A DNA stretch of 64,000 bases from Tubulanus polymorphus (Eukaryota; Animalia; Nemertea). This document shows, in pieces, positions 1-64,000 of the stretch (its first letter is position 1; every line of letters starts with the position of its first letter). The notes below the pieces were generated by a model. It searched no databases. It saw only the letters and a list, made by a program, of their open reading frames with translations, and was not told where the DNA came from. Made by a program: the position numbers and the translations under genes. The stretch spans positions 14,371,807-14,435,806 of the forward strand of contig NC_134031.1 of the NCBI RefSeq assembly GCF_964204645.1. The letters are read 5' to 3'.

Positions 1-665
1 ACTGCGGGTTGGTTGTGGCGGTTCAGGAGGTACTGCGGGTTGGTTGGGTGGTTGATGAGGTACTGTGGGTTGGTTGTGGTGGTTGAGGAGGTACTGCGGG
101 TTGGTTGGGTGGTTGAGGAGGTACTGCGGATTGGTTGTGGTGGTTGAGGAGGTAATGCGGGTTGGTTGTTGCGGTTGAGGAGGTACTTCGGGTTGGTTGT
201 GACGGTTGAGGAGGTACTGCGGGTTGGTTGTGATGGTTGAGGAGGTACTGCGGGTTGGTTGTGATGGTTGAGGAGGTACTGCGGGTTGGTTGTGGCGGTT
301 GAGGAGGTACTGCGGGTTGGTTGTGGTGGTTGAGCAGGTCCTGCGGGTTGGTTGGGTGGTTGAGGAGGTACTGCGGGTTGGTTGTGATGGTTGAGGAGGT
401 ACTGCGGGTTGGTTGTGATGGTTGAGGAGGTACTGCGGGTTGGTTGTGGCGGTTGAGGAGGTACTGCGGGTTGGTTGTGGTGGTTGAGCAGGTCCTGCGG
501 GTTGGTTGGGTGGTTGAGGAGGTACTGCGGGTTGGTTGTGGCGGTTGATGAGGTACTGCGGGTTGGTTGTGGTGGTTGATGAGGTACTGCGGGTTGGTTG
601 TGATGGTTGATGAGGTACTGTGGGTTGGTTGTGATGGTTGATGAGGTACTGCCGATTGGTTGGTG
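1..665. repeat. 31-bp G-rich minisatellite (29-bp variants), runs off the left edge
   Basis: Unit tgaggaggtactgcgggttggttgtgatggt, about 21 copies. Confidence 0.95.
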
Positions 666-2124
666 CTGTGTCCACAAACAGCATAGATAATGATGCACTG
701 TGTGTCAATAATTGTTACAGATAACAAGAGTTAAGGTATCCACTCAAAACGTTCTTACGCAAAATAAATATTGGCAGTGAAATGATTAACGAATAAAAGA
801 ACCCGCGACGAGGAGGACATCGATGTGTGGTCCGGTATTAACCGAGTATCGCACATTGTAAACATAACACGGACGGGGAACCTCGAAAATTGATGGATGG
901 GCCACTCCACGTGAACTATCATTGATAGAATGCGGAGTCACCCGTCTATCGTGGTTTTAGCTCTAATAGGGATTTCATATATTTTAGCACGCTGTCATGA
1001 TACAAGTGGTTTTTCCTGCAACACTTGGAATATTCAATTGCTAATGTTTGACTCACTTACCTTCTCTATAGACTGAATGTTTTGGTAACGAATGGTTTTT
1101 TTCCAATCATTCAAGTGTTAAAATAGTGTTTTTACTCATTAGTGAACCCAAACCTGTTTTTTCTTTAGATGTCCCTATTCTGATGGTAAACAATTAATTC
1201 CCAATTCATATCTCGTATTTTCAATATAATTTTAGTAAATCGGAAATATATAGTTTTTGTTGATAGAACAGGCCCCTCGTCGCAGGCGGGTCATCTGAGA
1301 GCACTTATAAGAAAAATTAACATAAACACGACACTGTTGTCCTGGTACCGGTTGTGGACCAAGGTCCAGTTGCCGAGAAAAGTAGATAATTGATAGAGGT
1401 GTTGCCTTGCTGTTCTCGCCCACCTCCCTTGGATTACAGTCCAACGTTTCATGTTCAATATTTTTCAGGTTTCATTTTCGAACCTCGAGAGCAAATTTTT
1501 CAGATTTTTCCAGGAATTTTAATGAACACAAGTAATGAAGCTATTATCCTCCGTCACACGTGTACATACAGCAGACTTAACCCCGCGGGATTGAAGGTGA
1601 CCATTTGAGTTACCGCTTCCTTCGCGTTTCGAGACAGATGGCTTTTTCTGTCGTCGCACGTACGAAAAGCAAACAAGAGATCTATTTCAGAGAAGGAGTG
1701 TTCCGGCGAGCAGACGATCCTAGATCATTGATGAAACACTCTTGCATTCGTGTTGTAACGACGGTATGAAATCCCGCACGACCCAACTACACGCGAGGAA
1801 AAATCCTGTATTTTCAACCTTTCAATCCCAAGAAGCTGCTTTATCGGATCCACATTTTAAATGGCGGCTCCGTTAAGGCTTCTCGCGAGAATAACCCAAC
1901 GTAGCCGCTTAAAAAAACTCGCCTTTTCACTCTCATGAGGATGTATGGCCATGAAAAAGCGGCTCCTTTGAGTTTTTTTAACAGTGGCAGCACCGTTCTA
2001 AGCTTCCACCTCTGGGTTTTATGAACTCGACATTTCTCTATTTGCATTTCTCGGTTGTTATATACTGTATTTCATTCATTACATTTCCTCTGTCTTTCCA
2101 AAGTGTATAGTCGATAAGCCCACA

Positions 2125-2320
2125 CCAGCAATGGATGATAAAGCCTGGAATGTCCCCTTGTTAGTTTATTCAACGTTCCGACTACATCCTTACAGTCATC
2201 ATGGTCATATTCAGTTCTGTTCAGTTACAGCCTCAGTATTTCCGACGATGATATTCCAGGAGCGCAGAAACGTCAAATATTAGATTAGTTAAAAGAAACT
2301 TTTCTGACTTTATTTTTCAT
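2125..2320. mobile_element. Degenerate inverted pair of the same hammerhead-repeat family
   Basis: Minus copy ~2167-2204 (ATGA-T-GACT...AGTC-GGAAC-GTT-GAATA); plus copy 2237-2279 (TATTT-CCGACGA...GAAAC-GTC-AAATA). Confidence 0.55.
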
Positions 2321-4771
2321 TCTTACGTAGAATAGAATCCTTGTCGTTGTTGTCATGTGAACGGATCGGTTTTTTTCCGTTGCGACGATCGCTTTAATAA
2401 TTTGATTGAAATTGTTCAGAACGTGCACCTGTGGGTCATTTGAAAATAACTGATGTGGAAAGCGCTCAAACGAAATACAACGTTAGAAAAATCTTCATGA
2501 TCAAATCGCGTATTCATCTATCCCCGTCATCAATAAACTCTTTGAAACGCAGTCTGTTATGAAATCCTTTAATCTTTTAAATTATCCGCGTTTTGAACGG
2601 TTTTAGTTGATTAATAGTGCGAGCTCGATACGTCTGCCAGGCAGCCTCGCAGTCGCGTCGCGTGTTGGTATTTGAACTAATTACGATAGTGAATTGGCTC
2701 GGTGATACTGCGCGCCGAGTAGATCAGTACACTGAATCAGGATGACAACCATTGCGTGACGGATAATTTATCGTCTGCTAATTTCATTCTTCTATTTAGA
2801 ATCTTCTGACGTGTTGTTTTAATGGCGTTAAAACGATATTTAAATTTTTTTGCCGCACACACATTTTCTGGTACGGATTCCGACATTTTAAGAATGGAAC
2901 TAGAACGGGTTTGGCAGGGCGAACTTCGGTAATACGGAGTTGGTCGACTATATACAGTCGAAAACGGAGAAACCGAATGTCAGTCAGTCGGAAATATAGC
3001 CCGGAAGTGGTCGACCGACAACGGTGATTGAGCACGGGTGCTGTAGTTCGGAATTATTTCCATCCGGTGAATTCGACTATATTCTTAAAAAATGTTGCTC
3101 AATGATATGCCGGCGGCGAAAGCTCAATTGAAGGGGGGTTTGGGGTTCCTCCCCAAGAAAAATTCGAAAAATGACTCTTTTCCTTTGTATCAAAAGGCAA
3201 TCTGGAGCTGTTAGATAAGGTACTTATTAGGAAATATGTTATTCACATTTCTCTGACTATATTCTGGAATACTGACAGTGGAATATAGCTTGGATCCGCC
3301 CCTGCAGACGCGGAGAAGTGCGTTACACCCACCGAACTACAGTGCGTTCGGTTATTGGTTCTGACCATTAGTCGACTACAGTTACGGAAACCGAGGTTTT
3401 TTCCTGGCTGTTACAATCAAAACAGGACCATCAGATCAGTTGTAATCAAATTCTCGTGTTGAATGAGAGAACCCCCAAAACTAGCCCGAACTGTGAAGCG
3501 CAGACTGGAAATATTCCGAACTGTGGTCGCATTTCTAGGCTAGATGAGGTCGTCATTAGAAGTAATTCCCAATTCGGAAGTCCAAATGAACATGTCTCGG
3601 TTGACGAGGAAGACGGGAACACAATGAAATTATGTAACAAGATGTCCTTATACATACAAAATAGAAACTGACTGACGAGTGGTCTCCCTTCTCCAAACAC
3701 AATTAGCACAAATAGACCAGCGGCAAAGAAGGCTAGGCAACACGGAAATACAGAAAAAGATAAACAACTACCTTTGTATAAAACCTCAAAATGAATCCAC
3801 TACAACGTGAGCTTTATTTCGTGAACTTTTTAAGTATTGTTTCGCTAACGAGCTCCATGGAAACTGCTATAAATGGCACTAGCGTACGGTGTGTCTACAG
3901 CACACAGCTGCTGCAGTCGGACAGAGAGCGCTCGAATCGTGATACGTTACCTAACCCCCAGGATCCAGTTCCACTGTTCTGAGTTAAGATTTGACTCAGA
4001 GTTAACTCGTTGAAAATGTACTGAATTTACTCGGAGTTAACTTTAACTCACGGACCCTGATGTACCTTGTTCACGGGCCTGGTCAGAATTGTACTTAAGA
4101 CAATCATGACTTCGTCGTGGACTGGACTCATATCTAAGCCTCGACAGGTTTCAAGATCTACGCAGTGTTCCACAGTCGGTCATTGTCATTGAGTTAACTC
4201 ATTGAAATTTGTATGGACTATGAAATATCGTATGGACAAATTTCGATCAACCCATCCAGAGTTAACTCTAACTGATACTGTAAAATTCTAGTTCCCGGCA
4301 CAGCTGCGAGGAACAGTCAAAACTCGACTGAGAGAACTGCGGAATCTTGTAGTACCGCGCTCGGGTAAAATAGTCACCACAATGAATAGGTCTGGAATCC
4401 AGCAAGATAAAGTGCCGATTGTAACGAACAGGCCCTGTGGGGATACTGCTGCAGTCTCGCTACGTGTGAATTTTTTAATATATATTTATTCAGATTAGCG
4501 ACGGACACGCGAGCGATAGAAGGGTAACACTATACACCGGCGGTTATTTTATGGTTATTCACCGGCATCAATTAATTTTATATCAGGGACTAGTTTTACC
4601 CCGGGGTCCTATCGATGTGTTATGAGATTCCTTTCAGTCCAATCTCGTGCGACTACACTTTCCGCTTACCCCTCCAGCTATATTTAAACAGTAACTAATT
4701 ACGTTCGTCAATTTTCTGGTTATCATTATTGCATGCGTGCAATTTTTCCATTGAAAAATCAGTCATTATCA

Positions 4772-4906
4772 GGGCCAAGTTGCACAGTCGTGACTTAAGT
4801 CTAAAAGTGGTCTTAAATCTTAAGACTGGTCTTAGGTCGTTAGATTGGCTATAGAAGTAAGTTGGTCTTAGACTGGTCTTAAGTCTAAGCCATATGCAAC
4901 CGGTCC
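4772..4906. mobile_element. MITE family A (gttgcacagtcgtgacttaag termini)
   Basis: Terminal inverted repeats. Related copies at ~4935-5140, 10790-10905, 21322-21470, 29390-29460, 34410-34520, 50720-50850 and 58720-58830. Confidence 0.65.
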
Positions 4907-6282
4907 GTGAGGCTGTCGCCTGGATCCGTCATCAGAGCCCGGTTGCACAGTCTTGACTTAAGTAAATAGTTGGTCTAAAACCAATCTTAAAAAATATAGA
5001 CCGGTCTTAGACCTGTTGCATAGTCAAATCTGTTAAAAATTGGTCGTAGATTTTAAGACTTGGTTTTAAAACTGAAGATAACTATTGACATGGCTAAAAT
5101 TCGTTAAGACTGGTCTTAGACCAACTTAGAGACCGTTCTAGTATCTGAGATGAGTACAGCAGGAACAAGAGTGAAAGATTCCGTGGAAACCACGAGTGGT
5201 TCTTAAGCCCAGTTTAACTTAAAACGTTCCGATTCATTGACAGTGAATTTAGTGGGGGAAGTAAATTGTGACTCCTGTGCCCATAGAGACCATGCCCGAC
5301 CAGGCCCTCAATGTGAGTATTCCTGTTCCTGTGAAAAGAACCAGAGGCACTCTCTGAGAGCCCATGAACCTATGATACCATTATATGTGTAAGAGATTAA
5401 GTGATTGCTACAACCATTATCCGACCCCTTATAACCAACAGTTACTGCCGGCCCCTATCGACCATTAATGTAATACAAACATTAAGCATCTTTAGTGTCC
5501 GATAATGGCGCCCTCTATCTAACAATTAAAACAATTAAGTAATCAAACTGTTGGCGACCTCCATTGACCAATATAGCAATCGTAAGCGACACCTTGAGTA
5601 CTACAAACTACACTATGAAAACAAACTTAGAGTTTGCGCCCCCTAATGACCATTGATGCAATTAATATGTAAAGGTCAATTGGTAGTCTGATTCATTATT
5701 TGTCGGCACATTAGCCACCGTACCCGTATAGATCATGCCTAATGTGACCGACCGACCGCCATAGCAGCCATTTTGATTTATTGAATATCGCGCCGCTGAT
5801 AAAGAGTGAAAAATGAGAGTTTTAGATGAGGAATTACGAGAGCGACCGCGAGACGTTCATTTATCTTTTGGCAAATCGATCTCCGAATGAAGGCGGTGGT
5901 ATATTCTAAAGATCGGGGGCGCGCCTAATGATGCGAGCAAGCGATCTTACTACTGCGCGCTGATTGCACCAGTCCGTCCGTCCGCACACGAGCATAGTCT
6001 GCGTGTACCCACATCGTCCGTGTGCCTGCCACAGCCGCACACGAGTTTTATACTAATCGACTGACAACTAAACCATTATCTTTCTCCAGTTTTTCTCTCG
6101 CTAAACTTTATAAACAATTCCAATCAAAATACCAGCTGAATTCCATTAAGTTTCAGCGCGTCAGGAGACACGTGTTCATTTAGCATTGACATCGCACACC
6201 GCGGGTTCTAACAGTTTATTGCTTGCATCATTTCACACTGTAATTGCAAAAAACAGGGGCTTCTACATTTCCACACTTCAGA

Positions 6283-6395
6283 ACCCAGTTCCACAGTTCT
6301 GGACTCAGTGTCACAGTTTAAAGCCCGGTTCTACAGTTTAGGATCCAGTTCCACGGTGCCGCACCAAGTTCCGTAGTTCTGGACTCAGTTCTACA
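6283..6395. repeat. 20-bp tandem repeat matching the MITE family B terminus
   Basis: ~6 copies of gga(c/t)ccagttccacagttct. Confidence 0.75.
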
Positions 6396-7206
6396 CCATC
6401 CGCAATTCCGAAATCAGTTTTAGGGGTCAATAGGTGAAAAGATAAATATCTAACAGTTATTGGCACCAAAGCATTTCGAATAATTTTGATAAAAAGCATC
6501 ACGTAGGCCTATAGAAGGTTGTAAACAGAACTTAACAGATGAAGTTAATCAAATATGTAAGTTGCAATTGTAGCTAGTAGTCGCGAGACATAATCCAGAG
6601 GCATGCAGTCACTGATCTTAAGATGTTTTTTACCTAGTAGGCATAACAGAGCAAGTATCCAGAGGCCTATCGGCATGCAGTCACTGACCTTTAGATGTTT
6701 TTGTTATCAGACCGGCGTAAACAAGTAAGCTTTTAAGTCAGGAATCTGTACACAGTATCTCAGTCTTTCATCCGTCTGAGAGGCGTCACACAATGACATT
6801 TATACGTCACCAATGAACGGAAATACTGTGCGGATAACCATGAAATAACCATATCTACACCTCAATGTCTAATGTACGGAAATTAAACGCTGATTACAAT
6901 GTGTCAGGAAAACCAGCGGAACCCGGTTTTCATTTAGCCGAATGAGTTTAATAGATCATTATTATTCATTGCTGTAACTGGTTGAGATATTCCTCACTTG
7001 GCATGTGACCTGGGCCAAGTTTTATAGATTGGTATTACATTTAACCCGGGGGCTAACTCAACTCATTTTCCCCCGGGTTTACCAATCTATAAAACCGGCC
7101 TCTGGTGTTATGGAGTGGCATTCTTTCTTCATATATAATTTCCATGAATGACGAGTTTAGAAATAAAGAAATGGGTTACGGCCAGTGAACCTTGCAACTA
7201 GGCCTA

Positions 7207-7689
7207 ATGTCTATTTCAACTTGACTTGAGCGCACATCGGGTGGCCTAGCTCAGTCAGTTTTGGTGGTACATATACCTGATGAAAGTCTTATTAGGACCA
7301 GATAGCACTGGCATGTGACCAAAACATTGATTTTTATACCATTCTTCACTTTATTGAAGGATGTCAAAGAATGTCTGCATTGAAAGTGGTTCATGAGAGA
7401 AAAGAGTCTCCATGGTTTGAAAGTTTAACGATATGTTTCCATGCCTACCAACTGACGTTTGGTATATAGGCATGGAAACATATTGTTCAACTTTCAAATC
7501 ACGGAGTCTCTTTTCTCTTTTCACATTTTTGGATATCCTCCAATAAAGTGAAGAATGGATTAAAAATCAATGTTTAAGGTCAACTGTCATTGCTTTCTGG
7601 TCCTAATAAGACTTCTATCAGGTATGTACCACCAAAACTGACTGAGCTAGGCCACCCGGTATGCCCTAAAGTCAGGTTGAAAAAGACAT
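7207..7689. repeat. ~480-bp imperfect palindrome (foldback) with hammerhead-like motifs in both arms; Penelope pLTR-like
   Basis: Arms 7207-7451 and 7459-7689 are reverse complements with scattered mismatches and indels; 7-nt loop. CTGATGA-a-agtcttattaggac-ca-GA(T/A)A in each arm. Confidence 0.8.
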
Positions 7690-7772
7690 CATTTATACTT
7701 AGTTCCACAGATGTCGGATGAGAAGTGACTTTTTATTGTTCTGGCAACACGTGAAACTCAGGTTAAGAGATG

Positions 7773-9271
7773 GGCTCAAGTATAGTATAGGTTAGTTTTA
7801 CGACATCGCCGACATTGCTGACATTGGGAAAGAGATGTCAAAAGTAGGTTAGTTTTACTTGCCGACATCGCCGATATTGCCGACATTGGGAAAGAGATTT
7901 TTAAAGTAGGTTAATTGGCTCAAGTATAAAATATGGAAAAGTAGTCCAATGGCCTTTTTACCTGACGTATCAATACGCGCAATGCTGACCGATCTGCCAA
8001 TCTTAACATTCCCGACATACCGGCACTCCCGACATACCGGCACTCCCGACATAGGCCTACCGACAATTCGACATAACGGCACTCCCGACATACAGGCACT
8101 CCCGACATTCCGGCATACCGGCTTTCCCGACATACCGACATACCGACGATCCGACATACCGGCACTCCCGACATACCGACAATTCGACATGCCGGCACTC
8201 CCGACATACCCGCAATCTGACACACCGACACTCCCGACATACCGACACTCCGACATACCCGACATACCGGTAATCCGACAAACCGGCACTCCGGCAATAA
8301 TGCTGCAAACCTACATACAGACATTCCAGTCATTATTTGACCAGGCCAGTTGTTTCGAGAATATATAGTTATAACGTGTTCGGTTCCCAATAATCCCCTA
8401 AAGAGAGATGCTGGAATCATGGGGCGTTCGGTTCCTAATAATCCTCTGTAGAGAAATACCGGGATCGTGGGCGTTTGGTTCCTAATATTCCCCTGTACAG
8501 AGGTGCTGGAATCGTGGTATGTCAAATTGTCGGGTATGTCGGATTGCCGGTATGTCGGTATGTCGGGAGTGTCGGAATGTCGGGATTGCCGATGTTATTA
8601 TTCAAATACAGAATCATGAACCGAATCACTCATTCATTTTATCTTAAGCTTCCGCAATGAGGGACTATATTACCATATTTTATACTTGATCCGGTTAGTT
8701 TTACTTGCCGACCTCGCTGACATTGCCGACATTGGAAATGAGATTTTTAATGTAAGTTGGTTTTAGGCCTACTTGCTAACATTGCCGACATCGCCGACAT
8801 TGGGATCGACGGACTGGGTGTGTGCGTGGATTTCCCTTATATAAAGTGGCTGGATCGAGGGCTGTGTGTGTGCGTGGTAAAGTGGCTTGGATCGAGGGGC
8901 TGGGTGTGTGCGTGGATTACCCTTATAGGCCTATAACGTGGCTGGGATCGAGGGGCTGGGTGTGTGCGTGGATTACCCTTATATAAAGTGGCTGGGATCG
9001 AGGGCCCTGTGTGCGTGCGTAGATTACCCTTATATAAAGTGGCTGGGATCGAGAGGCTGAATGTTTGCGTGATATACCCTTATATAAAGTGGCTGGGATC
9101 CGTCGATCCCAATGTCGGCGATGTCGGCAATAAAAACTTGCCTACATCCAATTGACGGCACTTCTTGCTGTATGATATCTTAACATTGCGTCTGAGAAGC
9201 CAAATCACAACTTTCGTTTCTATATAATCATACACCGAAGGAACTACAATCCCATGTACTATACTTGATCC
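7773..9271. mobile_element. Non-autonomous foldback-type DNA element (outer element of a nested pair)
   Basis: Termini GGCTCAAGTATAGTA / TACTATACTTGATCC. Internal ccgacat subrepeats and a 33-bp perfect inverted repeat (8781-8813 / ~9099-9131) enclosing ~6 copies of a ~50-bp unit. Confidence 0.65.
7917..8692. mobile_element. Related foldback element nested inside the outer one, with 8-bp TSD
   Basis: TIRs GGCTCAAGTATAAAATATGGAAAAGTAGTCC / GGACTATATTACCATATTTTATACTTGATCC; flanks ggttaatt (7909-7916) and ggttagtt (8693-8700). Inverted cccgacataccggcact arrays surround three ~48-bp central repeats. Confidence 0.75.
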
Positions 9272-11184
9272 AACTTGAGTTGGGAGGGGGGCTAGGAATC
9301 CAACTCTGGCAATCAATTGTAAGCGAATAGTGTTCTGTCAAGCATTTGCTAGAGAACTTGAGGGGGTGGGAAACTACATGTAATCAATAATTGTATGGGA
9401 AAGCTACTGCGGCGAGTGGTTGCGAAGGAAAGCTACTGTGGCGAGCGGTTTGTGTAGCGACTGGATGGATATAGAATGAAAAGCGACTCGTGGAATTACG
9501 TGAACTAATTAAGCGTTTCTCATATCCATCAATAGCGACGTTTATGAGTAGTAACAATACGTAGAGAAATGAACTGACGCAGAACGCGACGATTCTACGA
9601 GTACCGTTCACTGTCGGGGACAATAGTTGAAAAATGATACCGTAACGAATCGACGACACATCGTATCGGCAATTCTATACCGGGCTACGATATCACTATT
9701 CATTTCCACCGTGTTAGTTGTCAACAATTCGGTCGGTTTCAATCAGTCACCAGGCAGCGACGATCATTCCGTTCGGCTTTTTCCGGTTGTTTCCGGATAG
9801 TCTGCGCCTTGTAGGCCTATAGGGGATAACCGTTTTCTTTATTTTTCACACCGAATTTGAAAATAATGTCAAACGATTGGTTAATGAGTGCAAGTGCGCG
9901 TGACGCCGCCGTCGTTGATTATTGGTCAAAAGCCTTCAACGATTTGCATAAAGTCCTGAAAATTTGAAATCGTCTCTTTTTTCTACCGCATCGAATTGAG
10001 TCCATAAGATAAAACTTATCACCAAGTCAATGGTAATATAACGACAATGGAAAATGGGGAACGAGAAACCTCTGGGATGCAACGCAAATCATCTATCCTG
10101 TATAACTACCAAATATGGTGTTGTTCATATTTAATGGATATTTATTAGTGTTGATAAAATGGATTTATTTTTGAGACAATTCGTTGCATGTAACTGGAAA
10201 TCATATAAAGGTCGTTTTCATGCGAAAATCAAATAGAAAAGAGATTACTTTTAAACTTGTACTAATATTACTATCCACTGATGGCAAATAATCCATCACC
10301 TGGGAGATGAGTATTTGAATACTGAGTTAAGTGACGCACTACGCTCGCTCTACAGGGAATTGTAACATTAAACAGAAACCGAAATTCTGCTAAAAGCTTT
10401 ACCAGATTTTTTCCCGACCATCGGAAAATGCTATTTCGCATTTCTTCTTCCATAGGGAGTGTTTTATCATAGCCCAGTAAATCCGCTCAGTTTTTGCGGA
10501 GTTGTGTTCGGACGCGGGGTTTCGCTGTTTATTTTGACTGGCGTTTTAACTTCCTAATGCGTTCCGAATTTCAGCAACGCAATTAATGACACGTTTGGGA
10601 TCGTTTTTCACACAACCCCCGAGAGCGAATCTCGGCTTGGTTACTGCTGCCGCTACTGCAGCTGCGGCTGTGGAACACAAATGTTCTGCTACGAAAACTC
10701 TAAGCTCTGTTTGTTCAGTCTTTATGACTCATGGTACTGTAATAAACTAAAAAATTGGAAATCCTGTTGGGGGATACTGTAAGACCGCTGGGCCAAGTAC
10801 TACCATCACTTAATCCTATAAGTGTTCTTAAATCTTAAGATGTGGTCTTAAATTATTAGATTGGCTATATAGAACTAAGATGGTCTTAGACGGGTTGTGC
10901 AATGACCCCTAAATCTCTCTGTGAAATAAGCTCTTGTTCTTCAAAGGTTTCGTCGCTGATTCGCGAACCAAAAATCTCATCCAATTTCTCTTCCAATTTT
11001 GACACTTTGGACAAATATATAGGCCTACTCCATTTGTAACCAGTTTTGTTTGCCAGAGTAAAATCTAACCCGTGATAGAACTGGATCCAATGTCAAGTCA
11101 GGTTTTGTAGCAATAAATTACCATCTCCCAGTTGCCAAAATGCTTAATTTTTGAATTAATCCGCCTATATTGGACTGATTCTAA

Positions 11185-11430
11185 TGATCGACTGATTTTA
11201 CTCGTCGACAATGTCTACAATCCTAAATGTCGACCGATTTTACTTGTAGACAATTTCTACAACCCTGATTGTCGACCGATTGAACTCGTCGACAACATGT
11301 CTACAACCCTGATGGTCGACTGATTGTACTCGTCGACAACATGTCTACAATTTACCTCTTACAATCTCAGGATTGTCTGACCAATTTTACCTGTCGACAA
11401 CTCCGACGATTTTAAATTGCCGAACGACTT
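11185..11430. repeat. ~42-bp minisatellite
   Basis: tactcgtcgacaatgtctacaa(t/c)cctgattgtcgaccgattt, 4-5 copies. Confidence 0.85.
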
Positions 11431-12139
11431 ACTTCATTAAAGAAAACCCACCAAGCTGGACCTTGACCTATATCGGAGTTGAACCGTTTATCTCTAAAAG
11501 CGATTTCTTTGTTAAAACTACGTTTTGAAATTAGGCCTAAAATAATTCAACTTTAAAGTCAAATTAAACCATTAATTATGGAATTAGGTTCTGGGTCATG
11601 GGACGTCCGGAATTTTTTTTTTTTTTTACTTATTGCTGTAAACAAAAACCCCCTCCATTCATTACGTGATTGAGAGTAAAGAATGTGATTTATTTCTAGC
11701 TATAACATCCCCCTCCCACACACACGCACACACACGCGATCTGTAAACACCTAATAACTTTACGTTAGGATCTCAAGTTGTAATTTTGCTGTCTACGATT
11801 ATTTTCTACCCATTCGGTTAAAAGGCGAAAACTTATAAACAAGTTTTACGATAACCAGAAGGATCTCAAGAACAACTGCAGTTTACAACCACTTGTGTGT
11901 GAAACGTGGAATAACAGAGATTTTTTGCACTAAACCCATCACATGCGATATCAGCGCGCAACGATTTACAAATACCGAAAACTAATAGTAGAATTGTTGG
12001 AATTGTTTAGCTTGATCAGTATTTTAGGTGATTTGATTTAAAAACAGCTCCCATATTTCAATTCCGTTGTTTAAACAAATACGTATAAAATCCCACACAA
12101 AGATTAAGAGGAAGCCGGCATAATTCCTTTAACTAGAAA

Positions 12140-12838
12140 TTTTGTTGAAACACACTGAGTTGGATATTGATAATACAAAGAAAAGAAAGTGTCTGAAATG
12201 TTTGCTTGAGTTAGTTAGTTTATTTGACGTTTCGACTATATATCTTAATATTCATCTTCAGAAATACTGCCTGACTATATCAGCGGATAATGTCGAAACG
12301 TCAAATAAATCATTAGTTCAAGGAAACATTTCAGATTGTTTTCATTATCAGTGTGCAGGGATTTTATGTATAATCTTTACAACACAGACCCAGATTGTTT
12401 TGAGGACCACCTCAGTATTCCGTTAGATGACTATTAGAATAAAGTCAAAACGTTGAATAAACTACTAGCTCAATCGAAACTATCAGTTTTTTTCTTAAGT
12501 CGGATTTCATGCCATCATTACAAAACGGACTGTCTAATAATGAGGACAACATCAGTATTCCACCTGAAGATGACTTTTAAGATAAAGTCAAAAGGTTGGA
12601 TAAACTCAATCGAAACATTTCACACTCATTTTTTCCTGATGTGCGGGGATTTTATATTATCTTTACAATACAGACCGAGAGTGTTTTGAGGAACCAGTCT
12701 TCCTGAAGATAATTATAAGTCGAAACGTTGAATAAACTATACCTAGCTCAATCGAAACATTTCACACTGATCTCCTTTTATTCGTAATGTGCAGGGATTT
12801 TGTATAACCTCTACGAACACGGACTCGGGGTGTTTCAC
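12140..12838. mobile_element. Tandem array of ~130-150-bp hammerhead-containing units (non-LTR retrozyme/Penelope pLTR-like): one minus unit and four plus units
   Basis: Plus-strand GAAAC-like cores near 12295, 12447, 12590 and 12722. Shared spacer aataaact..agctcaa..gaaacatttca...gtgtgc.gggatttt...acaacac.gac.cagagtgtttt. Confidence 0.7.
12221..12266 (-). ncRNA. Minimal type I hammerhead ribozyme motif (best-preserved copy)
   Basis: Minus strand reads UAUUU-CUGAAGA-U-GAAUAU-uaagauau-AUAGUC-GAAAC-GUC-AAAUA: intact CUGANGA and GAAA core, stem I UAUUU/AAAUA, stem II 5 of 6 bp, GUC cleavage triplet, palindromic ACGU stem III. Confidence 0.7.
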
Positions 12839-15295
12839 GTGCATTCTGTTCCACCGAGTCAAATTGAAATCGACCGTTTTAGATTTCAATTCCCGGTTTA
12901 TCGTCACTAAATCCACCGATAATTTGAAATCCAAGCAGGTATTTCAGTAACACTGAGTGAAACAGGTACAGGTTGCCTGCCATTCTGTACGCGGACCGAT
13001 GTTAACTGAAATGTTAACGCGATAAGTCAAATTCGAATTTGACTTTAATGGGGTTTTTTTCCGAATTAAATTGCTTTAGAATTTCTTCCCTCTCAAAGCG
13101 ATGCATTAAGTTCGAGTGATGTTGACGTTTTTTTGCGTGCGAGTTAGAAATTGCGCCGGTAAATTTGAATCTATATATCTAAACAAGAACGCGTCGCTTG
13201 GGTGCAATTTGTTACATTACATAGAGATGGCTCCAATCTTCCGAGGGTAATATATTTCCCACTCGCGCCGTGTAGAAGAAACGAACACGGATTTAATGTT
13301 TAAAATGGCCACTAATTTCATCCTTAACGCGCACATAAAGTCATATAAAAGCCAACAGACCATAAATAACCGGGGGTCAATTGCACGTTTCAGCGAGAGC
13401 TTTATCAATTTAGATCCGAAGAAGTAAATTCTACTTTATTCCGCCATCAATTTAATTTTATTGGCTCGAATTGGAACGAATCGTTTTTATATTCGCTTCA
13501 CCACTTGACGGGTTTTCAGAATTTCTGAATTTATTTTGATATTTGGATTTAATGCAGTTTTCTAAGTATCATAAATCTACCTACGGTTTAAAGTTTCCTA
13601 TACGAGAAAAAAAAACTAGACGCATTCTAGCCAAATGTTCTCGCGTAGAGAACTGAGCCCACAGACCGATCATCATTCATACGACGTGACCTTTTGTTGT
13701 ACCTGCCACAAACTGGTGTGTACCAGAACAAGCCAAATTCGACCTATTTGGTCATTCTATAGATTGCGCAGGAGTGGTCGGTGGAAGGTTTGAAGGTTTT
13801 GATATTGACTGCAGTGGAACGTCGTTAAAACGAACTCGGATACAAACGATTCATCGGTTATAACAATAGCATTTCGTCCAAAGTATGAAAATCTCTGGGC
13901 ACCTGGTCTTATATCGACAGAACTAAGTTGGTCTTGAGACTGATCACAAAAAGAAGCCATCTCCGGGCAACTCGGCCAATTAAGTTAAAGACAAGTGAAC
14001 TCACTAACTCAAATCTTAATTCGAAATTAAGGAATTGGATCCGGTAAATATAACTCATTCGTCATCTAGATTTAAAACATACTTTCGACTCTAAACGATA
14101 AATCTTTCTGTGTACGGTTTATTCCTGAAGTTATTCGAAGAATCGCTGAAATATGTTCATCATTTGCGGTCGGTATTCGAATCAAAGCGTGCCGTAAACC
14201 GGAGAATTTAAGAACGTTTAAGCGTGAATACAAACTCGCCGGGGTAATAGGTATTTAAACTGCTGGCATTTAACCACCATGGATGAGGAAGAGAGAGAGA
14301 GAGAAAATAATTTAAGTAAAGTCGACTGATTATATGGCTAGAGTTAAACAAATGCAACTGCTCATTTAGATTATCATATTCCACTAATTAAGTGTTTGGT
14401 CATGTATTGTGTAACTTTGTACCAACAACAGTTGTTTTTACTAATGGTTATATACTGTTAACTGTAACGATGAATTCAACTCCGCACCGAGAGAGAAGAG
14501 AGAGGAAGAGAGGGGAGAGAGAGCAAGGGAGAGGGGAAGAGAGAGGGGAGAGGGGGCAGGGGAGAGGTAGAGAGCGAGAGAGAGGGGGAGATAGAAGTCA
14601 TAGGGGGCAGGGAGAGAGAGGGGGTGGAGGAGGGAGGGAGAGAGAGGGGAGAGACACGGTAGAAGGAGGGAGCGAGAGAGAGGGAAAGAGAGAAGAGAAA
14701 GACCCTCTGCACAGTGTGTTTCTGGTTTTTGTAAAATATCCGCAGTGAAAAATATTCGTCAGTAAACATAGCCCCCAGGCAGCTTTCAACTGGTAATGGT
14801 ACCTAATACGATTCAAACCAGAATTGTTATTTCAAATTCGACGGTTATGTTTAGATGGTGAAATTTTTGTTGGGTATCTCTTTTCATCCAGAAAGGTTTG
14901 TTTAGTACCTTATGACTAGATCAAACGAGTTGGAAAAGGCTGTTCTAGAATCAAAGTAAATACGTATACATTCTAAATATCAATTAGATTGGGTTCTAAA
15001 TAAAAGCCATCAAAAACAATTGAAAAACAACACGTTTTGGAACGGGAGAGTTCTCGGTTGACATTTTGCAATGAAATAATATAATTTCCAGAGTCAAATA
15101 AATCGAGAACGGTGGATATGTTTGGGGGAAGAGAGGGTGGTACAGAATGACTTAACATTTTATGATTGTATTGATGTATACTGATATCGGTGGGTCCCTG
15201 GGCCTTGCTTTTGATACTAAATATTGCGATGTACAAACAATTCTCATTAAAAACAAATATAATGCTGTCTTTGGTTTGAAGTGAAACGAAACCTT

Positions 15296-15336
15296 CAGTA
15301 CCAGCAGTAGCATCAACATCAGCAGTAGCACCACAG

Positions 15337-15402
<66 letters not shown>

Positions 15403-15531
15403 GCACCAGCACCAGCAGGACATGCAGCAGCAGCACCAACATCACCAGTACCAGCAGCACATGCAGCATCACCACCAACACCGGCATCAGCAGCAGCAGC
15501 ACCACCACCACCGCCACGAATACCACCACCA
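15296..15531. repeat. (CAG)n/(CAC)n compound microsatellite
   Basis: Direct reading. Confidence 0.95.
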
Positions 15532-15973
15532 GTGTATTCGATGAATATGTTATGATTGTTTACTGTGCCGTTAAAAACATTATATCAAGTTTTACAACTG
15601 CGACGAGATGTTTAAAACTTATTTATGACTTCATCTAATATCACATATCAGACGTGCGGGTAACACTATAACAGGTTGGCGAAGGCCTCCAACGAAAAGC
15701 AGCGCATTTATTAAGTCAACTACTTCAACGTGTGTTAGACGGGTTTTAAAATATCATATTTCTGCTCGCTAGGTAAACAGCGACATCTTGAGTTTATTAC
15801 AGTAAAGTAACTTAATCAGACACGAGAGAGACGGATGGGGGCGCGAACGACCATGAGAGAACGAAAGGGGGAGTGGGAAAAAAAGAAAGTGTAAAAAAGG
15901 AGAGAGATGATCAAGAAGGGAAGAGATTTCGGTGAGAGAGAAAAGATACTAGGTGAGAGAGAGGGAGAGGGGA

Positions 15974-16194
15974 GTGGTGGTGGTGGTGGTGGTGGTGGTG
16001 GTGGTGGTGGTGGTGGTGGTGGTGGTGGTGGTGGTGGTGGTGGTGGTGGTGGTGGTGGTGGTGGTGGTGGTGGTGGTGGTGGTGGTGGTGGTGGTGGTGG
16101 TGGTGGTGGTGGTGGTGGTGGTGGTGGTGGTGGTGGTGGTGGTGGTGGTGGTGGTGGTGGTGGTGGTGGTGGTGGTGGTGGTGGTGGTGGTGGT
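15974..16194. repeat. Perfect (GGT)n microsatellite, ~73 units
   Basis: Direct reading. Confidence 0.98.
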
Positions 16195-16791
16195 ATTTGA
16201 TGCAGCTGATCGAGGGAATAGAAGCAGCCAATGTTTCAAGCGATGTTTCTCCGATTCCGCGGTTCTGTTGAGCATGATGTAATTTTATGCTAGAATAGGT
16301 CCAATATCAGAGGAAGGTTTTCGGCGCCGTTACCGGTAAATCACCGACCACACAGTCGACGCAGATTACACCCTAACAGGCCGAAAACAGCTCGATGACA
16401 ACACCGTGCGCTTGATATCAGTAAGAAAGCCATCTTTCATGTGTCAGATTTGTTCTGTGATCACGATCTCAGTCGCTATTGGGTTTTTGAGCTGTGAAGA
16501 TGTGTCCTGTGTCTGGTAAGCTGATCCCTGATCAATATTACAGGTGATATCTATGTCGCTCAAGAAGATGTGTTTCTGTGGTGGTCACCATTTCATTGGT
16601 TTGTCACTAACAAATGACTGATTGGTTTTAGATAGGAATAACCTTCACTTTCGTACCTGATAGCATCAATGGAGGTGTTGAATTGATACGGAATTGAACC
16701 GGACTACACAGTGAGTCGAACCCCCGCAGATAATCCCGGCTTAGAAAAGTTGAAATAGAACTGTACCGGACACAGGACGCCGCCTTGCCGA

Positions 16792-16907
<116 letters not shown>

Positions 16908-17819
16908 TTTATTATTTGTATTTTACCCTTGGGATCCTATCTATAATACTCCGCACTGCACTGAGAGAGTTAGATCAGATATTACTGGGTTCATGAAAGT
17001 GAAATATGAAGTGCATTCCTCGGAAAACAAAAGCAAACGCCGCGAAAAAACAGAAAGGAGAGAGGGAGGGTAGGACAAAATCAATAAACTTTCCTTTGAA
17101 ACACATGGCCTGGTAACACATATTTTACCCTAGAAATGTGTAGAGCGTTTTCGAATAGTTTTAAATTCAGTTTTCCAATTGAACGATCTTTCCTCACAAG
17201 TACGTGAAGAAATACAATGAAAACCAACTTCTACATTCTAGGGGTTATCGGGTACAGGATAATATGCACAGATTTGAAAGCTGTGAAAATGAAAGCCTCG
17301 TATCGGGCATGTTGTTTCTGAAGCCGAGACTCCGCGTCGAGGAAAATATATTTAAATCCTGTAATATTCGTGTGCGTAACTATGGGATTATCGTTCTACC
17401 ACTATAATCGGCTTAGTGCGGATTAAAATCGACACTGTTACGATGTGTAATGATAATTCCCTCCCAGTTCGTGATCGTTTTTAGTTCGGTCACACCGTTA
17501 ATCTTCTCCGCGCGATTTTTTTCAAGGTCACAGACACGATGCATTCATCCTAAGTGACGGTTGCTGAGTTTGCGCTATGGGCAATTTGGAAAAATCTAAA
17601 TATGAATTCATCGTGAAGTCCGTAAAAAAATTTCTAATGTCAGTTCAAAACGGTCATACCCCGGGGTCCATTACAGTAACACCAGCACCAGTTCGGGCGT
17701 TACCCTAACCCTAGCTCGTTCTTAACCTTAACCCTTGCAGAACTTTCAGCATGCCGACTGGGCACACTGCTAGTAGGCCATAAACCAAAAGTTACTACCG
17801 GAGTTTGTTTGGTTTTTGT

Positions 17820-18745
17820 TGTGACCAGGTGAAGTGACTAGTGACCAGTCGGGTATGGTGACTGGTGAACAGTCAAGCGTGGTGACTGGTGACCAGTCAG
17901 GTGAAGTGACTAGTGAACCAGTCAGGTTTGGTGACTGTGGTGACTGGTGACCGGTGTATTAACTGGTGACCAGTCAGGTGAAGTGACTGGTGACCGGTGT
18001 AGTAACTGGTGACCAGTCAGGTGAAGTGACTGGTGGCCAGTCAGGTGTTGTGACTGATAACCAATCAAGTGTAGCGACTTGTGACCGTCAGGTGTAGCGA
18101 CTGGTGATCAGTCAGGTGTTGCGACTGGTGACCAGTCAGGTGTAGTGACTGCATTGGACTGGTGACCATACAGGTGTAGTGACTGGTGATCAGTCAGGTG
18201 TAGTGAGAGGTGACCAGTCAGGTGTAGTGACTGTGGTGACCAGTCCGGTGTAGTGACTGGTGACCGGTGTAGTAACTGGTGACCAGTCAGGTGAAGTGAC
18301 TGGTGATCAGTCAGGTTTGGTGCGGTGGTGACTGGTGACCGGTGTAGTAACTGGTGACCAGTCAGGTGAAGTAACTAGTGACCAGTCAGGTGAAGTGACT
18401 GGTGGCCAGTCAGGTGTTGTGACTGATAACCAATCAAGTGTAGCGACTTGTGACCGTCAGGTGTAGCGACTGGTGATCAGTCAGGTGTTGCGACTGGTGA
18501 CCAGTCAGGTGTAGTGACTGCATTGGACTGGTGACCATACAGGTGTAGTGACTGGTGATTAGTTAGGTGTAGCGAGAGGTGACCAGTCAGGTGTAGTGAC
18601 TGTGGTGACCAGTCAGGTGTAGTGACTGCATTGGACTGGTGACCATACAGGTGTAGTGACTGGTGATCAGTCAAGTGAAGCGAGAGGTGACCAGTCAGGT
18701 GTAGTGACTGTGGTGACCAGTCCGGTGTAGTGACTGTGGTGACTA
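17820..18745. repeat. ~24-bp minisatellite with higher-order duplication
   Basis: Unit ctggtgaccagtcaggtgtagtga; the variant block gataaccaatcaagtgtagcgacttgtgaccg recurs at ~18055 and ~18425. Confidence 0.92.
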
Positions 18746-21321
18746 GTATGCTCACTAACAAACCATCGCCAAGAATTTTCGCCAGTTTTTGATTCAAGGG
18801 CTTAATTAGAGACTGATAGTCGCATGTAAATTTCTGTTCACGGTTTCTGATTTACGTCTTCAGCGCGCTGATGAGCGGAGGGGAGGGGAGGGGGAAGGAG
18901 GGAGGACTGTGTTGTTGTTATGGTTTATAGATAATTGTTTGTAAACATTGGAATCTATTCGATCTCGAGCTCATCACATTACGGCTATATAGCTGTATGT
19001 AAACACATCGGTCGAGATAGAAAGAGATAGTTATTATACCCTGTGTCTGTTCTCATTACATTCTTCCCCAAACACCTGTCTTTTAACGCCTGCCAGCTAT
19101 ATCTGCTGAGTCTTCAGAGGATGATATCTCTCGGCCTGTATCTGCGGAATCCGGAGAGCTTTGAGGTCCACCGCGCACGGGGGAGTTAATAAGTCCATTT
19201 TAGTCAGCAGATTTTTGACGACATTCGATTTGTACGTTAACGGATTTTAGAAGTAAAGACATTAAATCCGACGATTGTAAATTATTCTAAAAGTTCTTAG
19301 AAATCATAAGAAATATTTCTCGTGCCTTAGGCTAAACAAAATTGATATCTGGTTTCTTTTTTTTTTTAATTTGACCCGGTCGAACGCCTGTACACTTCAT
19401 TTTCATGACCGAGCTAACAATAACCGACCCGGCAGTTGTAGAAATGAACTGATTTTTAGAATTTTATTGCAGATTCAAAAATGACTCCACCGATTAGGTG
19501 AAACAAGGTATCATTTTTTTACTTCAAGCCTTACTACCTTTTAGGAAAATAATAATCATATTCTATCAATGATTTATATGTAACAGAAGCTATTATTCAG
19601 AACAAGGAAAGGATATGATTGCACGGGTTGATACGCTTAACGTGAATGGGTACTCTTATCCTAGGAATCAAAAAAGGGGGAAAGAAAGCGTGAGTTTAAA
19701 GAGTTGTGTGCACATGAATAGGCCTATTTGATCGCGGTCTCAAATATTCGAGGGAAACTTAGCGAAGAAAGCCAAAGCCGTTAGGTGTTTGTTGACTTTG
19801 TTAAGTAAGAAGATTCGTAGTTAAGTTAGGTTCGGTTGTTAAGTTAATAAGTTGTAAGCCGAGTATTTGCTCTGCTGGTACAGGTATATCAGCGCTCATC
19901 CATCCGATCAAAAACTCGTCCGTCTACGGCAGCAGTCGTCGTTTGATGTCTCGGCCATTATCGAGATTATCAATATATAATGCGGAATCCTTTTTGTGTC
20001 GAGCGATGAGGAGACAAAATTGAATCTTCTATGCGAAGGACACCGAATGACAAGCCACGATGTAGAGTCGTTTCATCCATTAACTTTGATCTTCTAATCA
20101 GACTTTCATCTCATCACTGCCCAGGAGCCTACTAGTCTAATAGTTATTTTGTTTGCAACTATTTTCTATTGTTCGTCGTATTTGGTGTCCTTTTACGAAA
20201 CCTATTCACTCAGTTTCTGCTTAAGGAAATACTGTTTACACATTCATGAATAAGCGATGCCCATCTAGCAAAGTTACTCATTTATTCCCCGCCAAAGGAA
20301 ATGTATTCTCTTTTGATGAATTAGCGATAAGTCTCAGATAGAAATTGATTTTTTATTATCCGTTTACATCTAGAAAAATGAAAGAAACAAAAGAGGCAAC
20401 CAACATAAGAAAACTACCTAAAACAGATAATTGTTTCGCCATTAAGGATACGTAATCTATATACTCTTAACATTCGTTAAGTTATTTCATTTAACATGGG
20501 CGTCACCAGAGGGGCTGCAGACGGCCCCCTTTTTGAATCCAGGTTCCACATTTTTTCAAAATTATGCATTCCGGAAATTTCAGAAATATTTTGCCTTAAA
20601 AGCTCCGGAAAATGCCCCTCTGAAGCTTCGAATTTCAAAAATCCAGTCCTCTTAAGAACATTCATCAAGCAATGTCAAGGATCCTTCAGCTCTCGGCGGA
20701 TACGGTGCAAAGTATGGCATATATAGTTCCCCCTTAAAAAAATCCACCCTTGCTTAATGCCTAATACATTTTAAATAAACCGAAAACTGTGTACCTTTAT
20801 TGTAAGAGTTTTCTATGCAGTTGTTGTGTCACTATTGGGCCGGTTTTCAGCTTGACTAAAAGGTCTCCACGTTATGGTAATGACGGTTCTGTGGGCTCAG
20901 TTCTGTACGCGAGCATTTTACGCTGAAAAATATTCTGTCTGAAATGTTTTAAGGAACCACAACCTCTTTTCCTCTGGTCCACAGGTCTGATATGTTTGCA
21001 AATTCGTGGTTGAAATGTGAGCTCGGTTTTCGCGTTTAACGGTTGAATCGCATTTTTTTCGTTCGGTTTAGAATTTTCCAGATTGTCTAAGACCGGCAGT
21101 AAACACTGACAGGGAACGCATGCTCCCAGGTGTTTAAACACTTGTTAAACCTGACGCTAAACATCGTGGTAGATGTTACTTACTCCTTTCAGAGAACGCA
21201 CAGAGAATAAAAAACATTTCAAAAAAACATAAACATATATCCTAAGTTCCTTGCTTACTTTTGACTCATTTGCCTGATGAAGCCACTATATGCACTTATA
21301 GCGTGACCTCGAATTTCGAAT

Positions 21322-21624
21322 AGTTGCACAGTCGTGACTTAAGTCCAAAAGGGGTCTTGGCTTACTCATAGCTTAGACTTAAGACCAGTCTAGTTATATA
21401 GCCAATCTAACAACCAGTTTTAAGATTTAAGACCACTTTTTGACTTAAGTCACGACTGTGCAACTGGCCCCTGGGCCCGGTTTTTTAGACTGGTATTAAC
21501 CCGGGGGTTAACCTAATTCATTTTCAGTTGAGTTAACCCCAGGACCCAGTTCCACAGTTGTCAGTTAAGGTTTACTCTGAGTTAACGTTCGTTTATTTTA
21601 AATTAGTTAACAACTGTGGAACTG
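21322..21624. mobile_element. Three abutting MITEs of different families
   Basis: Family A 21322-21470 (perfect 24-bp TIR agttgcacagtcgtgacttaagtc); CTG; family C 21474-21539 (also at ~7012-7100); CAG; family B 21543-21624 (cagttccacagttg / caactgtggaactg, also at ~3961, 4165 and 60443). Confidence 0.65.
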
Positions 21625-22170
21625 TTTACATGTTTTTTTCTACAGTTGTTATATTGAATATTTATTATAACGGAATTTTTATCAAAGGTTTTTAAAAATG
21701 TTTTGCCGATCCTGTTCAGTCATTGGGTTTAATAGGATTCCCACTTCAGTATGTACTAATGTGTACAGAAAATCTATTTTTTCATACAATAACCTAATAA
21801 TGATAATGATGATGATAATAATGATAATTAGTTCATCGCCGATGTAATGTGTCAGTTTGACTTCAGATTTAAACCTGTACTCACAAACACAAACTTTACG
21901 ACCGAATCAAGTACTGTAAACTTGATAAAAAAAGTTTGCCATAAAATGTTTACCGTAAAGATGCCACGAATTGCTGAAAATTGTTATTTCCCAGAACGCA
22001 GAGAAAATAACATTTCAAAACAAAAAATAATAATTCAAAGATTTTCTCTGCGTTTTGTGTAATTTGAAGTTCTGATTGAAGTTTTAAGTATGCCAACAAA
22101 AAACCAAGTGCCCTGAGGGGGATACCGCGTGGGATACTGCCAAAATCAGAGTCCGATATTGTAAAGCTCG

Positions 22171-22471
22171 ATAATAAAAATGATATATCTTCTTATATAG
22201 CTCGGTTATAGAATCTTAACCACCGCACTTAACATTCTAAAACTACATTATCATAAAGGTACAAGTTAAAGAATTGATCACCATAGGTGTTTGTAAAAAG
22301 AAAAGTTTTCAATGTGAATTTGAAGGCTGAGACAGATGAAGAGACTCTCTTATGCTACGAGGTAGTTCATTCCAAAAATTAAGAGCTGAATAGTAAAATG
22401 ACCTCCTTCCAATTTTGGCTTAGGTTTATTAACTTAAAATTGTGGAATCATAACCAGAACGCAGTGCGCGA
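22171..22471 (-). mobile_element. L2/CR1-group LINE 3' end fragment (decayed)
   Basis: Minus strand translates, with frameshifts, RALRS...IGRRSFYYSALNFWNELPRSIRE...SAFKFTLKTFLF, the typical ORF2 C-terminus, followed by a short 3' UTR and AT-rich tail. Confidence 0.75.
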
Positions 22472-24292
22472 TCCTTGGAGATCGACCACGGCGAACTGAG
22501 CGTCAGTGATATTTCTATAACGCGCGATAACTGTTTAAATCATTGTGTAAGTTTGAACGGGCCGTTTTAACAGTATCTCCTCTTGTATCTCAGTTACAGG
22601 ATGTTGCCGCAACACCTCTTGCGCACCGATACATTGCACTCCCGTTCTGACCGACGTTCTGTTTAGTGAAACCGTGTAAATTCAGCCGATGAATTATTGA
22701 ACCATCGTCTTGTAGAATCCCGCCGGAATCTATACGTTTATATTCGAAACGGAATCCACAAAATTCTGGTAAGTTATTCATTTTTCATTTCTAGATTTCT
22801 TCATTTTTCCATAATGCTGATTTTAATCGCAGGTTTTCCTCGGAATCAAAATATGCGGATGCCATTTTCGAGGTTTATTCATAGTCGGAGCAAAACACTC
22901 CGGTAAAATCATTTTCACATTTTCAACCCAGAAAACCAAGGTAACTAACTCGGAATAAACCTCGAATACATATTTCCATAGTTTTCTGTTGATACCGTTG
23001 TTCTCGTGTTTACTTTTTATTCATTATTTTGTGAATAATTAATTGAGATTACCACAAATAAGACCAGGTTGGCATCTAGAATCTTAGTTACCCATAATAA
23101 AGTTTTAACAAGTTTGCAATTTAAATAACGGGGTGAACGAAAAGGATGTCGAACTAGGATATGTAGAGAGAGGATGGAAAGGTGGAGGGAGAAAGAGATG
23201 ACGAGAGAGGGAGAGGGAGAAAGGGACGGAGAGGGGACGCGGGGAGGGAGGGAGGGAGAGAGAGAGAGGGGGGAAGCAAGAGAGACATTTGGAAGGAAGG
23301 ATGGAGAAAGAGAGGGAGAGGGGAGCGACGCGGGGAGAGTGGGTAGACGTCAAACGGATTAGGCAGATTGATATAAAGGTCACACATGATACAAATCTAA
23401 TATTCACGCCTCAAGAATAATGACCACTTTCCGGTGACCGGAATGGTGGAATAGAGGATCAATAAAAGTGGAAGTGTATGTACACTAAGTGGAATCCTCG
23501 AAGATGACCAACGCGGACATCAGGATTAAACCGGAAGTTATATATAATGTATCTTCTGCTTGTTATGCCGACTTCCGGTCCGGTTGGAATAACAATATTG
23601 AATATAGACGTACGTACATTAAAGGAAAATCAATACTTTCCCGAAGTTTCTTCAGATCGATAATAATTTTCATGTAAGCTCTACATTGATCTACTTCGTG
23701 GAGAAAGGTCACATTGCATTTTGCAGAGTTAGGTTAGTGCCAGATGTTTCCAACTGGATCCTGAGGAGCATCGGCCACTGCGTGACTAGCACCGGCTACT
23801 GCTAGTTATAGAAGCCGTTGACCTTTTGTTTAAATGAAGAAATCACGCGAAACATGAGTTGATTAGACGCAATTTTAGTAATAAGTGTGAGTTGACAATA
23901 ATGACCGAGATCATCAGGACATGTGGTGAACCACGTGCCTTAACTAACTTCACCTTCCCCTAAACCACTTAGTGTCCGTGTATCCCTCCTTCCTGACCCT
24001 TACCCTAACCAAATTAGTATCATTTCACACTACCCCTTAAGCTAAGATTATCGAAGAAATACATCCTGCATTCCCTACCAGCAGAGCTAAAAAATGACTT
24101 GAAAACTGGAGAAACATAATTTTTCGCGGATCTTTACACAATAGGATTCGGAAAGTTTTAGTAGACAAGGAAACGATTACTTTTCAAATAGAAAATCTAA
24201 ATCAGATTGTAACGCGGAGTGTATAACCCACAACCCGCAGTTCTTGATAAAATCAGGATTGGTGGATGACGTCCTTTTTCATAACTTTAATA

Positions 24293-24465
24293 CAGTGGCA
24301 CCTCATTCTAACGAATTCGGACCAAATGATTCATCGGATATAGCAAATATAGAATTTCGTCGCAACTAAACAATTTCATTAATTTCATACTTGATATGAA
24401 CGAACTATCGTTGAAAAAGAAGATATTTTCTGGTCCCGTGAAGTTCGCTGTACTAGTTTTCACCG
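24293..24465. mobile_element. Tc1/mariner (pogo/Tigger-like) MITE
   Basis: TA then CAGTGGCACCTC terminus; homologous second copy at 28644-28814. Confidence 0.6.
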
Positions 24466-25097
24466 CAAAATGAAAGTTAATCCGCACAGGATTTCGACCA
24501 TACAAAGAAGAAAAGTTAAGTTGCAAAAGAACATTGAAAAAGAATTTTTAGAGTCGTATTGGAATGTTTTTAAGAAAATTATTACCAGAAGCTCGCTCCG
24601 CGGATCTTCAGACAGAGGATTTGCGCGTAATTTCCTTTTTTTCATAAGTCTAATACTGAGTATTTCTTTTTACGAGGCGCTGAATCCTTGGGATCGGTGA
24701 TTTTTGCGCATGTTTATGAACGCTGTAATAACTCCAGATTTATGTATTCAAAAGTAAACTAATTGCCGAAATAGCGGGGGGATTCTGGCGGCTAGTTTTG
24801 GTTTGGAAGTAATTTGATTAAGATGGAATGAAATTGCATCCAGTATATAAAAAATACTACGACGTATCCTGTCGCAGATTCATGTACTTCCATTAGAGGT
24901 TGAAAAAACCCTCTAACTCCTGATTCGTAATCAGGATGGTCTTGTTTACGGCAAACAGAAAAAAAATTCTCCTGTAACCATTAGTGATGTGTAAATCCTC
25001 AGAGAATAAATGGACTTTCATCAAAAAAATTGACTCAAATATAATTCGGTCAAAATTGGCTCGAGTTAAAGTTGACAGTTTGAGTTGAAGACCGTAA

Positions 25098-25326
25098 AGG
25101 CTGTGCAGTTCGCGCAGTTGGTTGAGTGGCGGACTGGGAGCCAAGAGGTCCCTTATTCAAACACCTCTGGCGTTGGTTGTCGATACACATATATACGTGG
25201 ACTAGGCTCTGCTAACGTAGTCAGGTTTTGAGTCATAACAACCTATAAAAGGCCCTGGCCGTCTCTTAAAACCCACTAGGGGTAACGCACTGTTACTTGC
25301 AGTTGGGACGTAAAACTCTTCTAAAC
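25098..25326 (+). mobile_element. tRNA-derived SINE (degenerate)
   Basis: A-box-like tcgcgcagttggttgagtggc, B-box-like ttcaaacac, body, and tail tgggacgtaaaac. Confidence 0.55.
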
Positions 25327-25553
25327 TGAAAATACATTGCGAGGTCAGATGATGATTTAGGTCTTGTCAGAACATGGACGTACACGTACATGCTCAGAGT
25401 TTGTCATGAAAAGTGTTGAGTTAAGAAACTGTGTACACAATGTTTGTCGAGCAATTTTCGAAACTAAAAGAGTACGTTATGTATACTATATATAGATCAA
25501 ATAACTTGGAAGTTTATTTACGTCTTGAAAATTAACACTGTCGATCTGCGCTG

Positions 25554-25980
25554 TACGTCATTAGAATTAGCGTTTCAAAATAACCATTACAATTGTGAAT
25601 TTTGGCGTTTATTTTATAATCATATACATCTCATATATAACTCTTATTTCATTTCTCATACATTTTGATAATTTTGATTGCGAAGATGTACACTACGTCA
25701 TCATTATATCGGGTCTGGACTGGTTACCGGTCAATTTGATTCAATTACCGATATATTCAAATTTAAAAAAAAACATTATTGATCCTTCATATTATGATTG
25801 TTTCACATTATTTCATATATTATCGACAATATCAAGCAATTCATGTGTTATTTATTGCGAACGCATAAAATTTGAATTTTTCCATGCGCTTAAACGGCCA
25901 TTTTTACACTAAGACCTAATTACAAACGCAAAAATTCACGATTTTAATAGTTATTTTGAAACGCCAATTTTGATGACGTA
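25554..25980. mobile_element. MITE-like element with ~55-bp TIRs
   Basis: tacgtcattagaattagcgtttcaaaataaccattacaattgtgaatttt mirrors aaaattcacgattttaatagttattttgaaacgccaattttgatgacgta. Confidence 0.6.
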
Positions 25981-26507
25981 GTACACAGCCACTAGAATAA
26001 CACACACTAGGTATCAATGTATATAAACATTGTTTTAACGGCTTTTTTACGGCGTGAGATAATGTTGTAAAACATTTGCCCCATCATCAGTTACTTTGTG
26101 CATTGTTACATCCAGTATCATCTGCTATTGACTATGATATACAATGTGATATATCATGTTTTATGACGTTTTCAAATGTGAGATGGATATAAACTTGTAA
26201 AACTCTACGGGAAATATCCTCACGCGATGAGCGGCTAGCGTGTGGTATAACATACCGGTACTTGACTCACGCCGTTTCAGACTAAGAGATTTATAACGAG
26301 TGTTCAGTTGGTAGAACGATCCACGAGGATGAAACACTGATGTACTGTGTGGTGTGCCGTGTGCTACGAAACTCACCAATGATTGTGATTAATTGAAGGC
26401 TCACTATAAACTGCACCTTGCTCGCTGTAATCCGTGCAAATCATGAGAGAGAAATCATGAGACTTCTTTTTCAGGATAAATTCTCGTGAAATACATCGAG
26501 TTAATTA

Positions 26508-26630
26508 CGATAGCCCCACTGCAAGTTCGCTAACCCTGTTCAAGTTCGCTAGCCCCACTTTGATTTTGCTAGCCCCACTGCGAGTTCGCTAGCCCCACTG
26601 TAATTTCGCTAGCCCCACTGCCAGTTCGCT
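26508..26630. repeat. ~20-bp minisatellite
   Basis: gctagccccactgcaagttc, ~6 copies. Confidence 0.85.
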
Positions 26631-28643
26631 TGACTAGTGGCAGCATTTTCGAAAGCAAAATAATGACGACCTTCTCATCAGCCAGGGTTTCGATGATTCA
26701 ATAAAATTACGATAAGTTATGATGACGACCTTCTAAATCCTTAATGACGTCGGCGATTAGTAGAATTATGATGAGTTGTAACTTTGTTGACGACCATCTC
26801 ATTTTGCAATGACTTCCATGGTTCAGTCCGATTTAGTCAGTAACCTGTCTGAGGTTTAGTTTCACAATCGGATATTTTCACAAACCACAGTCAGGAATGG
26901 GAAGGTCATTTTTGTATGAAATCTTCGTCAGCCAATTTGACTGACGAGTAATTTGCCTGGCATTTCATTGTCTCTTAAGATATCCGTCTAATTTTTGTTG
27001 TAATCGACGCACAACAGATTCGTAGTTTGTCTGATACCTATAACACCTCACCTGACGATCTTAATCCATGTGCAAATCGGCCGTGAAGTGAGAGTAAATT
27101 TCCGTCGGGTCAACAGCTGCCATTTTGAAAATTACTGGAGGTGCTGGCACCTGTGGACTGAGGCCAGGACAACAGCACAAACTAACGAAGCGAAACGACG
27201 AAATTGAAAAAAATTAAGAAATCAACACTTATTCACATTTTTCTTTTACCAGAATTTATTATTTCATTATTTATTGTGAAAAACATGAAGATTTGAAATA
27301 TAAGTTGGAAAACCATCAAAAATAAAAATTGTCGTTTCGTCTTGAAAGTTTTATATAAATCCTTGTAGGTCCCCTTGTCTTATCATGCCACATGTGCAAT
27401 ACAGAGAAATGGCGGCTAATGGCGAAATTGGTGGAGAAATTAATTAATTTCTCAAAAAAATGTTGATTAACCACTCGAAACATAAATAAAATTGGATTAT
27501 TTCGAAAGGTACCTGTGTTAGTTTGTGAATTAAGCCATTAATTGTGGACTGAAGTGAATAGAAAGTATATTTTTGAAGTGTTACTTTTTTCAACCGTGTT
27601 TTGGTCCTTGTCATCCCTAACGTTGGTATAAGCCCATCCGATTATAAAAAGCTTACCACCAACGATTAGGTAACTAACTAAGTCCGATTATGATAAGTTA
27701 CTAGTGAAGACCTTTTCGTCCTCAATGACTTCAACGATTCAGTGCGATTATGGTATCTTGTTTGTGCGCTCAGTAAACGGGAAATTCACAGGTTTCTCAT
27801 ACTGTGGAGGCTAAGATTGAGATCCTTGAACGATAAGAGAGTCACTTTTAACCACTATCAGTGGTGTTTAATATTTGAAACCACGCCAAAAGAGAAAACA
27901 CTTTTACGGCTTTCATCTCGGTGATCTCCACATTGTCCTTGAACTACGTGTTTTAACCTACTTCCGCCGTAGCGGCCATCTAGCGTCTGTTCGTGTCATC
28001 GAATAACACTGTTGCCTGAAGTTATTATTTCACCGCCGACTCCAAAGCGTTTGCAAACCTCTGAAAACCTTGCTTCCACGGCGGGCGATCTGATGGACTC
28101 TAGCCTCTGTCTTCTATTTGGTCACGTCCTGAGAACGAAGTGTTCTATATAGAACAACTTCCTCTTCGAAAGAGGCTTACCTTAAGCTCCGTCTAATTGG
28201 TGTGTTCCACAAGGTCATTACAGGGCCATCATGTGACACCAAGAGGTGAGATGGAAGGGGGACATATGAGGAGAGAGATGGAAGAGGGAGAGGGGGAGGG
28301 GAGAGCCTGGTGGAAGCAGGAAAGAGCCCCGATGTGACCGAGAACACATCGCTAATGTGATTGCTAGTGAGGTTACAAGTCGTCCCGAATTAGCCAATCA
28401 GACATTTCAATAGATCAAAGACGTCTTTCTCGCTAACTAAAAGCAGGGTTGTAAAGACATTATTTTATCCTGATTGAGCTCGAGACGGTAACTTCTAAAA
28501 CTCTTATTCAATTTCACGAATTTCACGGATAAAAGATCAAATAAGAATAGAGAGAAACCAGATGGAGGAGGTGGAGAGAGATTTGGAATTATTCTCAATA
28601 TGCACAGAACGACTCTATTATCTACCACATACAAATACACATA

Positions 28644-28814
28644 CAGTGGCACCTCGTTATGACGAACTCGGTGGAACGATTCATCGGATATAACAACAAA
28701 TCATTTCGTCTCGAAGTTACACAGCAATTAATTTCATACTGGATATAACGAAATATCAGTTATGATGAACATATTTCTGGAAACTGCTAAGTTCGCTGTA
28801 CCGAGTTTCCATTG
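28644..28814. mobile_element. Tc1/mariner (pogo/Tigger-like) MITE, second copy
   Basis: TA-CAGTGGCACCTCG ... CGAGTTTCCATTG; aligns along its length with 24293-24465. Confidence 0.6.
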
Positions 28815-29194
28815 AATGTAATTGGTGCATGTTCAGCCCTAAATCTAGACAAATCTAAATCATTGAACGTGCTTTGATTAGACGAATAATTTCAACAGGT
28901 TGTACTGAATTTCTGTTAAAATCACCTGCCTACTGCCGTGAAGGGTCTCCGGTGCCTTGTAAAGCATCTAGAATCGCGACAACTCATCTCTCACGGGAAC
29001 GTGTCACTTCTCAAGTATGCTAATAATGTCAACGTGTAATCACGGCAGGAAATTTCTGACGGGCCGGGTAAATATGTTGTGATTTTAGGCAACCGGTCTT
29101 ACAGTAAACGCTGATATACTTCGCTGTCAGAGTGAGGGCAACGCGGGGCCGGATATTGCGGCACTTGACCAGGCTCGAGTTTACACAAGAGACA

Positions 29195-29225
<31 letters not shown>

Positions 29226-29919
29226 AACCTCCGCCCTGTCGAGGGGTTTCCTACAGACCACGTGACGCTCACATGTACAGGAAACAATCGATCAGAAGGT
29301 TACACCTGAGAATGACGTAACCTTCACACTAACAAATACTGAATATGATTCCGTCAACCACTTCTGAAAATATTGCAAGTCTGAGATCAAATTAGTTTAG
29401 CCAATCTAGCAACTTAAGACGAGTTTTTGAAACCACATTAGGACCTGGACCGTGCAACAATTAGTTCCAAGAGTAAGTTGCACCAGTCGTGGTCAAAGTC
29501 ATTGTCTTAAATCAGGACTGGTTCTTAATTTCCTAGTTTGTTTTTGAACGCATGATTAGCTGGGACTGGCCGGTAATTGATTTTCTAGATTGCTAATCAA
29601 ACCTATATGCACTTAGGACTTATCTTAAAAGTTGAATCAGTCATATAAGAACAAAAATTAGACAACTTGAGACGAATCAACTCTGATATTTACTGCTGCG
29701 AAACTGAATCCACAGCCATTTTTCGGAGCGTGTATTACTGATAACAGAGAAAAGATTATGAATAAGGAGCGGTATTTTTTCTAGTAGCTCCAGTAATTGT
29801 GAAAGACACGATGCGCCGTCTCTTCATCAGAATATAATATTACTTACTGAGTCATTTCTATACTGAAGTTTTTCTCACAAGTAAAGACGAGCTAAGAACA
29901 TGATCGTTATTACACAATA

Positions 29920-31040
29920 CACTCGTCGACCCATCCACTCGTCCACCCGTCCACTCGTCCACTCGTTCACTCGTCCACTCGTTCACTCGTCCACTCGTTC
30001 ACTCGTCCACTCGTTCACTCGTCCACTCATTCATTGACTCATTCACTTGTCACACGATCACTTACTCATCCACTCATTCACTCGCATACTCATCTACTCG
30101 TCCATTCATCCACTCAATCACTCGTCCACTCATTCATTCGTCCACTCATTCACTTATCCACTCATTCACTCGTCCACTCACTCGTCCACTCATCCACTCA
30201 TGCACTCATTCACTCACTCATCCACTCATTCACTCGTCCACTCACTCACTCGTCCACTCATTCACTCGTCCACTCATTCACTCGTCCACTCATTCACTCG
30301 TCCACTCACTCACTCATCCACTCATTCACTCGTCAACTCATCCACTTGTCCGCTCATTTACCCGTCCACTCATACGGTCGTCCGCTCATTTACTCGTCGA
30401 CTCATACGGTCGTCCACTCATTCACTCGTCGACTCACTCACTCGTCCACTCATCCACATGTCCGCTTATTCACTCGTCCACTCATACGGTCGTCCACTCA
30501 TTCACTCGTCGACTCACTCGTCCACTCACTCACTCTTCCACTCATCCACTTGTCCGCTCATTCACTCACTCGTCCACTCATCCACTCATTCACTCGTCCA
30601 CTTGTCCGCTCATTTACTCCTCGACTCATACGGTCGTCCACTCGTTCACTCGTCGACTCACTCACTCGTCCACTTATCCACATGTCCGCTCATTACTCGT
30701 CCACTCATTCACTCGTCCACTCATTCACTCGTCCACTCACTCGTCCACTCATCCACTTGTCCACTCATTTACTCGTCCACTCATTCACTCATTCACTCGT
30801 CGACTCACTCACTCGTCCACCCATCCACTCGTCTACTCATTCACTCGTCCACTCATTCACTCGTCCATTCATTCACTCGTCGACTCACTCACTCGTCCAC
30901 TCATTCATTCGTCCACTCATCCACTCGTCTACTCATTCACTCGTCCACTCATTCACTCGTCCACTCATTCACTCGTCCGCTCATCCACTCGTCCACTCAT
31001 TCACTCGTCAACTCATTCACTTATCCACTCGTCTATTTAT
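29920..31040. repeat. Tetranucleotide-based satellite (cactcgtccactcatt, 16-bp core)
   Basis: Direct reading; accounts for the two 340-aa His/Ser/Thr ORFs. Confidence 0.95.
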
Positions 31041-31672
31041 CTACATTTCGGCTTATAAGTAGCAGAAAATAACACCTTGTAGATTAATGACTGGTTGGTA
31101 GGTCATAACTTCAGTCGCTGTAAAAGATCGGTTTATTGAAGATTATCACAAAACGAGTCGTTCCTAATCATGTAAATTGGGAAGGGTGAGATTTATTCGT
31201 AAAAATGAGCACCGTTTTTTGTTTTTGTATTTCTCCATTTTAATTTCTGTTCTTTGAACCAAGATTAAACAAGTTCACAAACTAGAGACTGGGAGCAAGT
31301 CTGCGTGGTAATGTGACGTAATGAATTTCAATTTCGGCGAGTATACAAAAATGTGATTGCACCGCGAAACGAAAACAAACCCGACACCGCAGTCCACATG
31401 AGCGCGCGCCGCCGCCATCACGCCGGGAATAGATAATGAAAAGATATCCTCGCAATGATCAATGGGCTTCACACGCTATTAGCATTCCGTTCACGTGCGC
31501 CTAGCTTGGACTCGCCGTTTCGTGACAACAAAAACCGGATTCAAAACACTGATAGATTGCGCAAATTCGACTCGGTCGTTTCAGTTATAAATCACCATCA
31601 TACAACTTCCATCCCGTCTCCATTGTACACACCGGGACGAGCTGAGCGTATTAATATCGAGGCTCATTACCG

Positions 31673-31962
31673 CGTGGCAGTCGAGGGTCCACTTGGTGGC
31701 GCTAGTGTTCCTTCAGTCGGAACTGATAACACCTGTGGCAATCGAGTGTCCGCTAGGTGGCGCTAGAATGCATTCAGCCGGAAAAGACAACACCTTCTGT
31801 GGCAATCGACTGTCCGCTGCGTGGTGCTAGTGTGCATCCAACCGGAACTGACGGACCTAATGTGATAAATGAGGATCCACTAGGAGGCACTAGTGGGCAT
31901 TCGGCTGGAACTGACAACACCTACTGTGGCAATCCAGAGTCCGCTAGGTGGTGCCAGTGTGC
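31673..31962 (+). repeat. ~63-bp tandem repeat, 5 copies, each with a CTCF-like motif
   Basis: Cores at 31689, 31750, 31814, 31877 and 31941 (e.g. ccgctaggtggcgcta). Confidence 0.8.
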
Positions 31963-34900
31963 GTTCGATCTCCTCTTTCAATTCTTTGCACAATCAATGA
32001 GTAATTTGGAAAATCGACCGTTAGATATCGAAGTGAGTTGATGAGACCAGAGACTCATTTATTACTGTGTGGGTGGTTTAGTTAGTGGCATCATATAAAC
32101 TATAAGTGGCCGTCATGCAGCCTGTGATCGTCGGTCTGCAACTAACGACTATTAGGCGTCATTGAAGTCTCATCTTCTGACGTTAAAAAAAACAATCCAG
32201 CAAATTTGTATTGATTGATTGAGAAATGGAGGGTAGAGCGGGGGAGGAAGAGGAGGGTGAGGGGAGAAAGAGTGAGGAGTGAGAGAGAGGGAGGACGAGG
32301 GGAGTGAGAGAAGGAGGGACGAGGAGAGTGAGGGAGGGACAAGGAAAGAGGGAGGGACGTAGGGAGTGAGAGAGGGAGAGGGGGCATTAAAAAATAGTGC
32401 AGCCTGTTAAAAACCGTCACTAAATATGTCAAAAATATGAATAATTGCTATCGATTTATCTTCATAATCAAAACCTATTCACAAGTAACCGGAAATTACC
32501 AGCGCCGCCTTGTGAAAGCAGTGTTGATTCATTTTCTGGCCAGCGCCTCCTGGTGTCGGGAACGCTAGCCTGTTTCTCGTGGGACAGGCCGAATGAGGAT
32601 TCAATCAATATCTGATCGCAACGTGACCTTTCAGTGTTAATTAAGGCGCCGCACAAATTGTTGTCCCGATCAGGCGCTATATCAAACAGATAGCCCGTCT
32701 GATAAACCGTCTTAGGGTTAGATCCCCGTTGGATCCACTGCGAAACATTAATTGTCTTGTTGTGTGACCAGAAATCTCGAGTCTTCGCCCTCGGAAAACC
32801 CCAGGGACCTATTCATCATAAAATATAATCTAAAATTCCATCTCGAAAGAGTTTTATCTTTGAATTGCATCGCGTCGTGGACTTAAAGTCGACCTTGAGA
32901 TTGTTGGTCGCAGAGTCTAGTCTTTTAACTGCCAAGTCAGAATAAACAGTAATCCAAAATGGCAAACGTTACGCGTAAAACAGTGTAAGTTAAAAACCTT
33001 ACAGGCATTTGAAAATTGAAGTTTTTTATTTACAGTAGTATGATGAATGCACGATACATTCAGCGTCATTTCAATCATAGGACGCAATCAATTTCTGACA
33101 GACACTAAAATGCGGATCTGACTTCGGCTCCGACTCCGAGTAAAATTGTCTATTGATTTGAACCGGGGTCATCGACCCGATTTAGAAAAACTGATTTACT
33201 GAAACGCTGATAAAATCTATACGCAATATCATGCAATCTCGTGAATTGATTTATCAGTGATGGCAAATTTTCATTTTTCACTCCAAGCGTCAATTCTTAT
33301 CACGTGGGTCGACGTCACGTGCGTGTGTCACGTGGTCGCGACCTCTCATAAACAACAATCACGATCGTTTTTCCGTAGCTACGGAAAACAGAAAATCGAT
33401 TCGATCTTTTTCAACGCCGAAACGTCGTCGTTGTAATGTTTGACAAGTCATTTGAAAAGTGTCCGTTAGTTTTATCAGCAATTTAATACCGCGAATTATT
33501 GTGTCAAATGCTTTTACGCAGTCGACGAATCAGAGACCATCAGCGTTACTCCGACACTCCCGATCGATGAAAAGTCAGTTGTTTTCAAAATGATGTTCGT
33601 GACCTTATCGGGCTAGAAAATACTTCTATCAACCTTATTTCAGTTGTAAGCTGCCTTCAAGATTATTGTCCAGAAATGGAGAGTGCGAAAACACGATGTA
33701 TTCGATATGGAGAGGTTATCTTTTGTGCCTATTTCACAAACTGTTGCCTAAACTAATGTAGAGGCAAACTCTTCATGTATGATATATCATTTTGCAGTTG
33801 TTTTAGTCAATTAGTCTAATGAGTTTCAATGATGGGAAAACGTTTGAAATGTAGAGAGTTTATCTATTAGTTCTAGGAGGAAGCCAACCCGTTTCACGAG
33901 CAAGTTCAACTGCGAAACGGTTAGGTTTGAATTTGGTATCCATTTTCCATTGAAGCACGCTTCCAACGTTGGTCCGGGGCTTCGATTCCACGTTCGCTTA
34001 TTTGTAAAAAAGAATTTCATTTTCAATGTTCTAACTTAAAGTGAAATTCCAACCGAAGGAACCGAGATGCATTCTATGCACTGGTCAGATATTCTCATTT
34101 GATATAAAACCATGTAACGAGATGAGATATACTGCATCGTTAAGTGCATGTATGAGTAAACAGACATGCGTGCCCAGGAATACAAGCTCAGCCACATCCA
34201 GAGGAAGTAAATTTCATTGGGGACTTCAGTTTTCCGGGTATATCATTAGTAAGAAGCACATATTGTGATCACAAATTATATTTCTTGTGGGGCTCTTGAT
34301 CAGTATCTGGAGTGATTTAATCCAATATTAATGATTACCCAACGGATTACTCTCAGGATTACTGTGTTACCCCTTGGTATTTACTGGTTGGTTTTTTTCG
34401 AGGTCATCGAGACGTGACTTCAATCAAAAAGTGGCCTCAAATCTTAAGACTGGTCTTAAGTGGTTAGATTATGGGCTACAAACTGTGTAGGAACTAAAAT
34501 GCTTGTCTTAAGTTTAAACGTTGATCCTACCAGTTACTGACCCCTGGACCTGGGAGTGATGTTTTTGACCGATAATCTGGACATGAGTACGTATTTAGTT
34601 TTATGAAGGATATCTCTAAGAAGCTGCTCGAAAGATCGGATGCTATGGCGGTTTAATACGTATAAGGATTTACTGAGGAATTCCGGACGACCACAATCCA
34701 TTTCAGCAGAAACTGCTGACATTTCGTGGGAAGTTTTTTCTTCGGCGCTGAGTTTTATAATTTCATCTGTCCAAAGAACGCAAAGCTCGCAAAATCCGAC
34801 GCGGTTACAAAAATTTATACAAATTCCACGAAAAGTGCAAAAACAATCTGAATGGGCTACCGTAAAAAAGCAATCCGTTTAGGATGGGCTACCGTAACAA

Positions 34901-36873
34901 TCTGTCGGGATGGGCTACCGTAAAAAGGTCGACTCCGAAGCAGTGCATAAGAAAAAAGACGACAGCAGAAGCGGCGGTATGCTGAACAATGGATAGAGCG
35001 GAGTTTGTTGTGGTGTGGTATCAGTCAGCTTTTTAGAAAGAAACGTTTTCACATTCCTGTTCGCCATGCGTGTTGATTAATGAGCAACAAACTGTTTGTG
35101 TAAATATATAATTCTTTTTCTTCCTGCGAAAAACCGCTAAAATTAGCACCAAACATCAGAGCTATAGCAATAGATATTATAAACTAAATATTTCACCAAA
35201 CCTCGGTGCAATCTTTAAGAGTTTTATGAAGAATGTTTAGCGACTTCATCGGGTTCGAATCCCTGCCGGAGGTGATTTCAAGCTCTTTGTTGCAAGGCGC
35301 TATAGTCTATAGGAATATGGTGTATAGTGTAACTAGATATAATGTGGATTTTATTCGGAACTGCGTTGAACAGTATTTCAAAGCGCAATTGAGCGATTAG
35401 CACCCCTAATGGAGAAACCGAGAACTAAGAACTTTCTTAAGAACTTGGACAACGAATTCTTATAATATATGAATAACGCTTTTTAACGGTTTTCACGATA
35501 ATCAAATTTTATTGATGACTTTTGTGGAACTTTTGTCACCAAAGTTTCTGTCTCTCTCTCTATTTCCCTGCGAACCGCTAATGAATATACGGATTATTGA
35601 TCGATAGTTTAATGGCGCGTTATTAGTTCCTGAAGACCGACCGTGTATTCTGATCAGACGATTCTAAACTACACAAAACATCAATTAAACGACGGTGCGA
35701 TAGAATGCACATGCGAATAGTGATTTTGATTGTCGGGTCCATTTCGACGTCGGGAAGGCTGTCGCTTGTTGAAAATAGTGCGGCTTCCTAAAAAAGCGAT
35801 GCCGGCGCCTAATGAACTAAAAACTAATCGACAAGAAAAAGGAGACTCTGGTGATTGTGATTCAGTAATCATCCGCAGTGAATATATCTCCCGACGACTG
35901 AATCAATGTCCGCCTCATTTAACCACAGTACACCTCCTTAATGCCCCGGCAAGTGACTAGCTGATTCTCATTTGGCAGGCAGTCAATTAAGATTGGACAC
36001 ATTTTGGTTCTAGTTCCACAGTTCCACCTTTCCACTGTCGTTGGTTGAAATTCGAATAAGAAATATAAAATATAAACACATTAAATTCTTAGAATAAAAC
36101 AGATCTATATCTAAGAGCTGAGTCCTGAACTTTTGAACAGGGTTGGGCAGTCCACTGTTGTATTTGACTTCTATATTATAAGTCTATTTCCAATATCTCG
36201 ACCGTTGGAACTGGGTTCTCATACCAAATTGAACAGTTGTTTGGAAATGATGAAACTTGTTTCAGATTCAGTTGTCAATTTTTATTTGCAACGAGAAAAA
36301 AAAACGACACAAATTTTTTTCCCGTAAAATACTACAGAATATTCTAGTTTATGTGATCATGATTTTGGCCCCAATTGAATTGTTTTATGCTGAACTCTAT
36401 ATGAAAATTCGAAGCTCGCTCCTCGTAATGAAACCAGACCGCGGTGGCTTCCAGGCGAAATTGAATAGCTAAACCTGTCTCTGAGTCCGGATCCTCTGGC
36501 GATTTATAGTTAAAAAAGCGCGCGCCACAATTTTGGCCAAAGTAGTTTTTAGAGTTTTGATTTCCCCGTAGGATGTCAGGAAATTTAGATTATACATTTC
36601 GAACTGAAAAAACACACGTTAAAACGGGTCCCTGAGGGTCGTTGCGCATGACTACTCCAGTATTTAGAGACAACAGGATATACACAGGGTGACCAGAAAA
36701 TGTGGCATAGTTGTCAAAAAAATTTGGAAAACTAACCGGTAGTGTTATTGAAGACCATCCCGTAGGTGAATTTTAACAAAAGTATTTTAAAGATCGAGCG
36801 TATTTCGTGGTGATTCGAAGGGGGAATGGTGTGAGCGTATGAGCATTCTCTTAGGAAATGTTTTGCATTTATT

Positions 36874-37175
36874 ACGGAAGCGTCATGGGGACATAATTAA
36901 TTTTTCTCATTTTTTGCTGATTGAAAAGTCATACAATTAAATAAAAATTCGATTTTTTATTAAACGTAGTGTTTTTTTCGACCGGCGCTGATTTAATTCC
37001 AATGTTTTTCACGGAATTAAATCATTTCTTATTTAATTTCATCTTTTTTCGACCGGTGGCGAATTAATTCCGACTTTTTCACGGAATAAAAAACCAATTT
37101 TTATTTAATCTTATGATTTTTCAATCAGCAAAAAAATAAACTAATCAATTATGTCCCCATACAGGATGCTTCCGT
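36874..37175. mobile_element. MITE-like element with ~90-bp TIRs
   Basis: acggaagc..atggggacataatt..tttgctgattgaaaa..attaaataaaaatt is mirrored at 37085-37175; internal direct repeat ttttttcgaccgg. Confidence 0.6.
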
Positions 37176-37684
37176 TATCTATCGAGTAGACTTTTGTATT
37201 TTTCCTAAACTGAGTAAAAAATCTGCGGTAATTCTGACCAAAAAAGAACATTTTCGATATTATCACAGAATGTCTTAAAAACACTGAACCAAGTGTCTGT
37301 ATAACATCGCTACATTTTCTATATACTTCTAGAATCAATGATCCAACTTCAAAGGAATCCAAGGACACGTCATTATTTAGAATACGTATAATCGTTTAAT
37401 GATTCAGCATCTTTTCATCTTTCTTTCAACTGTAGCTTAAAATTCCATAACTAACAATTTCCACCAGAGAGCTCGTTCTGAACTCTGATCTAACATTCAG
37501 AATTATTCACGAGATTCTTCCTAAACTATGCCAAGCTCTCTCCCAAGCTCTGTTTTGACTTTTCAAAATACGGGCTTATTTATACCAATTTTTCATCCGG
37601 GCTGAGGAGGATATTAGATTTTGACCTTATTTGGCAGTATCAACTAAACTAACGAATTAAAATCTGGATATTTTCAGTTGGGTG

Positions 37685-37880
37685 TTGGTCAACATCCTCC
37701 CCCGGCAGGAATTCGAACCCGATCGGCATCGAGATTGCCACGGTACGAAACCCTGCCACACTAGACGAGTTGTACCTGCGCACCCGGTCTAAATTTTTAG
37801 TGTGACAGGGGTTCGTGCCGTGGCTGAGTGTAGCGATGCCATCAGGATCGAATCCGTGCCGTCGGAGGATGGTTGGCCAA
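37685..37880. mobile_element. Head-to-head inverted pair of tRNA-like SINE heads
   Basis: ~80-bp arms, each with a B-box-like GG(T/A)TCGAAT(T/C)C; ~35-bp spacer; related fragment at ~35240-35280. Confidence 0.55.
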
Positions 37881-40800
37881 TGGAATGATTCATTACTGCG
37901 GAGTTTTATTATAAGCAATTGAATTTATAGATATGAAATTGTTCCAACACAAACAGAATGAAAATCAATGTTTATATGTATCTAATAGGCCTACATGTAA
38001 TGTGACGATGACCGCATCGTTAAAGTAACTCTGGCAATTCACTACTACAATATTGTTCTTTTTTATATTCATTTCCCCAACTAAACTTCGCGTTCAGACG
38101 AAACATCCAATGCTTGTATCTGGTTCTAGTTTTCGGTGAATAGAATTTGCGGTTTGCATCGCGCGAACAAATTGATAAATCATTAGTAAATTAGTGTCGA
38201 CACCACAATCCAATTGAGATTGTGTCGGCTATGGCTGTTCTACCGGGAGAGATTCCCCTTCTCTTCTCTTCACACACACACACACAGCAACAACATTTGA
38301 AATGGTAATTTTAACACCGTTTTTTTTAAACTATTCTCTCTCCCGCGCAACCTGATGTGAATAGCAGATGAGATTTTGTTTGTGGTTCGGTTGTCGTCGT
38401 GTTAATTTCAGCCCAGATTTTAAATCTGATGAATAAAACACCACCCTCTTACCGCCATCGCGGTGTATGAGTGAGTATTAAAACAAGGAAAAGGACGTCA
38501 TAACCAGACGGATATCGTCATGTATATATACACAAAGACGCACGGCCGTTTATAGTTATCAGAATGACAATACTTAGAAATCCGAGAAAAGCGTTTTATA
38601 TACATGAGAAGTCTGCACTTTCTTCAGTTTGATTAGGAATTGAGCCGTTTGGCGATGAATTCGTTTTCTTATCTGCACAGTCGGAAAAAAGAGCTTTAAC
38701 CGTCAACATGAGGTTCCAGCAGCTTTATCAGGCAACAAAACATTGAAATAACCGAAATGGAATCAATGGGTAAATGAACCTCAAATTTCTAAAAATGGGA
38801 AAATGTTGAAATTGCCAATAAGAAAGACAGCCGTTTCCAAAAATCCCGCAATGACGTCATCAAATTTCAATTTACTAGTTGAACCAGTTAGTTATGTCAG
38901 GAATTTTATGGAGGCCCTTAATATATGAAGGTGATTAGTTTGACGTCACATGGGTGTTTAAGGAGGCATCTTTTCTGAAAAGGGCTTTGAGGGAAGCAAT
39001 GACCTTGGGGACGACGACGCAATTTCGGTTATAGTTTTGCACCTATCAACGGACAGGATGTTTCGAGGTGACATCCGGTATGAGAGATTTATACCCGTAG
39101 ACGGAATGGGAGAAGGGTTGCCCCTCCGCGCGCGCTGATTGCCTGCCCTCCATTAATTACAATATGATCAATATTTTATCAGACTTCCATGGATTGGCTT
39201 TGAATCTCCGGTTTTAGTGTCACGGGGCTCACCGGTAAAAATAAAATGATCTATGATCGTCTCGCGTGCCGCAGCTGCCCCGCCTGCCCGCCGAGAGTAG
39301 GAGGACGTTATCTAGAACTCGAGAACATACTTCATCATCCATCCTACGCGAGCGAGCGATCGGCTTGGTGTTTGTCCAGGGTTGTTGATAGGATAATGGT
39401 AACGATAGAGGGTTGATTAATGGCATGGCGAGAGAGAGCGAAAGAGAAAGAGATAAAGAGCGAGAGAAGGGGTCGGGCCAAGGAAGTGAAACATAACCGA
39501 TTATAATTAAGCATATCTGTTTTTGAGGTGTCCTTTGTTTATAGGGCAGTAAAATCGTTAACACACGGAAACGGATCCATCTCTTGTTGTTGGGGTGAGG
39601 TTCAGACTTCTAACTCTCGGCGAAGAAATTTATGTGTCGAATTCTCTCGGCGACCTTCACCTTCGAAAAAAAAAGATGACGGCATAAATCATCAATATCG
39701 AGCGAATTAAAATAACGTCTTAAAAATCTGCGCCTCACAACTTACACAACTACCAATTAAAGACAGAAAAACGGGCGCTCGAATTCTACGTGAATGACAT
39801 ACATGATGATTACCACAGAACACAACTAGAACACAGCTAGATCCATTTAGAACATGTCGACAAAGGTAGCAGCATTCGACATCTCGAATTCATTAAGCGA
39901 CGCGAAAACTATCGCGCCATGCGGTCCCAATTGTGGACTTACTCGAGAATTCATTATCGAACCCGTCAATTTCGAGCGCGGCGTCACAGCCACAGCCGGT
40001 TTCTACGGTTCAATTAACAGTTGTAAATCCTTACTTGAAGCAAGGCTTCCTACCTTTTTTCCTCCCTCCCTCCTGCCTCTCTCCTGCCTCTCTCAACTTC
40101 ATCCCTCTCTCTTTCAGCCTCTCACTCTTGTCTCTCCAGCAGCCCTAACTCACTTCTCCCTTTCTTTTTCCTCTCTCCCTCTCTTCTCATTTCTCCCTCT
40201 CTCATATCTGCCACTCTTCATATACATCTATCCCTCTCACTACCCCTGTCTCTCAATTTGCCCTAACTCCCATCTCCCTCTGTTCTCTCTTCGCCCCCCC
40301 CCCCCACTTCTCCCTCTCTTCTCTCCATTTCTCCCTCTTTTCATATAGATCTATCCCTCTCACTACCCCTGTTTCTCCCGCCTCCCTATGAATCCTTCAT
40401 TAACACCAACTAAATGTGATTCTATCCCATGGCAATGGGGAACCCGCAAAACCACCTTTCCCACCAGATTACGTGACGAGCAGTAGGTCGTCCAATGTCA
40501 AAAAATAATTATTTTCAATGATATTTGAACAGAATTTTTGGACATATCATCACAGAACCCACCAAATATACAATACTTTTATTCTTCTACTCAGATTATC
40601 GGTATGGTTTTCATTAATAATTGATTTATCTAAGGGAAAGGTTCATATCTAAGGGAAAGGTTCATTTAGATTTATTTGAATAGAAGAAACCAAATGCGGA
40701 CGACCAACTATATCTGCAGGCGGACCTGACGGATCCTCTTTTGCCATAAGTCCTTGATTGCCACAGTGCACTGCGGCCACCCCATTAATATAATAAGAGG

Positions 40801-43169
40801 CGCAGCCTCTGAGAGACCAATCAGAATATGTAAATGTTTCTCAGAGCTGACACTGACAGTCTTCAGGTAGTTGGAAACTCTCTCGAGAGCCTAACTCAGA
40901 GCTTAACCAGCATCACAAAACTATAGCATAATATTCGGCGAAATTTTTGTGTCTTCAAAACGGGAACTTTCTAAATCCCACCCGATGTTTCGTTCACTGT
41001 CTGAAAATTGATTATCAAATATAATTGCCACGACGGGAATGACGTCCTAAATTTACATTGTTGGCATTGTTGACGTAACGTTAATATCCGTCGGGTTGCT
41101 AATGATCTATACGCTACTGCGCATTCTGACGTTTAAATATCATATCGATGTTAATATCATTAACGTTGGTTGCGATACTGGCGCGTTGCGTACTGAGTTC
41201 GCAGCGCAGCAAATCATTCGAATACGTCATTCGGTTTACGGCTCGCTAACCGTAAAGTTGTCTGTTCGTATTCATCCGCCGCCGTCAGAGTTCGAGTAAT
41301 TTCGGGATTCGAACCCGAACAAACGTGATTTCAAACATCTGGTTTATTCACTTTTTTCTGAATATTGGTGATGTGATGTTGGGATATTGAGCAGATTATG
41401 GAAAAAAATTGTGATCAAATTTTATCGAAACTTGGTTATAGAAGTGTCTACTGGTATTTTGGTGCAACATCAAAATCGATACGGATTCAATAGAGAAATC
41501 TCTGGAAGCGGTTACTTGGATTTTAATCACGTTGAATTTGCTGACGGAAAAAAAGGACGATCGGGGAATATTATTTTTGTGAAATATTCGGCGGTAAGTA
41601 CCTGGTGAATACTGCTTAAACAATACCAAAAAATTTCCTGACTAATTACAAAACTGTTAAGTTTTGCGCGGCCGGTATCAAGCCCGTATCACCAGCGTGC
41701 CCGTTCTGTAAGATTAAGAAGGTGCCATGAACAGATTGAATTTGGTGACTTTACCTTTGAAAATCATTATAATTTTCTGTACGTTCTAAAAAGGTGGCAC
41801 GAACGGAACTTTGTGAGTGGGCCCGTTAACCTCAAAACTATTCTCTAACAAAGCATTTTGGGAACTAGCCTAACTATGAACTTTTTCTTATTTCTAATAC
41901 TGTCATTAGCGTTATTTCTTATAAACCCGTATAAGTACTCGCGGCCTCTAAAAAATCTTGTACAGCAATTTTGCTTTTTTTCAAATACGTATAGTCTGCA
42001 AAAGATTGTTCGTTGGAATATGTACCAAATAGGAGAAAATAACTGAAGTAAGTTAATTGAACGTTGTTAAAAGTTCGTATCTCGTTACAATGTGAAATTG
42101 ATGGGAACCAATTGAAGTGTGATATTGTATACTATGTACTTTGCCAAGTATGACAGATGTTTCGAGAACTATATCTTATCGTTGGTCCAGTAACGTATAT
42201 TGAGATCATTCACCATTTATCAAAATTGTGATAATAATATCAAGCTATAAACCGATCGGTTTACCAACGAGATATGTACGAGATAAGTGAGTTGATAATT
42301 GTAGTAATTTTAGGTGAGTTTGACAGAAATAGGGAGAGGGAGGGAGAAAGGAGAGAGGAAGAGGACAGAGAAGGAGGAGAGGGGCTATGAGAGAGGGGGA
42401 GTGGAAAGGGAGAGGAGCGAGGGGTTGAAAGGGAGAGGGGGAGGGAGAGGGGAGAGGGGGAGAAGAGGGTGGGAGGGTGAGAGGGAGAAAAGAGAGGTGA
42501 ATGGAAGAAGAGAGGTGAGAGGGAGAGTAGAGAGGCGAGGGGAGAAGAATAGAACAGGGGTGAGAGGGCGAGAAGAGAGACGAGAGGGAGAGAAGAGAGG
42601 GGAGTGGGAGAGAAGATAGGGGAGTGGCAGGGAAGATGGAGAAAATATGGAGAGGAGAGAGAGAAAAACGACATTGACAATTGACAATTATGGAGTTAAT
42701 GGGTGCGACACGAAAGTGGAGATAGCCGAGATAGAGAAGAGAGAGTAGAGAGAATGGAAGAGAGTGATGAAGAGAAGGGGAGGTTAGTTGTAATTCACAC
42801 GGGGTTACCCGATAAATCGTGCAAGTCGAGTATAGACTAGAGATAAACGCCTCAATAGTTTATTTAATGGATTTGTAGTTCTATCAAATATTGTCACAGT
42901 CTGAAACTGTGAGATCGATATCTCAGAAGCCTGATGCCGCGCACTGCCGCGACGTACACCGTATACACCGTGACACGTGAACTATTATTGAGGATTTTGT
43001 TATTAACGACATAATTCTCAGTCCATTCCGTTCGACAGTTATAAAGTTTACTCCGATTCACCGAGAATATTCGGATCGTTGTCACCGACCGTATGAACGC
43101 AGTATGGGGGTGTTTCGGGAATTTCTGAACTTCCACGATGATGAATTTTTTTAGGATTGAAAGTCGAAA

Positions 43170-43830
43170 GGTTTATCCCACGCTAGTATTGATGGAAAAC
43201 ACAAAAAATTTTATTTTGAGCTAATAATTCATTCCACGTTTCGACTAGATCTTTGATCATCTTCGGTTTATCTTTTGGTACGATTAAAGATGTAAAATGC
43301 CACACTAAGAATGGAAAACAAAGCCCTGAATGTTTCCTTGAGCTAGTAGCAGTTTCGACATTGATAAAACACTATTATCCGTGTTGTGGAGATAATATTT
43401 AGAGAATTCTACAATAATGAAGAAATCGGAATCTGTTTTTCGTTATGAGAATCTCTCTAGCAGTTTTCCGCGGTTAATAATGTAAAATCCTACGCCAAGA
43501 ATGGATGATAAAGCATACTTGCAGTCATTCAGGAATACTTAACTTACTGAGGATGACAATTAGGATATCGTCGAACCGTTGAAGAAACCATTTCAACGAA
43601 CGGATTTTATTCTTTTTCGGATTTTATTCTATCAATTCTCGTGCGGAAACCCACAACACGGACTCAGAGTGCTTATATTGTGTGGGATGTTAGATATCAT
43701 CCCACAACATGGACTCAGAGTGCTTATGTAGTGTGGGATGTTATATATCATCCCACAAAATGGAATCAGAGTGCTTATATAGTGTGGGGTGTTATATATC
43801 ATCCCACAACACAGAGTGCTTTCTTTCATA
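43170..43830. mobile_element. Third locus of the hammerhead-repeat family, with derived 51-bp minisatellite
   Basis: Minus core ~43230-43268 (CGAAGA-TGATC...GTC-GAAAC-GTG); partial minus unit ~43290-43360; plus core 43547-43584 (CTGAGGA-TGAC...GTC-GAACC-GTT); then ~4 copies of cccacaacacggactcagagtgcttatattgtgtgggatgttagatatcat. Confidence 0.6.
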
Positions 43831-46208
43831 AATAGTTTCTACAGTATTGTATGTTAGCATTAAATTTATCAATCTACGATAATATTCGGAACTACCTCCC
43901 TTAAACAATTAACCTTATATCTATGTTTCTTGGCCCCCATGCCATTTATGTAAATAGTAACAACAGTGTTAATTTTTGCTTTTTTACTACTTATCTATTT
44001 TTCCATTTTGTTACATTGCTACTATGTTTGAATAAGGAAAGAACTTTAGTCATTAATCATTCATTAATTATATGATTACGCATTCTATTAGAAAACGCCT
44101 GATCGTTTCAGTAGTTCACGCTATATAGATATTATAGCGCAGTTTGTATATGCGATCAGCGCCGTTAATAGTTCAGACTTAAGTAGAAAGGATGGGCATT
44201 AAAACCTCTTAATAATCGATCAAATGATGATGTCTGCTTTATAAACTTAATGGATAAATCTCTAAAAACCTGAATAGAGAACGAAGCGACTCTGGTTGAG
44301 TATCAATTTTCGATACAGCAGCAATAGCAGCCGCAGTCCCAACTGACGCAGCCGATGACGAAATCACGACAATAGACTTCCACAACCTTTATTAAGAGCT
44401 GTTTCCGAAGTTTTTAACGACTGGCTTGTTGAATTCCGGAGGGTTTATAGAACCATACGCCAAACTCCCAAATCGTTATTGAATACATAATTTTCATACA
44501 AAAGCTGCCATCTTGAATCACGCAAGATTGTGATGAAATCACGCGAGACTTTGGATACAGGAACCGACCCCAAAGCGGTGGCGGCCATCTCGGGTTGGGT
44601 GAGATTTTGATCATATTCAGATGGCGAAATGTCAAGTACGAACTATTTCGTCAAAGTTTCACATTAAATCCAAGATGGCTGCTTTAGATCTCCTGAAACC
44701 CGACGACTTAAACGATAAATGTATAATATTGATAACTTTTTAGCCTTTGAAGAAAAACCCACGATTGTTTAGAAAAACGCCTTAAGGAAACTAACTAACT
44801 GAACAGTTTGTCACAATACCGGCAACGCTACAGTGGCAATTCAAATAAACTTTTCCCATGGTAAATAAATTTTCAGTGAAATCTATACCATTGTCACCCT
44901 GGTATAAGTCACACATTTCATAATCATATATATCTACAATTTCATAAGATTCCTACATATAAGATTAACTGCCTTAATGTTCCTGGTGACAATTTTCGGA
45001 TTTGGCAGCCTAAGAATCGAGTTCAGATGTCTTCGAAAATTGACTGATTTTCACTACGAATAATTACCCAGTGTTTTGTTGCGCCATCTGGTGAGTGCCG
45101 GTATCCCATTCTCTGAGCCATTCTAAGGAAATTCTGGAAACGTCACAACTCGCATTATTTCACTTTCATAATTGCGGGTTTTCCTTCAATTTGAGATACA
45201 GACAGTTCAGTATAGACAGTCAATTTTCTAATGCAAAAAAATTAACTGAATATTTTCAGGAAGGGACTTGTGAACGCGGTGAAGTTTCGTCGATATTCTA
45301 GACTAACCACTCGTGGACTGGCAGACAAACGCAGCAGCATCACGATTCATTTGAGTATCAGAACTGTCCCGCTCAGACGAGCGCGCACACAGATTGAAGG
45401 CACACCACTGAGATTGGTTGAGAATGACCTACCATCGCTGTTGACTAGATAAACGCGCACACCGTTTAATCTGCTGGTTAATGCACACCACTGATGATCG
45501 AAGATTAACGCAAACGCCTGATCAGTTAGTAAACGCTCACTTGGTGTTATCAGTTAGTAAAGGCACACATGCGATCAGTCAGTAAAGGCGCACCTTCAAT
45601 ACCAGGAAACAAAGTTCGAGCGTTTTAGTGAAAATCTATCATAACGGAATTTTCTACGCGTAAATTCTGTGTCGACAGTTTCTTTTTATTGTACTGTACG
45701 CCTCGTCACTGCCTTCACAGCAGTGGTAATTAAAGGAATTTTAGATATCGAAAATTTCACTGCAGTTATTAGAATTGTAAGAGGATATTATACCCGGTAA
45801 ATGTGATGCTTCGAAGCGCGAACTAGGAAACCGGAATAGTCCGAACTAGGAAACCGGAATAGTCCGTTCTATGAGACCAAAATAGTCCGATCTAGAAAAA
45901 CCGTTGCGGTGCACGGATAGTTCCATTTATACGCCGTATACATGGTAATTACCGTAAGGTATAAAAAGTGTAAATAATTGTTATTACAGTAAGGTGGCGC
46001 CGCAATTGACTGTCGTTGTCATACAGCTACACAAACTCGCGTCAGCAATAGGATTACATTATCTATCTATCTTACGTTGAATATGGGATCGTACTAAATT
46101 ATCCCTCAATGAATCGTTCAACAGACGAAACGACGTAGCGGTATTTCCGTATTTGTATATATATTTTGAATACAGTACATTTGAACAGAAATTCGTAAGC
46201 GCACCGCC

Positions 46209-47447
46209 ATGACGTCCAATCTGACCGATTTGACAGTGGGCGCTTTAGATCCGGCGCTACACGATCTCTACGGCCAGTATAACTTCAGCGGAGACTACGA
46301 ACCGGACGCCGTGACCGATTCACCACCGTCTACGCACTACTGGGGCGCGGCGGAATTGAACACTTTTTCTAACTGGTATCGTCATTACCACGGTTTCATA
46401 GCCGCTATCGTCTGCGTGTTCGGGATAATCGCTAACGGATTCAACGTGATCATTCTCACTCAGCGGAACATGCAATCGGCTACAAATTTCATCCTGACCG
46501 CCCTAGCCGTCTCCGATGGTTTAACAATGGCTGCGTATTTCCCGTTTGCCCTCTATTACTACTGTATCTACGGTCCCGATGCTTCTCCGACCCGAGACAC
46601 TCAAGGCGCCGCGTACTTTCTACTGTTTTACGTTTTTTGGAGCGTCGTCATGCACAGCATTTCGATATGGCTGACAGTGACCTTGGCGTTGTTTCGTTAC
46701 ATATTTATAAAATACCCGCCGCGTGGCGCCACTGTATGCAGCATGCAGCGAGCTAAATTGGCCGTATTTCTGACTGTTCTAGCCACCGCTATCGTTCTCA
46801 TACCAAACTATATCAGTCATAAAGTCGAATGCTTTCCGGCTTCGAACGTGACAAATCGAACCGGTGAAATTCACACGGTTATACTCGCCAAAAAAACTGA
46901 AACGGAAATTATCATTTTCAGCGTTACGTTCTGGGTGACGGCCATCTTGGTTAAACTGTTACCGTGCGCTATGTTGACTGTGTTGAGTATCTTACTGGTC
47001 CGGTGCATGCAGGAAGCGGAAAAACGTCGCATAAAACTACGCAACCAATCAAAACTGATTCAACGTGAGGGCGACGACGATCGTTCGGACCGGAGGACGA
47101 ACCGGACCACTAGAATGTTACTAGCTGTCGTAGTCCTATTCCTTATATGCGAGCTTCCGCAGGGTTTGCTTAACTTACTAAGCGGCCTGTTACCGACATT
47201 TTACGAAGACATTTCGAGTCCTCTCGGTGATCTGTTAGATATATTAGCCCTGTTTAATAACGGTATCAATTTCATTCTATATTGCACCATGAGTAAGCAG
47301 TTTAGGGACACGTTCTGCGCCGTTTTCCTCAAACCGGTACAAGTACGTCACAGCGAGAATGGCAGGGGGCGCTTTACGCTTGTGCCGAATAATAACTCGG
47401 TTGCTAACACTGCGACAACGATGGTAACGCGTACCTCGGATGTTTGA
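46209..47447 (+). CDS. Class A neuropeptide GPCR, myosuppressin receptor/DMSR-like (sex peptide/FMRFamide receptor group), intronless CDS, 412 aa
   Basis: Seven hydrophobic segments. TM1 HGFIAAIVCVFGIIAN; TM2 NFILTALAVSD; TM3 HSISIWLTVTLALFRY (FRY in place of DRY); TM5 KLLPC; TM6 RTTRMLLAVVVLFLICELPQG; TM7 NNGINFILYCTMSKQFR. N-terminal sequons; strong Kozak context gccATG. Confidence 0.95.
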   Translation: MTSNLTDLTVGALDPALHDLYGQYNFSGDYEPDAVTDSPPSTHYWGAAELNTFSNWYRHYHGFIAAIVCVFGIIANGFNVIILTQRNMQSATNFILTALAVSDGLTMAAYFPFALYYYCIYGPDASPTRDTQGAAYFLLFYVFWSVVMHSISIWLTVTLALFRYIFIKYPPRGATVCSMQRAKLAVFLTVLATAIVLIPNYISHKVECFPASNVTNRTGEIHTVILAKKTETEIIIFSVTFWVTAILVKLLPCAMLTVLSILLVRCMQEAEKRRIKLRNQSKLIQREGDDDRSDRRTNRTTRMLLAVVVLFLICELPQGLLNLLSGLLPTFYEDISSPLGDLLDILALFNNGINFILYCTMSKQFRDTFCAVFLKPVQVRHSENGRGRFTLVPNNNSVANTATTMVTRTSDV

Positions 47448-47799
47448 CTACCAGGTGGCGCTACCGGCGTACAACCGGAACCGTGATGGATAAATGCCGC
47501 TTTGTGATTGATGGTCGCGTGACGGATAGTTGACCAATCGGGGTTTCTAAAATGTGTTTTGCATGAAACCTCCATGAAATCTGTATTGTGTCTCGTGAAA
47601 CGAGGTATCAGATCAGTGATTGATACATGTATATACTAGTCAGGTGTGGGAACCTAGAGTCGTTATCTATATCAGCACGAATCATGTGCTTCTTAGCCAT
47701 AAAAATAAGGAATATTGATATAACTGAAATGTCGCGGTATCTATATTGAAATGAATACTGTACATAAACTTTATTTAATTTGTCCGGTCAAATAACCTT

Positions 47800-47968
47800 A
47801 AGTGGTCAATTGGTCAGTTCATACATTAACGAGCGTCCATGTGGGATCACGTGAGAAGTGGTCAGTTGGTCAGTTCATTAACAGGCGGCTATGTTGGATC
47901 ATGTTAGGAATGGTCAGTTGATCAGTTCATACATTTACGTAACGGCCATGTTGGATCACACGTGAGAT
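47800..47968. repeat. ~55-bp tandem repeat, 3 copies, downstream of the GPCR
   Basis: gtggtcagttggtcagttcatacattaac...ccatgttggatcacgtgaga. Confidence 0.8.
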
Positions 47969-49554
47969 TGCGGTGAGATTACGCGTGACTTTGAAAAATT
48001 GGCAGCTGCTCAGCGCCAACCATTTAGCATCCTCTCATCAAAATCCAAAATAGCAGTTTTGAACTGGAGTATGTAATGTAACACTGAATGCTACGGGTGC
48101 ATGTAGAATGTATTGAAAGAGTGCTTGAGCATTTTTTAGTTTTTTTTTTGTTTTTGTTTTGCGAGTCGAGCACTTTAACGAGATATGATGGTTATTGATT
48201 GAGTGGTGTTTGCAAGTGTGTTCACGCATGCGCATGGGTTAACAATTAGGAAAATATGTCCACATATAAATATGCAGTAAAGCGATTCCTAGTACGGTGT
48301 ATTAATCTGACCAAATAATTTGCCAGGGGCTGTTGTTGACACACAAAGTGTCCCGACTAGCCAGAGAGAAACAGTTAATAACAAAGAAGTCTTACAGTTT
48401 GAGAACACACAAATTAAACGCCACATATCATCTTACCATATTTACGCACATTTCGCCAGCCATCGAGGTTGTTGCAATTAAATTGTGTCTCCGCGGCAAC
48501 GAGTATCGATTTTCAATGTCACTCGTTTGCTTTTCAGTTGTTTAATTCTGTCTGCGAGTGTGTGTGTTTTTGCAGTTTTTGACGGATGATTGCGGGTTGA
48601 GAAATGTAAGAACTCTTTTTCAATTTCAAGGAGCACCTCAGAGCGTATGTTTTGTAAGAAAATGATGTTTTGTAGGATTTAGAATGGATAGATGATGAGA
48701 GAGCCCAGCGCCCCTAACGGATCTTCGATTACCATGAGTATTAAGTCCTATCTTGCTGTCGACGTTTTCACTGATTCGTCAACTGAAATACTGCTAGGTC
48801 TATGAACATTTATTCTGTTAGTTTTCGCTGACAGGAATCGCAAACGCTACTGTGGTAATCGAGGATTTCTCCGGGTTCACCCTGAGTTCCCGTGTCTTCA
48901 GGTTTAAATTCTAAATTTCAGTTAAAATCGAATGGACGTTTCTCATACGTAAATCAATGATTAACGAGAACTTTTCCAATCATTAAGTACAAAACTGAAA
49001 TATACTTTGATAATTTATGTATTCGGAAGCCTGAAATTTCAGTTTAAAAGCTGATAGACAAATCAATTTAGATGACTATGACCGTGTGCTCGTCAGGCCA
49101 TCTGGCGGGTTGCCGATGGGGTTAAAATTGCTATTTGTGGTTTTGTTAGCTGTTTAGTGTGGAAAGTGTGGAATATTGGCTTAAGTGTGTAATGTGGAAT
49201 GTGAGGGTGTGGAAAGTTGTAGTGTTGAGAGAGAGTGAGAGTTTGTGTTAAAATGATTGAGTATCTGTCGTGAGAATGCGCGCAGTTTATGGAAAATGTG
49301 TCCAATAGAAATTGATTTCATTTAATGAGATTGATACTTAGATTGATTATTGATTGAATTATTGATTTTTTATAGATTGGGTGAATAAATTGAATTGAAT
49401 TGATTGATCGATGTTTGTCGAGTGTTTAGTTCATGTTTTGATCGATAGATAGCGCTGATTGGTGTACGCGGTTTTTTCGAGTGATTGGATTGGATTGATT
49501 TGAATGATTGCGGTTGATTTTTGTAAGCGCTTGGTTTTGAATGAAAGAAAGGAT

Positions 49555-50170
49555 CAATTGACCATTACACTAGACCAGTCATCTGACCCTTACACCAGAC
49601 CGGTTAACTGACCCTTGCTCCAGACCGGTTAACTGACCCCTAGACCGGTCAACTAATCCTTACACTAGACTAGTCAACAGACCCTTACACTAGACTGGTC
49701 AACTGACCGCTACACTAGACCAGTCAACTAATCCTTATAGTATACTAGTCAACTGACCCTTAAACACTAGACTGGTCAACTGACCCTTAAACACTAGACT
49801 GGTCAACTGACCCTTACACCAGACCAGTCAACAGACCCTTACACTAGACTGGTCAACTGACCGCTACACTAGACCAGTCAACTGATCCTTATAATATACT
49901 AGTCAACTGACCCTTAAACACTAGACTGGTCAACTGACCCTTAAACACTAGACTGGTCAACTGACCCTTACACCAGACCAGTCAACTGACCCTTACACCA
50001 GACCAGTCAACTGACCCTTACACTAGACTGGTCAACTGACCCTTTCACCATACCAGTCAACTGACCCTTACACTAGACTAGTCAACAGACCCGCATATTA
50101 GACTGGTCAACTGACCCTTTCACTGGAGTGATTAACTGAACGTCTCCAATACATTGGACTGGTCAACTTT
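49555..50170. repeat. 25-27-bp minisatellite
   Basis: actagactggtcaactgacccttac, >20 copies. Confidence 0.92.
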
Positions 50171-51237
50171 CTCTCTCCGCGATCAACTGAATTTAAATAA
50201 TGGTTCGTCTAATATGAAATAACTTGTTGGAGTCAGAATGAATGAAAAGGCGATTAACGTCGTCTTTCCTATCGATGAATTGTTTTATAAAATCAAAATA
50301 ACATTATTGAAACGATGTTTTTTGTCCCAAAGGAAATGAAACATGAACTGATCGACGGAATCTTCGAGACATTGTTCCCGCGTATATTATATTATATGTA
50401 TCTGGTGCGATACACTTGGTCAGTGTTTTGTTCGTTAAACTGAATATTCTGTAAACATATCGATAAACGATGCTATTAACTTCGTGAAGCTGTTCACTGT
50501 CCGCAACAGGCGCGATTTATATCAGAATAATTGCTTTCATTTGTTTAGAGAGTATAGCGAAACTAAAATCACAAGACTTGAGTCTTTAGAACTCAAATGG
50601 TTTTATACGGGCACGACTGTACAACTGGCTCCAGGTTTCAGCGGTACGATCGGGCGACAGTCTTACAGTCGTGGTTTTTGTAGCTACAGAACTGACACGG
50701 TCTTGTTCGTGTACCGGCGCCAGTTCCACAGTCATGGCTAGATTTCAGACCAGTCTAAAGCCGTTGCCAATCCGTAGCCGATCTATCAGATTAAGACCAG
50801 GCCTAGGATTTGAGACAACGTTAGGTCTTTAGTTACGACTGTTCAACTAAAACCTCGGCTCTGGTGTTCAATTGTTCTTGTTGGATCGTTAAGTTATTCA
50901 ATAGATGAAGTATATACATGTTATTGAAACTATTTCTGTTTTCAAAATTCTTCAAAGGATAGATAAGGATTACGGGGGGTGTATCTAGCCAAGAATATAT
51001 CTAATATAATAATTTGTTGATTTCTAATACTATTTGTAATCGTTAGAAATAGATGAAATCATTAACATTACGGTGGCCAAAATAAAGCATCGATTTAATC
51101 AACACACGCATCTATTGTCGCCATTCTAAACCATAGGTCGAGATAGATGTTTGTCGATACTTAGTGCAACCGGAACCGGAAGTATCGGTTGTATAAAAAG
51201 TTGTTCGGAACAGGTTCGGGTAGTACATGTGTCATAG

Positions 51238-51240
51238 TTA

Positions 51241-51314
<74 letters not shown>

Positions 51315-51372
51315 GTTATTATCATTATTATTATTATTATCATTATTATCATTATTATTATTATTATTATTA
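51238..51372. repeat. (ATT)n microsatellite
   Basis: Direct reading. Confidence 0.97.
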
Positions 51373-52616
51373 ATCCATAATTACCAATCAACCTGTTATC
51401 GTATTATAGTTTGTAAATACATTAAATCAATTAATCCATTGATTAACGAATTAATTTTATTAAGATTTCTATACGAGTTTGATTATGATGACGTCATGAT
51501 TATTCTACAAAAAAAATTCAATATAATAAAATTCGCATGATATTTTTATCAAAAAAATTGTCGTTACATGTTTTGCTGATTTGAAGTTGATACTGATACT
51601 GATACTTTCGGTTGCATGCGAGTCAAACACAATTCACGAAGACAGGACAAAATCATCTGTCAGTGATCTTTTTGAATTTGATGCGGATACACACGTGCCC
51701 ACCCAGACTCCATAAGAGAAGAAGATTAAAGTCATAACATCGAAAAATCTGTTTTCGATAGTGCAAAAATTCTAGACGACGTGTATTTGTAAATATAGTT
51801 GTATATCATCTCAGTCGCGTACGGTTTAATATTTTTGCTTAAGGATCAAGTGAAGCCTATTCATCAACATTATAATTATGATCTCATTCAATAGAGAACT
51901 AACCCATATACCAGTAATAAGTAACACTGAACTTAAATGAATATGTGCGTTTGAAAAATGAATATCGGGTGAGCGAAATTTCTGGACGCGCACTGACTAT
52001 TTGTTTGTATATCAACATAAAACTAGAAATTTGCGCTTGCTTGAATTCATCATGTAGCCCCTATTATGTCATCATCGGCGCCATGTACATGGGTGTCAGA
52101 CGAACTACGCGATGTGAAAAAAAACTTCAAATCGACACTTTTCAATCACTTATATTTCAGTAATCCATCACTCATTACACTTAAACTTTCTCAACAATGA
52201 TAATTATGTATTCATGTAACATAATCCATCGTTGAAAAAAAATCTATTTTGGGCTACACTTGATCTTTAAAGAGATTTCAATGTTGAACTTAAAAGACGT
52301 CGATCGAGTTTCTTCGAAACAGTTGTTGAAATTGATTAGTTTTCCAGACGTCGATTCTTCCCTCCGGATTCTCCTCTCCGCGCCTGCTTCAGACTAAAGC
52401 TTTCAAAAATTGACTTCAAAACACATCTTTCTGTATAAGTGAGATAACTGTTTGCAGTTACGGTGGATAGAGAGGACTGGTCTGTAGAAAGGGAGAGGAC
52501 TGGTCGGTAGAAAGCGAGAGGGCTGGTTGCTTCAGAGGTAAGAGAGTGGTTGATATAGAGGACTGGCATCAGATGAGGTGGAAGGCTCATAGAGGCTGCT
52601 ACCTAAGGATCAGTGT

Positions 52617-52858
52617 CAGGTGCGGATCCATGGGAGGGTCCAGGGGTGCACACCCGCTTCTAAAATGTCAAGTTGTCCTGAAATTTAACGAAAAATGAAA
52701 AACGATGAATTGATACCTAAAAAGTTGAAATTCATAAGCTTGTTCTCTGTATTTCCAAAAATGAGTCATGTTTTCTGTCTTTTTCGGGTGCACTTTTAAA
52801 AATATGCCCTGTTTTGACAGTGCACCCCTCCCTGTATCAGACCCTATGTCCGCCCTTG
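52617..52858. mobile_element. hAT-like MITE (CAGGGGCGGATCC-type termini)
   Basis: caggtgcggatcc...gggtgcac / gtgcaccc...gtccgcccttg. Related remnants at ~3110-3304 and ~20495-20763. No clear TSD. Confidence 0.5.
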
Positions 52859-53189
52859 AATGTTAGTTTGGTTTTTTTTTTCAGGAAAAACGAGTTGCTT
52901 TATTTCATGTATGTGGCGGAAATGAATTAAATTTTGATAAAGATGTATTATTGATACGCACGCCATCTAGCGGAATATATATTCGGAATTCACCATTGAG
53001 TAGCAGTCTAATCATAACTCTGTGATACTGGGATACAGTTTGAAACACTTTTAGTACGTTGTAATCAAATATTGCTTATAACAGCTTTGATATTTCGTAT
53101 ATGCTTAGGAGCAAATCACTTATTTGTCTGTGAGTATGTAAGATTTTGATTCTCCATCTCTGCGATAACCCCCATCTGTTATAAATCTC

Positions 53190-53280
53190 TCCCTTCCTTC
53201 CCTCCCTCCCTCCCCTCCCTCCCCTCCCTCCCTCCCTCCCTCCCCTCCCTCCCTCCCTCCCTCCCTCCCCTCCTCCCTCT
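53190..53280. repeat. (CCCT)n microsatellite
   Basis: Direct reading. Other GA/CT-rich tracts at ~14490-14700, 23165-23340, 32220-32385, 40055-40385 and 42330-42660. Confidence 0.95.
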
Positions 53281-54022
53281 AGTGTATAGTAGCTTCACTG
53301 CAACTATATTTCAAGGCCACTCGATGTTGATTCCTAATTTCTAATCCTAATTTTTTTCAAAATATGACGAGGCCAGCGAATTTTATTTTCATCCAAATTT
53401 TACAAAGAAAGCTTTCGACAAACCATTACGGCCATTCACGGAGGCTGTACGACCTTGAGTTCCATCAGTGATAACACTTAACGAGTACATCAGCAAGAAA
53501 TTTTCAAAAGACGACTGATAAACGTCGTTGCGCGATGCGTGCAGAAAAAAAAGAGAGACAAGATGCTATTTCTCGGAAGAGCGCAATTTATTTTTTACGT
53601 TTACGCGCTCGGTTTTCGGAACTTATCAGAAACTAGGAATCAACATTGAGTGGCCTTATATGGATAGTGTAGAAACATTCGGCCCACTACGACTACCATC
53701 AGACACAATTTAAAATGTCACAGCTGTTGATATATGAGATGGTCCCATTTACTATCATTTGTTATGTCACTAACAAACCTTTTCTCATCTCATTTCACCA
53801 CATTCCATTTGTAATTCCCCATTTTCATATCATGGGTTCATCCCCTCTTTTGAGTACACCCTTTAAGGCTTCTTGTGCATCCCAGCACTGTAATTTCTGA
53901 AATTTATTACTGAAAATATATTATATATGTTAATTAATTCTGTAGGTATATATTTGTAACTACAGTGCAAAATAAATATATTCAATTCAAATATATATTC
54001 AAATGATTACTCCAAGAACAAA

Positions 54023-54120
54023 CACCAGTCACGCCTGCCGGGCACCAGTCACACTTGCCGGGCACCAGTCACACCAGCCGGGCATCAGTCACACCTGCCG
54101 GGCAACAGTCACACCTGCCG
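54023..54120. repeat. 20-bp tandem repeat, 5 copies
   Basis: caccagtcacacctgccggg. Confidence 0.9.
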
Positions 54121-55092
54121 AGTGACGAAACTTATAACACTACATGTTAAACGTCGCAAGAAGTAAGAACTAAGCGTGAACAATTGAACTAAGCTGACGA
54201 GTGAAATGGCGAATTTGCCCTGTGTGGCCTCAATGCTAATGTCCACATATGGTCAAGTGCGGGAAAACACCCTGTCGTCATTAACGGATTATGATTGACA
54301 AACATTGCGGTTATTCTATGCTGACTATACGTGTGTTTGTGCTGTGTGCGCGCATACTGTGCACAGGGAATTGAATACTGACCAGTAACAGGTATAGCGT
54401 TTACGACTATAGTAGTGAAATATATGAATTTATTATTTCAGTGACTATGTAAGTAGTAATGAAGTCTCATGTTGTCTCGTTTTAATTTCAATTTATTTCT
54501 CATGATAATACTAACAATAATAGTATAGACCGCAGCGTTTCAGTGTGGTTTGAAATTGGGCAGCAAAAATACATTTCAAATCATAGAAATGTTAAATGTT
54601 TAAAAGGAACATTTTTAATGATAGTTATATAATATTTATTCGTCAAAGTAATTAATACTTAACATTAACATTTTTAATGCTGTCTTCTATGTGTAAATTA
54701 TAGCAAAATCATCAATAAATCATATTACTCTAATTTGTAGATAATCTATGAACTCAAAAATTACTAACAGAGACTAATAGAAACTAAAAGACTAATAGGG
54801 GCCACTTCTGGTTTTAGTATAGATTTCAAACCATGATTTAACTCAACTCAAATCACAGCCAATTGAGATAATAAAACATCGGAAATCGACGTATTTTCAC
54901 TTATAAGTCAAACTCGATTAATAAGTAACTAGGACCACAATATGTCAAACTGTTTCAGTTACGTATATTCTAGATTATATTCTATACTCAATCGCGAGTC
55001 TCCCGTACCGGTATATTGAAACTCGCTTCGATTTGATATATTCAATTATTTATAACTCTTGTAAATCTATCTGTTTGATATCTAGATTTCCG

Positions 55093-55878
55093 ATGGAGCT
55101 GCAACCGACACCGGCGCCACACCCAGACAAACAGTGGCAAACTCCTACAGACCAACAAGTACCTTATCCTCAACAACCTCAACACTGGCAACAACAAACG
55201 CCTGGTTATCCTGGAGATTATGAAGGCCCTGGTGCAGTAGGGATGCAGCCCTATCCTGGAGGTCCAGGAGCAGCAGGGATGCAGCCATATCCCGGAGGCC
55301 CAGGAGCAGCAGGGATGCAGCCGAATCCCGGAGGCCCAGGAGCAGCAGGGATGCAGCCCTATCCCGGAGGTCCAGGAGCAGCAGGGATGCAGCTCTATCC
55401 CGGAGGCCCAGGAACTACAGGACAGCCCTATCCTGGAGCTGTCTATATGGTACAGCCCGCCATGACGCGACCGCATATGAAACTACCACGCGGTAAAGCG
55501 CATCGTGTGTTAGGACTGATTAATTTCACATTCGGTATCGTAGCTATGATAATGCAGATTGTATATCTGACTCAATATAAGAGTAACATGTACTACTCTG
55601 GTATATGGTGCGGAATATTGCTGATTATTACTGGTATTTTAGGTACTCAGATCATCAAGCGCAACAACCTCACGACCCCATGTATGGTATTTGCTATAAT
55701 TTCAGCTGTGGCCAGTTGTATAGCGATGGCTTTAACCGCCATGGTCGCTGTTGTTCTGACTATACTCAGTGGAGGCGCTTTATACGTGATGACCGTCATC
55801 TACGTATTCATATTCGTCGCTGCTTTAGTAACGACCATTGTGCAAGCATCTTTCTGCTGTAGTTGCTGTTTCGTGTGA
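55093..55878 (+). CDS. MS4A/CD20-like four-transmembrane protein with Pro/Gly/Gln-rich repetitive N-terminus
   Basis: ATG at 55093 follows a plausible acceptor (tctag ending 55085). Four hydrophobic segments: RVLGLINFTFGIVAM, YSGIWCGILLIITGILG (MS4A-type G-x-W-x-G), CMVFAIISAVAS and IFVAALVTTIVQASFCC. Cys cluster after TM4. Confidence 0.8.
   Translation: MELQPTPAPHPDKQWQTPTDQQVPYPQQPQHWQQQTPGYPGDYEGPGAVGMQPYPGGPGAAGMQPYPGGPGAAGMQPNPGGPGAAGMQPYPGGPGAAGMQLYPGGPGTTGQPYPGAVYMVQPAMTRPHMKLPRGKAHRVLGLINFTFGIVAMIMQIVYLTQYKSNMYYSGIWCGILLIITGILGTQIIKRNNLTTPCMVFAIISAVASCIAMALTAMVAVVLTILSGGALYVMTVIYVFIFVAALVTTIVQASFCCSCCFV
55225..55437 (+). repeat. 36-bp coding tandem repeat (GPGAAGMQPYPG), ~6 copies
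   Basis: In-frame repeat within the MS4A-like N-terminus. Confidence 0.92.
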
Positions 55879-55974
55879 GAAACCGGAAGCAGACAAAATC
55901 AAAGTTGTCGTTTTTAGTCGTGCAGGTGCGCGAGCAGAATCTCAACATTCATTGTGATTAATCAATTGATCAAC

Positions 55975-56515
55975 CTACTCTGATTGGCCTATTTACCGAG
56001 TCCCATATTTAGAACTCACTCTGATTGGCCTATATACCGAGTCCCATATGTAAAACCCGCTCTGATTGGCCTATTTACCGAATCACATCCACATGTAAAA
56101 CCTACTCTGATTGGCCTATATACCGAGTCCCATATATAAATCCCATTCTGATTGGCCTATTTACCGGGTCCCATATGTAGAACCCATTCTGATTGGCCTA
56201 TTTATCGAGTCCTATAATTAAAACCCACTCTCATTGGCCTATATACCGAAACCCATATGTAAATCCCACTCTGATTGGCCTATCTATCGAGTCCCATATG
56301 TAAAACCCACTTTAAAATGGCCTATTTACCGAGTCCTACATTCGAAACCCACTCTGATCGGCCTATCTACCGAGCCTTTGAATGTAACACACCTCTGGTT
56401 GGACAATTTTCACGTATGCATTACATCTGCATACAAATTCGAGTCATATATGTAAAACCCCATCTGATTGGTGTATAATTTGATTTCTATGTAAACTATA
56501 CACTGATTGGTCCAT
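55975..56515. repeat. 41-bp minisatellite carrying CTGATTGG (CCAAT box) in most units
   Basis: Unit actctgattggcctatttaccgagtcccatatgtaaaaccc; ATTGG at 55983, 56024, 56065, 56110, 56151, 56192, 56233, 56274 and two later copies. Confidence 0.92.
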
Positions 56516-57120
56516 GTATGATTGATTCTACGCCAATCGATCGATCTGAATGGCTCAAGTTAAACTATCGGATCGACCAATCGAAAACAAGCGTTTCATG
56601 TTAGATGTTAATAACCAATTTATTTATTCAAAAGTATAAGATATTGTTAATATTTTCAAAACATTTATCCGCCATTTTTTATTCGTTAAATGACGTGAAT
56701 CTCAATGAACGAATGCCTGGGTAAATATTTGTTTTTCCTCAATTCATTAATTCATTAATTTCCGACCTGCACAATTGGTTGAATTAATATAATCTGTTTC
56801 AGATATATCTTTATTGCTTTTATATCGTATTTGTTATTGGGTAAATACATATTGATATATGATTACTGTTGGAATAGGAAAAAATAGGAAAAAATCTCAT
56901 TCAATATTGTTAGCAATTTTATCATATTTTTAGAGTTATAGAATATATATGTCCTTCATGTTGTTTTAGTGCATGAACAAATTTTATTTAAATCACAGAA
57001 TGTGAAAACGTTTACAAAACTAGTGCTTTTTAAAGATCATCACCCGTTTCTTCCTTAGAATAAAATATGAAGAAAATCAAATGTTGAAAAAAAAAATGAA
57101 TTTCGTAAATGTTTAAACTT

Positions 57121-57263
57121 TCATCTTCGGTCGTTCCTGTTTTCCCGGCGACAGTGCCGGAAGTAGATTGATTTAGCCACGTTATGCAGAATCAAGTCAA
57201 CAATTTCAAACAGCGTGAAGATACTAGCGCCGAGTAATAAACCCATGTAACCACCGACTTCAC
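57121..57263 (-). CDS. DEG/ENaC last coding exon (TM2 and short C-tail)
   Basis: Acceptor ttttacag; reads (G)EVGGYMGLLLGASIFTLFEIVDLILHNVAKSIYFRHCRRENRNDRR then TGA at 57123-57121. Not in the ORF track. Confidence 0.92.
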
Positions 57264-60200
57264 CTGTAAAACAGTTACAGTAAAATTAAGCGATGGACTG
57301 CTTTGGCGATCTTAGGCCACGCTAAGAAATACCGAGGTTTTCATCAGCCCTTTTGGAAAAGTGACTAGGGCGGCAGGTTTTCTATTTTTACCACCATTTA
57401 AAAAAAGAAATAGAAATAAAAGCCTAATTCAAAATTCCAAAAGTGACGAGGGTGACGATTTTTCCATTTTTTAAATGGGGAAATTTAGGCGTTAACGACC
57501 TTGAATCGGGATGGAAAGCGCTTCGTTACCGAAATACACACCCGCTACGGTAACAATTGGGTAGCGACCATGAAGAAAAACATTAAAGTGTGATCAGGTT
57601 GTTCATCGGATGTGTGTGCGGGAGTGTTTTACAAAAACAAACAAACAAGATTTCTGCACGCTGGATGCGCTTTTCTATTTCTTATTTTTTACTGACGTAG
57701 TGTTTTGACGCGCGCGGAAAATGAAACTGATGAGAAACGAACGACGGTTTTTTGCGTGGCCTTTACACTGTTTAACGATACACAGTTGTTAATCTAAAAG
57801 TTAGTGCTGGGGTATCGTTAGCGTCTAATATTTAGTTTTCAGATCATTACGGACGAGTACATCATTTGAATGACGGGTTGATTCGTTTAACTTTTTTGAT
57901 TCATTAAAAAATCGGATAACAAACTGAAAATCGAATCGATGATATCATAGGGTGTTTTACTAGTGGCCACATTTACTGAATGGTTGCGTTTAGTTCTACT
58001 TACCGAGGAATGAAAACATTCCATAATCTGGGTATTGTTCGATTTTCCTGTAACTCAACTCTTTGAAATACATGTTCAATAAAATCATGTTATTCCTACG
58101 GAAAAGAAACAAACGATGGAAAATTAATTGACAACCAACGAAATAGGACTATGATTTTTGATATCCATGAATATTGATGACCCGTGTATGTCCTGATAGA
58201 CCTAATAATGGTGTCATCAGATTTCTTATTCCAGAATGAACAAGGCCTATAGGCCCGGACACACTGGGCGATTTGGTCGCCCGATTTCGTCGCCCGACGA
58301 AATCGCCGGTAAAATCGCCCAGTGTGTCCGGGCAATCGCCTTCGGCGATTTAGTCGGCCGACGAAATCGCCCGAATCCAACATGTTGGATTCTGTCGCCG
58401 GCGATTTCGTCGCCGGCGACAGAATCGCCCAGTGTGTCCGGGTACGGCGATCAGTCGCCTCGAGCGCCGTATTAACCAGCCAATCACCGCTCTTTGATTT
58501 ATTAAAGGTGGCGCTAGCAGCTGGTCGTTTCAAAATAAGCGGCGCTGTTCGCCGATTTCGTCGCCGACGAAATCGCCCAGTGTGTCCGGGCCTGTCGGCG
58601 ATCAAATCGGTCATAAAATCGGCGGCGATTTCGTCGGCCGATCTCGTCGGCCGACGAAATCGCCCAGTGTGTCCGCGGCTTAACACTGTAGTTAGATTGA
58701 TTATAGAACCTAAAGGAGCTTAGACCTAAGTTGTTAGATTGGTTAAACAATCAAAATAAGCTTCGACTTGTCTTATATTGTAACCATCAAGATGAGACTG
58801 AGTCGTAAGTATTTGGCTATAGAAATAGGCGATGGCCTTCACTGTGTCCAATATTGGGCCTTGAATCTTATTCTCTACCTTATAAACATATGTCTGTCAT
58901 ATCTATCTAAGTCGATTTCAAGAAGGAATTTTTGAATCGTATCTCGAAGATCGTATAAATGTAGTAACGTGTCACTGCGATAACCCTCTAATTGTTGATA
59001 GATCAAATCGAAGACGCTCTGCTCATAGTCGACCCTCTGCTCCCTGGACGACAGGTATTTCTCGCTGAATTGTACGACCAGATAATCGTCGAATAAGTCT
59101 CGCATGTACGCCCTGTCCGAGGTCATTCCAGTCCAGTTCATCGGCGTCGTCCAAAGCAATCTATATTTCTGGTAGATACCGTACTTGCCAACGTCATGTT
59201 GAAGATAGGTGGCGCTCTTTGTTGTCCCGTTGAACGGTGGGAATACTGTTGCGATGGCCAGCCGATAGATGGCAGCTACATCGTTGAGGATCGTCTCCGT
59301 TATTTGCTCCAGACGCTTATAATCGTTTTTGACGGTTGCTAGGAAACTCTTCACGCGACTCACGTCTTGTCCGATTGCTTTGAATATTTTAACGCGTACG
59401 TCGGTCGTCATGGATACATCGTCGAAAAATTCGTCTTGTAATTGCATCCATTTTTCCTTCAACTCAATAATGAAAGGGTCTAGTCGGGAGAGCTCGTTAT
59501 TACGGACGCCGGGCACGTTCCAGCTTACCGGACCCTTTCTGAAGATGGTTTCAGATGCGCTCAATTTAGCCGTTAGATTGCTGTGCGTTGATTTCACGTA
59601 TTCCCAATGGTCTATAAAGTACCCATAACCCGATTTAGCCATCGGAACCGCTTTTGTGCGAAATTCAAAATCCAGCTGCCTGAGTTTACTTGTGTCCAAA
59701 ATTCGCCTGCTACTGTCGGTAAAGTTCAAAGAGTTAACGAACAATGCCGTTTCGTTAAGCGAGCGCCGAAATTGATGACGTTGCGTTCTCTGCGGTTCCG
59801 CATTAGACATGACGTCACCGAATATCTCAGTCGTGTAATACGAATCTCCTGCCTCAATCGCTTTGGAGATTTCGTCAAACAAATCGTTCAAACCGGAAGT
59901 TAGATATTCAATATGGCCGTCCCCTCGTTCGGGTGTGTAGTTTTCGTAAGTGGCCACCAGCCTCGACATGATATCGGCTATGACCTTGGCATGATGTGAA
60001 ATTAAAGTCAAATTTTGGGCAAATTCGTTTTCTGTGATTCGTAAAACCTCATCGACGCACCGGCCGAACTGAACCCGACCCTGATCACCGCCGGTCAACC
60101 CGAGAATGGCCGTCTTCAGTTCCTTGTCGAATAAGTTTTGTTTGATTCGGACAAGGTCGTAGGATAGACTGTTCATTTTTCTACGCAAATCTTGCAACCT

Positions 60201-63200
60201 GCGAGCTTCGATACCTAGCCTTTGGTCAGTGAGCATTGTTTTCATTAAAGTTGCCTCCTTGTATTTGGGTAGGTATTGCCTGCCCAATTTTGCGGTACCT
60301 TTTTTATTAAATAAATCGAACACACTGTCTCCAATACTGGATTGTGACGTAGTTATGTCGTAGGTATGTTTTTTGCAGCTATCCGGGCATTTGCAGGCAG
60401 AATTTCTGACCACTTTGTAAAATTCACCTGGAAAAAAAGCAGGATCCAGTTCCCGAGTTGTGTATTAAGATTTAATTCTGGGCCCGGTTCAATAGTTGTG
60501 AGTAAGAATTGATTCTGAGAAAAGTTTGAAATTAATTTTCGACTCAAGAGTCAAACGTTAAACCTCTTTAAAACTGGAATTTTCAAAATACTAATTCTAG
60601 ACGCCAGATATATTTTTGAGTTAGCGAATTTCATGATTTTTACCTTTGGCTTTTTTAATGGCGAGAACTTTGTATCCGTCGCAGTCTGGCCGGTTAAATT
60701 CAGGCCACTCGGATTCGGGTCTTGTGTATTCGTTATTTATCAACGGTCGCGGGACGCAGTTGAATCTCTTCACGATGTAATTGATAAAACATTCTTCCAT
60801 GCATTTCCCGTGGGTGTAGTGTTTAAATAACGCCAGAGGGCGCTCCGAGCAGTTCCAATGCGGCGGAGGCAGGTTTATATTCTGAAAGAAGAATTGATAC
60901 GTACGCGAAATCCTCATTAACGTATTCAAAGGATACGCGATCCTGTCAATACACAACTTCGTTCATTAGAAAATGTGTTTATCAAACGGGATTCGAACCC
61001 ATGAACGTCAAGTCTTCAATAATTTGCATATTTAAGCTACCACCAATTCGTAGGTTCGAATCCCATTCAAAAGCACTTCATTCTAAAGCACTATGTGTAA
61101 GTATTTAATGTGTATATCGATTTTTGCAGTATTAAGAATGAAAACTTATCCGCATTTTGAAGGAACGACTATTCAGATTTTAGGGGTAACGTCAAGAAGT
61201 TTTTAGTCATGTACCAAAGAATACGTCCTCAATACAGTCTTCGAATACTAGTAGCGCACTGTTCATATCAATAAAGTATCTATTTTGCGAGTAGTTCGGG
61301 CTTGTTACAAGCTAGAATATAGGCTAGTCAATCAAATTGTATTTTCTCTGCAAAAAAAATGATTATTTGACAGTAATTCTACCTCGATAAGTTCTACAGC
61401 AAGAGAAGTCTCGGTTCCTGGAGTCACATGTGTCCCATATTCCGGTAGGGGGAGCTCACCTTGCTCATGCGCCATTATCTGAAATCATAATTATCGTTAC
61501 AAACACTGGGAGTGGTCTAATTAACTAAATACTTATGGTATCAATGAAAACACGTCTTTTAGCCGTAATCTTATATTATAATTACCGTTACAAACACTTT
61601 ATGTGATTTTAATCGACTAAATACTTATGGTTACCATGGAAATACGTCTTTATAGTCGTTATTTAAAATTGTAACTACCGTTACTAACACTGGGTGTGGT
61701 CTAATCAACTAAATACCCCGGTACTTATGGTAACAATGGAAATACGTCTTTTAGCCGATATCTTGCAATCATAATTACCGTTGCAAACACTGGGTGTGGT
61801 CTAATTCACTAAATACTAATGGCAACAATAAAAATGCATATTTTAGCCGATATTTGTAACTATAATTACTGTTACAAGCACTTGGTGTGGTCTAATCAAC
61901 TAAATACTGATGGCAAAAAAATGAAAATGCATCTTTTTGCCGTAATTTGTTATCATAATTACGGTTGCAAACACTGCGGTCTAATTAAATCTCAATACTA
62001 ATGGTCACAAGTAAAATGCATTATTCATAATTATTAGATTAGATTAGATTTCTAGCATACCCCTTCAGATCAAATAATAGTGTTTGCTATGAAACCGGAG
62101 CTGAGAGCTTGTTCAATTCAACAAATATGATTTTTGATTTACCACATTTTCACTCTCCCTATGGACTTAATGAAACTGGCATATCGTTAAACCTATTACG
62201 GTCTAGACTGATTAGCTATTAACTGATGCTATGAAGTGATACGTGACGGCATAACTAATAGAATATCATTATATAACGTAGTTCTGGAAGCTCAGTTATA
62301 GATATATTTTGCATGATTGGGCAAAGTACTCAAAGTTGATATAGACTATTGGGCCAAGTGGTTGAAATGAATACTTTTACCTAGGACTGACATTTTGAAT
62401 TTACCCTTTGAACGTATGTAAGTTCTGGAGCAATCCAACTTAGAATCAAATAGAATGTATCAAATAAATTTATTCACAAAAACAATCTCAGGTAAATTTA
62501 CGTACAATGAGTCCACTTGCACCTTCATAATTCCCGCTTATATATTCGTAGGATTCGACGTTCGCCACTATTCTCAAACCGGAATATAAACCTAAAACGA
62601 ATTAAAAAGGAAATCATGTTTTCCCATTTCTGTTCATATAAACTCGAAACAGTTCTACAGTTCTTATAACTGAAACATTTGCGGAACTGGATCCTGACAG
62701 AAAATGATAAATATTAGAGTCTCATTATGGTTGATGCCAATACCGGGTATCTCAAATTATAGCAAGACCACAACTGTTAATAGAAACATTCAATTTTAGC
62801 ATGCAGTTTTTTTCACATTAACACTTCACCATCAGATTTCAATCTTGTGTAAGTCATTAGTAAATCGTGTACTATGTTTATGTTTGTAAAAGTAGGTACC
62901 TTTTTCATAATAATAAAGAGATGAGTCAGAATTTCTTAAATGAAATCTATTCAAAATTAAGATTTCAATAGTTTTGCATTCCCACTATTTGATGTCTTAC
63001 AGGGGTCTCGTCGTAAAAAAAAGTCTCAAATTGTACGTATATATATATTTCAGTGACTGTGAAATTATTACCGGGTTGTGTCATGTCCAGGCTGCCGTTA
63101 TGCGAATTCACAAACGGTTTAAACGTATAACAGACGCCATAAGCAGAAGTTACAATTGGGTAAAAGTCATCGACATCGCACAGTTCGCCTTTCCATTTAC

Positions 63201-64000
63201 AACTGTGTATTAGAAAGAAAAGTACCATAGACCTTTAAAACATCGCGTATACTAAACCTCGCCATTTGGCATATCAAATGTGAATTATTTTTGGGGGAAT
63301 TTTAGGATGAAACTCATTGCAAAGGAATTTAATCCATCGCGAAAACTAGGTTTCATCATTTGATATATTAGAAATGGAATTATTAACAATGTTATAATTA
63401 AATAATATCAAAGGTCTTTTATGAATATTGTGAAAACTAAACCTCGTCATGTGGTATATCAAATCCTTAACCATTATGTTATAACTAGGCATTTAGAAAT
63501 ATTGAAAGAAAAACTGAACTTGTCACTCAATATTGAAAGAATGTAAAGTCAAACTAGTATTTCGTACAACAGAATTCAAGTTTATGAATTTTCTCTACGT
63601 CCTCTATGTTTCCAACTTCGTCACTTACCCTGATATGAGGTCGTTTATGTCCTGCCGACATCCTTCGTAGACCTTACTCAAATTTGACATGCCTTGTGTG
63701 AAAAAAAAATGAAATGAAAGGCTCGATTTATAAGGGAGTAAAAGCGACCTGTCATAAGATTCTGAAAATCACCAGGATTCGAACCAAAAACACTGTTAAA
63801 TGGGACTAGTACAACACAATTCGAATCGCGGTGAACCCTAAATTCACCCAGTAACGATAACAATTTATTGACAGCTGTTTTGATTACCTGAAATTTCTGG
63901 ACCTCTGTCAACGTTACTAAAAAAATCGATCCACTTTTCTTTATAAGAATTTGTGATCCTGCAAATAGTCGAATATCTCACCATGAAACAAACTATATAA
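57121..64000 (-). CDS. DEG/ENaC (ASIC-like, amiloride-sensitive sodium channel family) gene, 5' end outside window; multi-exon
   Basis: Exons join with consistent GT-AG phases and give family motifs CKWKGELC..DF..YGVCYTF, GLRIVANVESYEY, HEQ..P..G..V.PG.ET, LPPPHWNC..Y...C...C, CKCPDSC, NMILLNMYF.EL.Y..IEQ..DY and TM2 GEVGGYMGLLLGASIFTLFE (GAS filter). Confidence 0.95.
58004..58095 (-). CDS. DEG/ENaC exon (palm beta11-beta12, pre-TM2)
   Basis: Acceptor tttccgtag, donor gtaagt; 92 nt; (R)NNMILLNMYFKELSYRKIEQYPDYGMFSFL(G); phases match both neighbours. Confidence 0.92.
58251..58680. mobile_element. PIF/Harbinger-like MITE in a DEG/ENaC intron
   Basis: TIRs AGGCCCGGACACACTGGGCGATTT / AAATCGCCCAGTGTGTCCGCGGCT; flanks tat/taa; three extra internal TIR copies and many GC-rich palindromes. 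Confidence 0.7.
58879..60427 (-). CDS. DEG/ENaC giant exon (end of thumb, beta10, ~480-aa insertion at the knuckle position)
   Basis: Acceptor tttttttccag, donor gtagag; 1549 nt fully open. Starts (G)EFYKVVRNSACKCPDSCKKHTYDITTSQS, ends DRHMFI(R), and joins in phase to the next exon. Confidence 0.9.
60644..60881 (-). CDS. DEG/ENaC exon (thumb domain)
   Basis: Acceptor ttctttcag, donor gtaaaa; 238 nt; NINLPPPHWNCSERPLALFKHYTHGKCMEECFINYIVKRFNCVP...PDCDGYKVLAIKKAK. Confidence 0.92.
61383..61478 (-). CDS. DEG/ENaC exon (beta-ball)
   Basis: Acceptor atttcag, donor gtagaa; 96 nt; IMAHEQGELPLPEYGTHVTPGTETSLAVELIE. Confidence 0.9.
61470..62034. repeat. ~91-bp intronic tandem repeat, ~6 copies
   Basis: cataattaccgttacaaacactgggtgtggtctaatcaactaaatac recurs every ~91 bp. 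Confidence 0.85.
62506..62591 (-). CDS. DEG/ENaC exon
   Basis: Acceptor gttttag, donor gtacgt; 86 nt; (G)LYSGLRIVANVESYEYISGNYEGASGLI. Confidence 0.88.
63072..63202 (-). CDS. DEG/ENaC exon
   Basis: Acceptor atacacag, donor gtaata; 131 nt; CKWKGELCDVDDFYPIVTSAYGVCYTFKPFVNSHNGSLDMTQP. Confidence 0.9.
63629..63692 (-). CDS. DEG/ENaC exon (finger helix)
   Basis: Poly-T tract then cacacaag acceptor, donor gtaagt; 64 nt; MSNLSKVYEGCRQDINDLIS(G); joins in phase to CKWKG. Confidence 0.8.
63848..63887 (-). CDS. Probable small DEG/ENaC exon (finger region)
   Basis: Acceptor atttcag, donor gtgaat; 40 nt; VIKTAVNKLLSLL(G); phase compatible with the next exon. A further donor (gtgaga) at 63981 suggests another exon running off the window. 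No conserved motif to anchor it. Confidence 0.5.

Follow-up and report, generated by a model that had tools for sequence, protein, structure and literature searches.

The gene LOC141909180 of the ribbon worm Tubulanus polymorphus (Nemertea; RefSeq protein XP_074655666.1) carries a giant exon, and we conclude that the exon is truly coding and that the gene, a nemertean member of the DEG/ENaC channels, is intact. Very probably, the exon places ~472 residues between α6 and α7, the two helices of the knuckle, which in ASICs are joined by a loop of only three residues. We identified the gene in a 64,000-nt stretch of the T. polymorphus genome (the window), and its features are listed in Table 1.

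Table 1. Features of LOC141909180 in window coordinates.
Feature	Position	Strand	Details
Giant coding exon: post-thumb Cys motif, strand β10, knuckle helix α6, insert, α7 start	58879..60427	(-)	1549 nt = 2 + 515 codons + 2; ORF, splice sites and phases from the DNA
ASC-homologous start of giant exon	60300..60395	(-)	CKCPDSC...Y motif, β10 (YDITTSQSSIG), α6 (DSVFDLFNKK); matches Pfam ASC profile positions 356-383
Insert proper, ~472 aa	58893..60308	(-)	Residues ~345-816 of XP_074655666.1
α7 start (HMFIR)	58879..58892	(-)	Phase-2 donor AG|GT at its end; phmmer against ASIC1
Palm-strand exon, β11-β12	58004..58095	(-)	NNMILLNMYFKELSYRKIEQ...
Last coding exon: TM2, G-A-S filter, short C-terminus, stop codon	57121..57263	(-)	GLLLGASIFTLFEIVD
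Thumb-domain exon	60644..60881	(-)	NINLPPPHWNC ... AIKKAKG; Pfam ASC 269-324, E 5e-8
96-nt in-frame ASC exon	61383..61478	(-)	IMAHEQGELPLPEYG...LIE; AG/GT borders; omitted by RefSeq model
ASC exon	62506..62591	(-)	LYSGLRIVANVESYEY...
ASC exon	63072..63202	(-)	CKWKGELCDVDDF...GVCYTF...
ASC exon	63629..63692	(-)	MSNLSKVYEGCRQDINDLISG
ASC exon	63888..63958	(-)	ITNSYKEKWIDFFSNVDRGPEISG
TM1 exon, 69 nt, in phase	window-equivalent 66114-66182, past window end		FVWLILCVGIIGSFCFIVIIRY; omitted by RefSeq model

An earlier note on this DNA had described a fully open exon of this length, spliced in phase on both sides. The ORF and the splice sites bear out that description. An ORF of 512 aa at 58875-60413 (minus strand) underlies the exon, which starts after an acceptor at 60427 (...ttttttccag|GT) and ends in a donor at 58879 (AG|GTAGAG). 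The preceding exon stops at 60644 (G|GTAAAA), giving the split codon G+GT for Gly, and the following exon begins at 58095 after ...ccgtag, giving AG+G for Arg. Both junctions are in phase with the flanking exons of the ASC family (PF00858). RefSeq includes the giant exon as residues 306-820 of XP_074655666.1, a 100% match. RefSeq support is imperfect because two short exons, those for TM1 and the 96-nt segment, are missing from its model. The 96-nt exon aligns with a stretch present in the homologous protein of Lineus longissimus. Four more 5' exons lie past the window end, among them the TM1 exon and a post-TM1 exon (YFASHP...FPLVTICN). In the DNA, every canonical exon, that for TM1 too, is intact with AG/GT borders, in keeping with the note's impression of a functional gene. 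For this gene, the joined sequence that we searched was the database protein, which lacks both short exons; its exons were also searched one by one. From the RefSeq model and the conservation of the exon, its full length appears to be used in mRNA.

XP_074655666.1 matches the PF00858 profile in three stretches and scores 141.5 bits, where the curated cutoff is 23.6; its Lineus homologue scores 241.6 bits. The HG motif is found in exon 1, and the TM1 and TM2 exons enclose a large Cys-rich ectodomain. The family's G/S-x-S selectivity filter is present in TM2 as GLLLGASIF (57263-57121), which agrees with the intact TM2 and GAS filter noted earlier. The one family trait from which the gene departs is the joining of the knuckle helices by few residues. 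We conclude that the oversized α6-α7 interval is a variant feature that is compatible with DEG/ENaC membership. Among solved chains, ASIC ranks above BASIC, FaNaC, ENaC and PPK for both the Lineus homologue (E 2e-43) and the window protein (E 8e-20), with ASIC1 and ASIC2 structures (e.g. 6l6p, 4nyk and 7rnn) as the best-matching relatives of the channel core. In this ranking by solved structures, the core appears to lie nearest the ASICs. It has in common with them the HG motif, the post-TM1 FP..T.CN motif, a Cys-rich thumb, the order β10-α6-α7-β11 and a TM2 with G-A-S.

We located the insertion site by aligning the protein to solved ASIC1 and ASIC2 chains, in which the ~472 residues (458 in Lineus) fall in the three-residue α6-α7 loop. 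The sequences of α6 (DSVFDLFNKK) and α7 (HMFIRNN) are both recognizable, one on each side of the insert. The Lineus homologue aligns to ASIC2 through chain residue 392, a segment that takes in the α6 sequence, and again from residue 396. The alignment of the window protein picks up again at the ASIC1 sequence 'EQYIGEN', and phmmer aligned HMFIRNNMILLNMYF of the α7 region with EQYIGENILVLDIFF of ASIC1. In every paralogue group tested, the Pfam ASC match breaks at profile positions 383-398 and restarts at 398. The earlier reading of a domain in place of the knuckle was right to put a large insert in the ectodomain; because α6 and α7 are still recognizable around it, the knuckle is kept and not replaced.

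Homologous channels with an insert at this position were found in Lineus, in another Tubulanus gene (contig C5) and in a larger family in the T. polymorphus genome. The Lineus insert (458 residues) shows 23% identity to that of the window gene (E 4e-9), compared with 36% for the channel core, and the C5 insert matches Lineus with an E value of 1e-52. Both inserts are collinear with the window insert over its full length, with short gaps only, and the C5 giant exon shares with that of the window gene the F-Y-L motif at its end. The Lineus gene spans 127 kb. Across the T. polymorphus genome, ~29 DEG/ENaC loci have an exon of 390-620 codons at the insert site, and nine of them are tandem copies; inserts of tandem copies remain open (dN/dS 0.33-0.72). 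Intron positions and phases on both flanks are conserved, and the intron at the α7 end recurs at this position and phase in all 22 giant exons that were read to their ends in the other groups. In three genes of group A, TM2 exons lie 3' of the giant one. The equivalent exon of a short-knuckle paralogue has only 56 codons. These results indicate that the gene is part of an extensive radiation of 'long-knuckle' channels in nemerteans, which comprises ~29 T. polymorphus loci and at least one Lineus gene.

The insert of the window gene belongs to a sequence group (group C) and is itself single-copy in the genome. An HMM of group C inserts detected no other paralogue group, and profile-profile comparisons of group C with groups A, B and D stayed below significance. 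A global hhalign comparison of the same groups gave a probability of 26% and a score of 24, against 7 or less in seven controls, which is only suggestive of homology between the group C insert and those of the larger groups. Searches with the exon, the Lineus insert region and the full Lineus protein (the last at a strict 1e-10) returned only self-hits, and no relative of the insert beyond Lineus was found among 1.84 billion representative proteins. Other nemertean sequences are present in the supplementary alignment of an eLife 2023 ASIC paper, from which the present sequence is absent, and our literature search found no description of a giant α6-α7 insert.

The DNA contains the features on which the note had remarked, namely two long amphipathic runs, seven N-X-T sequons and a single Cys. 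Seven sequons exceed the 2.7 expected (p 0.013), and the Lineus insert has nine where 3.4 are expected. Helical amphipathicity of the insert lies 4.2-4.7 z units above shuffles. Sequence analysis found no TM-like stretch in the insert, self-BLAST found no internal repeats, and no match came from Pfam or from searching the PDB with a profile of the aligned inserts. Two AlphaFold2 runs modelled the insert as all-α with long helices, as the note had expected, at low confidence (mean pLDDT 46 and 51.5). The predicted helices are 50-60 residues long and, in these low-confidence models, would span ~8 nm. Foldseek, also proposed in the note, returned nothing from the PDB at E ≤ 0.001; the highest-ranked entries were unspecific proteins with long helices (TM ~0.23). 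The ESM Atlas yielded nothing usable for the insert by features or by structure, and no fold match to the insert models rose above the noise level of helical bundles. The insert is predicted to be a soluble, all-helical extracellular domain that each subunit carries at its top outer corner and that is probably N-glycosylated. A complex prediction with three copies of insert residues 104-384 scored 0.00 with an uncertain fold, a result that weighs neither way on trimerization. The three copies may contact one another and may have a role in gating.

We compared the Lineus insert with bacterial sensors by superposing its best-modelled 160-185 residues (pLDDT 57-86) on the four-helix-bundle ligand-binding domains of Tsr, Tar and PcaY. 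VIA-align gave Z values of 10-11.5 with an rmsd of ~3 Å, which is within noise given the threshold of ~13 advised for helical bundles. Pfam and PDB searches found no sequence or domain relation of the insert to these sensors. The likeness of the modelled region is a resemblance only.

DEG/ENaC channels are a model for the adaptation of a single trimeric scaffold to stimuli as different as protons, peptides, proteases, salt and force, and most of the adaptations known so far lie in the finger, thumb and palm. On balance, we lean towards the following account as a whole. The family's ordinary exon for the post-thumb strand and knuckle has grown from ~56 to 515 codons by gaining ~470 residues in the α6-α7 loop, and the predicted helical domain so formed would serve the channel as an extra module for recognition or sensing. 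The conformational state of this module would pass through α6 and α7 to β10 and β11 of the upper palm, and also to the neighbouring finger, and so bias gating. In the neuropeptide-gated FaNaC1 of Malacoceros, recognition takes place at this same top outer corner, where finger helices and the neighbouring α6 make the peptide pocket (PMC11026163), and the nemertean insert emerges directly after α6. Changes in the knuckle alter ENaC self-inhibition, according to work cited in PMC6827283. The function that we favour, as the one we infer for the insert, is a recognition or gating module rather than a tether; the sensor role is put forward tentatively. More doubtful is the broader proposal that nemerteans evolved a new class of DEG/ENaC receptor-channels, comprising dozens of genes, in which a ~450-residue helical domain is the primary sensor of a ligand or force and gates the pore via the knuckle and upper palm, a route unused by characterized members.

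A mechanical function, the first option given in the note, is conceivable, with an elongated stalk anchoring the channel top to mucus, cilia or the matrix of the cuticle-free epidermis; displacement would then tug at the knuckle and upper palm and open the pore. DEG/ENaC mechanosensors are known in nematodes, the attachment point would couple directly to β10 and β11, and the length of the predicted helices would suit a stalk. We nevertheless consider such a built-in tether unlikely: Pfam searches of the insert revealed neither motifs nor domains for adhesion or matrix binding, and the tandem expansion and fast evolution of the inserts (in dN/dS and in identity relative to the core) resemble receptor diversification more than a conserved anchor. 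It is improbable, too, that the insert has no part in gating and instead spaces or shields the channel with its glycans, directs assembly or the sorting of subunits, or serves trafficking or quality control. Its length and collinearity are kept across the deepest nemertean split, and the corner where it sits is one whose importance for gating is known. Sequon enrichment and the low sequence conservation, indicative of relaxed constraint, would fit a role outside gating, and the ~29 paralogues could conceivably use the insert as a code that sorts subunits into heteromers.

The exon itself could be misread, if the long ORF were partly spliced out of the mature mRNA or the gene were decaying, and the two short exons missing from the RefSeq model would be in line with this. 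We regard such an artefact as very unlikely, as the frame stays open and in phase over 515 codons, GC content rises in the way usual for coding DNA, an equivalent layout is open in Lineus, the C5 gene and ~27 other loci, and the canonical exons, TM1 among them, are intact. A chance ORF was rejected, since 515 open codons at 40-46% GC are far above chance expectation. We also rejected a nested independent gene because ASC-homologous α6 and α7 flank the insert inside one exon. The gain of 1.4 kb of coding sequence within an exon poses an evolutionary question, and a transposon, viral or foreign ORF captured in frame by chance is one conceivable source. This reading is extremely improbable. Lineus has a conserved insert at the identical site, the genome shows related exons in DEG/ENaC genes and nowhere else, and no further match was found among the representative proteins. 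The absence of dispersed copies, and of any Pfam match above threshold to mobile-element or viral domains (transposase, RT, integrase, capsid), led us to reject a transposon or viral ORF.

The insert is as large as the rest of the ectodomain; a folded domain of this size in the α6-α7 loop, kept across the deepest nemertean split, would represent a new way to equip the DEG/ENaC scaffold. The ~29 loci in one genome suggest that ribbon worms may have in these channels a major family of sensory receptors. Because the exon structure is common to long- and short-knuckle paralogues, they offer natural material for testing the coupling of knuckle and gate. Lineage-specific ectodomain segments are also found in the nematode degenerins MEC-4 and DEG-1, DEG/ENaC subunits linked to mechanosensation; those extra regions are Cys-rich, much shorter and placed before the thumb, and are not known from the knuckle. 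By position, the nemertean insert can be likened to that of TadNaC, a channel from another phylum with extra sequence between α6 and α7. Homology models portray the extra TadNaC sequence as loops, whereas the nemertean channels have a domain of ~450 residues. FaNaCs, unlike the nemertean channels, have their elaborations in the finger and a knuckle of normal size, and the core of the Lineus protein is nearer to ASIC (2e-43) than to FaNaC (7e-24).

The DEG/ENaC gene LOC141909180, in which an earlier note described a very long exon, exemplifies a pattern seen across a gene family. The window corresponds to C7:14371807-14435806, where C7 is a contig of the Tubulanus polymorphus assembly (268 Mb, 77 contigs), and an open reading frame occupies positions 58875-60413 of its minus strand. 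The product of the giant exon is identical (100%) to residues 306-820 of XP_074655666.1 ('uncharacterized protein LOC141909180', Tubulanus polymorphus), a protein that scores 141.5 bits against Pfam ASC (PF00858; cutoff 23.6). The split codons read G+GT (Gly) on the acceptor side and AG+G (Arg) on the donor side, which keeps the frame across both junctions. The open frame, the splice borders and the RefSeq match thus bear out the claim of a 1549-nt exon phased on both sides, and the TM2 segment with its G-A-S filter, described as intact, was found in the last exon.

We placed XP_074655666.1 back on the window and on 10 kb beyond its end. Two exons that RefSeq leaves out, one for TM1 and one in the ectodomain, were intact in the DNA, and matching stretches are present in the homologue from Lineus longissimus. 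The RefSeq model is probably incomplete. These exons indicate that the locus encodes a complete channel, in keeping with the earlier view that the gene looks functional.

Features of the long-knuckle gene LOC141909180 (window positions; a slash marks a splice border)
Feature	Position	Strand	Remarks
TM1 exon left out by RefSeq (FVWLILCVGIIGSFCFIVIIRY)	66114-66182 (window-equivalent, 2.1 kb past window end)	-	69 nt; AG/GT borders; in frame, intact
Ectodomain exon left out by RefSeq	61383-61478	-	96 nt; AG/GT borders; in frame, intact
Exon preceding giant exon	end 60644	-	donor G/GTAAAA, read from DNA
Giant exon	60427 to 58879	-	1549 nt; acceptor pyrimidine tract + CAG; donor AG/GTAGAG
Insert	58893-60308	-	residues ~345-816
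Exon following giant exon	start 58095	-	preceded by ...CCGTAG
Last exon, TM2 with G-A-S	57263-57121	-	DNA reading

The position of the insert was established by alignment to channels of known structure. Alignment of the Lineus homologue with human ASIC2 (6l6p) runs as far as chain residue 392 and takes in helix alpha6 (SKTSAKYLEKK versus SRLSNQYVERL); after 458 residues it restarts at chain residue 396 (SEKYISENILVLDIFF versus QEKVYREHFSQLNIYF). The window protein resumes its alignment with ASIC1 at EQYIGENILVLDIFF, matched by HMFIRNNMILLNMYF, and Pfam ASC coverage halts at profile position 383-398 and restarts at 398. These breaks indicate that the additional domain substitutes for the 3-residue linker between alpha6 and alpha7. 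The claim that it stands in place of the knuckle therefore had to be corrected, because both knuckle helices are retained.

We searched 1.84 billion representative proteins exhaustively with the giant exon product using phmmer. The sole true relative was XP_064618645.1 from Lineus longissimus (953 aa, E 4e-9), whose alignment spans query residues 2-506. The database protein P0003 (889 aa, E 4e-6) is highly repetitive and matched in 8 short stretches, and was judged a spurious low-complexity hit. With the Lineus insert as query, the Tubulanus genome yielded a second gene on contig C5 (C5:22022523-22023986, E 1e-52). Its single open exon of ~490 codons starts with CNC..C...Y..SQ, as in the window gene, and is surrounded by N-terminal, TM1, thumb, beta11-12 and TM2 (GAS) exons. 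All three inserts can be aligned along their entire length, interrupted by short gaps only; between the window gene and Lineus, identity is 23% in the insert versus 36% in the core. Tubulanus is a palaeonemertean ribbon worm and Lineus belongs to the Pilidiophora, on the other side of the basal nemertean split, so the domain is old. Compared with Pfam and with PDB sequences, the insert matched no family above threshold and no entry, respectively. Its sequence is single-copy in the genome, and related exons are confined to DEG/ENaC genes. Together with the open C5 exon and the collinear Lineus insert, these results speak against a transposon or viral ORF disrupted in relatives.

Profile and protein searches of the T. 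polymorphus genome extended the family to ~29 long-knuckle loci, counted as loci and not as complete genes. Groups A, D and E comprise 22 loci, including a tandem array of 9 at C6:7.109-7.175 Mb; group B has 5, and group C consists of the window gene and the C5 gene. Of the further PF00858 loci with unusually long open frames, 24 that we inspected have a single large open exon, 365-619 codons in length, in which a long helical-looking stretch precedes an alpha7-like terminal motif, x-F-[I/V/Y/L]-x. This exon opens ~10 codons ahead of the post-thumb Cys motif in 23 of the 24 (at L043 the start was not seen there), and TM2/GAS exons lie downstream in three group A genes. In every one of the tandem genes (C6:7109283-7175139) the giant knuckle exon has ~490 codons. 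Their inserts are without exception open; across the eight of nine that were compared, identity is 50-82% and the dN/dS check proposed earlier gave pairwise values of 0.33-0.72, indicating protein-level constraint on a fast-evolving domain. In one subgroup (C6:9867103-9868401, C4:8829455-8830768 and C6:2304072-2305358), the giant exon stops early, at ~425-430 codons (...YQELKK/GTAACG), so that an additional intron seems to divide the insert; the C6:9867103-9868401 copy and the C4 copy are near-identical despite lying on different contigs.

Insert-only hhalign comparisons of groups A, B and D gave 92-98% probability (E 1e-7 to 1e-11; reversed controls scored 7-11); judged by these alignments, their inserts are homologous over the full length. 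For group C against A, B and D, homology is no more than suggestive: the global probability was 26% (E 1.4e-4), and the alignment scored 24 across 354 collinear columns, compared with 1-7 for seven controls that had been reversed or shuffled. The flanking introns are constant in position and phase wherever they were read: all acceptors read in groups A, B and C are phase 1, and donors of the window gene and of groups A, B, D and E fall in phase 2, two codons past a conserved Phe. The C5 giant exon terminates in the same F-Y-L motif, read as a motif and not as a phase. A short-knuckle paralogue at C5:4325900-4326700 (4.32 Mb) has an exon with the same borders and phases but only 56 codons, with ~20 residues at the insert position. 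This rules out a retained intron and indicates that the insert was gained within the exon. A single ancient origin would be the simplest reading, though not proven for group C.

The insert does contain the amphipathic runs, the single Cys and all seven of the N-X-T sequons described earlier. Helical amphipathicity exceeded shuffles in all three proteins (window, Lineus and C5; z 4.2-4.7). Sequons numbered 7 versus 2.7 expected in the window insert (p 0.013), 9 versus 3.4 in Lineus (p 0.001) and 6 versus 4.5 in C5 (not significant). The insert has no detectable internal repeats and no TM-like segment (top Kyte-Doolittle 19-residue window <=1.28). AlphaFold2 models from 3-sequence alignments agree with the proposed helical character, at low confidence: mean pLDDT was 46.4 (window insert) and 51.5 (Lineus). 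Helix makes up nearly all of either model, single helices reaching 50-60 residues, and each has a better-defined central block of ~160 residues, which in Lineus has a pLDDT of 70-86. Foldseek returned nothing from PDB at E<=0.001, and an ESM Atlas shape search returned nothing relevant. VIA-align ranked the bacterial four-helix-bundle sensor domains PcaY, Tsr and Tar highest (Z 10-11.5, rmsd ~3 A, model residues ~82-266), a resemblance only, as Z below ~13 is ordinary among helical bundles.

In the trimer, the alpha6-alpha7 loop lies at the outer corner of the top. The neuropeptide pocket of FaNaC1 is found at this corner, where finger helices meet alpha6 of the neighbouring subunit (PMC11026163), and work cited in PMC6827283 describes an influence of the knuckle on Na+ self-inhibition in ENaC. 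Anchored in both knuckle helices, the domain would be mechanically continuous with beta10, leading to the thumb, and with beta11-beta12, leading to TM2. Tandem expansion and an insert evolving faster than the core point towards receptor-like diversification and favour, tentatively, the reading that the domain is an extra module for recognition or sensing, which may modulate gating. A built-in tether, the other role suggested earlier, seems unlikely, and a non-gating shield, sorting or trafficking element less likely still. Full-text literature searches returned no account of the long-knuckle architecture, and two phylogenetic papers sampling nemertean DEG/ENaCs do not mention it. The nearest precedent is the TadNaCs of Trichoplax, which carry small loop insertions between their knuckle helices.

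Other elements occur in the introns of the window gene. The intron that separates the giant exon from the beta11 exon contains a GC-rich, highly palindromic repeat block (58245-58680), bounded by terminal inverted arms of 58 nt (GGCCCGGACACACTGGGCGATTT...) and with many CGGCGATTTCGTCGCC units inside. It looks like a MITE and, on both strands, gives rise to several spurious ORFs. A pair of tRNA-like T-arm boxes, GGGATTCGAACC and GGGTTCGAATCCC, occurs at ~60975-61065 (minus strand); ARAGORN called no tRNA there, and the element may be a SINE fragment. Past the window end, an intronic minisatellite (window-equivalent ~65650-65950) reads as a repeating peptide-like frame.
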